A stretch of 64,000 nucleotides of DNA from the NCBI GenBank assembly GCA_965603825.1, contig CBFDEM010000014.1:310001-374000 (forward strand). Reading direction: 5' to 3'. Position 1 is the stretch's first letter, and each line of letters begins with the position of its first letter. The position numbers and the translations under genes were made by a program. Origin of the DNA: Blepharisma stoltei ATCC 30299. Its lineage: Eukaryota > Protista > Ciliophora. The notes below the pieces were generated by a model that made no database searches, was not told the origin of the DNA, and worked only from the letters and a program-made list of their open reading frames with translations. Positions 1-64,000 of the stretch are shown piece by piece.

Positions 1-1503
1 TCCCTTCTGAGGAATTATGATTTCGCCTTCGTCTGAGCTTTCATCAGACTCGCTTTGCTCTTCTTCAGATTCAAGCCAATAGAATTTCCCACCTATGCAC
101 TGTCCTTCTATTTTTTTAGCAGTCAAAGATTCATGAAGCTCTGGGTCAAGTTCTCTATTAAAAATAAAGCCTTTTCCTAAATCAGTTCCCTCATCTGATT
201 TTTCATATTTTTTATGGTGAGAGTCATACTTATATAGAGAAACTCTAGCAGTTTCAGGAATAACTGTGTCTTCGTTCAAAACCACATCTTTGCAGATAAT
301 GCTGCCTCGAAGGAGTCTCGAATTTTTTCCGATATCAGCATTCGTGCATATAATGGCATGAGAAATTACGCAGCCATCTTCTACAAGTACATTATCTCAT
401 ATATAAGAATGCTCAATAGTCACCCCGTTTCCTATTATGCAGCCCCTTCCTATAACGCTACCCGTTATGTGAGTTTTGTCTCCTATTTTTGTTCCACTTC
501 CAATCGCTGTAGGCGGGTCTATAGTTGATGTGTGCCCTATTTGTACTTTATCTTCTTTATAAATACTATTCCTGCTACATTTATAGCAAGTGGGAGTGGT
601 AGGAGGAATTAGGTTTGTTGACAAGCAGACGGGGTGCATTCATCTATTCATGATATCTCTTGAAATCGCATCATAAACCTGCGGGACCTTTACTTGGGCT
701 AGATATTGATGCTTAGGAATCACATATGCTGCAAATTTGTCTGAGTAGATTTCTGAAGTAATCAGATCCTTCATTAAATGGTCTCTTAAATCATGGTAGT
801 CAAAGCTGTCAGAGAAATAATGCAAAACATCGTGAGAGCAGATGTTGATTCCGGTGTCGACTAAATCATAGCGAACTTTGAACTGTCTCGCTGCTTTGAA
901 TTTTATGTTGCTGTTCATTTTAGCTTGGGAGCAGCCTGAAATGCAGTCGTATTGGAGGATTTGATCTTGGTCGAGGACTACAACAGTTTGATCTTCCTCA
1001 GTCCTCAATGGGCTATCTACTCTTTCTTCTTTAAAAACCTTGGTTAAGATAAATTCTTTGTTTTCGTGACGAAGTTCTTTGTGCTTATTGATTGCGTCTT
1101 GCAAGTTAGCATTCCCTACACAGTCTGCAAAAAGTAATAGAAAATCTTTGCGAATGATTTGTTTTGCATCCAATTCTCTGAAGACATCACCAAGACTTTT
1201 GCAGGAAGGCTGATAAAGAGGGATTACTTGAAAGTGGGAATAGTGCTGAGATTCAATATAATCAAGCACTTGCTGAGCGTGAGAGCAGCAAAAGATGTAA
1301 ATCTTTTTGATTTTATTGAGAGCTAATAGTTCAAGGGTGTATTCAATCATTGGAATATTGCAGAGTGGAATTAGAGCTTTCGGAGTATCATTAGTTATAG
1401 GCCAAAATGCACGTGTGAAGCTGTCAGCTACCATGACTGCGACTATTTCATCTTTTTCTTTGATTTCATCACCTGCTTGGGAATGCTCTGAAGGTTTAGA
1501 CAT
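1..1503 (-). CDS. EIF2B5: Translation initiation factor eIF2B epsilon subunit (3' end outside window)
   Basis: N-terminal nucleotidyltransferase-like domain (ADSFTRAFWPIT..PKALIPLCNIPMIEYTLE), then a hexapeptide beta-helix. ORFs 640-1503 and 397-639 join in frame via TGA=Trp (DIMNR-W-MHP; HSYI-W-DNV), and the frame stays open to base 1. Confidence 0.93.
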
Positions 1504-1694
1504 TTATATTATATCAAGACTTAAAGATTAGTATGTAATCTTAAGAGACTTAAAAAATAATATATATAAGATTGCACAAGATATGCTATGCCTAAATCTA
1601 TCCAATTCAAGCTTTGGACTAATTTATAGAGCATAGGTGAATCTCATGCTCTCTGTCAAAATTGGGTAAGTTAGGCTAAATTAGCACAAAATGC

Positions 1695-2522
1695 TTAATT
1701 TTCAATAATATTTAGCCACTCTTGATCAGGTTCAAATGGGCCTGGCTCTCCCTCAATCCTTAAAATTTCTACAAACCTCCTTCCTCTGATTGCCTTATCC
1801 AGCGCTAAAAATTTTGTTGATTGTGTTTGTGCTAAAAATCTTACATGCATATGCGACGCAAATCAATATTTCGGTTTTAAATGGTCCAAAAGCATTTTAC
1901 CCGCAGGACTTCCCAATGACCCAATTCTTATTTCATCTTTCAAAAAAGGTTTAATTTTTAGCAACTCTTCTGTATTTCCATGTCGATAAATTCCTCTCGG
2001 TCAATCATGTGATAAAAATATATCTGGTGAGCGAATTCTCAATAGTTTATCTACATCGAAAACTCTTACTCTGAATAAGGACTTGCACTCATCTTCTGTT
2101 ATAGCTTGTTCAGGTAATGGCAATTTATAGCTTTGCTTATGAAAAATCCCAGAAATTCCAGCAATTCTTAAGTCTCCAAATTTCATGACTCCTGCTCTGC
2201 CCATATAATAGATATTTGGTGCTACCCATCCTCCTCAAGGCAGCTCTTTCATATGTCCTACAGCTTCATGATTTCCTCCAATAAATAAAGTCAATGTTTC
2301 AGCTTGGAACTCGCCATTATGATATTTACAAAAATCGCCCATTGTGCGATACTTTTGTGGGCATGTCAAAGTCCTTAGATCGTCTTCGTTTCTCATTGCT
2401 TCGAAATCTCCAGTACAAAGGATGATGTCAGCTTTAACGCCGCGCTCATTTTCAAGCTCTTTTATAGTATTGTACATCAGCTCAAGTTCGCCATGAACAC
2501 ATCCTACAACTGCGATATACAT
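1695..2522 (-). CDS. DBR1: RNA lariat debranching enzyme Dbr1 (275 aa, short C-terminus)
   Basis: Motifs GCVHG, GDF, GNHE, GGWVAPNIYY, SHD-W(TGA)-P, KY-W(TGA)-FASHMH, TKFLALDK, DQEWL. Single frame ending at TAA 1695-1697. Confidence 0.93.
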
Positions 2523-3159
2523 TATGATTATAAAAAAGTGTTATAGGAATTGGCTATTATGAAGGCTGAGTTGGCTAATTTTCTTTCTTTGCGATTCTTT
2601 GTTAATTTCCCTCGTTTCTATCGCTATCTTAGAATATTTTTATAAGAGCTGACAAATTAGGTTTAAATAATTAATAGAATAGTTAGATAAGAAGCTAATA
2701 AAGCAAGCCAATGACATCATTTCTTAAAGAAACTGAGCAGGTGTTCAAACTTTCATCTAAAAATTGATAGCGGGAAAGGATAAAAGTGATGAAAAGAATA
2801 TGAGTGAAAAGAAATTTATATGAAAAACATGGAAAGTAAGGAAAAGAAAAAGAGATTTTTTTAAGCAAGTAAGATTTTTCAAGAGTTAGGTTAGGCTTAT
2901 AAATACATTCTATAAATTTTCTAGTGATTTCAATCTATTAAATTTTAAAGTCAGCTCGGAACGAAACTATTATAGCGATATATAAGCATTTAATCACTTT
3001 GATGAGTAATCCTTTCGCAGAAAAAAATTTATCAATCTTTGCTTTTGTATTTTTAAATCATCATTTCTACTGCATAATTAAAATCAAATTTCAGAAAATA
3101 GCAACATTTTTATTTTTGGCTGATTTTAATAGGTTCAAAATGATAACTCAAAACATTAA

Positions 3160-3887
3160 ATGGAAACAGGTGCAATTCAAGTCGGAACATCCCAGGCGGA
3201 CTATCACCATATAGAACACCAGTGCAAGCTAGATAAAGAAGATTTTATAAAAAGAGTCTATGTGATCTTATCAATTCAGCTCATCTTTACGACTATTGTT
3301 ACTGGAACTGTTATGAGATCTGAAAGCTATCAACAATAGTTTCTTGACAACATGTGGTTTCTCTGGTTTCTAATTGCTGTTTTATGTATTTTTTTCTTAA
3401 TCCTTTTGCTATGGAAAAAAGCAGTAAGAAAAGTCCCAATAAACTTTCTCATTCTTGGCATCTTTATATTTAGTGAAAGTCTCATAATAGGGGCAATCGC
3501 TTCGCTTACAGACCCAATCTCAGTTTTTATTATTGTAGTAATGACTTTAGGCGCTGCAGTAGGGCTAACTACTTATGCTTTTTTTCTGGGTATAATTATT
3601 CATGGCACTGTGGATTCTTGAGCAGCTCTATTTTAACCTTTATATGCTTTGGGATCTTCATGGGAGTTTTCTTCAGCACTCATATGTGGACTGTATTTAT
3701 AAGTCTAGGAGGTGTACTAATTTATTCGATCTATCTTGTTGTCGATGTCCAATTGATTGCTGAAGATAGAAAACATGGAATAACTTTGGACGACTATGTT
3801 GCAGGATCAGTGGCTGTGCATTTAGACATCTTTGCAATTATCTTTTGCATCCTTAATTGCTTAGATAAAATGAAAATATGCAAATAA
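3160..3887 (+). pseudogene. TMBIM/Bax inhibitor-1 (Lifeguard-like) paralog with in-frame TAG and a frameshift
   Basis: ATG 3160; FIKRVYVILSIQL, RKVPINF, VDVQLI, DDYV..V.LDI motifs. TAG at 3337-3339 aligns with TGG (Trp) of the neighbouring paralog; 1-nt frameshift in the T7 run at 3579-3585. Confidence 0.7.
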
Positions 3888-3920
3888 GTAATATTAATTT
3901 GCCTAAATATAAAAATAAAA

Positions 3921-4625
3921 ATGCATGATATTGAACAAGGGAATAATGACTGGTATGCTATGAAAAATCAGTATGAAGACCGTAATGGATTTATCCGCAA
4001 AGTTTACTCTATTCTGGTAATTCAGCTTTCAATGACTTCATTCATAACAGGCCTAGCTGTCGGAATTGAAGGATTCAGAGACTGGATGAGGATTAATTGA
4101 TGGTTTTTGCTCGCAATGTTTGCTATAACATTAATATGCATCATCACATTGTTCTGCTGTAAAAATTTCGCTAGAAAGGTACCTGAAAATTATATTCTGA
4201 CTGGGATTTTTACTCTAGGTGAAAGTTTTCTCGTCGCAAATGCTACAGCTTATTACGATCCAATAACAATCCTAATCGCAGCAATAATGACTATGGGTGT
4301 CACAATAGGAGTCACAGCTTATGCTTGTTTCACCAAAAGAGATTTTACAACGGGCTATGGAGTTTTATTCGGAATCCTTCTTGGTGCCATTTTCTTCGCC
4401 CTCTTCATGGGAATTTTTGCCTATTCAAGGCCAATCAATGTATTAGTTTGTTTTGTGTTTGTAGTAATTTATACATTTTATATCGTTATTGATACTCAAA
4501 CGATAGCTGGGGGTAGAAAATACCAACTTGGATACGATGATTATATAATTGGAGCAATGTGCTTATATATCGATATTATTGGCTTATTCTTATATCTTCT
4601 GCAGTTATTGGGAAGAAGAAATTAA
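3921..4625 (+). CDS. TMBIM/Bax inhibitor-1 family (Lifeguard-like) membrane protein
   Basis: RNGFIRKVYSIL..QL, RKVPENY, TKRDFT, IDTQTIAGGR, DDYIIGAMCLYIDII; one TGA=Trp at 4098-4100. Confidence 0.92.
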
Positions 4626-4678
4626 TAAACTTAATTTAAATATAAGATTATAACGAAAATACTTCAAAAATTGAATTA

Positions 4679-5518
4679 TTAAGCATTTTCTTGATGCAAT
4701 TTATGTTTTTTAGCTGTAAGCTGTTCTATTGCTATAGTGCATTTATCATCTCTTATCCTAAGTGGTATTGTTTCATAATTAATATTTCCAAGCACCCTAG
4801 GTGCTTTTTTAATTCTTAGCATGGACGATTTTTTACCTTCCACACTTTCACATGATAAAATAATATCACAACTTGAATAGACCAAGTTCAATAGATTTGC
4901 ATTCAGAGTATTTGTTGGCATTGTTATCATGCAAACTCCATTTATTGTTCTCAATAGAGTTTTCAAACTATTCAAAAACTGATAAATATCAGAATAAGAA
5001 AGCTTCGGCCAAGAGCTTCCTAACATTGAGAGAATAAGAACTCTACCTGCATTTGCATTTTCATGTGACAAAATATCCTGTCTTATAGTATTTCATAGAT
5101 TTTTATAAGAATCATCAATACTTGGACTAAGCACCCCAAACACAGCATTCCTTTGATTGCTAGCAGTACTAGCTAAGTCAATGCAATATGGCTCACTTAT
5201 AAGACTTGTGTTGCTAAATGTCTCGTAACGTCATTGAACTGATGAAGATTTGTGCTCGCCATCTCCAATTCTCCTTATATCTGGAATCAAATTTTCGGTA
5301 AGATTTTCACCATATATAAACAATTTTTCATCACTAACGCAACCTTCCCCTAAAAAGCATCTAGAAATATTCAGCGCATCATTATTCCTCGGATCTTCTT
5401 CTATTAAGCATAAACTCCCCATCGGATAACCTCCTTGAAATAGCAAATCTAGTGTAGGAATCCCACTTCTCATTACTTTAGGCAACCCTTCTCTATTCCT
5501 CCCAAAACTTCTTTTCAT
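4679..5518 (-). CDS. ELP4: Elongator complex subunit 4
   Basis: SGIPTLDLLFQGGYPMGSLCLIEED, FLGEG, Q-W(TGA)-RY, FLNSLKTLLR. ORFs 5231-5518 and 4679-5071 join via TGA=Trp. Confidence 0.85.
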
Positions 5519-5557
5519 ATTATTACTATTAATTTGTAAAGATAACCTTAGGTTAAG

Positions 5558-6148
5558 TTAAACTGGAAACTCTCTGTTCAAAGGAAACTCAAAAACGAGC
5601 TCTTTATTGGTGAGTTTATTATAAACTGCACATAAGGTATCTAATTTTTCTTCAAGCTTTTCTCTGTCTTTAGGATCAAGCAAAACTTTGAAAATTCTTT
5701 TGCCGTCAGTTTTAATCCTCATTCTCTTGCCAAGAATAGAAGCAGGGAATACAAGATCGTCCAAAATAGCTTCGTGCACACTTGTCAAAGTCCTTGAATA
5801 AGGTCGTTTTTGCTGTCCCTTAGATTTAAGATACTTGGGTAAGATAGTTCGGCTAAAAATAATAGCCACTGGTCTGCTAAATCGTTTTTCAAGTTCCCCC
5901 AATAAGCGAGCGTAAATCTTTCTGACAGCTGCAAGAGATCTGTAATGGAACATTATAATGACAGCTTGTCGAACTGCTCCTCTGAACTTTCCTTCGAACT
6001 CGCTGGCACCTGTAATAAACACATCTTTCAGCTCACCTTTAAGATCACTTGCAGAGGCCTCGATTTCACCAAGAGCCTGAGCTACGTGGTACTCGAATTC
6101 TGATGGTTCGCTGCCTTTCTTGATGATCTTGTTGCGATGATCTGACAT
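5558..6148 (-). CDS. RPS7: 40S ribosomal protein eS7
   Basis: RLLGELEKRF, QKRPYSRTLTSVHEAILDDLVFP..ILGKRMR, VYNKLTNKELVFEFP. Confidence 0.97.
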   Translation of the reverse strand: MSDHRNKIIKKGSEPSEFEYHVAQALGEIEASASDLKGELKDVFITGASEFEGKFRGAVRQAVIIMFHYRSLAAVRKIYARLLGELEKRFSRPVAIIFSRTILPKYLKSKGQQKRPYSRTLTSVHEAILDDLVFPASILGKRMRIKTDGKRIFKVLLDPKDREKLEEKLDTLCAVYNKLTNKELVFEFPLNREFPV

Positions 6149-6195
6149 CTTGCCTTTATTATGGTGATTTATGGCTAAATTAATAAGAAGGAAAA

Positions 6196-8130
6196 TTAGT
6201 TTGAAAGCTTAGATCTTAACGTAATTTCGTCCTTGCTCGGAACAGGGCTCATGCCTTTTTGAGCTGAAAATGTGTCAAGGTCCCAAGATTTAGGAATTTC
6301 TTTGAATTTTCGGTGGGCTTGGTATCTGTGGAAAATTTCGGCATTGCTGTCATCTGAAAGGAAATTTTCAAGTGGGGAATGTGTGGCTATTTTGGAGCCA
6401 TGGATACTATCTGACTCATTAAGAGATTTTTTGTGCTCTGATGGCTTTTTTCACATATCGGAAGTGCACATACCGCCTGGGGTTGCACGGCGTTCGTAGA
6501 TTTTACTACGAGGTCGAGTGGAAACTCGTCCTGAAGGAATTTGGGGAGTGGAAACTTCTCGCCTGTGAGTTGGCTCAGGACTAGCACGGCTTGAAGGAGG
6601 AAGCTGTGCTTTTGAGTGGTCAAGGACCTTTAAAATTTGATTGAAGCCTTGAATTCGGGAATTTTCTTCAGAACGTAAGCGAGCTTCTAATGTAAAAATT
6701 CTTGCTTCAGTAGGATTCATTCCTTCTAACTGGTTTAGGCTAATAGGAAGTCATGCTAGTTTATCTCTTAGCTCTTTTACATAATTTTCTAACACCCCTT
6801 TGGTGTTATTGATCCTGTTTTCTATCGGCTTAACCGTATCCGTTATATCTTTTGCTAATTTATCATCATGAGCTTTTATATGCTCATAAATTTCTATTTT
6901 TAGCTCAGAAATTTCTTCTCTAATTTCGTCTTTCAATTTTTCTGTTATTTCTTCAATAGGGATATTAAAAGTTGGATGAACTGGAATTTGAAAATCAAGA
7001 ATGCTATCTTGAGAAGGCTTAAAGCTTAAAGACTTTGGAGAAAAAGCTTCATCTTGATATTGCTGAGCAGGTTGAAATTCTTGGAAAGGCTTGGTCTCTT
7101 GTGCCATTTGCTCTTGATTCTCTTTCTGATTAAAAGTATTTTGCTGCCATGATACAGTAGGAGAATAAGATGAAATTTCAACCCCTGGTATATTTTGAAT
7201 TGACGAAAGAGGAATGGGAGAAGGCATTATTTGTACCTGAGGAATCGAATTTTTCACTTCTTCTAGTTTATTTTGCCATTCTTTAATGCTAGCTTTGATT
7301 TTTTTTATTTTTTCACCTAATGCTGTGCATAGCTTTGATATTTGCTGATCTTGAGAATAAACCAACGATTTTAAATGCTCGTCAAAATCTTTAATTTTCT
7401 TTATTTCATTTTTTAAAGCATTTCCATTACTTTCAATTTTCTTTTCAATCTCAGTGTTATTCCCATTCAAAATAAAATTGATTTTCTCAATTTTTTCCTC
7501 TAAAATTTTTGTTTCAGTTATAATCTTTTTATTAGCCAATTCAATGTCATTTTCTAAGTCTCTAAATTTCTCTTACGAGTTCACAAGCCTCAGCCTCTGC
7601 GACATCATATAGATTTCAGGGTTCAACAGCGTATCTCTTACTTCAGTAATTAATTTCTCTTTTAACTTTGCCTTCATCTCTTCAATTAGTTCGTCTAAAA
7701 TCGCAAAAGTTGGCAATGCATCAATTCTTTTATTAATATTTCCCAACTGCTCATTTAGACTTCACTTATAATCTTCCAATGATTTTGCTCTGTATTCATT
7801 TTCTTTTTGAATTTTCCCTTGAAGCTTCTCAAATTTCTTTTTCACTTTTTCATATTTTTGTTCTGTAAAATCTTTGCAAATTTCTTCAGAGCTTACTATC
7901 ATATCATTTGTATTTGAAATTGTTTTTACAAGCTCATTATAATGAGTTTCTCCTTTAACATCCACATGATGAATTGATTGTTTTAGTTTTGAAATGCCAT
8001 TTTCATGATTTAAAAGGGCTTTCCTGATTAAGGCAAATGTAATGATAATAGGACGTGGGATATTTGGCCAGTCTTGGGGATCGAAAGATTGTAAGTCATC
8101 GGCAGTTGTATCACGTTTAAAAGCTTCCAT
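6196..8130 (-). CDS. Hypothetical coiled-coil protein, one 15-nt intron
   Basis: ORFs 7762-8130, 6751-7539 and 6451-6720 are one frame via TGA=Trp plus intron 7562-7576; ends at TAA 6196-6198. Confidence 0.8.
7562..7576 (-). other. 15-nt spliceosomal intron GTAAGAGAAATTTAG
   Basis: GT..AG, A at position 10; removes an in-frame TAA and joins the frame. Confidence 0.85.
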
Positions 8131-8167
8131 AATTAAATTAAATTCTTATTCGTTGAAATAATTGTAA

Positions 8168-11100
8168 ATGGTGCTGTTGTGGATTCTCACCTTTTTAGCT
8201 TTATTGAATGCTCAACAAGTACTAGAAGATGGCCAATCTATTGAAGGACATATACAAAACCCTAATGGCGGAGAGCTTTTTTACCAATTCCATATAGGTG
8301 CGAAAACATCAAAAAATCTCAGCATTGTGTTGACGACTTTTTCTGACTGATCTGATCCCGATATTTACGTCAAAAAAGGAAAAAAGCCTACAAAGTCAGA
8401 CTATGACTGGGAAAGTGCCACTAGTGGAACTGAGTCTTTGGTGATCCCAGATAAGCAATTATCAAGTAATTCTGATTATTTTATTTTAGTTTCATGCCAA
8501 CATTTCTGCAGATATGTCATCACTCTTTCCTATACTAAAGAAATAAATTTGGTCCCTGGGATACCACAAACTAATTATCTGGAAGCTGGGTATCAGGTTC
8601 TTTATAAGTTTGAAACAAGGGAAGAGTTTAAAGAGGTTGAAATCACCGCTTCAGTTGGATTTGGAAAATTTGATATGTTTGTAAGCGAAGGCGATATAGA
8701 GCCTGGACCTGAAAATACGCTGATAGTTGATGATAATTCTCATATGGGAAAAAGCTTTTTTGTCGAAAATTTCAAAGCTGGAGCAATCTACAAAATTGCG
8801 ATCGTTGCTTTAAATAACACTGAATATACCATAATTTCAAGTGTAGGAAAAGATTCCGTGATGCAGCTGAGAGCTTCTGTATCTGTTTTAGGAATGCTAG
8901 AAGGGGAAAATCAATGCAACTACTATTCAATTTTTGTAGATCATGGAGAAGAAACACTAGTAATCAATCTCACTCCATTTTATGGGCTTCCTGATATATT
9001 TGTTAAAGTTGGGAAAAAGCCAAGCACAATAGAGTATGACTATTTTATGAAGTCTTTAAACACCCACGAGCTGAAGATTACAAAAGCTGATAGAGAAAGG
9101 AAGAATCAGCCTATTGGGTTTTATTATATTGGGATTTGTTCAGCTATTCACTCTTCATATTCTCTTTGTGCATCAATGAACCAAAATAGTACCACCAAAT
9201 TAGCTATGGGGATTCCTAGTATTGGAGCAGTTGAATATCAAAAAATCAGTTATTTTTATATTGAATTTTCGACCGATAAAGCAGCTGATTTCTCAATTCA
9301 TTTGACGCCTACAATAGGAAGTGCGGATTTATATGCAAAATTGTGTAGTACACAGTCATGCGAAATAACGCTTGAGCAAATCAATAGCAATGATAAATCT
9401 CTTATTAAATCCAAGCATAATGGAAGTGTCCAAGTTATTGATATTTCTACTGAAAATGTTTCTGGAATTACAACAAAATATCTTGTTGGAGTTATAGGGA
9501 GCACACTAGGAAATAATTATTTTAGCTTGATTGCCAATTTTATTGATTCAGAAACTTTATTATTAGATGGACAGCCTTTGCAGTCATCAATTCCTAGCCA
9601 GGGATATCAGTATTTTAAATATGAACTCATTAATCCAAATGCAGAGGAATTAAAAATTTCTTTGACTCCAATTGCAGGCAATCCAGATTTATATTTATCA
9701 AAACTGTCAAAACCAAGCATTTTTGACTACGAAAAATCATCGAATAAAAAGAAGCATGAAGTTGACCAAGTCAGCTATACAAAAGGAAGTCAAGATGGTG
9801 AGGATTTATCTGGGACATACCACATTGCTGTCTATTCCAAAAGATCGTCAACTTTTACGATTTTAGTTAAAGAAGACATTAAAAATACTGAATCTTTTGT
9901 CCAGCTCGTGTCTGGTATTCCACAAAGAAATAATTTGTCAAGTCGCGATTATTGTATTTACTACTTCACAATTAATTTTTCAAATGAAAATAAAGAATCT
10001 CTAGGGATTTATTTAACGCCAATTACTGGGAAATATACAATCTACATCAAAAATAAAGGCCCAGTTACAGATTGAAGGGATATCGAGACACAATACAGCT
10101 GAAAAACTGGCTGAAGTACCTCAAACCAAATATCTTCTATATCAATTGATAAAGACGATGAAAACTATCTCTTGTCATCTATTTATTATGTCTTAGTAAT
10201 GGCAACTGAAATTCCAAAAGACGAATCACCGATTTATTCAATTCTATTTACAACAGAAAATTCGCCAGTTTTATTAACAGAAAATATCCCTATTGATGGC
10301 GAAGTTAAAGAGAAGCATTACAAATATTACACTTTTCCCATTTATTTATCCCATGAAGATGTAACTATTTCTCTAAATGCGATGTCTGGAGATCCTGATT
10401 TGTATATTTCAGCTGATGAAAACAATAAAAAGCCTACGAAAGAAAACAAGAATTTTGAGTCACAATATTATGGAAGTGAAATTGTAACTTTATCCTGGAA
10501 TAATGATTTAAAAAGATTATGTCCTAGTCTTCCTGATGATTATAAGCATGGCAACCAAACGCATTGCTCCATTTATATTGGGGTTTACGGGTCGACTTCT
10601 TCTCGATATACAATAAGGGTCCATACAAAAAATTCAGCAGTTAGGCAGCTGATGTTGTCAAGCCCAGAGACGAGCTATTTGAATAAAACTGAAGATGATT
10701 ATTATTTTGTAATTTTTGATTCTTCTAAGCCTTTAAAAATTACTATACAATCTTCTATTGGCGACGCTGATATATTTGCTAATATCTATAGTTCAGGGTC
10801 ATTTGATACAGAAGTCTCTCAATGGCCAGTGCCATCAAGAACAAATAGCACTTTCCAGTCTTTATCTTCAATAATGACTGATGAAATCTCATTGATTCCA
10901 AGCCAATATGTAAAAACCTGCAGCAACACGAATTGCATCGCCATCATTACTGTCAATTGTTTTTCTGATACTTGCAAGTATTCTATAATAACTCAGCAGG
11001 ATGACATAGCACCTTTAAGCGAAAATACCCCTACTTATGGATTTGTTGAGAAGGATAGTTACAAAGTTTTTTCATTCTATTGCAGCAATAATGCTTCTGA

Positions 11101-13333
11101 GCTAATGATAACATTAACTTCATTTTCAGAAGAGTTCCCTAATATGTATGTATCTAGAGGGGCCATGCCAACTATGAGTGTCTATGATTGAATTGCGAAA
11201 AAAGACCAAGAAAGCATTTTAAGAATTTCATCAAACGACCCCAAATTAAGAAGAGGCATGACTGGGACATTCTTTATAGCAATTTATGGAGAAACTGCCT
11301 CATCTTTTTCAATTATCATTCATAGTGGAAATCAAAATCTGACATGACTGCATAGTGGAACGCCACAATATGGAAGTCTAAATAAAGGATCAAAAACTTA
11401 TTATTTATTTAACAGTGAAGTAAAAAGCGATATTTCTATAAGTTTAGCTCCATATTATGGCAATCCAGCAATTCTTGTATACACTTATTCTGGGGCTGAT
11501 GATGTTGGCACTGTAATAGATAAACTCAAAAATTATATTTGGTCCTCAAATTCAAGCCCAGATAAATATAGCATACAAATTTCAAAAAATGATCCAAATT
11601 TCTGTATTAATTGCGTCTTTATTATAGAAGCAAGTACAAGTCAAAATTCTTCGTCATCATTCACCATAACTGTTACAAATAGTCAAGATACGATAATTCT
11701 ACCAAATGGTATTCCATATAAAAATTCTTGTCAAAAAGATGAAATCCAGGTTTATACTTTCCTTGTTTCATCTTCATCAGATATTGATTTCTCTATAACT
11801 TCATATATGGGTGATACAGACATTTATATTGGTACTGTGAAAAATACAAGCGATAAAAATTTCAACTGGACTGCACTTTCTCATGACAAAATTGATCATC
11901 TAAGAATTCGCTCAGATGACAAAAAGTTCAAGATTGGAACTTTTTATATTTATGTAAAAGGTGTAGAAGACGGAATCTACACAATTACTGCTCATTTAAG
12001 AAATAGTTATGCAAGGCTGATGGATGGCAGACCTATGGTTTATAGGCTTCAGTATAGTCCATTTGATCATATATACTTTGATTTCGAATCAGGTATTTCT
12101 CGTAATTTCTCAGGCCCAGTTCATTGCCAATTAACTTCTCTTTCAAAAGATTTTTTCCCTCAAGCTTATGTAGACTTTCAGCGTTATGATAAACCTAGGC
12201 CTCCTCCTTCAGAAGAAAAATCAAACTTCAAATTCCAAAAAAATAACTATGATTTTGCTTTTAATTCTTTATCAATGATTTTCCGTGAAACTGGCATCCC
12301 TGGGAAGCTAAATTTTATGATATCTGGCTCTGCATCAGAAAGATATAGCCAAGAAGAAAGTGGGGACTTTGAATTTTATTGTTCAGAAAGCATTATTCCG
12401 ACCATGCTGGCAGTAGGCTCAGAAAATTATGATTCTATTGACTTAGGAATTTTAAGCAAAAGGTATGAAGTTAATCTAAATGAATTGGGAAGACTTGAAG
12501 TGTTTTTAGTTCCTTGTGCTGAGGACTTGAAATTAGAAATTTCATCAAACTGGACGATTGCAAGCGATGAGGATCCAGAGGTAATCGTTGAGCGAAAAAT
12601 GGATGGAAAAATAATTGGGATGATAAACAACGCAAAGGGGAGATATTTCATAACAGTTTCTGCTTTGAGTAAAAACGTAGATAGCACACAAAACTACCAG
12701 CTCTCAACTGTATTTACAAAGCAAGGCCAAAGCGCTCCAAAGTATATTGTGCCAGGAAATAATGGCTTAATCAAGTGGGAAAGGCCTGATAAATATCTTG
12801 TAGTAGTATCCTTTGACAGCATAGAATATCAAGATGGAAGCCCAATCGAAAATCCTAACAATATTGAGTATCACGTTTATTACTCCAAAATCTCTCCAAA
12901 TTTAATTGAAACCACTTGTGACATGCAAACTTCACACAAATTTTCAAAAGCTCAGCATAGTGGATATGTCACAGGGAAAAATGAAATAAGGTTTCTTGTA
13001 AAAGAAAAGCGCGGCTTTATCAATATTTTAGCTATAAATCCTTCACAAGAGCGCATATATTCAAAATATGTCTCTTATGACCCAACTGAAATTTATATTG
13101 AGTCAGGACTAGAAGGGGAAGGAGTTGCAATTTATATTTTCTGGGCTGTATGTGTTCTACTCTGAGCTTCACTTATGGGCTCTCTTTATTTTTATCGGAA
13201 AATGAAGAGGGCAAACAGGAGATTAGAGTATGAGATGGCAGATGTCAGGAATATCGCATCTGTATCATCTGGGAAAATTCATGAGAGTGTTCTCTCAGAA
13301 AAAATCCCATTTTATAGAGCAGAAAATAATTAA
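8168..13333 (+). CDS. Large (about 1720 aa) type I membrane protein with tandem PPC-like beta-sandwich repeats
   Basis: Signal peptide MVLLWILTFLALLNA; about 11-13 repeats of roughly 110-125 aa with a G(D/N)PD(L/I)Y-type motif; C-terminal TM helix; tail LEYEMADVRNIA. All sub-ORFs share one frame with only TGA between them; TAA at 13331-13333. Confidence 0.85.
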
Positions 13334-13648
13334 TTTAAAAATATGTTCTATGACAGTGTGAATCAGCTTATAAGGTGCTTATTAATATAATTAATTAATT
13401 ATTTAGGGCATTATTATTTTTATGTTTAGAAATTACTATAGAGAATAGCTAATATAATAAGACTCCGGCTGAGCGATTACTAAATAAGGATCATATGCCC
13501 TAGCTGCAAATTTAAAATCCTAAAATTATATTTAAAATTAAGTATTTGCTCAATAAAGACTTAATAATAGAAATAATACGATTCATGACATAATAGAAAA
13601 ATTAAAAAATCAAAAAAATAATTATTGTTATTAATTTAAAATTAAAAA

Positions 13649-14470
13649 TTAGCCAATCTTATTAATTATTATATAAACGAGAATCATCATTCCTATCTTC
13701 TTCCCTATTTTCATCAGCGGGCTTTCTTGCTGGTTTTGTTCCAGATTTCTTGGCAATACAATTGCAGCTAAATATTCTTTGATTTCTTCCATGCTTTCTC
13801 CATTTATTTTTTCAGATATTTGTTTAAGTTCTTTGTTGCTTTCTTTAAGTGCTTTCCATTTTTCTTCATCTTCCTTGTCTTTAGCCTGATCATTTACTTG
13901 GGAATTCAAAATAGCAAACAAAGCATATGCTGCATAAAGAGTTTGTAGTAACTTTACTTGCTCCAATAATGTTAGTGGTAGTATTTCTAGCGGAAATCTC
14001 ACAGTTTTTCGAAGTTTTAAATCAAATTCAAAAGCCCCAATAATAGCTAAAGGAATGACTAAGCGTGTCCATACGTTTCCTGATTTTGTATTGAAAGAGA
14101 GTATGTTGATAGTAATAATTCATGAAAGGTAGAACATTATTGATGATTCAAGATGAATGTGACTTGCTACTTCGGTATCTGTACCGTAAAGTTCATAGTC
14201 TAAGCGTAAAAGAGGATCACTAATTATTTTCCACATTTCTCTGGTCTCTTCTGTTGCTTTTCTGCTGAGATCTTTGGCTTGGTAATAAGAGATATCTCTT
14301 TTTACTTTTAGAAGATCATAATATGTAGGTGCTCGCTGAAAAAAATAGAGGCTAAGTAGCAAAATCGCAAAGAGAATTGTAAACAAAAAGACTATTTTCC
14401 TTTTAGTTCCAATTGTAAACTTTAATGAAGGAAATAGGCATGAGACTCCAATTACAGCTATGCTTTCCAT
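13649..14470 (-). CDS. Multi-pass membrane protein with a degenerate J-domain (no HPD); alternative start at 14515
   Basis: TYYDLLKV...WKIISDPLLRLDYELYG resembles J-domain helices I and IV; ORFs join via TGA at 14120. Confidence 0.65.
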
Positions 14471-14738
14471 ATTTATAAAGAGTATAGACAAATCTCATAA
14501 TCTATAAAGCTTCATTATTCAAATGCACTCATTTGATGCTTAAAAATTAATCTTAATTTACTATATCTTAATTTATCGAATTTGAGCCCAAATTTTTTTT
14601 ATGGCAATTATTGTCAAATTTGCAAAGCCAAGCAAATCTATGCTTGATGATCATTAAAAGTTCAATCTTGTTCATAAAAGCCAAAATTAACTCTAAGTCT
14701 TAATGAATGTTTCATAATATCAGGGTTCCATATTCGAT

Positions 14739-17411
14739 ATGAGCTCAGCTGTCATAGAAAGGAAGATTAGGCAGGTTTACGACCTCCTTGACAACAAACA
14801 ATTTAAAAAAGCTTTGAAGCTCGTCAATTCACACATCCAAAAAACTCCTCATCCCATGCTTCAAGCAGTAAAAGCCTTAGTTCTTCAAAGATCAGGTGAA
14901 GATGAGGAAAGTCTTCAAATATTGGAAGAATTAGCTGCAGAAAAGCCTAATGATTTATCATTACTCGACATCATGTGCTTGACTTATAAATGTCTTGGCA
15001 GGAGTGACAGGAGTGCTTACTTGTATAGCGAAATGTTCAATACACAGCCAAGAAAAGAAGTAGGAGCACTTTTATTCAATGCTTATGCATCGGCCTTTAA
15101 CTTTCCTCAGCAGCAAGCCGTAGCTTTGAAGCTTTTCAAGCTTTTTGGGGACGTTTATTATGGACTAATCGCCGTCACAAGTATGTGCATTCAGGCCTAT
15201 TTGGATCCTGCCCAGAAAAAACTATTAGATATCGCTACGTTATTTTTTCAAAAAGTCAGAACGAACCCAGAATTCATTATGGGTCCTCCCATGCTCAAAT
15301 TAGAGCTATTTATGGAAGAATTAAAAGGTGGAGGGAAATCATTACAATTACTTGATGAATTTTCTGCTTTTCTTGACCCCGGAGAAAGGCTGATGAGAAA
15401 GGCTAAGATCCTCGCTGAAAGTGATAAATTCGCAGCCATTGACTGCTATCATGAGCTGCTGAAGCTAAACTTGAATGAAGGGACAGCTTTAATGAACTGG
15501 GAAAGCTATATAAAATATATTAACTTTGTGGTAGAGTTGGCTGGAGAATTATCGGTTGAAGCAGCAGATTTGGAAATTGAAAGGCCTGCAGAACTTTTTA
15601 GCTCAATGAGAGAGCTGAGTAAAGAAATGATAATTAAAACTTGTTATGCAAACTTAAAATACACAAGAAAAGAAATCAATGGAACCTCAAGCATTGTTAG
15701 GAATGTAAAAAGAACGTCAAGGCTTGCTGAGCTTCAAATGATTAAGGTCCTTTTAGAAAAAAGAATCCTTGAAGAAAATAATAAGAAGCAGCTGCTATTT
15801 CCAAGGCTACACAAATATATAAGGAAATTCAACGATATTCCTTCCACTATTGAAGATATTAAGCTATTTTTAGAAATATTGCCTATAGACTGATATGAGG
15901 AGCTGCTCAATTTGATTTTACCTTTAAACCATGAAGCTATAGAAAACGTAAACCAATTACGCTCAATAGCCACATATTGGAAGTTGAAATACAGGCTCAA
16001 TCTATGCACTCAACAAAATCTTCCAGAACTTATTAGAATTTACAAAACATCCTTGAGCATTGAATCAGATCCTAAAAAAGGCGAGCATCGGATTATAGAT
16101 CCACTAGTAATAATTATCTCCAGAATTCTTCAGCAGGCAGACACTTCTTTGGTATCAAGCATCGCTATTTTGGAGTTTGGATTATCTAAAAGTCCATTCA
16201 ACTACTTTTTTAAGCTTGAATTAATAGACCTTTATAAAAAGGTTGGAGCTGCCAAGTCAATTGTTAACACTTACAATACTTTAGATATAAAATCAGTTCA
16301 GCATGAGTCATTAGGCCACTTAGCATTTGAAGAAATGAACGATTGGAAATTTTTTTCAAATGAGTTTAGCGAGGAGTGTGTAAGCATGCTAAATTTCCAT
16401 AGATACTCAATGATCGATATTGCGGAGTCCACCCAGCAGGCATATAGAAATCACACAATCGAACAGATCGTTGATTTTTACAGTTTCAGAAACAGAATAA
16501 CAAATTCTCTCTATTTCCAGCTTATTAAATTAACAAATCTCATTTTGAAAATACAAAGTAGCATCAATGATCCTTGGAATACGCTCAAAAGTGGGGTCGG
16601 AATATTTGACGCATTTCTTGAAAGAGGCAATCTTATAGACAATTCTGATACAAAAGTGCTCAGCGAATACAAAATCTTGCACAGTATCGAAGAAAAAGGA
16701 CAGCTTTTTGGCAGATGATCTAATTTTGACTATGTTGAAATTGAGCAAATGATATTAAAGTTTGCTTATAAGTTTCAAAATAATGAAGGAGCTAGTGCAG
16801 ATGAAGAATTGCTTAAGCTGAAGTCTAAAGTAGAATCTCTAGCTCAAAGCCCCATTCTCAATGAGGGTTATACTTTTCTTTATTTATTGTCTGAAGCTGT
16901 TTCAAACATCAAAGCAGGCTTTGATCCGTTGAAGGAAAGCATCAGCAAGCTGATGGAATTCGTTAATCGATTTAAATCAGAAGGGTTTTTAAATTTTTCT
17001 TCACCAGAAGAGCTTAAAAAAACAGCCTTTATTATTGCTACTGTGGGATTCTTTTCAATTCTTCTTTTAAAATTAGGAAATTTAAGCTTGCCTAACAGTC
17101 CAGCAAAGAAAAAGAAAGGAAAATCAGAACCCCCTGCAAATGATCTAAAACTAATTTTTATGGAATTCGTAAATGAATTTGTGCAAATGATTTCAGATAT
17201 CAAGCGAAATATTAGTGAATTTTTAATTAATGAAGAGGCAGAAAAATCTCAAAATGAGACAGAAATCAAAAATAATTTGATTGATGAAATTGAAGGAATT
17301 TCTGTCTCAAGCACTTTTATGAAGATAAAGGTAGAAAAAGCTGAAATCGTTAGGGCAATTATAAATGAAGCAGAAAAAGTAATCATCACTATTACCAATA
17401 GTTTTAAATAG
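14739..17411 (+). CDS. NAA25: NatB N-acetyltransferase auxiliary subunit (Naa25/Mdm20)
   Basis: ERKIRQVYDLLDNKQFKKALKL, QQQAVALKLFK, LEFGLSKSPFN, LDIKSVQHESLGH; three ORFs in one frame via TGA; TAG stop. Confidence 0.9.
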
Positions 17412-18687
17412 AAAAACTTTAATTTAGGATTTTCATAATTTTTTGAATAATTTATCAGAGCAAATAGTATCGCTCTTGAAAAATGAAAATTAAGTTGACC
17501 TTTATAATAATTAAAAATTAAGCATGAGCTTAGAATCAAGTCAAAGTTTAATCAAAGTTTGATAAAGAATGATGGTAATAATGAACCGAAAGAATGGCAA
17601 AAGCATTGAAAGCTAAGCAAAAGGACAGATTTTGGTAATTTAAGCAAATTAAAAACCTCAAATCGCAATTCTCGTTTATAATTTCTAAATTTCTGTAATT
17701 GTCAAAACTAAGAAGCCTATACAGCTTCAGCAAGTCTGCAACATACATAATTATTAAATATTTGCTCGCACATTTGAAGAATAGTCAAACTTTTTAAGAA
17801 TTTTAATTATTTGGGATAAAAGAAGAAGTAAATCTATTGATTGTTAATCTTTTTACTTTAAAAGCTAGCTCATTTACTCAGAAATTATTTGAAGCTTTTG
17901 ATAGTATTACTATAATAAGAATCATATGCAAGATTAATAATGAAGAAGGAAATTATAATATTTAAATGAAAGCTCATTTAGAAGCACCATACACAAGGAT
18001 TCCTCAATTAGGCTCTCTTTGACTGCTCAGTTCTTCTATCTAAAGAAGGATGCATTGAGCTAAATCTTCAATTTTTCAATAAAAGATTTTTAAGTTTTCT
18101 TAAAATTTTTATTTGCATTGCTTTTGCTTAGCTAGCTTTGAATTTGGATTTGCTATGCAATATGATTTCTGAACTGCTTAAACAGATCAGTTGTTTGCGA
18201 TTATTCTTAGTTTTTCTTTAGAAAAAACTCATCATTTTAACAAAATATATTTTGCAAAATATTAACTTTTCTCATTTTTATATATTTTACTATATTTAGG
18301 ATTTTTTATTGCCTAAGTATTTTTATTTGATTCTTAGTCAACCCGTAGGCCGTCATTACTGGCAATTTCGAGGTTTAATAAAATGGTGAAACTTTGAAGG
18401 TTAAACGAAAGAAGCGCACCTATGATTAGAAAACTGAATAAATAGAGGTCTTAGCATATCGGTTTCTTACCAGAATTAAAGACTTACCTTAAGTTACAAT
18501 TTAGGAAATTTTCCAAAAAATAAAGTTTTTAAATTTTTATGCGGCAGTTTAAAAGAAGCTAATAAGTTGTTTAATTAGGTTATTGCACAAAGATAATAAA
18601 TCAAATTGCTTGAAATTATGTTAAGATCCTAACTGTACAAAATTCCAATTCTTTCATTTCTTAAATTTAAGATTATCTTCAAACTTA

Positions 18688-19452
18688 CTAGGTGTCAGTT
18701 TGCAGATAGATGCTGGTGTCATCATCACTTTTATTTAGATTTCTTTCTTCGCCTGATTCGCTGGACCCAACGGATTTGCTATCCCTTTTAACTCCTGGAT
18801 CTATGGCCATATTTGAAGCAGGACTTTCTCTATGGTCTTCGGAACTTGGGGTTTCTAGCTTGAGGAGGGAGTCCAAATCGTCTTCAGTAGTTCCCATCAT
18901 GTTAGAAGTACTTAACAGCATCTTTTTAAAATTTCTAATCCTTACCTTTGACTCCTTAAGTTGGGTCAAAAGGTCAGAATTTAGTTCTCGAATGTTCTCG
19001 ATCTTTTCTTCTAAAGTTTTGATGTGCTGTTCTGAGTTTTGATTGTCCGTATAGAGTTCATGCATTTTTTGCAGCAATGGTGTAAGCTCTGTTTTGTGCG
19101 GTTCGTTAGCTGAGGATTCAGAATTTTGGGAGAAATTCGATTTTCTCATGATCTCTTTAATTAGGTCCTTTCGACCTTGAATAAATAAAGGATGCTTAAA
19201 TGTATGGGTATTCTCCTCAATCTTATACTTATGGAAGTCATACATATTCAGCTGACGAGTGAAGCTTGAAAAGTTCTTATGTTTGAAGTACAGAGGCAAA
19301 ATCACCCTACTGAATTCTTCCGAATTCTTTATAGTAAATGCTTGCCCGTCCTTATTTCAGGAAACTATCTCTTGAATTTCATCATTTTTTAACATATCAA
19401 AGACCTTCTTTAAGAAGCTTGAAGGTTTTGAAAGCGTTCTCTTTCTTTTCAT
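18688..19452 (-). CDS. HSF-type DNA-binding domain transcription factor
   Basis: FLKKVFDML..IVS-W(TGA)-NKDGQAF..ILPLYFKHKNFSSFTRQLNMYDFHK, followed by a coiled coil; ATG at 19450-19452. Confidence 0.92.
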
Positions 19453-20309
19453 TTAACTTTTATATTTGGACTCATATTATCCAATTAAAGCTCAACACAA
19501 ATTAAATTTTTTTTAAATTTCCTAAATGCTCAGATCACTTTTCTTTGCATTTTGGTGCGCTCTTTATCGCGTTATCGTTTCTAAAAATATATATTTTATT
19601 TAAATAAGGATATATCACTTTAATATTAAATTTAATGATAAATTTTATTATTAAAACCATGCCATTAAAATGTCAGCAAAGACGATATTTAGAAGATTGC
19701 AGTTTTAATTTCAGGTATAATTGTCCTTTGGCTTTAGTATTAGTAAAACAAAAATTGTGGGATGCTTAGCCATTCTTTGCTGTTCATAATTTCTAAGAAA
19801 ATAATTTAAAACATCGAAAAATCTAAAAGGTATAAATCAAAATTTAAATATTTAGACAAACTTAAAGCTTGAAGCAACTCTAAGCAGTTAAACTAGCGTT
19901 GTTTTTGTTAATGAAGGCTATAATTTTATAAAGTTAAAATTGATGTTAAATCATTATTGATTTCTGGACTTGAAGTAAACTTTAAAGCATTCCCAAAGTC
20001 ATTACATAATAAGCTGATTTGAGAGATTCAATGATTTAGAAGTTTTTAATAAAATTTTTCAAAATGAATATGTATTGCTTAATAAATTCTAAATCATCAT
20101 TATTTTGAGCATCCGCTTATGAATCTAAAGCCCTTTATTTTAATGATACTTAGTTATAATTAATCGATTTTGATGTTAAAACTATAATTTAAATTTTAAA
20201 TTAATATTTTCAGTTTATACTTTCATAATTCTTTCTATCAGTACCTTTGATATTATTTATTATTAATCACCATAGATTCTCTTAACTTCACATTCAGAAA
20301 CTGGTATAA

Positions 20310-23300
20310 ATGGTGGAAGTCCTAATTTGCAGGCTAGACCGAAACACAGGACTTTTGCCAACTCCATCTGTCCCAAAGAACGTTTATAGAGTCTCCCAAT
20401 CAACCCGAATTCAATTTCAGCTTGAGTCAGGATCTCCTATTATTACACCTACTACTTCTCTATTGATAGATCTTGATAAATACCAAGATCTTCACCCAAG
20501 ACAAATTTCAGGAACGACCAATTCTTTTGGGCATTGGACTGCTGAAGTCGAATTTTCAAGCCCAGGTAATTTCAACTTTTGTCTTGAGTACACAAATAAT
20601 TTAAACCAATCCATCAAGACTGAAATCAATTGAATTATAGTTGACCCAATCATCACTTTAGGAAGTGAAACGATCCCATTTAATGGCTTATGCTTGCAGA
20701 GCTTGCTGAGCCGATGCTTAGGACCAATTTCTAATTGGTCAGAAATATTGAAGCATCAGCGTAGCCTGGGATTCAATATTTTCCACTTATGTCCTATTCA
20801 AGAGCTAGGAGGATCTCTAAGTCATTATAGTATAAGTGACCCTACACGGCTGAGTCCTGAACTATTCCCTGGGATGGAAGACGAAGAAGAAAAATATGCT
20901 GCTCTTTGTAGTGTATTGGAATCTTTGGATAAGGAAAATGGAATTGGCTGTGTTGTTGATATTGTTTTAAACCATTGTGCAAATGGGAGTCCTTTTATTG
21001 AAGAACACCCAGAAGCTGCTTACAACTTAACCAATTCTCCCTGAATGAGGGTTGCTTATGAGCTTGATAAAGCACTGGTAAAGCTATCCAATGATATCAG
21101 CAGAAAAGCTTTAAGAGGATATATGAATGAAAACAAGGTGGAGACTGAAGAAGACTTGAAAAATATCATGAAGATTCTCAAAGTTGACATCGTTCCAGGA
21201 CTTTTATTATTCCAATATTTTCAAATTGATGTAGAAGATGCCTATCTTAAATTTATTGAAAATGAAAGCGAAGGATTTTTAAATGCAGACGACTACCGAA
21301 GAGAATATTATGAAAATTTGTCAAGCTTTATTGAAAATTATTCATTATTTGGAGAAGGAGAAGGGATTTTCTCCACAAAAGTTGACAACCAATTAGTATG
21401 AAAATACTGCAAAAGCCAGAACTGGAGCAATGAAGTAGCATTGGAAAAAGTCAAGCAAAGCTTGACTGAAGTAAACTCGAACTTATTAAGCCGCTATGAA
21501 AAACACTTGGAAGATATTTATGGAAATATTGAGAGCGAAATTAAGTTTAGGATTCTCCATCAAAAAAATAATGTGATCAAATGGAACAATCCTCTGATAA
21601 GAGAGTACTTTATGCAACTGCATAATGGAGAAGTTGTTCTTTTCAATGGGTGGATTATGGGATATGATAAAATTCTTAAAGATTTCGCTGAAAAAGATGG
21701 ATGGCATTATTTTAGGAGAAATGTCCATATATGGGGAGATTGCGTTAAACTTCGTTATGGAGCTTCCAGGGAAGACTGTCCTATACTATGGGACAGGATG
21801 GAAACGTATGTCACCTCAATGGCAAGAATATTCAAAGGAATTCGACTTGACAATGCCCATGGCACTCCAATAAACGTCTCTGAATATATGCTGAACAAAG
21901 CTAGAGAAGTCAACCCAAATTTGCTTGTAATTGGCGAACTGTTTACAGGGAACGTAAGGATGGATACATACTTTGTAAATAGACTTGGGCTTAATGCATT
22001 AGTCAGAGAAGCTATGAATGCTCATAATCCTAGTCATTTCGGCAATTTGCTATATGAATATGGAGAAGGAGCATTGTCTCCTGTTGGCAAAATTGAAGAA
22101 TCTGAGCTTGAAAATAAAAGCTTGCTTGGAATTTCTCAATCAAAAGTGGGCCCTGTTAAACTAACTTCAAGTCCAGTATCAGTATTTTTATATGATTGTA
22201 CACATGATAATGAGACTCCTGCACAAAAAAGAACCTTACAGGACTCCTTGCCTAATGCAGCTCTTGTCGCGATGACTAATTGTGCATTGGCTTCTACTAG
22301 AGGATATGATGAGTATGTTCCAAAAACCCTTTCTGTAGCTAATGAACATAGAATATACAAGTTGCCTGGAAATGAAGGAATTCAAGAGCCAAAAATCAAG
22401 ATTGGAGAAGGAGATGGGATAAGTATCAGGATAGAAATCAGAGACAACCCAATTTTAGAAAATTGCACTTCAGTTGATATTAAAGGAGGCTGGGATGATT
22501 GGAAGAATCCAATTAGACTCTTGAAAATCGATCTCAATAGGTTTTCTGCAACTTTAATTTTTAGAAAGAGCGACTTAGGGAAATCTTACCAATTTAAATT
22601 TATTATTGATGAGACAAATTGAATCTATGATCCTAAACAAAAATGTATTACTCTAGATGGGATTACAAATAATGAAATCAATGTAGACCAAAGCCAATGC
22701 TATGCAACTTTTTACGAAAATATGTGGCCAGCAAGAGAAATTATTAATAAACTCCATACAAAACTAGCTAAAAAAGGATACTCAGAAATGTTTATTCAAA
22801 AGGAATCTGAAGATGTGCATTTAATCATGAGGCAAAACCCTTCAAACTTAAAATCTTATGTTATTATTGGAAGATCTGCTTATTGGAACAACCCAAACTC
22901 TATTACTTTGGGAGAAGTAAAATTACCTGGAATAATTGATAAAATCTGTTTATTGGCTTTCCAAAATCCCTCTAATAAAGAATATATCCCAGACCCGGTT
23001 CACATAGACGGCTTAAAAGCTGTTCTTGAAGTTGAAAGCAATTATCTTCGTTTTTTCACTATAAATCGAAGAGAAAACGAAAAAATTGACTGTTTAAGTA
23101 TGCATAATGTCCCTCAAGGCTTTATTGCAATAATTAAAACTAAATTGCTGGATAATGATCCTATATCAAGACTCCATGAGATTTATAGAACTTTAAATGA
23201 TTATGAAAACTGCAAGGATATCCTTGAAGACTTATCATTGGAAGATGTAAATCATTTATTATGGCGATGCAACTCAGAAGAGCTCGCAATTTCCCATCAT

Positions 23301-24989
23301 CAGCGCCAAGTGTATACTGTTGCAAAGTATAAGCCTTTAAACTTTGCTGGAATTGGAGGAATTGTAGGCGAATTGATGAATGTAAGAGAGCTTGATAATT
23401 TGGTATATGACAACATACGAAGTGGTGATTGACTTATTGACTATTTTATTACAAGAACAAAAAGCTATCCACTTCCAGAAAAACTCGCAAACTTTCTGTG
23501 TGGAGGCTATGACTATATTAAAAAGCTTCCACACTCAATAAAGCCTCAGCATTTGATGAAATTCTCAAAGCTTCTATTTAGAAACGTGAAACTTCATACT
23601 TTGAAATCAATTTTAAATAGAAGCCCTCTAAGCTTTGAAAAGGATAGTTTGCTTGAAAAACTCTGCCTATCAATTTCTCAGTTCTGGGGATCAATTTCAA
23701 ATGACCCTCATAAATGTACTTTGGCTGCAGGTCTCCCGTTTTTAGCTTCAGAAGACAACAGAATCTTCGGAAGAGACACTTTAATCGCCCTAAAAGGACT
23801 ATTTTTATGCACATCCATGTATAAGCAAGCAAAAGACATTCTGCTTTATTTTGCATCTCTAGTGAAGAATGGGCTGATTCCAAACATTGCTAATCAGTCA
23901 AGAACGAGATATAACTCAAGAGACACAACTTGACTATTTTTGCAAAGAATTATTGATTATATAAGCATCGTTCCTGATGGAAAAACAATTCTTAATGAAG
24001 AAGTCCAATTAAAATATCCTTCAGCAAGCCAAACCCAAAAAATCCAAGAAATCATCCAATACATTTTACAAGCCCACGCATCTGGCATGTTTTTCATAGA
24101 AGAAGGGGCAGGACCTGAGCTTGATAGCCGAATGAAAGATGAAGGGTTTAACATTGAAATTAATTTAGACCCAAATACAGGCTTTATCTATGGAGGAAAT
24201 CGATGGAACTGTGGAACTTGGATGGACATTTTAGGGTCTTCAGATAAAGCTGATAATCGATTTACCCCTGCTTCTCCTCGTGATGGAGCTCCTATTGAAT
24301 TGACTGCTCTTCTTTATTCAGTCATTTCCTCACTGCTAAAATTAAATGAGCAGGGGATTTACCCGTACTCTGAAGTAAAGCTTTCTAAAGGAAAATCCTT
24401 AACTTTTGCAATATGGAAGAGAAATATTGAATATTCCTTTGAAAACTTTTATTACTCAAATGGCTTCTATAAGGACACTGTAAAAAGCCAAGTCCCTGAG
24501 CTTGAGACTCAAATTCGACCAAATGTGTGCATTGCGATGGCTTTTGCTCCAGAGCTATTTAATAAAGATCATGCTATTGAAGCTTTGGGCCAAATTGAAA
24601 CAGATTTACTACCTCTGCTAGGGAAAGGACAGCTTGGAATTAAGACTCTTAATGAAAGCGACCCGAGATATGCGCATTTTGTCGATTTTCATAATGATTC
24701 AAATGAATTTAACATTGCCCATGGATTTAGTCTGCATAATGGGCCAGAGTGGTTGTGGCCATTTGGGTATTACTTGATAGCAGCTAAAACATTCAACTGC
24801 AAAACCCCACTAGAAATAATACAAAGCTTAAAAGACCATAGAGATTATATAGAAAAATCCACATGGATGTCACTGCCAGCTTTTACAAATGATAGAGGGC
24901 ATCATTGTGCGTTTTCATGTGACGCCCAAGCTTCAAGTGTAGGGACTCTACTTGAAGTTTTCTATGAAATCAGAGAGCAGACTAATTAG
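20310..24989 (+). CDS. AGL: Glycogen debranching enzyme (AGL/GDB1-like), 1559 aa, with an inserted CBM48-like domain
   Basis: QSLLSRCLGP, DIVLNH, WGDCVKLRYG, RLDNAHGTP, GELFTG, DCTHDNETP, GRDTLI, NCGTWMD, PRDGAPIE, GPEWLW. Seven ORFs in one frame via TGA=Trp. Confidence 0.93.
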
Positions 24990-25011
24990 AATAATTCTTT
25001 TAACTCTTAAT

Positions 25012-27117
25012 ATGAAAATATTGCAGGCGGCTCAAGCTGTTATTCTAGCTATCCTCCTTTTTGCAAGTTATATTTCAGTATCAAAAATCTTTTTCCATTC
25101 TCAACGCACTCATATTGAAGAAAAAGCACATCTATTACCAACAGATTTTACAGTATTTTCCACTTCGCTTTCGAATGATGAATACAAAAAGCAATTCGTT
25201 CCTCATAATTTTTCAATAGATGACACAGATCTTATGAAAAGCATGACATCTCTAATTCCTGCCATTCCATCTTCGTTTGGATATACAGAAAAAGAGGCTA
25301 ATAGTTTATTTCCTGCTTACCAATATCCAAGATGTGAAGATATTTATAATGATACAAATTATAAACTTAACTTCAACACAATTGGAAATTCATTTAGTCT
25401 TGAATGTGAAGAAGGGACATATATTCTGGGACCGCCTTTTTACAACTACTTTACAAATCCAAAATATTCACAGCCATATTGAGAGATTCAGCAATACCAA
25501 AATTTCACACGGCCACTGTGAAATAACCATGAGTTTGCAATGGCAACTTGTAAGAAAAACTCAACTGATTTTGATATGTTTGCAATGAAACCTAAATTAA
25601 ATTTGGCAGCTTATATAGAAACAAAGCAAAAAATCGATGATTTGCAGACAGCATCAGGCACAAATAAAAAACCTATTTTAATAGCTATGCTGACGCTAGA
25701 CAGCTTTTCTAGGAGACATTTCTTCAGAAAACTGCCAAAAACAGTTGAATTGCTGAATAGATATGAAAACTCTAAGGATTGGAAAGTATTTGACTTTAAA
25801 TTCCATAATATAATAGGGGCAAGAACTTCTGATAATCAAGCAAACTATTGAGGCCTAGGGAAAAAAATCAAAGAAAATTCCAGTTTGAGTAGATTTGGAA
25901 AGCATGCAATATGAAGAAAGCTAAAAGAGCTAGGATTTATGACACTCTTCGGCTATGAAGGGTGCCCATATGGTTTAGTAAGTTCAATTGGCAGTCAGCC
26001 AGACGCAGACAGTGTTGTGCAGCCTTTTTACTGCGCAGCTCACAAGTTTACAAATTATTCTTCTCACAAAGGACATAAAAATTCCCAGAGATGCATTGGC
26101 CCCCACATGTCTCACTGATATTTAATGGACTATTCCATCAATTTTGCCCATATTTATTTGCGGGCCAATTTATGAATTTACAATCATTTCACAGCTGCTC
26201 ACGAGAGCACTGGACAGCATGCAAGCACATTAGATGAAGACTTAAGAAATTATATTCGAAATTTAACAGAAATTTTTAGCGAAAGCCATGAAGTCGTGAT
26301 TTTATTAGCAGGAGATCATGGGATGAGATATATTAATTACAAAAGTAATACAAATGCTACCCAAGAGCATAGACTTCCAGCCTTTTTCTTTATGTCGAGC
26401 AGAAAATATTTGGATTCAATTGAGAATTCATATGCTATATTGGAGCATAACACTTTTAGATTAACAACAAAACCTGATTTGAGAAGTTTAACGATTAAAC
26501 TGGCAGAGCTTCAATATAATTTAGAAAGCAAGCGCAGTCAAAATTATTATAATTTAATCACTGAAGAAATCCCAAATACAAGAACATGCAAAGATGCAAA
26601 AATTTCTCCATGATACTGCGGAAGCAACGTTATGAAACAGCTTGATTTAGCACAAGAAATAGATGAAGGATGAAATAAACTAATTCTTAGAGTAGTAACT
26701 GAGGCTTTGGATGAAATAAATTTGAGCACTTATGCCTCAAATAGCCACAGAAAAGGACTCTTATGCAAAAAGCTTTCTTTAGATAAACTGAAGTACGTGA
26801 TTTATAGCAGAACTTTAAATGCGAATTTGCTGATGAAAGTACAATTTACAGTAATCGAAAGTGAGGGGGTTACTTTTGAGTTTTGGGCTTATATATCAGA
26901 AGATGATGATTTATCAATAGAAGAAGGTAAAGGCTTAAAAACTTTTCCTGTAATTGAAAGCGGGGTAAAAAAATTCGCAAAGGTAAAATCAATTTAGATC
27001 ATAAATATATATCGAGCTGATTCTTATGAAGGGAAGTGCGAAGATACCTCAATAAGCATGGAATATAACCCAGAATTATGTGTTTGTGATGAAAATGTCA
27101 TTGAGAATTTGGCATAG
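25012..27117 (+). CDS. DUF229-type alkaline phosphatase/sulfatase superfamily type II membrane protein, one intron
   Basis: N-terminal TM; LDSFSRRHFFRKLPKT, GDHGMRY, EHRLP, NTFRLTT, IPNTRTCKDAKI..YC; intron 26983-26997; TAG at 27115-27117. Confidence 0.82.
26983..26997 (+). other. 15-nt intron GTAAAATCAATTTAG
   Basis: Consensus match with A10; removes an in-frame TAG. Confidence 0.85.
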
Positions 27118-27497
27118 ACTTTACAAAGACTTATATTCTAGATTTTGCAATTAAACTATTTAATTTACATAATCAACAATAAGTAAACTCTAAAATGCAG
27201 ATTTTGAAAGATTAAAAATAGCTTTGATGAGGTTTTAAAATATGCAAATCGCGTTTAAGCTTAGAGTATTTCTATAAGATTTTTTATTTAAAAATTGAAT
27301 ATTATAAATTTTAATCTTAAATCCTTTAAGAAAACTTCATTTTTTTACTATGAAATGATTAATTAACCAATGTGTATTTTCCATTTAATATTTCCATCAG
27401 TTAATCAGAAATCTGTTAATATTTCATACCAAAGGAATCATTATTAACCAATTTAAAGATAATTTAAAGAGCAATAGAATATAAAGTAGTTTTATAA

Positions 27498-29780
27498 ATG
27501 ATACAGCACACGAAATCTAACAGGTTTGATGATCAAGGAATTTCCAAGCAAAGCAAATCACTAACTTATATCGTTCTGGAGCATGAAGAGCACGAAAACA
27601 GCCATTTGCCTATAAGCCCCAATCTCTTAACATTTCGTGACAAAGAGCTCAACAGCAAATATTTAAAAACTATCTACTGCCATAGCGATGATAGCCTTTT
27701 AGTGTCTCCAGACTTCAAAAATACTCTTCTATTCTTCTACTTATTCTATACCTTGTATCTGGTCGTAATCCTTACATTTTCCTTGCTCCTGCATTCTGAT
27801 GGAAAATACTCTGATCAGCAATTATTCTACCATATCAGCTGCTGTGCGTGCCTTCTAACTTTTGCCTACATGCTTTTGCTGTCCACCTTGAAAAGTCATT
27901 GAATTCTTATGAGAAATCGGCATTATTATTTTGTGCTAGGTATTGTCACTATTATCTATCTGATAATTGGTGACGACCGGGTCTTGAGTGAAATTCTGGA
28001 TACAGACTATAAGGAGTCAAGGTTTCCTACAATTGCAATTATTTCTTGCTTTATAGTTATGATGAGGAATTTATTAGCAGAATGCTTTTATTACATTACG
28101 CTCCTCAGTATACTTTCGCTGATTTTATTCCTGTCCCTAAATCTAGGCTATTCTTCTTTATCCGTTTATTCGACACTGTTCGAGTTTTCGATTTTATTTG
28201 TTTTTCTCGTTTTGCAAATATTTGAATCACAGCAAACGGATTTCCGAACTCGGCAACTTTTTTGGAGGAAAACCAGAGAAGAAAAAGCATTTGAAAAAAA
28301 GGAAAACGAGCAAGAAAGCAACAGTAAAGTTAAAATAAAAACCGAAATTGAAGTACTTGTTCATATTTGTGATGATATCAAGCAGGACATTAAGTATGCG
28401 CATTCAGTGATCATGTTTAATGACGTAAAAGAAAGGCTGAAAAGGGCTCAGTATGCACTGGAAAGAGTTAAGAAAAGAATTGGCCATGGATCATTTTTAA
28501 TGGAGGTGAAAATTGAGGCGGACTCAAACATAGATGAACAGGATAAAGCGTTTATCAAAGAAAATTTTATGGAAGTGACTCATGAAAGCACGACTGTAAT
28601 AAACCGAGGTGCAAGAAGAACAACTATGTCAGATATTGACGAAAAAGAGCCTCCATTCCCATTTAGCAATTATGGAGTTGCTGAGCTTGAAGGCGTGCTA
28701 TATTCAGTTGGAAAAAATTGGAATTTTGACGTGTGGTTTATATATGATGCAACAGGGCATAGTATCCACATAGTCGCTAAGTATTTATTACAGAAATGAG
28801 GGTTAGGGGAATCCTATAGCATTAGTGAAGAGACTTCAGATAAATTTTTCCAAACAGTGGAAAAAGTAATGTTTATTTAGACTTATCAAAATAACCCTTA
28901 CCACAATGCATGTCATGGAGCTGACGTCCTGCACACTTTATTGTATTTTTATTTCCAAAGTGATTTTTTAAAAAATCTAAATACAATTGATACTCTGGCA
29001 TCAATCGTTGCTGCAACAGGTCACGATGTGGGCCACCCAGGTGTAACGAACAGATTCCTAGTGAACAACCGCCATGAAATAGCTTTGAAATACAATGATA
29101 ACTCAGTTTTAGAAAACATGCATTGTTCTGAAATTTATAGTATTATGGGGAAGCACGGCTGCAATATTTTCGAACATCTGAGCTCAGATGACTGGATAAA
29201 GGCGAGAAAGCTTATAATTGAGATGGTCTTAGAGACTGACATGTCTAGACACTTCGAAATTTTGGGGAGATTCAGGACAAGATGTTTAAATTTCTCTGAT
29301 TTAAATATGGAAGTCCAAGATGACAAAGTTTTGGTGCTATCCATGGGATTAAAATGTGCTGACATCGGACATAGCGCAAAAATTCCAATTTTACACGAAA
29401 AATGGACAAGGCTTGTTTGTGAAGAATTTTTTAAGCAGGGAGACGTGGAGAGATCTCGAAATCAGCCGATTTCGATGTACTGCGATAGAGAGAATGCTGA
29501 TATACCCAAAAGCCAGGCTGGGTTTATAAAGAATATTTGCATTCCGCTGTTTGAAGTATGATGCCAATTTCTTAAATCAGAACTTATAAATAAAACAGTG
29601 CTAGATCAATTAACTCAAAACCAGGCGATGTGGGAAGAAAAAAGCAAAACGAAGCATTCTTCTGTAGTCGGAGTTGGAGGACTGGTAGTGCAATCTCTTA
29701 CGAAAGATTTCTCTGAAGTTATAAGTCTTGGGAAAGTAATGAAATCTGCTGATGATGTAGGAGCGAGGCCAGCAGTTTAA
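27498..29780 (+). CDS. Class I 3',5'-cyclic nucleotide phosphodiesterase with N-terminal TM helices, one intron
   Basis: NPYHNACHGADV, HDVGHPGVTN.FL, LENMH, LETDM..HF, KCADIGH, EEFFKQGD, SQAGFI; about 6 N-terminal TM segments; intron 28866-28880. Confidence 0.93.
28866..28880 (+). other. 15-nt intron GTAATGTTTATTTAG
   Basis: Removal gives VEK|TYQNNPYHN, the PDE motif. Confidence 0.92.
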
Positions 29781-29832
29781 TATATTATATATATTTTTTG
29801 ATAGTTTTCAAGCAATAAAGATAATAATTTTA

Positions 29833-30063
29833 TTATTTTTTCAAGCTTTCGTTATTTTCTTGGTTCAAAGCACTCAACATTTCGCCTTCTTCTTCCAATT
29901 TATTGATATCATGCTCAGGACTTTCTTTTGCTGGCTCATACTGCTTCCACGCGATTCCTCCACATACAATTGCATTAAAAAGAAGGAAAATCCTAACGTA
30001 TTTGATTTGATTACTTCTACCATCTTCACCTATCTGTGCTATATTGAACTTCGGCCATTTCAT
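29833..30063 (-). CDS. Small single-TM hypothetical protein (76 aa)
   Basis: ATG in AAAATG context, one hydrophobic segment, acidic tail, TAA stop. Confidence 0.6.
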   Translation of the reverse strand: MKWPKFNIAQIGEDGRSNQIKYVRIFLLFNAIVCGGIAWKQYEPAKESPEHDINKLEEEGEMLSALNQENNESLKK

Positions 30064-30105
30064 TTTTATCAATACATAGGTTTACATTACTTATTAAATA
30101 GATAC

Positions 30106-30966
30106 CTAAAGCCAATTAGAAAAAAGAGTGTCATTGATGATGAGTCCTGATTTTGGGACGCTCAAATGCCTTATGTCATCTAAAGAAAAGCCTTCGTCTT
30201 TATTCTTTCTTCTGACATGAAAGCTTCTGCTTAAAAAATCTTTTCTTTTTCCTTTGTCTGTTTTTTCAAGCTCAATTTCAGGCTTTAAGTCCCTTAATTT
30301 CTTTAAAAAATAAGGTTCTTGTCTTAGCACTCTTTCTGTCTCCTTTAAATTTTTCAGTAAATTGCTCATTTCTTTGGGTTTTTGAGGTAATAAATACTCG
30401 ACTTGGCGTTTTCTGTCGCGAATTCTCTTTTTAAGAGATTCATCCATACTTGAATAGGCTGACTATGGCTTACGTATTGCTGCTTGAGGTAGAGGATCTG
30501 CAAATGGAAAGGGCAATTGCAGATTTCTGAACCGTTTTAAGCATCTTATTACTTCTAAGTGGCTTGCTTTAACTGTAGATAAATCTTTTTCCTCAGTTTT
30601 AGGCCGTTTCCTCACAGGTGACTTTTTAGAAGAAACAAAAGTTTGTTTGGTGTTTTCTTTTGCTGGAGGAGAAGCATTCTGTAATTGAGTTTGAAATGTT
30701 TTGGCTTGGTTAGGGGAATCTGGAGACTTTGAGAGGGGGACGAATTTTTCTGCAGTCACCACCAAGTCGTCAAGCTCATCTTCTTTGAATGTTAGAACTC
30801 TTTGAAGTGGGAATACTCTTTGCAATGCCTTTAATTTAGATGGGGCATCTCTGCTGCTTTCAGGAGTGTCTAAAGTTGTACTTAGACTTGCCTTGCGAAA
30901 GGATTGGCTGAGAACATCAGTGTGTCTACGAGGACTTTGACGATATTCTTCTATTTTAGAAGTCAT
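30106..30966 (-). CDS. Hypothetical basic protein, one intron
   Basis: ORFs 30463-30966 and 30106-30447 join through intron 30459-30473. Confidence 0.75.
30459..30473 (-). other. 15-nt intron GTAAGCCATAGTCAG
   Basis: GTAA...A10...CAG; removes an in-frame TAG. Confidence 0.8.
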
Positions 30967-31067
30967 ATTTAATAATGTGTTTCTCTATCCTTTAAGTGAT
31001 TTCTTGTCTTTGTGTTTTCTTTGCAATATAAAATAAATCTCTTAACTAATTTTTTCTAATGTAAATT

Positions 31068-31565
31068 ATGGTTCAATTGAGGATTACTCAAGCTCTCAAA
31101 GATTTTTTGACAGCAAATAAGAAGCATATAAGTGGTGATATTGTAAACTACTCAGAAATTAGAGAAATCTTAATTGGAAACAACGAAAAAATTGCTGAGC
31201 TCTTAAAAGGCTGCAGCTTTGTATTTGAAAAAGATCCTGAACCCAAAAGATCAGATTTCATTAAGAAGCTCGAAGAAAAGCGGAAAGAAAGAGAATACCA
31301 GCAGATGGTTGGAAACGTATATAAAAAGCCCTTAACAGGAACTGCCAAAGAATACAAAGAAAGCTTGAGCTTCGGCATGTCATTTATATCAGTGCTCTTT
31401 CTAGGAATGCTCTCTGGATATTATCTTGGGAAATATTATTTAGAGTACGATTTTCAAGGAAGCATGATTGTCGGGCTAATCGTGACTGTCATCAGTCTTT
31501 ATGCAGAAATCTTGCTCTACGTGCTTAAATCGAAAAAAGATGATAAAAAGGTCAAGACCGAATAA
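31068..31565 (+). CDS. V-ATPase ER assembly factor Vma12/TMEM199-like
   Basis: ELLKG.....KLEEKRKEREYQQMVGNV followed by two TM helices and a C-terminal KxKxx (KVKTE). Confidence 0.7.
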   Translation: MVQLRITQALKDFLTANKKHISGDIVNYSEIREILIGNNEKIAELLKGCSFVFEKDPEPKRSDFIKKLEEKRKEREYQQMVGNVYKKPLTGTAKEYKESLSFGMSFISVLFLGMLSGYYLGKYYLEYDFQGSMIVGLIVTVISLYAEILLYVLKSKKDDKKVKTE

Positions 31566-31590
31566 TTTGATTAGTTAAACACATTATTTC

Positions 31591-32523
31591 TTATAAGTAT
31601 GATTTCTCTTTTTCTGAGTAATCTTCGAAATAGTGGTTCATCACCTCATTTGTAGTATGTACAATGCCTGAGGCTATTGGAGACTTGACGATATTCATGG
31701 AGAACCCTTTGAAAAGTCCTCGAAGTCCTTCTCCCCTGACTATCATTTTCCAATAGCTCAGCATGCTTTTAAGCTCTTCTTCATTGTGTGTAGCTCTAAA
31801 GCTTGAGACTTTTTCTATAAAGCCATGAGCTTGCATACGCTTTCTGACAACATCAAATGGATATGCAGAAAGCTGGCCAATTATTCCTGCAGCAGCTCCA
31901 AACAGAAAATGCTCCAAATTCCCACTGTGGCCGATTACTTCTTTGGAAGTAAAATACAACGAAAACGAAACCCCGCTGTATATGGCAATTCCACAAATGG
32001 TAGGGTAAAACCCGTTGAAAAGACCTTTCATGCCTTCAGCCTTGCCAATAGTCCAAAAAGCATGCGAGACTCCTTTGTAAACTTGTGAAGTCGTTTGGAT
32101 GGCAAGGCGAGTTCTTGTGACTTCAAAAGGATAAGTCATTAAAACTGCAGTTGCGCCTGCCAAAGCACCTGGCATGAAATTAAAGAGCATTAATTTTGTT
32201 TTTGAGAAGCTTCTGTCAGATTCAAAAATTTGTTTTTTGTAGTAGTCATATGTTGTGAATTGCTAATTAGAAATTACTATTGCGGAATAAGGAATTATTC
32301 GAAGCATCATCGCATAATTTCCTTTCCAAAAAGCTCTAATGCCTTCCTCTCTGGAAATTCTAATCATTTCAAGCAAGGCATTATTGACAGTAAATCTTCG
32401 TGTAGTAGCTTGGAATAACACTTTGACACGATCTAGTGGAGCTATAACACATTTAGCTACCGCTCCAGCAGCACCGCCAGATATGAACTTGTTCATTTCC
32501 TCTTTTGTGAAAAGGGCCTCCAT
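31591..32523 (-). CDS. Mitochondrial carrier (SLC25A42/LEU5-like, CoA carrier group), one intron
   Basis: Three Px(D/E)xx(K/R) motifs (APLDRVK, YPFEVTR, YPFDVVRKRMQ); WKGN...LRIIPYSAI|QF restored by intron 32263-32277. Confidence 0.9.
32263..32277 (-). other. 15-nt intron GTAATTTCTAATTAG
   Basis: Removal restores the conserved YSAIQF. Confidence 0.92.
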
Positions 32524-33001
32524 AGATTTTATATATTATATTCAAAATCTGTTAAGAATTTTTTATCAATTCTTTTCAAAATTCAAAAAAAAATTATTAG
32601 AGTGTGAAAGCATGCTATGGATAGCTTGAAGGCTCTTACTGTAGAATGAGTTAATTAATTATTAAAAATGGGAAAAAGATTTAATCACACATTATCAAAT
32701 TAATAATCTTTTTTTTTTCCATCAGCTTCTAATGTACAAATTCGATTTATTGTCGCCATTAATGAAGGATAAAAGCTTGGGGAATTTAATCAGAATTTAA
32801 TTCAAATATAAAAATGAATATTCTGCAAAATTGAATATCTTTTTGCTAGAATTAGATTAAATCTATAGAAGTCAAATATAATTTGCAATTTTATGTAGCA
32901 TAAACCATTATTTTTACTTATTTTTTAAATTCTTTTTCTTAAAATTTCCATTTGTCTATTAAACATTGCAAAAATTGCGAGTGCTTATAATTTTCTGATA
33001 A

Positions 33002-34483
33002 ATGGTGAAACGAGTAGGAAACTACATTCTTGAGTCCAGGCTTGGCGAAGGAAATTACGGTGTCGTCTACATCGGAAAACAAGTTGAAAGCAATCAAGCC
33101 ATCGCAGTAAAAGTGATCCCAGTAAAAAATCTGAACGAAAAGCTTTATAAGCAAATAGAACTCGAAATAAAAGCTCTTCGGAAAGCTGACAGTCCTTACG
33201 TCGTCAAACTCTATGACGTCCTCAGAACGCAAAACAACATATACTTGATGATGGAATATTGTGGAGGAGGCGATCTTGAAAAATATGTCAAAGACTTTCA
33301 AAAGGTTAAAGAACCTCTTGCGAAAAAGTGAATCAGCCAAATAATAGAAGCATTCATAAACCTGCAGTGCAACAATATCATGCACAGAGACTTAAAATTG
33401 GCAAATATTTTATTAACTACCAAATCAGACGATGCTAGCATCCGAGTGGCTGATTTTGGCTTTGCAAAAATCCTTCAGAACGATTTAGCGACAACTCAGC
33501 TTGGAACTCCGATTTTTATGGCCCCAGAAATTTTTAATGATGACCATTATAGCTATAAAGCTGATGTCTGAAGCTTAGGCGTCCTTTCTTATGAAATTTT
33601 AACTGGAATTTCTGCTTTTAACTGTAGAAGTATTGCTCAGCTTCAAAGAATGCAGAGGGAAGAAGTGAAATTTCCTGCTAACTGTGAGCTTTCTCAAGAA
33701 GTCAAAGATTTTATAAAAATAATGCTGACTTATGACCATGAAAGGAGGCCATCTTTTCAGCAACTAAAAGAAATGCCTTATATTCAATCTTTGTACCCGC
33801 CGAAAATTGAAGCACTTTTGCCAAGATTACCTGCTGCTCCTATTCATGAAGAAGATAAAAAAGAAGAGGACATAACAATAGAAGAATATGAAATTTTGAG
33901 AGAAATCAGTGAAGATGAGTTTGAGCCAGACCAGCTGGAAGCTGAAGAAAATAAGGTAAATGAGGAACAAGATAAACCTGAAGTTAAAATTGAACCAAAT
34001 TATTGGGAATTAGCCACCAAAACGAGAGATTTAGACTGCATTCTAAATGAAACTGAAGGATTTATTGCTTTACAGAATCAGTATAAAGATACTAATGAGA
34101 GTATTGCAAAAGAAATAGAAAAATATTGTAAGAAAAGGTATGAATCGCTATTGGAAGAATCGAAAAAAATGATAAGAGTTTATAATTTGACTGATTCAGA
34201 TTATTTTTTTAATGAAATTTATGGGAAAATTAATACAAATTTGAAAGAAATAAACAAGCATAGAATATCAGGGAGAAATCCCAAAAATTCAAGCGCACTT
34301 TATGAAGAGGCAAAAGGAATAATGGATAATGAGCCAGGCCATAACCAAGTAAAGCAAGCATTATTACTACTTACTGTGGCTTTAGATTTAGATCCGAACA
34401 ATAATTTAATTCAGCAATGCTATAATGATGCACTGAGTGACTACCAAAAAGCAAGCCTTCATCCAATATCTAAATATAAATAA
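33002..34483 (+). CDS. Ser/Thr protein kinase, ULK/Atg1-like
   Basis: GEGNYG, AVK, MEYCGGGDL, HRDLKLANILL, DFG, GTPIFMAPE, KADV-W(TGA)-SLG. Confidence 0.9.
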
Positions 34484-34504
34484 TTTGTTTAATTATCATA
34501 ATAA

Positions 34505-35119
34505 TTATTCCTCCTTTTCTTTTTCAGGCTTTTGGCATTGCTTGATACAAAAAACTATCGGAAAAACCAAAATGATTGCCATCATTGCCCCTAAGATTTT
34601 TAAAACCTTTGGGTTGCCTTCATGGATTTGCTTTGCTGCATTTAGTATCAAGCTTGCAAAAGTTGCAGGCGGAGGAATTTTTATTCTTGTGTGATTCAAA
34701 TAAGTTTTCTTTTTAATGAGATCTTGCACACCATTAGCATCAATTGGCCCAGTATAATTATAATAAAATCCTTTATTAATATAGATTGCTTTTGGGTATA
34801 TATAAAGATCAAGCCTCATGAAATTTCTTGTGTAATTTTTTCGTAAATCTACAGTCCCTATATTATCCATATAATTTTCTTGGTGCAAAGCATGAGCGCT
34901 TCTCTTCCAAGTGTTGATGAGGTTTTGTGCAGTTTTTATTCCTGAATCATAAAATAAAATGAGTCAATTATCTGCATGAGTGTCTAAAAGATGAGAAAGC
35001 TCTTTGTCAGTCAGGCTGATTAGAGGTAATTCTGTTTTATTTTGTATTTTCATTGTAATAGACTCTTCATGGCTCATTTGAGAAAATACGGTTGCTAATA
35101 AGCATATAAAAAATATCAT
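34505..35119 (-). CDS. Thioredoxin-like type I membrane protein lacking CxxC (TMX-like)
   Basis: Signal peptide; N-W(TGA)-LILFY....; IGTVD; YPKAIY; YNYTGP; TM helix; C-terminal KEKEE. Confidence 0.65.
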
Positions 35120-35224
35120 TTTTATTAGTATGATTTTATAATTTGAGAGACAATTAATTTAAAATGAAATTTTGGTACCTCATATTGTAAATATATTTAA
35201 ACCTGTGTCTAAATATCCCAAAAG

Positions 35225-36310
35225 TTAAACAATTGGCTGTCCTTCTTCCTCTCTTATTGTGAATTCATTGTCAAAAACACATTTGGACTCTGAAGGACTA
35301 CAGGAATATGAAAACCCGTCATAAGTTGGACTGGAGTTTCTTGGTGATAATGAATTAGGTGATGCAGCGCTTATAGCTGAGCTAGTGAATTCTTCACTGA
35401 AATATCGACTATTGGCAGGGTCAGAAATATTAGGAACAAAAGAAGGCATGACTCTTTTTGCTCCTAAAGCGGCCCAGTCAACATCAAAGAACCAAATGTT
35501 TGTTTTAATTTCTTCAGCCCCTCTAGCCCCTAGTCTTCGATTCGGATCTTTATGAAGCAAGCTAGTCAACAAATTCTTTACTGGAAGTGACAAAAAATCA
35601 GGCAAAAGTGGCTCCTCTGAAAGGATTTTCATGTATACATACTTTTTGTTCTCATGATAAAATGGAGGCAGCCCAATCAACATTTCATATATTATGCATC
35701 CAAGTGACCACCAATCAACAGCTTTTCCATACCCTTGCTTAATTATCACTTCTGGTGCCAAATACTCAGCAGTTCCGCAGAAGCTTCTTGCAGATCTTCC
35801 ATCAGTACAATTTTCTTTTGACAAGCCGAAATCAGTGATTTTAGGGAACCCATCTTCATCAATTAAAACGTTTTCCGGCTTCAAGCTACATAAGAATTAC
35901 TCTCTATAAATGATATTTTTGCTGTGTAAATGTTCAATCGCAAGGACAAGACAAGCACTATAAAATTTAACTCTTTGCTCATCAAAACGACGAGCTCGGT
36001 TAAGATGGAAAAACAATTCACCACCCGAACAATATTCAAGGATTAAATAAAGCCTTTCGTTACTTTGAAAAGCGTAGAAGAATTTTACAATATACGGATG
36101 GTCGACACTTGCAAGAATTTTTCGTTCTGTTCTTGTATGCTCGATTTGTCTGCATTCTGCGATATATTTTTTTTTTAGAATCTTCATTGCAAATAATTCG
36201 CCTGTTATTATTTTCTTGACTAAAAGGACTTTTCCATATCGGCCTTTTCCAATTACTTTTAAGAGTTCGAAGTCGTTGACTGAGCAATTTCTTTGTGTTT
36301 CAAATTCCAT
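35225..36310 (-). CDS. AGC family Ser/Thr kinase (Akt/S6K/SGK-like), one intron
   Basis: DFELLKVIGKGRYGKV, YRD|LKPEN restored by the intron, DFG, SFCGTAEYLAPE, DWWSLG, AGC C-tail with YDGFSY hydrophobic motif. Confidence 0.93.
35886..35900 (-). other. 15-nt intron GTAATTCTTATGTAG
   Basis: Splits the catalytic Asp codon (GA|C) of YRDLKPEN. Confidence 0.95.
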
Positions 36311-36657
36311 TTTAATTAGAAAATACTGGCTAAAGATAAATTTTTTATAACTTTGTTTATTTAAAAAATTAAGGAGATAAGATAGGGATATTTTGGGAAC
36401 AAAGTGCAAATTATATATACTTTTTATAAAAAAATTAGCTTGATGAATTAAGTAGAAAATTTATTTGAAAGCTAATTATTATGAAAAAACAATAATTGGG
36501 TTAAGTTTATATAATAGCTAAATTCAAATTTCTTTATGGTTCAAAATTTTATTAATGAAACAGGTATATCTAATTTTAAATTCTTTGTACTCTTAAAAGC
36601 ATTACTTATAGCACTATCAATACATAACAATTAATTTTTATAATATGGAATAATTAC

Positions 36658-37851
36658 ATGGATGAATTATTTAAAGATAGATTTACTTGCCAGCTTGCTG
36701 AGCAAAATTATGAAGAATGTTATGGTCTACTAAACAGTTATCAATGCTCCCACAAGATGATGAAAAGCTTGCAAGGCTTAATTGTTTTCGAAATGCAATA
36801 CTACAATTTCACTCCGGCGTCTCTTCAAGATCCAAATCGAGATCATGCAATAAGAGACATATACGAAGAAGTAAGAGCTGGATTGACCACTTCAGATGAT
36901 TCTTTCTTTATTGAAATTCTCCATCTCATTCAAATCCAGCTGAAAACTTGCCAAATTTACAAACTCCTTTCTCAATCAGATTATCAGATACCAGAAAATA
37001 TCACGTCTTTATGCGAAAGCTATCTGAAAGAAACCAGTGAGTGCGACCATTACGACTTAAGACCTTTTCAAGAAACAATGGTATGTGAACTGACTTCTAT
37101 CAAAAACTTGGTCACTGCTTTTACAAGCTTATCGAAATTTAATTTTTTGCAGACTATTATTGCATTAACTAAAGCTCATTCAAGCATTCAGCAATGAGAA
37201 AAAATATTCCGCGACAAGAAGTATTCCCCAATTTCCCACAGTAATTCATCAGATGATTATAATCTTCTCTACAGATATCTTGTCAAAATGCTCCATGGGC
37301 TGATTGGTAAGGCAACGCTATATTTCGAAAGAACGCTTTCTGATGGTAATTTATTGGAAAACGAAGAATATTATAACAGGTAAATTATATGTAGACGAAA
37401 AGTACAATCCAAATGTGCAGAGTTGAAAATACATTATATTGCTTTATTGCTAGATAAAAGAGAAAATGAAGTCTTATTAAATTGACAAGAAGGAGGCTAT
37501 AGGTGCAAAAGGAAAAACAGCTCACTAACATCAACAATTCCTGATAAGTTTGTGCCTGTTTTCAAGCATAATTGAAAGCCTGAAGAGCTTCCAAATGAAA
37601 CTGAAGCTACTTTATACTCTGCATTGCAAAGTGAAAGCTCTACCATTATAAAGGCAAACCACAGAGTGAGTGAAATGATGTATAACTCATTAGATCTCTA
37701 TTTTCATTTCTGCAAAGTAGACGTCCATGTATATTTGGCTTCAGCTTATGCCTATGCATCATTAAGGCCAAAAGGTGAAGCTAAAGCAATAACTGAGTTC
37801 ATAAACCAGCTATGCACCCAATTAAGATCTCTGACACCAAGAGTTAATTAA
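36658..37851 (+). CDS. KICSTOR subunit 2 (C12orf66/DUF2003)-like protein, one intron
   Basis: FLQTIIALTKAH....W and L...LIGKATLYFERTLS resemble C12orf66 blocks; frame joined by TGA=Trp and intron 37380-37394. Confidence 0.6.
37380..37394 (+). other. 15-nt intron GTAAATTATATGTAG
   Basis: Consensus match; removes an in-frame TAA. Confidence 0.85.
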
Positions 37852-37855
37852 ATTG

Positions 37856-38968
37856 TTAATTAATTAGGTTTTTTTCATATCATTCAATATATAAAGACAT
37901 AAATTTGTAATCATTCGGGCTTGCTGACCTTGTTATTTTTCGAGTTTGCTTATACCTTTTACTTTTGATCCTTCTTATTTCTGTCGTTTCTTCGCTATTT
38001 AAATTCATAAAAGAACTTTTTATGTCATCAAATTCTTTCAAGCTCTTGTGATGGCCAAATGGGGACATTTCGAATTTAGGATAGACTGATGTCATGCTCT
38101 GTCTTAGCTCAGGTCTCATATTAGTTGATTGGTGATGATATAATTTCCTTATAGTAGGAAACGAAATTGTCTCATCTTTAGCAGAATCGATGGTTTTTGT
38201 AGTAATTTGCGGGTTTACAGGACTGCTGGCTATTGATTTTTTCTTTTTGATGATTCATGAATTATCTTCGAGAATCTTTTCTATATCACTTATATTTGAT
38301 TTTGGATCTTCAGAAGCTAAAACGTTTAAACTAGTTGAGGCTTGAAGACACTTAATCTCGTTTAAAGGTGAATAAATAGAATTTGAAGTGCATAGCAAAG
38401 AGTTTTCGGTTGAGGAGTGAGTTTTATAAAATGTATCTTTCGAAGGGATTATTGTGTTTTTACTTGTAGCTTGATTTGAATTTGCAGGATAAAATTCCCA
38501 ATTCGAGAGCTTTGGCTTTGTAACTGACAGTTCATTAATTGTGTCTGATCTCTCAGGGATAGATAATTGCTTTCTTAATTTAGACCCTGTTAAATCTGAT
38601 GTTTTCCGTTTTAGCCTTATCATTTTTCGAGAATTTTTTAATGATTTTTCATTTCATTCTTGTCGAGGCTTATTCATGTTGTCTTTTAAAAACATTTCCA
38701 GCTTAGCAGGTAATAGTTTTTCATGCTTATATGTGTGAGATTCCGTTGCCTTCCATTTTTTTTGAATTTTATTTTCTGTCTTTTCAGGGCTATTTATTAC
38801 AGTTTTTGGACTATTCTGCAAAGATCCATGATTATGAGAGCACAAAGGGAGTGGCGAGTTATTGGTGCTTAAGGAGTTAAATGACTTTTTTAGTTTGTTG
38901 CTTTTTAAACTTAACCGATGCTGCAGCTTTTTCCCTGTAATATTCAAATGTGAGATTACTAATGACAT
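37856..38968 (-). CDS. Hypothetical Ser/Lys-rich protein
   Basis: ORFs 38654-38968, 38255-38623 and 37880-38119 are one frame via TGA; TAA at 37856-37858. Confidence 0.7.
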
Positions 38969-39136
38969 TTATATTTATAATATTATTGTTCATGATATTT
39001 TAGTATGGTTTTGCCTCAATTTCACTGATCAAATATCTGATAGAGCCAAGAAGCTTCAATTAGGCTATTGCTTAAGCTAAATACTCCATTTATATTTATC
39101 AATAAGTAATTACACAACTAATAATTGTTTTATACA

Positions 39137-39568
39137 ATGATGCATTCTTGAAACTTCTTGAATTTTTCGCAAGAGCAAGACTTAAATGAAAATATAATAA
39201 AAGAAATGGGGATTTTAGAAAAAATCCTTGAAAAGCCTGTCGAAAACCTTTTAAGATCTAACATACCTCCTCCTAATAGAGAAGCTTTACTGCTCTTTAG
39301 AGAATACTTAAAATTTGCTAGTTGCTTAACATGATGTCATACAGATGGGACTCCTTGGTAATTTATAGCTAGATCCAAAATTATTAAAACATCTATTAGG
39401 GCAGAATTCGAGGCAGCTCGTGAAGAAAAAGACCCACTTATCCAAGGCCAACTTATTGTATCTTGACGACAAGCTCTTGATGAATTAAAGCACAAATATA
39501 ATGATGCTCAGCATGCTTTTGTACAAAGAATTCACGATGGAAGAACAGATAATAAAAGAGATATATAA
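39137..39568 (+). CDS. LYR-motif (Complex1_LYR) protein, one intron; alternative start 39206; absent from the ORF track
   Basis: REALLLFREYLKFASCLTWCHTDGTPW|SKIIKTSIRAEFEAAREEKDP; intron 39358-39372; TAA at 39566-39568. Confidence 0.8.
39358..39372 (+). other. 15-nt intron GTAATTTATAGCTAG
   Basis: Consensus match; splicing creates TG|A = Trp. Confidence 0.85.
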
Positions 39569-39815
39569 GTTAAGCTAAAAATGAAAAGAATTATCTATCA
39601 AGAAGCAATTAAACATTTTAAAGAATATTCAAAGATTAATTAAATTAAAAGAAAAGTATTTATGTGAGGATCAAATGGTGAAGCAAGCTTTCTTAAATCT
39701 CAAATTTGTTATATAATATGACAATAATGCGAATTTATTTATGCGGATATTGAATTATAACCCTTGTTCCTAGATTTATATCAATAGTTGCTATTAATTC
39801 TTAATTTTAACTTAA

Positions 39816-40871
39816 ATGGATTTTTCAGGCACTGAATCCAAAATCTTATATGGAAAGGAGTCTCCTGATATCATAAACCAAAACTCTTATATCTTCGGTG
39901 GTCCAATCATCAGCTCAGTGACTGAAACAAATTTTGCTAAATTGGATGGGAGTCCATCTCTTAGCAGGCTAAGCAATTCTACATACTCAAAAGAATATAT
40001 AAAAGATATCGAAACCCACCAAAATAAAGCACAAAAATATAATCTCAAAAAAATCGAATCTCAAGGGAAAAGCTATGAAAAGATAAAAAATGCATTAGCA
40101 GGTCAATTGAGTAGTTTAAAGCAGCAGCTCGAGCTTAACGAAGAACTCCAAGGGAGAGAATTAGACAAAATAAAAGAAGAATATGAGATAAGACTAGAAA
40201 ATATCGACAAAGATAGACATGAATCTGCAAGTCGCCTAAGACGAGAAATTGAGAAATATGAAGAAATTTTATCTGTAAATCAAAGACAATTTGATGAATA
40301 TGAGTACGAATATGAGCATTCAAGAATGAATATTGAAGATCAAATTGAAAACTTAAAGAAAGAAGTTGAAGAAATTGTTGAAAGCATTGATTACCATAAG
40401 GAACTCTTAGAAGTTACGTCAAAAAAAGAAGTTGAAGATATCAATAAAGAAATTTCTTGTGAAAATCAGCAGCACATCTTAAATTTGGAAAAAATAAAGG
40501 CTCAATCCTCTTCTTCTTATAATGAGCTGCTTCCAAGACTTGAAGCCAAAGATAAATTAATTCAAAACTTGGAATATGAAATAATCGAGCTTAGGAATCA
40601 TATATTAAGCCTAAAGGAAACAGCAGCAAAAGATATCCTTTCTTTAAGAGACACCATGAGATCTTCACAGAGAGTAATCGAAGCCCAACAAATGGAGCTG
40701 AAGCGGCTAAAATCCAACCATATTTCTGCTACTTCTCAGGCTGAACTTCTGTCAAAAGAAGCTTCTTTATTGGAAAATGAATATGCAAGGCTTAAAAGAG
40801 ACAATTCAAACATGTGGAATGAAATTCAAAGGCTGGAAGATCTAGTTTATGGCAAAAATATGGATGATTAA
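39816..40871 (+). CDS. Hypothetical coiled-coil protein (351 aa)
   Basis: Long uninterrupted ORF with E/K/L heptad character. Confidence 0.8.
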   Translation: MDFSGTESKILYGKESPDIINQNSYIFGGPIISSVTETNFAKLDGSPSLSRLSNSTYSKEYIKDIETHQNKAQKYNLKKIESQGKSYEKIKNALAGQLSSLKQQLELNEELQGRELDKIKEEYEIRLENIDKDRHESASRLRREIEKYEEILSVNQRQFDEYEYEYEHSRMNIEDQIENLKKEVEEIVESIDYHKELLEVTSKKEVEDINKEISCENQQHILNLEKIKAQSSSSYNELLPRLEAKDKLIQNLEYEIIELRNHILSLKETAAKDILSLRDTMRSSQRVIEAQQMELKRLKSNHISATSQAELLSKEASLLENEYARLKRDNSNMWNEIQRLEDLVYGKNMDD

Positions 40872-40876
40872 TGATA

Positions 40877-41593
40877 TTAATTAGTTATAGATATATTTCT
40901 GGGTGTCAAACTTTTATCTGCATCAAAATCAGTTGATGATTCGCTTGAGTCACTTCTATGAGACTTCTTGCGAGATAGATAAATTGATCTTCTTGAGCTG
41001 CTAAACTTTACATTTATTTGTGTTTTTTCTTGTGATGGATCAGGAGTTTTTGAGGTCTCCTTTTTCAAAGATGGCCTATTTTGGTGTGAGCAAATCTTAT
41101 TGATGCTGATGGATTTTTCAAATTGAATTGGCTGTGGATTTTTTGGATTTGAAAAGCGTCTCAAGAAAATGCTTGACTTTCTCTTAGGAAAACCCAGAGG
41201 GTTTATTAAATAAGTATTTGAGGAAGATGGCTTACTAGAAACAGCTAAAGCTGAGGATTTTTGAATTTTTCGATGCAAATGTTTATTTCTCTTTTTCATA
41301 TCTGAAATCAATTCTTTCTCCTTCTTTTGGCAGTACAGCATTCTCGCGCTATCAATGCCTTTCGAAGCTGAAATATCAAGTAAACTTTTTTCTAATAAGT
41401 ACTTTAGATCAATTAAATCGTCACCGTTGACAATAATCTTTTTTGAGCTATTAAAAATTGGGCTCCCAAATAATGACGTATCAGTTTCTCTTTTTCTCCC
41501 GATAGGTGATACTGACTTCGCATACATGTACTTTCTACTGTGAGGACTTATGCTTCTCATGTCCAAACAGAACAGATTTTGACTATTTTTCAT
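40877..41593 (-). CDS. Hypothetical basic Ser-rich protein (238 aa)
   Basis: Uninterrupted ATG-TAA ORF flanked by AT-rich spacers. Confidence 0.7.
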   Translation of the reverse strand: MKNSQNLFCLDMRSISPHSRKYMYAKSVSPIGRKRETDTSLFGSPIFNSSKKIIVNGDDLIDLKYLLEKSLLDISASKGIDSARMLYCQKKEKELISDMKKRNKHLHRKIQKSSALAVSSKPSSSNTYLINPLGFPKRKSSIFLRRFSNPKNPQPIQFEKSISINKICSHQNRPSLKKETSKTPDPSQEKTQINVKFSSSRRSIYLSRKKSHRSDSSESSTDFDADKSLTPRNISITN

Positions 41594-42036
41594 TATTATT
41601 TTGTTAAAGAAATCTATAATAAAGCCATTATTGCAATTTTAGAATATGGAGAGAATAAAAATAAAATGCAAGAAATCTAAGCAAGAATAATGGATATAAA
41701 ATTATTCAGAATTCTCAATTTAAGCAGATAAAAGATATCTTTATATTTTAATCTGAAAGCTAAAATGAATCATAATTGTCTTCGTGTGTAATTTGATTTT
41801 AATGACGAGCAAAGTCATTCGCTGGCTAAATAAATTCAATTGTATTTATTTATTCATTTTCGTCTTTGTTAAAATATGGATTTAATTTTCAGCTTAATTT
41901 AAATTACTGGAATTTTTCTTATGATTTATTGCTTTCAATATAATTTTATATTCAATTAAATTGTACTTCAGATTGCTTTCTTCTTCATTTATCATATTCT
42001 TTCTGATATCCATTATAAACAGGTTTATTGTAAAAT

Positions 42037-45000
42037 ATGCGCATAAAGAATGATGAAGGATTAACACAAGAAATCGAAACTTTTGAAAACACAACTAAAA
42101 TTCCTCTCAGAGAAAAATTAAAGCTGGCAATTTTTAGCTATCTTGGTGTGTTATTTAAAGTAAAATACCAAGGCAGCATAGAAGTTAAAACGCAAATATT
42201 TATTGAAGTTATTATCTCAGTGATTATTTCTCTTCAATTGATATTTTTCGCATGATTTCCATCGATGGGAATATCCGGGTGAAATTCCTGTTCAGGGCTG
42301 TGGATCATTGCGGGCTATTTTAACTTTGACTCTATATGTGGGAATAATGGATGAATAAACTATTGTTTTTATGGAACAATATCGGCAATACTTCTTTGTC
42401 TGGGCTGCTTAATTCTTATCGCGTTTTTCCAGTATTTTAAGCACGATATTCCAATTTTAATAGTAAATTTTACTCGGTGAATTGTCAGTGGCTTAACAAC
42501 AATACTATTCATTCCATCAAACTCAATACTTTTTGTTGTATTTAAATATTCCACATTTGATATAGGTGTAATTACAGAGTACACTGGCAATGCAAGTTCA
42601 GATTCGATCAATTATGGAGCTTTCGGGGCTTTTTTATCAATCCTATTTGTGATTTTATTGATGAGTATTGCAATAATAAATGAAATATTGACAAGCGATA
42701 TAAAGCACCACACAGCAAGTAGAAATATTAGATCAAAAGCAAGTTCAAGTTTGATTATACATGGATATTACTTATCAGCACTTTCGGTCTTCTGCTATAC
42801 CATTGTAGGGGTCGATTTAATATTTGAATTCAGGCTTGTTTTGTTTTTGCATATGGTCGCTATTTTTATCAATATTTACAAAAATTTGCCTTGCTATAAT
42901 TACATAGGAAATGTTATGCATGGTTGCAAACTTCTAAGTGTTGCGTGGGTTATGATTGTTTTTGATTTTGGGACCTTACTTGACGATGCGCTGATGATAA
43001 CAATCTTGAATATAATTTTACAGCCTGTAATACTTACCTGCACTGCACTGTTAATTCGCTCTCGTGCATTATCTTTCAAAACCAAAGAGATTCAAGTGTT
43101 GAACCAATATGATTTTGAGCTAAAAATGCGACATATTTTAGGTAATAAAAGTTATGAAAATAAAATTGATATCGTTCATCAATTTTCTTTTTACCAAAAC
43201 AACTATTCATTTTCCTTTGATAGGCTTTTTATAGTTTGGCAAACAAATTATTGCTTTCATATTGTAAAAGATGAAAGCCTTGCTCGAGTAAAGCTGTCAA
43301 AAATTAAGGAATATAGTTGAAGTCTAGAAGGAGAAATTCAAGAATGAAGGATTTACCAAGATTTTGATAAAAATAAAAATAGCACACCTCAAGAATTGAA
43401 GTTTTTAGAGTATTTATTAGATCTGAATAAAATAAAGATCAGAGATGAAAGGCTTTGCTACATTCTCTTTGGAACTGTTAACGAAATAACTTCTAGAAGC
43501 TCAAATGTTAATGCTTTGTACAAAAAAATTTCAATTTTATCAGACAGCATCAATGATCTCGATTCTCTATATAAAAAAATAACAACGAACTGCAAGCATG
43601 CCTATGCTTATGAACTTTATGCATCTTTTCTTCAAACTATAATGCAAAATTCAGATCAGGCGAATTTGATGAGAAGAAGAAAAGAAACTGTTAAATCAAT
43701 CGACCCATTTTTAGATGAAGAAAAAAGGCTTGCTATGTATGATGAGGATAATGGTATGATTTTAATTTCTCTAAACTCAGAATCATTTGGATCAATTTTT
43801 TATATTAACGAAAAAGCTGCTAAACTCCTTGAGACTACTATTACAGATGGGCTTGAAGCTTATCTTTCTGATTTCATCCCTGAGCCTTTTAACATAAATC
43901 ATAATGAGCGTATCAAAAAATTCCTGAAAAATTGTGACAATGTGAATATTGGATTGCCAATGGATTTTTTTCTGATGTCCCGAAAGGGCTATTTAGTGGA
44001 GTGTAATATGTTTGCAAGACTTGCTGCTTTCAAAGACTCAATTTATATTTTATTGTCACTTCGGCCTAAAAAGTTTCATCGAGAGATGGCTTTTATATCA
44101 GAGGAAGGATTCATTTACAACCACACTCAGGAATTTGCAGTACATCTAGGCTATAACTTGTCATCAGTAAAAGGCCAATTTCTATCAAATCTTATTCCTC
44201 ATTTAGATTTATCAAGCATTCCTCCATTTAAAATTATAAGTGTCATATTAAAGAAAAAAGAAATCTTTCTTGTCTATTCAGCAAGACAATGGAGAAACTC
44301 GAAATTCTTTGAAATTTTATTGATAGAAGATGATGAAGAAATTAATTTATGAAAATCTGGTTATCACCCAGAAAAGTGTGATTCTGATAGTCAAGATACC
44401 TCATCTGAAGAAATGGAAAATTATAAGAATGAGCACAACACCTTAAGGATTAATGAAACACAAAATAGTATTTGTTTTGAGGTTGGAGTACCTCTATTTA
44501 AAACTGAACCGAAAAAGCGATTGGATGAAACAGGTATAAACAATATTGATAATAAAAATAGCCCAAATGATGAAAGAATAGATTCTAATCCACAAACTAG
44601 CAGTCAATCTGTCAGCACTAAGCGTAAAATTTAAGTAGACTTTGTCAGAAGAGTCATCCAAGAGTATGAGAAAGCTATAAACATTTTTCAGAAAATTTTA
44701 TTTATTATGGTAAATTCAAATTAGATAATTGCTATCGCTGGGACAAATATTGGAATCTTAATTTATATTTATAAAGAAGTCGATCACACAGCTTCTTTGC
44801 AAATATTTGAAAATGGAGGGCAAATGGTATACGATTTAAGCTCTATTGCTGATACATTAATTTCATTCGAATATCATGTGCAAAGAAATGAGAGTGCGGA
44901 GAATGAAATTGAAGATTTAACTTTAATCTTGGGAGGATTATTGGTTATACAAAATAAACTGTTGAAGGAACTATCTGATTGGGACTATTGCCCTGCTTCA

Positions 45001-46260
45001 AAAATTGTCACTGAATCGGAAATTCCCGTATGAATGATTAGCCCAAGCCCATTTCTAGTGAAAAGCAATTTATATGATGTGATCTCTTTATTTATAACTT
45101 ATGTAACGCTTATTCAGACAACTAAATTCTTAGAAAAAGCTTCTAAAAGTGAGTCTTATAGTGATGAACTAAAATTTCTGCAAATAAATAGCTTGACCTT
45201 TACTTATCAATATACAATTTCTGCATTAAATGCTTTGACTTTATGCGAGTCAAATAGAATTTATGAACAAGGCTTATGGGTTAGCGTCATGACATTCATT
45301 TCCATCGGTATATTAATGCTCTGCTTAGCTGGCCTAATATGATACATCTGGTCTTTAAATAATAAAAATAATTCAGCATGAAACGCAGTAAAACGAGAAT
45401 CTCATTTAGCATATGTTGAATTTGTACAAGCTTGCATTGATAGACTTTTATTAATCCATAATAATGACGACTTGAGTTTCGAAGATATAAAAATTCAAAA
45501 TAAATCAAAAAATAATATAAAAAAGCTCAATACCAGAATTTATTTGCGTTTTTACAAAACATTGTCAGTTTTTTTATTTCTTTCATTTGTTTTTTATATG
45601 ATTATCGAGTTTTGACTATATAGCGACTGCAAAGTGTATATGAATAATCGTCCAAAATTATTGGAAAATTTTGGTGCAAGGCTTATACTGACTACGAGAA
45701 TGAGTTTTTTTGCAAAGGAATGCCACATTCCAAATTTAATTGAAAATTTTGAATCTAGTTATGATTTTCAAAATTTATTAAGTGAGATTTATGATGCAGC
45801 AGATCAATTAAAACAAATAAATGAGAGAATTTCTGATAATTCTATGCAGGATTTGATATCAGATGAGCTAAAGGTAAGACTTTATGAGCATACAAACTCA
45901 AATAAAAATATTTTAAAATATGGCACTGTAACTGCTATCGAAATCATAATTTATGAGTCCTATAATGTTGCGACATCAGAAAAACAAGCTCTCGATATTA
46001 ATACCTATGAAGACTATATAAAATCTATAGAAAAAGATATCATGACTGATTTTTTATTATCAAATCGAGATTCAAAAAATAAAATTACTCATCAATTAGA
46101 TTTGATTTTCATAGTAACAATTTTCTACTCTAGTATTTCTGTATTAATGTACTTTATTTATTATTGACCTTTTCTCAATTCAGAGAAACTTAAAATGCAA
46201 AAATTACAGCTATTTTCGACTGTAGTTCCGGGCTCCCACAGCTTATATAGCCAACCATAA
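42037..46260 (+). CDS. Multi-pass membrane protein with PAS domain (TmcB/'tiny macrocysts'-like), 2-3 introns
   Basis: N-terminal multi-TM block; PAS-like GSIFYINEKAAKLL...DFIPEPFNINHNERI..F; C-terminal TMs. One frame via many TGA and introns 44624-44638 and 44710-44724 (candidate 45103-45117); TAA at 46258-46260. Confidence 0.78.
44624..44638 (+). other. 15-nt intron GTAAAATTTAAGTAG
   Basis: Consensus match; removes an in-frame TAA. Confidence 0.85.
44710..44724 (+). other. 15-nt intron GTAAATTCAAATTAG
   Basis: Consensus match; removes an in-frame TAG. Confidence 0.85.
45103..45117 (+). other. Candidate stop-less 15-nt intron GTAACGCTTATTCAG
   Basis: Full match to GTAA-N5-A-N2-YAG but not needed to keep the frame open. 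Confidence 0.5.
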
Positions 46261-46518
46261 AAACGATAAATGCAGAATATTTTTTAATAACACAAATGTT
46301 CATAGCTTTTAAAGACGGCTTGAATGATATTTGAAACTGGAAATTGTTCGGATTATCCTTGAATTTAATTCAGGTCTATAAATATCTGAATAATTAATTT
46401 TATTTATAAATAGATTAGAGTAATAGATGAAATAATAATAGTTAGTTATGATCTAAAGAGATATTTATTAGTAAAAATGAAAAATAATATTATTTGATAC
46501 AATAAAAATAGATGTTTA

Positions 46519-47382
46519 CTAGTCTACCAAACTTAACTTTATTTTTCTTAGCTTCTTCTCGTCCAAATTAAAACTGAAATAAAGTGAGCAATTTATCTGG
46601 AGAGCCACAATAAATACAGTATTTTCATAAATTAAATAATCCTTCGGAGAACTCCTATTGAAATCTGAATTTCCAATTTGTTTTCACACGTAAATATTTT
46701 CATATTCACTTTCTAAAATTTTCCCATCTATTTCAAATATGTAAATTATTTCATTTGCATTTATTAAAAACTTGGATTTTGGAGGTCATTGATCAAAATG
46801 CAGAATTGATGAGTAGGAATTTATATCAATATCATATAGAATCAGATCTGAAGGAGTAAAGCCAATTATCAAAATATATTGCTTAAAAATAGCGCACGAG
46901 CATTTCATAGTTGCAGTAGGAAGTGCGCAAAGGCTAAATCATCGATTTTTAGTTAAATCAAATTTCACAGCAAGATTTAGCATTTGAGTTGGGTCAGAGC
47001 CTCCAAAAAAATAAACTGAGCTTTGATAGTAAATCCCCCCGGTCTCAAAGCACGGCTTACCATTTGGAAGAACTTTTTTAACAGAGCATGACGAGATATC
47101 ATAAATGCATGCAGACCCAGATACTGTTCAATTTCTTCCTTTTAAAACTTCGCTTCCATATAGGAATAACTCATTATTAGGCATTCTTACAGCTGAAGCA
47201 CTGCAATTTAAATATTTCGAGGCTCTAAAATATTTGCTCCGAGTTGTGTAATTTTCTATATCAAAAATATATATGAGCTTGTGATAGTTTTCTTCTTTAA
47301 GAAAATATAAATAGTTGCTTTCATAATAATCATAAATGATTGATCTCTCTTCCAAATTATCCTTTTGCTTTAATTTCATCAT
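46519..47382 (-). CDS. Kelch-like beta-propeller protein
   Basis: MPNNELFLYG, SVYFFGGS..LAVKFDLTKNR-W(TGA)-FSLCALP; open to TAG 46519-46521 with TGA=Trp. Confidence 0.75.
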
Positions 47383-47518
47383 TTTTAATGTAGAATAAAT
47401 TATTATTAATATAATTTAATTTTCATAATCAATTATAATCATAATTTTTACTTAATCTACATTTGTGTACTGGAATGCAAAGATATCTTTCCCTCTTTAT
47501 CTCCATTTTATAATTGTA

Positions 47519-48670
47519 ATGAAAAACAAAATTAGCTCACTTGAGACATCATCCATGGCATTCGACACATCTTTGCTACTTTCGAACACTTGTGGATCAA
47601 TAATTGAGAAGTCAAAGTTCTATCTTCAGAGAAAAATATGTTTAGATAGCAACAGACGAAATGATTTCAGCTTGGTGAACCGATCCAAAGATACTCTAAT
47701 TTCTGGGATTAAAGCAATAAACAGTGATTCAAATCACTCACTACTAAGAATTCCAAGATCCACCTCACAGTCTCAGTCCAATCACTTGAAAAATGAAAAA
47801 GGTTCAGATAATAAAAAATTAGCAGTAAAAAGGGCAAGAAGCTCAAAATGTTTAAAAAGTATAGACCGTACTAATAAAACTTCTAAAAATACAATCCCTG
47901 CCAAAAGAGCATTTATATCAAGCGTGAGTCCTGAGCCTAACCTGCTTGCCAAAGAAGAAAGAAATTTATCGGTAAAACTACTAAAAGAAGATAGTTTGAA
48001 ACATAAAATTTCTATTAAATTATTGAAAACAAAAAGCTCAAACTGAATTGTGCTTAAAACTCCAGACATCAGAGTTATTAAATCTCCATTTAAAGATGGG
48101 AATTACCCTATAAATAATAATAAGAAATCAAATGAAACCATAAAAACCCCAAATGAGGATAAATCTGATATCGAAAAATTAATTGAAAGTCAAGCTATAT
48201 GAAAAGAGAGAAATAAAAATAAATTTATTGAAATCCACCCAATAAACAATGAAGCCCATTCAGAGCCAATACTTGAATCAAGAAATTCAGAGATCTCAGA
48301 TATAAAATCTGTAGCTGAAAATAATACTGAGAGAAGCATACCAAGTTATAGGGTTTCTTCGGTAAGCCATAGAACATCAAGGTTCAGAATTGCTAGAAAA
48401 GTTCTAAATTCTAATGATAGAAGCAAAAGACCTACAGCTAGAGAAGAAAAGGTACTAAGAGACATAATGAATTATGAATCACTTGTTGAAAATATTCGGG
48501 AAAAAAGCAAAAAAGATCCTTTAATTGACGGTCAAGCCAAAAAATTAAAGCAAAGCATAATTAATGATGAAAATTATAAAGAGATTTCCTTAGAAGTACT
48601 GAAAGATACTTCATTTTTTGCTGAAAAAATAATGAAGCAGATCAGAAACAAGCACAGCAGAGTCATATAA
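47519..48670 (+). CDS. Hypothetical basic low-complexity protein
   Basis: ORFs 47465-48046 and 48467-48670 are one frame via TGA; first ATG at 47519. Confidence 0.7.
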
Positions 48671-48717
48671 TTAAAGCTGCATAATAAATTATACTGTAAA
48701 TTTCTTTTATTTATTAT

Positions 48718-49620
48718 TTAACCCATTTTAGTCAAAACAATAGTCGCATCTTGCTTCATTGGTTGAGGCCTCAGCTTAGGAGACTTACTTCCAAGGCTAC
48801 TATACATGGGACTTTTTGGTCTCTCAGGAGTACTATAAATATCTCCTGTAACGGCAGGAGATGTGTTTTGTTTATTTGCTTGTCTCAATTTACTTTTTAA
48901 TATATAGTCAGATTGATATTTCCCTGGTCCTTTGGGAAGTGGAGATGTTGATCCTTTGGAAGTCCTTGGCTGTTTCATCGATTTCTTTTTCAATAATTCT
49001 TCAATCGTATTTGCTTGTTCCTGAATGGTCTGGTCTTTGACAATCTACTTATTTTTTACAATTTGTTCCTCAATTTTTTGTACCAATTTTTTAAAGTGGC
49101 TTTCTTGCTGCTTATGCTCTTTAATCTCTAATCGTAAATCATTTAAATCTTCTCTTAGGCGCTCTAAATCGCTATCTTTTGATGCAATACACTCTTTGAG
49201 TTCTTGGTTGCGGCTTAATAAGATTTCAATTTCTTCTCGAGTTCGATCACTTATGATTTCTCATTGTTTGACTTCGTTGTGATGGCGATCTTGTATTAAT
49301 CTCAACTGCTGCTTTAGCACATCTCTTCTATCAATATTAGTCTGCAAGTCTTCTAGGAGCTTTTCAGCTTCGTGATCTTGAGATTGGCAAGGCCCAAATG
49401 ATTCTCGAGTATGGTAGCTTTCTTCATTTGATATCGCATTTATTACTTCTTTGACATCCAAATCAAGCTTTTGCAAATTTTCTAGGTTTTCTTGAGCTTT
49501 TTCGTTGGATTCATTCTGGTCCTGACGAAGTGACTCAAGTTCTGTATCGTGAAAGTCACTTGGTGGGCTTGGATCATCTTCAGGATCTTCAACTGTAAAT
49601 AGCTTATTTTCAGCTTCCAT
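48718..49620 (-). CDS. Hypothetical coiled-coil protein, one intron
   Basis: ORFs joined via TGA at 49261 and intron 49045-49059. Confidence 0.78.
49045..49059 (-). other. 15-nt intron GTAAAAAATAAGTAG
   Basis: Consensus match; removes an in-frame TAG. Confidence 0.82.
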
Positions 49621-49807
49621 ATTTAATTATTGCATTAACACACATCATTTTAATGAAAATTTCTGTATATTATCATATTATGCGATTTTAAAATAAATAA
49701 TCCTAAGTATATACGCTTGCAGCATTTTATATTTTCAGGTCTATATGCTATTTATTATAGAAATAGAACTTAATTATGAAATATATAATAATAAAAATTT
49801 ACTTACA

Positions 49808-52243
49808 TTAGCATTGTTGAAGTTTCATAAGTTTTGCAGTCAACTGGGCTGCTAAATCATCTAATGGGTTTACTTTTTTCTTCATGATGTATCTATGGGC
49901 AATATCTACATTACTAAGCACCCTTGGAACTGAACAAATTATATCAGACCCTCTTGGAAACATTTTATCATTCCCAAAATCTCCAACAATGCCTTGACCC
50001 CATCCATAAATTCTTCCGCTTTGTGTCAAGCAAATTACATGGCTTTCTCCGCATTCTAAATCAATAATATTTTCATTCCTCAAAGTATTTATAACAGTTG
50101 GGAAATCGACCCTTTTTATATTATTCCCAAGGCCGAGTTGCCCTTGCTCTCCATTTCCCCATACATAGACTTCTCCAACTTCTGTTATACAAGCAGAAAA
50201 AATTGACCCTGCAGAAACTTTAACCACCTTTTGCTTTATTGATGAGACTTCTTTAATATCAGTGGTCATCATCCCATCTTTTAATTCTGAAGGATAAATT
50301 CCCAACTGTCCATCTTCAGCCCATCCAAAAGTATGAATTACTCCATCTGAGTCTAATGCAAGAGTGTGAGCTTCTCCGCAAGCGATCCCTTTTATACAAA
50401 CTTCTTGCAATCCTTTAACCTTAATTGGTCGTAAAGCGACATGCCCAATATCATCTTTAGCGATTTTTGAAAAGCTAAGGCCTAACTGATGCACGTCATT
50501 TCGACCCCATACCCAGACATCGCCATCTTCTGTAATAGCTGCATTATGGTAGCCACCACATTCCAGATAGACGATATTTTCTTGGAATAAAGAATTCACA
50601 ATTGTAGGCGATAAATAAGTATTTGTGTCTCCATGGCCTAAGCAGCCTGAAGCTCCATATCCCCATGTGAGGACTTTCCCATCACATGTTATAGCTGCGC
50701 AATGCTCAAATCCACAAGAAATCCACTTCACAGGATTATGGCTGAGCTCTTTCAAAATTTTAGTAGGAAGCATACAGTTTAATAGCTGCTTAGAATCGTC
50801 ATATAAAATGAAGCCTTTACTTTTCCCTTCAGATTTAGAAAATTCAAGCAGGGGCACTGTAGCATATCCACAAGCAGCAAACGAATATTGTATGGTGACA
50901 GGGATTATTTCTTTGTTGTTCTTTATCTCAGAGTTGGAGTTAGGGTTTTCTTCACATACCACAAGCTTTTTTATGAGAGGCGAATTAACGTCTGGGAATG
51001 GTATGACTGATCGCTGAGACTCAGGAGGAAAAGTGCTCATTGCAAAAGACATAGAGTCAGTTAGGATCTTAGGCTGCAATTGTCTGAACTCGTGCTGTGG
51101 AGAATCGTAGACTGTTCGCATTTTTGCTTTACTTGCAGTTTGTCCATTTAAAAATAACCTGTTAGCTACGCTTATTCTGATTGATCCTTCATCTTCTGGA
51201 GGAGAGCTTATTTCGCTTTCTGCAATTGAAAATCTTGCTATTTTTGCTTTTCTTAGCGCTTCGATGCTTTTAAATAAAAAAGTGCTGTTTTCATTTTCTT
51301 GCTCTGGGACTAATTCAGCTATGCAGCTTGCATCAGTGTTAGTTCTTGCCATATAATTTTCGTTGAGATTTGGTATTTCTAAACTTTCTTCACTGATTGT
51401 TTTGCTTTTCCTTTTTTCTTCTCATTCCATCATACTTAATTCCAAATTTGTTGAATTATATAAAAATTCTTCTCCTTGATGGCTATATGAGACACTGCTA
51501 TTCTCATCAAACATAGGTTTGCTGCTTCTTAAACTTACTGGGGTCATTTCTCCACTTTCGTCAGAATTAACCAATGAGCTTGCTGGGGTAATTGAATGCA
51601 AATGTAAATCATCTTCTTGTCTACATTGGAAATCTCTCTGAATTTGTAGTATAAGTGCTTTTGAATTATAAGAAATGTCAGGTTTATCAGGAAGATCGCT
51701 AAAAGCCGCTGATGAACGAAAAGAGCTCTCCATTGAAAAAGAGTCTTGATCTTTAGCCATTTCTTCTGCCAGGTTAAAAGGCATTACTTCACTTTGTAGG
51801 GAACCTCGGCTCATAAGTGCTTGTGAATAAGTACTGCTTAAATTAAGAGAGTTCTTAGGAACGCCGTGAACTGAACTTTGATCTGTGTCTAAAGGATTGA
51901 CTACATCTTGGACGTTTCCTCTTCGAAAAGGGCTTTTTTCATGAAGATGAGCTAAGGTAGCTTTTAAATTGACCAAATCGGCTGATATAAACTCATTTCT
52001 GTCAAGAACAACAGAAATATCAGGCTTGGAGGGAGAAATTACTGAAAATTTATACAGAGGATCAGTGCTAAAAGACTGAAACTTAGAAATGCGTGTTGAC
52101 AGGCTTGAAAGGCCAACATAAGCTGGGCTTTTCTGAATTAGGAGAGAAGGATGAGACATTTGTGTGCTTCTTGTGTGTTCTTCACTTTGGGTTAATGATG
52201 TGGTTGATTTATGCTTTAGCTGACTTGAATATGAAGCTTCCAT
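49808..52243 (-). CDS. RCC1-repeat protein with a long Ser-rich disordered N-terminus
   Basis: Repeats ISCGFEH..A.T.DGKVLTWGYG.SGCLGHG, CGGYH..VWVWGRN..QLG, ACGEAHTL..TFGW..GQLG; the two ORFs join via TGA at 51422. Confidence 0.88.
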
Positions 52244-52638
52244 TTATTTATTGCTTTGAAATCGGCTCTCATTCATTTAGAAGAAATTCAGAAAATTGGA
52301 AAATAACCGAGATTTAATACGAAAATTAGATGGGGACCAGAATACGTGAAATTTTTTATATTAATAATATTTAAGGAATAGAAAAATGAATAAAAATGAT
52401 ATAAATTCACAATAAAAAATTATTTTTTATTTTGAGAAATGATGACCAAATTTAGAGTAAATTTCTTTAATTAAAAATTTTATAAATCTATGCATTTTTA
52501 ATTAAAAAGATATCATTAATGCATTTTTGTAAGAAAAAATATTTTTAAATTGTGTATTATGTAAATCATAAAATTTCTTAATTTCTTTAATTATAATTTG
52601 ATCTATACATAATTTTTCCCATATAGATTGTTTAAAAT

Positions 52639-54036
52639 ATGAAGGAAAATTTGCTGGATGGACAAGAATATGAGCTTAAAAAAGTGATTGGAATTTCATT
52701 TACTGCTAGTATAGGATCATTTCTATTTGGGTATAATATAGGTGTTTTTAATTCAATGCAGCCTAATGTCTCAGCCTCCTTGGATTGAGGAGGAGATGAA
52801 AAGTTATATATTTCTATTATTTCAACTTTGATGCCTTTCGGAGCTCTTTTCGGAGCTATTTATGGAGGTCAAGCAGCAGAAAAACTGGGAAGACGTAAAT
52901 CTATGATTTTTTCAGATATTTTAGTTATTATAGGATCCTTAATTTTTATTTTTCCATCTACCACAACCCTTGGGGTTGGAAGATTCTTCACTGGATTCAC
53001 TTCTGGGATGTTTTCAGTCATTTGTCCTGTATATATCAGTGAATTCTCGCCAACAAAAATAAGCGGGAAAATTGGAAGCTTAGTTCAAATCATGATAAAT
53101 TTAGGGGTATTATTTGCATTTGCAATCGCATTACTATTACCGACAGAGGATTTCGATAAAAACTCATTTAATTGATGGTGACTATTCATGCTTTCCTTGC
53201 AAGGACTCTTTGCATTACTGCAATTATTGCTATTTTTTGTTTGGCTTCGCCATGAAACACCCTATTGGCTACTAAAATTCAATAAAAATGAAGAAGCATT
53301 GAAGTCTTTGTAAGAAATTTATACCAAAAATAGCGCGAAAGAAATTTTTGACAATTTAAAATATAATAAAGCATTGCCAAGTAATAATAAAGACTCAGAT
53401 CCTAGTTATTGGGATCTTTTTACATGCAAAAGGGAGTATTCCAAAGTAATGAGATTAGGAATTATGCTACACTTTTTCCAACAGTGATGCGGTATCAACG
53501 CAATCCAATTTTATTCGACTGGGATATTTAGTTCATTTGGAAAAGGTGAGTTTTTCGCAAGAATCTTAACGCTTGCAATTAAGCTTATAAGTATGATAGG
53601 AGTGGTTTTTGCATTATTATTTGTTGATAGACTTGGGAGAAAGCCGCTATTATATTTTGGCAATATAGGAATGGCTGTGTGCTTATTGCTTATGGGACTC
53701 TTTTCAGAGATCATTGATGGGGGAGTTGTCCCTCCAATAATTTTTATTGCTCTATTTTTGATATTTTATGAAGCATCTGCTGGACCAATTACATGGGTAT
53801 ACTGTGGAGAAATTTTAGATGCAAAGCCTATGAGTGCATGTGTGAGCTCTAATTGGACTTTCAATATTATGGTCGTATTTTTATTTCCTTCTCTATCAAG
53901 TTTATTAGGGATATCAACAGTTTTTTTCATTTATTCAGGTGTCTGCTTTTTAGCTGCCATATATTTTAAGAAAGATTTGACTGAAACAAAAGGAAAGTCA
54001 AAAATTTCAATACAAGAAATGATGAAAAATGCCTAA
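52639..54036 (+). CDS. MFS sugar porter (GLUT-like) containing one in-frame TAA at 53311-53313 (possible pseudogene or null allele)
   Basis: GSFLFGYNIGVFN, EKLGRRKS, PVYISEFSP, HETPYWL, QQWCGINAI, DRLGRKPL, GPITWVYCGE, NWTFN, ETKGKS. Confidence 0.85.
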
Positions 54037-54085
54037 ATTAATAATTTCAATTGTGATATAATGCTAATGCTTAATATTAAGAAAT

Positions 54086-54895
54086 CTATTTACTCCAAAC
54101 CTTTGGGCCTGCTATGTAATGATCTAAATTTGATCTCTTCGCTTCAACTGCTGAATTATGCACCTGGAAAGCTGGCGCCACAAATCTTCCACACGAGCAC
54201 TGTCTCCCAGACCAATTAAACTCTCCCAACTTATTCATGCAATGTGGGCACTCGATTTTCCCATCAATTTCTTCTGTGTTTTGCATTCAGTTCATTTTCC
54301 TTACAAATATTGAAGTGCAAATATCATTTCCTCTGCTACCTTTTTTGAATTTTTTGGATGTTTGTGATGTGTGCTCTTCTAAATCTGCTTTTGTGAAAAG
54401 CTGTGTATGGCAAATTTTGCAAGAATAAGGTACTTCTGCAAGCAGCCCTAAAAATGTTTCGAATCTTACAAGTTGATTCATAAATGAATCGTTTGGGCAT
54501 GCTAGAGGATACAAAGATTGTATGAATTGTAAAGCTTCTGCAGTTTTGATATTTTTGTGTTTTATCACGTAGGCTGTAACTATTGCAGCACTTCGAGAAA
54601 TTCCGCTGAGACTAGATAAAAATTACCAATGAACTAGAACTTTTCCACCTTGTGAAATGGCATTTTCTATGAATTCGATGGATTCTTCAAAATATTGGTA
54701 GATGTCTTGATCAGGAGTGTCAAGAATCGGAAGATATTTGTAATGAATTTGATTAGTGTAAAGCTGCTCAAGGCCCTCAGCTGCAATAATGACGTGAGTT
54801 ATATGGTTACTAAAGAGAAGTGACATATCTTGAGCGATCCTATATTCTCCTATGAAAAGGCCAGGAAGAATTTCAGCACAAATTGGATAATCCAT
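54086..54895 (-). CDS. DUSP12: Dual-specificity phosphatase with C-terminal zinc-binding domain (DUSP12/Yvh1), one intron
   Basis: VLVH-C-LSGISRSA restored by intron 54612-54626; PNDSFMNQL; CKIC...GKIECPHC..KLGEFNWSGRQCSCG..VAPAFQ. Confidence 0.9.
54612..54626 (-). other. 15-nt intron GTAATTTTTATCTAG
   Basis: Splits the catalytic Cys codon (TG|T) of HCxxGxxR. Confidence 0.95.
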
Positions 54896-55366
54896 TACAT
54901 TGATTAATTAAAAATTAGTTTTAAATGTTTGATATCATAAGGATAGTGATGCTTAAAGATTACCTATTATGTTGAAGAAGTTGCTTAGTATGTTCTGTTT
55001 GTTCAAAATTGACGGACCAATGCTTCTGAATATTTTGGATCTATAATATAATAAACTCAAAGCCTGAGCTACTTTGCAGATTTTTCTATTCATGTCATCG
55101 GAAATATCTTCACCAGTTGGTCCAGAAAGAGAACAGATTCTTGGCCAGCATACTATTATTGCTGTCTTAAATACTTAGTGCTATACTTGTTAATATCCCT
55201 GAGACTTAATTCTATCCATATTTTCACTGCTATTTTCCATTTAACAGCAAATGCTTTTTAGTTGCTATTAATAGGCTATCAAATTTTTAACTCTAATATA
55301 AAGAGGGTTTAAATATCCAGATAAGCTTATTTTTGATCTATTAAGTTAAATAATAGAATAAGTTTT

Positions 55367-58300
55367 TTAAAGATTGCTAATCATATTATAGAAGTAGCCT
55401 CCTTTAGTCATCAAATCTTTTCTGGCTCCTATTTCCAGGATCTTTCCACTTTCTAGTACCATAACTTGATGAGCTTCAGATATTGTTTTAAGACGATGGG
55501 CAATCATTATGCAAGTTTTTCCAGCCATCACTTCTTTAATTGTGGAAAGAAGTGCATCTTCAGTTTTAGGGTCAAGCGCACTTGTTGCTTCATCAAATAT
55601 TAAAATCTTAGGATCTCTTATAATAGCTCTTGCAATAACAATACGTTGTTTTTGCCCCCCGCTTAGCATACTTCCTTTCAATCCTACTTGACGAGCAAAT
55701 GCTTCAGGATATTTAGGATCGTTAATAAATTCGATGGCCTGTGCTTTTTTTGCAGCTTCTTCGACTTGATTTTGTTCAGATTTTATACCATAAGAAATAT
55801 TTTCTGAAATAGATCCAGTAAAGAGCACTGGCTCTTGGCCAACATATCCTATCTGCCTTCTTAAATGCTTAAGGTTATAGGATTTAATATCTAAATCATC
55901 AATTAGCACTGCTCCACTCAAAGGATCATATAGCCTCATTATTAGTTGGATAACAGTTGATTTCCCTGATCCTGTCCTCCCAATCACAGCAAAGTGAGTT
56001 CCAGTTTTGATCTCAAAACTCAGGGATTTCAAAGCCATATAATTTCGATTGGGATAGCAAAAAGTAACATCTTTAAACTCAATTTTACCCTTAATTTCTT
56101 TCTTTTCTCCATCTTTGCTGTTTACATTTATTGTAGGTTGATATTCCAGAATTTTAAACAGTCTTTTTGCAGCCTCAATTCCATTTTTAATATCTGGCAT
56201 ATAAACTCCTGCAATAAGAAAAGAATCTGAGCCAAATTGACAAGTAATAAGCGAAATAATCATGTCTTTATATGTATCGACTCCGTCAAGGACGAGCTTG
56301 GCTCCGTATCAGTAAAGCAGTGCATAAACACAAAAAAGAGCCCCGAATCCTAGCCCATATGTAAAGCCTGATACCTGGGCTTTTTGCTGTAAGCTTGCAA
56401 ATTCAGCTTTAGCAGGCTCTAGATATTTTTCCAGCATGACTTTTTCCAAATTAAATGCTTTTGCTGTTCTATAGTTCATGATAGCGTCTGCAGCTATAGC
56501 AGTGCATGGTTCATAGTTGTATTTAACGACACCTACTTCTTGTGCAAAATAGGATGCGAAAATTGCGATAGAAATAACGGGAAGCACTGATAGAAAAATT
56601 AAGCTCATTCTTCATGAGTAAGCAGCAGCAACTCCATGTGCAACTAATAAAGCAGCAACTATACTTATTATAATTCCTATCATGCTTCCGCTCAATCCAT
56701 TAACTTTTTCACAATCATTGCAAAGTCTTGCGGAAAGAGCGCTACAATTATTTTCAGGTAAATCAAAAAATGCTGCTTCATATTTAAGCAGTGCTTTAAA
56801 GCTTTCTTCTCTCATTTTAGCGGTAATATTTGAACTCATTTTTGGGTAATTGATGCTTTGCATAATTAATCCTATAGCCACAAATAAGGCAAGGAAGCAA
56901 ATCCATCCTCCATATTCTGCACTTTTGCTTAGCATGTCATCATTTTCCTCAGATAAAACAAAAATTTGTTTCCCATTTAGCATACCTGAAATTGGATAAG
57001 ATGATGCAACAAAAAGAGACCCTAAAATGCCAAAATAAAGCCACCGTTTTTCACTTTGCGAAAAATGTAGCATTTTCTTCCTTATATTTTCAGTCTCTTC
57101 CGGCGTGACTTTTCCTTCCTCTCCTTTGATCAATCTATTTCCATCGAAGCCATTAGATACTTCTTTATTTTGCTCATCGTCTCTATTTTTCCGTTGAATT
57201 TTTTGCATTTTTACAAGATGATAGTACTTTGATTTATTCTTCATAAGTTCTTTATGTGTTCCAAACTCTGAAGAAACACCTTGGTCTATCATAATAATAT
57301 AAGTTGAGTCTTTTATTGTGGCTAAATTTTGCGCTATTGTAATTTTTGTGCTTTTTGGTAAGGCTTTATCAATATCTTCTACAACAGCTTGCTCTGTTTG
57401 CCGATCTAATGCACTTGTAGCTTCATCTAATAAAAGAATTTTCGGATTCCTCACAATAGCTCTGGCAATTGCTATTCTTTGCTTTTGGCCTCCAGAAAGC
57501 TGTGAGCCTTTTGATCCAGCTGGAGTTTGGTATTTCAAAGGCAATTTTTTAATAAAATTATGAGCACCAGCCTTTTGAGCAGCAATATGAATTTCTTCCT
57601 CTTTTGCGCTTAATTTTCCATATCTTATATTTTCATAAATGGTAGTGTTAAATAATAATGGTTCTTGACTTACAATTCCAATATGCTCTCTTAAGTAGCT
57701 GATTGAATATTCTCTAATATCATGGTCGTCAATCATGATACTGCCAGAAGTTGGTTCGTAAAATCTTAATAATAGTTGAATTATTGTACTTTTCCCTGAA
57801 CCAGTGCTTCCTACAACTCCTAATTTTTGTCCCGGCTTAAGCTCAAAACTCAGTCCTTTTAGTATTTCTGAGTTCGGAGTTGAAGGATAGCTGAACTTTA
57901 CATTTTTAAAAACAATTTTCCCACAAATTTCAGAGTCTCTTGAACCCTGAATAAGCATACTATTAGTATTTACTATTTCTAATATACGAAATGCTGCAAT
58001 CCTTCCTTGAGTAATTCTTGATATGCCTTATCTTATCCTTAATTATTTCTAATTCCTAAGCCTTAACATCCACTGCCACATCAACTGTGCAAGCTCCTCT
58101 CTTGCTTTAGATTGCTCTGTCCACTTGCTTTGCGCACAGCCTGGTCTTGATCTAAATTTTTGACGGGTGTCTTTCCAATTCTTATTCATTAGTAGTTTAA
58201 AGACCTTTATTGGCCAAAAAATCTATTTGGAATTAAACATCTCTTCAAACATTGTTGGGAGACATAAGGGAATAAATTTTTGAAACAAAAATAAACCTGG

Positions 58301-59532
58301 CTCTCTTAGACAAAATCAATTTGCATCCGTCAAGCACGCTAAAGGCTCCAGCCTCTACTAATGGTGTTGGTTAAACACTTCTCGAATATTCCATTTCCCT
58401 AAGCTATGGTGTCCGAGGTTACCATCATTGCTGGATTAAAATTCGCATGATCAAAATTGGCCAAAGGTGGAATTTCTGCTAGAAAGAACAGAAAATTTTA
58501 ACGACCAGAATTGTGACTATGAGTAATTAGCATGATGCATGGTACACACAACGAAATGTTATCAAAAGCCATCAGACTTACCCACATTACAGTAATAGTT
58601 TTAGTGACATCATATGGCTCATTTAACACCCAATCATATTCATTTTTATTAATAAACCATGCTCCAATTATAAATGCTACTCCATTCATCACTACGAATG
58701 AGCACATTCCAAGTGCTGTCCCAAGGCCTGTTCTTAATCCAGCACTAAACATTGATTTCTGTGATTCTTTAATTGCCTCCAAATATTTTTGTCTTTCGTG
58801 CTTTTGGCCATTAAGGGTTGTTACTGTTTTTATTTCTTCTAAGGCTTCTTCTGCGATCCCACTTGCCTTTTTATAGGAAGTGTCTACAATTTTCGCATTT
58901 TGCTCAAGGCCATTATTTGTCAAAAAAAATCCACCAATAATAGTTGGACAAAAAAGGAGGCAAAATAAGGTCATTTGAGTTCCTTCAATGATAGCAATAA
59001 TAAATGCTGAAAGAATCATTCCAAAAGTATACAATAATATAACTAATTTATCACCTGTAGCCCGCTCAATCATCAAAGTTTCATGAGCTAAGGATTGAGG
59101 AATTTCAGCGACCTGCCTGAGATCAAACCATGAAGGATCGGAATTCATGATCGACTTGAAATATTGCTGACGAAAATAGAAAGCCTGCTTGGCTCCAACG
59201 TTAACAAAACACATGACTGATAAATAGCCTGTCACAGCAAAAATTATTGCACAAGCGACAAGCTCGTAGCAAACAATTTTTGCATTATCATAAAACTCTT
59301 GAACTGACTTATCTCCTTCCATACCACCAAAAAAGCTTCCCATGAAAATATAGAAAAGAGGCTGGACGGCGCCCATTGTTAAAGATGAAAAGCAGCCTAT
59401 AGCTATCAAAAAATAATCAAAAGGTCTAGCATAGGTATAAAGCCCTCTGAAAGAACTCTTTTGATTAGGGCCAGGCTTAGTATCTTTTGAATTAAGTCAA
59501 TCAGCCTCTTCCATGTGTTCAGTTTTTCCCAT
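55367..59532 (-). CDS. ABCB1/MDR-like full ABC transporter (copy A), interrupted by a 512-bp insertion
   Basis: TMD-NBD-TMD-NBD; Walker A GSTGSGKST and GRTGSGKST, LSGGQKQR, DEATSALD. After removing 512 bp the CDS is 3654 nt (1218 codons) and collinear with copy B. Confidence 0.9.
58008..58528. mobile_element. 503-bp insertion flanked by a perfect 9-bp direct repeat TGAGTAATT (IES-like or transposon/retroelement remnant)
   Basis: Repeat copies at 58008-58016 and 58520-58528. Deleting the insert plus one copy yields ..CIMLITQGRIAAF.., matching paralog ..SLKLISMGRVAVY.. with no indel. Confidence 0.85.
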
Positions 59533-60442
59533 TTTCAAATTAATTTCAAAAGGATTTAACTTGAATTATTTTAAGAATAAAATGTAGAGAAAATAAATTT
59601 GAAAATTAAAGGATAAAAAATGCTCTTTTCAAGAGTTATTTCTAATAAGGTTTAATTATCTTTAAATATAAATTATTTGATTCTTAATGCTTAAACCAAG
59701 AAGATCATTTTGATTTTCCATTTAATATGAATCTATATGAAGAATTTTCTTTTTTATTCTGAACCCCAGCATTAACTTATTTCTTCGAGGAGTCAGATTA
59801 ATTTTATCTTGAACGTCCAAAAGTAATTAATTCTAGCCCTAGAGCTCTTTGACCACTTGAATTAAAGTTATTATCTTTCCAATATTCCCAATGAAAATGG
59901 AAGAAACATTAAGATTCACATATCCTAATTGTTGTTCATAATATTAGCCAAAATTCACTTTGCATCATCAAAAAGATAATAAACATTAACTATTATTTCG
60001 AACTTATTTCAACTATATGAATGATAAAAAATTTATTATGAGCTCTAAAGAAAAGCATTTCAGAGTTGTTTCTCATGCTCATTATTAAGCTATTAGCAAT
60101 TTACAATTGATTTAATTTTAACTAGGATATCGTTTTATAATTTTCACCTATCATTTATCTTTTACGAAATTTCATCAAGCAAAATGCCAGGTTTGACTTA
60201 TGTAATTTTTGAAGTTTTGCCCATAGACAATATTGGCATTGTTTGAATACTTCAATAATATCTAGAGTATTTTCTTTTTCAGTTTCTATCTACTAAGCTA
60301 TATGCAACATGAATCAATTTCGTGATAAATTTGAAATTATAAACTAATCCATTAAAAGAATAAGGAACTTTGCTTACTTTAAATATTATTATCAAAAAAA
60401 TTAACACTGAAATGGTAAAAAGCTATTAAATATTATAACTTT

Positions 60443-63400
60443 TTAAAGATTGCTAATCATGTTATAGAAGTAGCCTCCCTGATTCATCAAATCTTCCCTC
60501 GTCCCAATTTCCAGAATTTTCCCACTTTCGAGCACCATAACTTGATGTGCTTCAGAAATTGTCTTGAGTCGATGGGCGATCATGATTACGGTTTTTCCAG
60601 CCATTACTTCTCTAATAGCAGCTAGCAACAATAACTCTGTTTTTGAGTCCAAGGCGCTTGTTGCTTCATCGAATATCAAGATCTTAGGATTCCTGATAAT
60701 TGCTCTTGCGATTGCAATACGCTGCTTTTGTCCACCACTCAGCATGCTTCCTTTTATGCCGACTTGGCGTTCAAAACCTTCTGAGTACTTTGGATCTGTT
60801 ATAAATTCAATTGCTTGAGCTTTTTTCGCTGCTTCTTCTATTTCTTCTTGAGAAGCTTTTATACCATATGCAATATTTTCTGCGATAGTCCCAGTAAAAA
60901 GAACAGGCTCTTGTCCTACAAGTCCAATTTGGCTTCTTAAATGTTTGAGGTTATAGTCTTTAATATCAATGCCATCTATTAAGACCGAACCACTTAATGG
61001 GTCATAAAGTCTTAAAACAAGCTGGGTTACTGTCGATTTCCCTGAACCTGTTCTCCCAATTATTGCAAAATGAGTCCCTGGCTCTATCGTAAAGCTTAAA
61101 GATTTAACAGCCATGTAATTTCGATTTGGGTAGCAAAATACTACGTCTCTAAACTCTATTTTCCCTTCAACTTCTCTTTTCTCCCCATCTTTGCTGTTAA
61201 CATTTATTTTTGGCTGGTATTCTAAAACTTTAAACAGCCTTTTTGCAGCCTCAACTCCATTTTTAACATCTGGAGCATATATTCCAGCTAAGAAAAATGC
61301 ATTTGAGCCAAACATGCAAGTCATCATAGCAATGGTCATATCTTCGTAATTGTCAAGATCTTTAACTACGATATTTCCACCCCACCAGAAAAGCAATGCA
61401 TAAGCACACCAAATCAATCCAAAACCTAAGCCATATGCAATGCCTGAGTTTACTGCTTTTTTGCGAATGCTAGCAAACTCTTGAGCTGCGGGTTCTAAAT
61501 ATTTATCGTGCATGACATTTTCCAAGTTAAAAGCTTTGACAGTTCTATAGTTCATAATAGCATCAGCAGCTTGAGCTGTGCAGGACTCGTAGTTGAATTT
61601 TACTACTCCAACAGATTGAGCCATAAAAGATGCTGCTGTAGCAAAAATGATGATTGGGATGATAGCTAAGAAAACTAAACACATTCTCCATGAATATCCT
61701 GCAGCAACTCCATGGGCCACTGCGAGCGATGTAAGAATCCCAAGCATGATGCCAACAATATGCCCACCCAATCCATTAACTTTTTCACAATCATTGCAAA
61801 GTCTTGCGGAAAGCGCACTGCAGTTGTTTTCAGGAAGATCAAAAAATGCTGCTTCATATTTAAGAAGTGCTTTAAAGCTTGCTTCTCTCATTTTCGCCGT
61901 GATATTTGCACTCATTTTTGGATAACTGACTGATTCGAAAATCAGTCCAAGTGATACAAAAAATGCTAATAAGAAGATGTAGCCTGCATATTCAGAACTT
62001 TTGGCAATCATGTCGCTATCCTTAAGAGCAAGCACAAACATCTCTTTTCCACTAAACATTCCTACAAGAGGATATCCAGCTCCCACCAGCATTGATCCAG
62101 CCATTCCTAAATAAAGCCATCCCCTTTCACTTTTGCTCATAAGCATCATTTTTTTCTTGACATTTCCTGCATCATACTCTTTTTTAGCTTGTTCCTCTTC
62201 TTTAGTTTTTTTTACTTCGAGATCAGTTGCTTTTGCTTGAGCTTGTTCATCATCTTCATTTTTTTGCTGAATTTTTTGCATTTTGATGAGATGGTAGTAT
62301 TTCGATTTATTTTTCATTAACTGCTTATGATTGCCAAATTCCAGTACAACTCCTTGGTCAATCATGATAATAAAATTTGATTCTTTTATTGTGAGTAAAT
62401 TCTGAGCAATCGTAATTCTTGTGCTTTTTGGCATAGCTTTATCGATGGCTTCAACGACAGCTTGCTCAGTTTGCCTGTCTAAAGCACTTGTTGCTTCGTC
62501 TAATAAGAGAATTTTTGGGTTTCTAATTATAGCTCTTGCAATAGCAATTCTTTGCTTCTGCCCTCCAGACAGCTGAGACCCTTTAGTTCCTGCAGGAGTC
62601 TTATATTTATCTGGTAAGGCTGAAATAAAGTCATGCGCCCCTGCTTCTCGCGCTGCAAATTCTATTTCTTCTTCAGTGGCATTTAATTTTCCATACCTAA
62701 TATTATCAAAAATGCTAGCATTAAAAAGTAATGGCTCTTGGCTCACAAGCCCAATATGTTCTCTTAAAAAACTAATTGAATAGTCCATGATATTGTATCC
62801 ATCTATTGTAATAGTTCCAGAAGAAGGTTCATAATATCTAAGTAGAAGCTGAATTATAGTACTTTTTCCTGATCCAGTACTTCCAACAACTCCAAGCCTC
62901 TGTCCTGGTTCTAAATCAAAGCTAAGTCCTTTAAGAATTTCTGAGTTAGGCGCTGATGGATAAGAGAACCTAACATCTTTAAATGAAACGGCACCTTCAA
63001 TATCGCTTTTTCGGGTTCCTTGGGTAAGTTTTGATTTTCCGTTAATAATTTCTGAAATATTATAAACGGCCACTCTCCCCATACTGATAAGTTTGAGGCT
63101 AGGAACACAAAGAGAAATGTTATTGAAGGCCATAAGACTCACCCACATAACTGTGATGACTCTTGTTAAATCATATTCCTCCCCGCCAGCCCAATTGTCC
63201 TCTCCTTTATCTATAAACCAAGCTCCAACAATATAAGTAACCCCATTCATGACCATAAAAGAACACATGCCCAACGCAGTGCCTCCTCCAACCTTCAGTC
63301 CACTAAGAAGCATGGATTTTTGTGAATCTTTTATAGACTCAGTATATTTTTTGGCTTCATGTCTCTGCCCATTTAGCGAGGATACAGTTTTGATTTCTTG

Positions 63401-64000
63401 CAAAGCTTCTTCAGCGATACCTCCTGCAAGTTTATAAGAAGTATCAGCTATTTTGGCACTTTGCTCAAGTCCCTTATGAGTTAGCATGAATCCCAATGTG
63501 ACAGCTGGCATGAAAACTAAGCAAAATAATGCTAACTGAAGGCCCATGATAATAGCAATAATGAGAGAAGATACTATCATGCTTGTGCCCATAATTAAAA
63601 CAATCAGTTTGTCCCCTGTGGCTCTTTCGATCATTAAAGTTTCCGTTGCTAAGGATTGGGGAAGTTCGGCAACATGTCTGAGGTCAAATCATGATGGATC
63701 TCCATTGATTATCGCTTTGAAATAGTGATTTCGGAAGTGGAAAGCTTGTCTCGCGCCAACGTTCACAAAGCACATAACTGCAAGTGTTCCGGCAACAGTA
63801 AACACAAAGGCACATCCGATAAGCTCATAGCAGACAATTTTTGCCGAGTCATAAAATGAGTCCTTTGAGGTGTTCGCATCCATGCTCCCAAAGAAATCTC
63901 CCATAAATAAGAAGAAAAGGGGCTGGATCGCTCCTAAGGCAGCAGCAGAGATGAAGCCAACCACAATAAGGAAATAATCTAAGCAGGTGGCATACTTGTA
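60443..64000 (-). CDS. ABCB1/MDR-like full ABC transporter (copy B; 5' end outside window)
   Basis: 1063-aa ORF joined to ORF 63689-63964 by TGA=Trp (GDPS-W-FDLR; TGG in copy A); tandem paralog of copy A. Confidence 0.95.

What the first reader, a model, noticed from the sequence alone, without database searches (positions are those of the whole stretch)
58008..58528. 512-bp precisely removable insertion with a 9-bp TA-containing direct repeat inside an ABCB gene
Seen: copy A runs into a stop (..MLITHSHNSGR*) and resumes 512 bp later in another frame. Both junctions carry TGAGTAATT (58008-58016, 58520-58528), and the flanking bases differ. Removing one repeat plus the 503-bp core restores LITQGRIA exactly opposite LISMGRVA of the tandem paralog, and the rest of the gene shows no other disablement. 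Established: ciliate IESs are excised leaving one copy of a terminal direct repeat, usually TA-containing, and insertions of non-LTR retroelements and Mutator-type transposons create target-site duplications of about this size. Inference: a mobile element whose target-site duplication could double as an excision pointer, retained in (or incompletely removed from) this assembly. Partial excision would leave functional and disrupted copies of a drug-efflux pump coexisting in the polyploid macronucleus.
Basis: partly seen in the sequence, partly recalled or inferred. Interest (0 to 1): 0.85.

Follow-up and report, generated by a model that had tools for sequence, protein, structure and literature searches.

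The report
Young orphan insertion splitting an ABCB gene
A 503-bp piece of otherwise unknown DNA, flanked by a perfect 9-bp duplication of its target, sits in the somatic genome of the ciliate Blepharisma stoltei and cuts one of eight drug-pump-type ABC transporter genes in two; it looks like a young germline-style insertion that the cell did not remove, but whether any copies remove it could not be tested.

Summary
TGAGTAATT stands at 58008-58016 and 58520-58528. Removing 512 bp joins two minus-strand ORFs into a 1228-codon ABCB reading frame that aligns without a gap to seven intact paralogs across the junction.

The genome is the Blepharisma stoltei ATCC 30299 macronuclear assembly (41.46 Mb, 64 contigs, TGA = Trp).

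The insert is real but is not a recognisable mobile element:
- It is single copy in the somatic genome.
- It has no terminal inverted repeats, poly-A or LINE tail, no ORF and no RNA family match.
- It cannot be a GT-AG intron.

About 120 nt of it is an 84%-identical copy of part of a TBC/RabGAP gene on another contig, including a relic of that gene's 15-nt intron. The rest matches nothing.

The host gene has no other stop or frameshift and shows dN/dS 0.08 against its closest paralog. So either the insertion is very young, or it has been removable.

Public gene models already split the gene into 344-aa and 863-aa products.

Other readers of this scan noted similar IES-like or duplication-flanked inserts elsewhere in this genome.

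My verdict is a young, IES-like, unexcised insertion, of modest interest.

The parts
58008..58016 (.). Left copy (+ strand coordinates) of the 9-bp direct repeat TGAGTAATT. On the gene's strand it reads AATTACTCA and lies at the downstream junction.
   Evidence: D7. It is the only run of 9 or more at spacing 512 in the window.
58017..58519 (-). 503-bp insert core. It is orphan DNA with GC about 0.37. It has no TIR, tail, ORF of note or RNA family match, and is single copy in the somatic assembly.
   Evidence: unique; no TIR; no LINE similarity; no Rfam, tRNA or tandem repeat; composition.
58520..58528 (.). Right copy of the 9-bp direct repeat. On the gene's strand it supplies codons (C)TA ATT ACT CA of L-I-T-(Q/H).
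58185..58303 (-). TBC/RabGAP-derived patch inside the insert. It is about 120 nt, 84% identical to G000:C58:644500-644631 (L002:1500-1632) with one 11-nt gap, and lies in the same sense as the ABCB gene.
   Evidence: The C58 locus matches Pfam PF00566. The insert's flanks do not align to the TBC gene's flanks.
58223..58238 (-). Degenerate relic (GTTTAATTCCAAATAG, 16 nt) of the TBC gene's 15-nt intron GTAAATTCCAAATAG. It shows that the copied material was genomic DNA or unspliced RNA, not mature mRNA.
   Evidence: Introns of 15-16 bp are the rule in this species (PMC9942806).
58498..59532 (-). Upstream gene fragment: transmembrane domain 1 of the ABCB gene plus 7 insert-encoded residues (HSHNSGR) and a TAA stop. 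It equals the public 344-aa gene model P0121.
   Evidence: Pfam PF00664.
55367..57958 (-). Downstream gene fragment: NBD1-TMD2-NBD2, equal to the public 863-aa gene model P0140, which starts at MLIQGSRD. Both Walker A and B motifs and both LSGGQ signatures are intact.
60446..64000 (-). Tandem paralog B, intact, which runs on to 64099 beyond the window. It is 69% identical in protein to the joined gene. A third tandem copy, C, follows it.

Best explanation
This is a real, evolutionarily young insertion of 503 bp of non-transposon DNA into ABCB paralog A of Blepharisma stoltei. It was made at a 9-nt staggered break, so the target TGAGTAATT was duplicated. The site is the linker between transmembrane domain 1 and nucleotide-binding domain 1.

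The inserted DNA is a mosaic. About 120 nt descend from a TBC/RabGAP gene, copied as genomic DNA with its tiny intron. The rest is orphan sequence. No donor exists in the somatic genome, so the DNA most likely came from germline-limited sequence (inference).

In anatomy it is IES-like: intragenic, bounded by a TA-containing direct repeat, and precisely removable. Yet it is kept in the consensus of the HiFi somatic assembly. Insert-bearing copies therefore encode a TMD1-only stub (344 aa) and, at best, an N-terminally truncated 863-aa product. The pump is disabled in those copies, and seven intact paralogs provide redundancy.

Shown: the anatomy, uniqueness, lack of transposon hallmarks, TBC homology, intactness and purifying selection of the host gene, and the split annotation.

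Inferred: youth, a germline-limited donor, and majority retention in the macronucleus.
For: Repeat and frame restoration.

Species and assembly: the 41,464,486 bases in 64 contigs match the 64 telomere-to-telomere HiFi/Flye contigs of strain ATCC 30299, which uses UGA = Trp and is virtually homozygous (PMC9942806). The C12 paralog is named Blepharisma stoltei in the database.

Single copy and orphan.

TBC patch with intron relic. Homology stops at both sides.

No TIR. No LINE similarity: the LINE tail is (TAATCC)n and is absent from the insert. No Rfam, tRNA or tandem repeat.

Host gene: no stop in 1228 codons and all ATPase motifs intact. dN/dS against the closest paralog C12 is 0.076.

Dating argument: 3.8% of single-base changes would create a stop. 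A neutrally drifting gene would have P(no stop) = 0.06 at 2% divergence, and about 22 stops at the 16% divergence that separates the TBC patch from its nearest somatic relative. That 16% therefore did not accumulate after an inactivating insertion.

Public models split the gene into P0121 (344 aa) and P0140 (863 aa).

Background from PMC9942856: three quarters of IESs are TA-bound. True IESs are efficiently excised, with retention of 0.02 or less. The authors conjecture that foreign DNA lacking good excisase sites may fail to be excised and would be deleterious inside genes.
Against: No reads could be examined, so the share of macronuclear copies that carry the insert is only inferred from its presence in a majority-rule HiFi assembly.

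The germline state is unknown. The donor was not found, so 'germline-limited origin' is an argument from absence in one assembly.

A perfectly intact host gene is equally what a still-functional, excisable IES would give.

Gene A carries more lineage-specific amino-acid changes than its sister C12: 109 against 64 (chi-square 11.7), and 31 against 10 at otherwise invariant columns. This could mean some relaxation that predates the insertion.

No enzyme is identified for the 9-nt stagger.
Confidence: 0.55

Rival explanations
1. Partially excised IES. The insert is present in the germline and is removed from a fraction of macronuclear copies by cutting at the TA inside the 9-bp repeat. Intact and disrupted pump genes would then coexist in the polyploid macronucleus, and the gene would stay under selection.
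For: It has a TA-containing direct repeat, is intragenic, and precise removal restores the frame. The host gene is fully intact with dN/dS 0.08. The species shows a continuum of retention and about 10,000 low-frequency deletions relative to the MAC reference (PMC9942856). An earlier follow-up in this genome reported a long-repeat insert that another strain lacks exactly (s1-629530; not checked here).
Against: The consensus assembly and both public gene models carry the insert. True IESs in this strain are retained at 0.02 or less. No insert-free protein or junction was found anywhere. A 9-bp repeat is far longer than the 2-4-bp TA/TAT/TATA repeats typical of the excisase. There are no IES-type inverted ends.
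Confidence: 0.25
2. Old, normally well-excised IES whose excision lapsed recently in this clonal line, for example by maternal (scan-RNA) inheritance of retention as known for some Paramecium IESs (from memory). The gene was functional until the last sexual generation.
For: This explains the decayed 84% TBC patch together with an intact host gene. The orphan sequence is what an old germline-limited segment would look like.
Against: An old IES needs only its TA. A perfect 9/9 repeat is expected only up to roughly 5-8% neutral divergence of the internal copy. None of the seven paralogs, nor the related species' gene, has anything at this site. Uniform decay cannot give 84% identity in 120 nt and no similarity in the flanks.
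Confidence: 0.1
3. Non-autonomous transposon or retroposed copy whose relatives are confined to the germline. Examples would be a Mutator-type element (9-bp duplications) or a sequence inserted by the resident APE-type LINE machinery.
For: A 9-bp duplication fits the Mutator size class (own knowledge). The somatic genome encodes development-induced MULE-domain proteins and recently active LINEs with copies 99.6-99.97% identical (PMC9942806). Other first-reader notes list many duplication-flanked inserts in this genome (unchecked).
Against: There are no inverted ends, no LINE 3' tail or similarity and no poly-A. An intron relic is retained. There is no second copy in 41 Mb.
Confidence: 0.1
4. 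Assembly artefact or a long unconventional intron.
For: None was found. It is listed for completeness.
Against: A chimeric join would not create an exact 9-bp target duplication around unique DNA. The assembly is HiFi-based and the strain is nearly homozygous. No choice of boundary within the repeat gives GT...AG or AT...AC ends, and introns here are 15-16 bp.
Confidence: 0.03

Closest known systems
Internally eliminated sequences (IESs) of Blepharisma and Paramecium, including partially retained and 'cryptic' ones (PMC9942856)
   Same: It is intragenic and bounded by a direct repeat that contains TA. One repeat copy would remain after removal, and removal restores the reading frame. Its GC content is close to the genome average.
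   Different: It is present in the somatic consensus assembly and in the gene models. Its repeat is 9 bp rather than 2-4 bp of alternating T and A. It has no inverted ends, its 512-bp length is outside the described size peaks, and excision was not shown.
Mutator/MULE elements, including gene-fragment-carrying Pack-MULEs of plants (own knowledge)
   Same: It has a 9-bp target-site duplication and carries a fragment of a cellular gene.
   Different: It has no terminal inverted repeats, no family of copies and no transposase. Only 120 of its 503 nt are gene-derived.
Insertions made by the resident APE-type non-LTR retrotransposons (LINE/RTE-X) of B. stoltei (PMC9942856, PMC9942806)
   Same: It is flanked by a target duplication of variable-length type, in a genome where such elements were recently active in somatic-type DNA.
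   Different: It has no (TAATCC)n tail and no similarity to the LINE. It retains an intron relic, and no transcribed donor exists in the macronucleus.
Filler or captured DNA at repaired double-strand breaks, such as organelle or genomic fragments captured by end joining (own knowledge)
   Same: It is a single-copy, mosaic, non-mobile sequence of endogenous origin inserted once.
   Different: End-joining capture normally leaves microhomology or small deletions, not a clean 9-bp duplication. The captured pieces are not identical to any present somatic locus.

Membership tests
Ciliate IES (Blepharisma type) | Present in germline DNA and absent from mature macronuclear DNA | tested here: not met
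   The insert is in the MAC assembly and no insert-free junction exists there. Both public gene models are split by it. The germline state and the read-level fraction could not be examined.
Ciliate IES (Blepharisma type) | Bounded by a terminal direct repeat, usually containing TA | tested here: met
   TGAGTAATT occurs twice and contains TA. It is much longer than the common TA/TAT/TATA repeats.
Ciliate IES (Blepharisma type) | Precise excision leaves one repeat and restores the gene | tested here: inconclusive
   In silico removal restores a frame collinear with seven paralogs. No molecule with the excised form was seen.
Ciliate IES (Blepharisma type) | Targeted by development-specific small RNAs | not testable with these tools
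   No small-RNA data were reachable.
Cut-and-paste DNA transposon or MITE (Mutator/MULE, Tc1/Pogo) | Terminal inverted repeats | tested here: not met
   Aligning the 60-nt ends scores 8, against a shuffled mean of 8.7. The repeat finder shows no terminal pair.
Cut-and-paste DNA transposon or MITE (Mutator/MULE, Tc1/Pogo) | Multiple related copies in the genome | tested here: not met
   Only the self hit, plus a 105-nt gene-derived match, in the somatic assembly. Germline-limited DNA was not searchable.
Cut-and-paste DNA transposon or MITE (Mutator/MULE, Tc1/Pogo) | Target-site duplication of family-specific length (9-11 bp for Mutator) | tested here: met
   A perfect 9-bp duplication.
Non-LTR retroelement or retrocopy | 3' tail (poly-A or the LINE's own repeat) next to the duplication, and similarity to the LINE 3' end | tested here: not met
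   The resident LINE ends in (TAATCC)n. The insert has neither that tail nor significant similarity.
Non-LTR retroelement or retrocopy | Intron-less copy of a transcribed donor gene | tested here: not met
   An intron relic is retained. The nearest gene is only 84% identical over about 120 nt.
Spliceosomal intron | GT-AG (or AT-AC) boundaries and species-typical length | tested here: not met
   No boundary choice within the repeat gives canonical ends. Introns here are 15-16 bp.
ABCB full transporter (host gene) | TMD-NBD-TMD-NBD architecture with Walker A, Walker B and signature motifs | tested here: met
   Pfam PF00664 and PF00005 are recorded on the two models. Motifs lie at ORF residues 415/1025, 543/1154 and 519/1130.

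The most novel reading that the evidence does not exclude
The insert is a newborn IES caught at birth. A fragment of germline-limited DNA, freed or transcribed during macronuclear development, was re-integrated at a 9-nt staggered cut. A domesticated MULE-type transposase or the LINE endonuclease could have made that cut. Because the fragment matches germline-limited sequence it is marked by scan RNAs, and it is now excised inefficiently at the TA of its own target duplication. Working and broken copies of the pump gene would then coexist and could be sorted by amitosis.
Probability: 0.12. Interest if true: 0.7.

Novelty: new member of a known kind. Interest (0 to 1): 0.35.

Why it matters
How new IESs arise, and what happens to DNA that enters a ciliate gene without good excisase sites, are open questions. 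The authors of the Blepharisma germline paper conjecture that such DNA would be poorly excised and deleterious.

This locus is a clean test case, for four reasons:
- It is single copy.
- Its borders are exactly defined.
- It has a non-transposon origin.
- Its host gene is otherwise intact and its frame gives a yes/no read-out.

If reads show only the insert-bearing form, this is simply a very young insertional pseudogene in a redundant eight-member ABCB family. That would be ordinary.

Tried and rejected
I did not resend the stretch or use run accessions from the paper in read laying. No read-level evidence exists in this report.

Contig look-ups. Look-ups of the window's own proteins are withheld.

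Protein searches for an insert-free version. I used a 448-aa NBD1 piece (range 246-784 aa), a 293-aa TMD1 piece, and a 711-aa piece of the closest paralog (range 391-1244 aa). They returned only the two split models and paralogs. No intact copy appeared from B. stoltei, B. japonicum (MMETSP, 97% identical for another paralog) or other Blepharisma.

Pattern search. The joined junction does not occur in the genome (0 hits).

Donor search. DNA searches of the whole insert and of both flanks, and protein searches of two stop-free insert ORFs, gave nothing beyond the TBC patch. Permissive alignment of the insert flanks to the TBC gene flanks gave scores at the shuffle level.

Other feature searches. 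Searches for TIRs, LINE tail or body similarity, Rfam families, tRNAs and tandem repeats were all negative.

Window-wide scan for other frame-restoring removable segments. It was too permissive to be useful. Short repeats join many unrelated ORFs, so I did not scale it up.

Rejected readings. I rejected an intron (wrong ends and size), a processed retrocopy (intron relic, no tail, no donor), a heterozygous allele as the main explanation (the strain has only 1,277 heterozygous SNPs), and post-insertion decay as the cause of the 16% TBC divergence.
Full report
**Identity of the sequence.**
The window is G000:C14:310001-374000 of a 41,464,486-base genome in 64 contigs. This matches the Blepharisma stoltei ATCC 30299 macronuclear (MAC) assembly. 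That assembly has 64 telomere-to-telomere contigs, built from PacBio HiFi reads with Flye. It is 33.5% GC, uses UGA = Trp, and has introns of 15-16 bp. The strain is virtually homozygous, with 1,277 heterozygous SNPs (PMC9942806; PMC9942856). A paralog fetched from the genome is 100% identical to a database protein named 'unnamed protein product [Blepharisma stoltei]'. I translated all reading frames with TGA = Trp (table 4).

**The observation.**
TGAGTAATT stands at 58008-58016 and again at 58520-58528.

The gene lies on the minus strand. Its upstream ORF (59565-58501) ends ...CIMLITHSHNSGR followed by TAA. A second ORF of 886 codons (58027-55370) follows in another frame.

Deleting one repeat plus the 503-bp core yields a 1228-codon frame without a stop. 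I aligned it with seven intact relatives:
- the two tandem copies B and C on the same contig;
- copies on contigs 12, 29, 43 and 21;
- the gene of a second Blepharisma species (Logan contig L033).

The junction region ...SLCVPCIMLITQGRIAAFRILEIVN... aligns without any gap.

A 9-bp exact repeat at this spacing is unique in the window. It is expected about 1.3e-5 times per position.

Being able to join two ORFs through a short repeat is by itself nearly worthless as evidence. A scan found dozens of chance cases with 6-8-bp repeats. The homology across the junction and the length of the repeat are what count.

**The host gene.**
The joined product is a full ABCB transporter (TMD-NBD-TMD-NBD). Both Walker A motifs, both Walker B motifs and both LSGGQ signatures are present. 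The insert sits in the linker between TMD1 and NBD1.

The family has at least eight full-length members. The closest to gene A is on contig 12 (77.7% protein identity), not the tandem neighbour B (69%).

Against the contig-12 copy, dN = 0.131, dS = 1.7 and dN/dS = 0.076.

Gene A has somewhat more private amino-acid changes than its sister:
- 109 against 64, chi-square 11.7;
- 31 against 10 at columns invariant in all the others, mostly conservative changes.

This is mild relaxation, not decay.

Public gene models already treat the locus as two genes. P0121 (344 aa) ends in ...LITHSHNSGR. P0140 (863 aa) starts at MLIQGSRD, 17 residues past the junction.

**The insert.**
It is not a member of any repeat family in the somatic genome. 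The whole insert and each flank separately hit only themselves. Two stop-free insert ORFs hit nothing at protein level.

It lacks the hallmarks I tested for:
- There are no terminal inverted repeats.
- There are no tandem repeats, tRNA-like parts or Rfam matches.
- There is no poly-A at either end.
- It resembles neither the body nor the (TAATCC)n tail of the resident, recently amplified LINE family, whose copies are 99.6-99.97% identical.
- No boundary within the repeat gives GT...AG ends, so it is not an intron.

The one recognisable component is a stretch of about 120 nt (58185-58303, same sense as the ABCB gene). It is 84% identical, with one 11-nt gap, to the TBC-domain region of a RabGAP gene on contig 58. 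The match runs through that gene's 15-nt intron GTAAATTCCAAATAG, which survives in the insert as GTTTAATTCCAAATAG. The material was therefore copied as genomic DNA or unspliced RNA.

Homology ends on both sides. The remaining roughly 215 and 170 nt do not align to the TBC gene's flanks better than shuffled sequence does. The conserved YxQGMNE motif just upstream in the TBC gene is absent. The insert is therefore a mosaic of one gene-derived patch and orphan DNA.

**Dating and origin (inference).**
In gene A, 3.8% of all possible single-base changes create a TAA or TAG stop. If the gene had drifted neutrally since an inactivating insertion, the chance of seeing no stop would be 0.25 at 1% divergence and 0.06 at 2%. 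At 16% divergence about 22 stops are expected.

The 16% difference between the TBC patch and its nearest somatic relative therefore cannot have arisen after an inactivating insertion. Two readings remain:
- The insertion is very young and its donor was already a diverged sequence that is not in the somatic genome. Germline-limited DNA is the obvious candidate.
- The insert is older but the gene stayed under selection because the insert was removed, which would make it a working IES.

The perfect 9/9 repeat favours youth but only weakly. The internal copy would stay intact with probability 0.63 even at 5% divergence.

**How it works.**
In insert-bearing DNA, translation of the ABCB message stops seven codons into the insert. 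This gives a TMD1-only stub. The rest of the protein could be made only from an internal start at Met-366 of the ORF, and only if a transcript began inside the insert. No full transporter can be produced.

The insert is in the consensus of a HiFi assembly of a nearly homozygous strain, and normal IESs in this strain are retained at 0.02 or less. From this I infer that most macronuclear copies carry it.

This fits a conjecture by the authors of the germline paper. They suggest that DNA lacking good excisase sites may be marked yet fail to be excised, or be excised only partly, and would be deleterious inside genes. Seven intact paralogs would cushion the loss.

**What could not be tested.**
That needs reads. 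Contigs of this genome are withheld from the contig look-up.

Indirect searches all came back empty:
- for an intact protein, in length ranges 246-784 aa and 391-1244 aa;
- for the joined junction in the assembly;
- for an ortholog transcript in the closely related B. japonicum MMETSP data.

An empty result shows nothing, given how little of that material the tools could reach.

**Context from the scan.**
Other first-stage notes on this genome list many TA-bounded, IES-like inserts, and inserts with duplications of 7-16 bp. Two follow-ups concluded 'retained IES-like inserts', and one of those inserts is absent exactly in another strain. I did not check those notes. They suggest this locus belongs to a recurring class in this assembly rather than being a singular event. 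One of them (a LINE tail motif) prompted the LINE comparison, which was negative here.

**Verdict.**

The best reading (0.55) is a young, single-copy, IES-like insertion of probably germline-limited DNA that the macronucleus keeps, making a fresh insertional null allele of a redundant ABCB gene. A partially excised IES remains a live rival (0.25).

This is a new member of a known kind. Its interest is modest unless reads show coexisting forms.

Noticed in passing
window 55370-64000 and L040 (G000:C14:374001-379061): Three ABCB genes stand in tandem on the minus strand (A, B and C). B and C are 94% identical in protein (dN 0.025, dS 0.138), so they are a recent duplication. A's closest relative is instead on contig 12 (77.7%).
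   Followed up: partly
window about 56800 (NBD1 of gene A), and the same column in all paralogs and in L033: The H-loop position of NBD1 reads IAQNL, whereas NBD2 keeps IAHRL. This holds in every family member I looked at, which suggests a family-wide degenerate first ATP site. I saw it by eye in the translations only.
   Followed up: no
L061-L064 (G000:C30:284609-288370, C37:130470-134231, C39:571651-575412, C40:707743-711504): Four LINE copies are 99.6-99.97% identical over about 3.48 kb. They end in a variable (TAATCC)n-like tail, after which the flanks differ. This is consistent with very recent retrotransposition in somatic-type DNA.
   Followed up: partly
protein database rows for P0121, P0125, P0140, P0124, P0126 and P0127: Each B. 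stoltei protein is recorded on two contigs. The longer contig is 1.30-1.39 times the length of the MAC contig (for example 1,050,698 against 807,156 for C14). This is probably the published MAC+IES hybrid assembly, and it could not be fetched.
   Followed up: no
window 53309-53332 (+): The two halves of a sugar/MFS-type transporter ORF (52636-53310 and 53314-54033) are in one frame, separated by a single TAA. The TAA lies inside GTAAG...AATAG, about 24 nt, which is probably a short in-frame intron rather than a break.
   Followed up: no
window 44707-44724 (+): The gene starting near 44707 seems to have a canonical 15-nt intron (GTAAATTCAAATTAG) immediately after its ATG.
   Followed up: no
L033 (Logan contig of SRR24908292, 9113-12766): A second Blepharisma-like species (TGA = Trp) has a single ABCB gene, 77% identical to copy B, flanked by different genes (short-chain dehydrogenase, ATP11, kinase, DHFR-TS). 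The tandem array therefore seems specific to the B. stoltei lineage or lies at another locus.
   Followed up: partly
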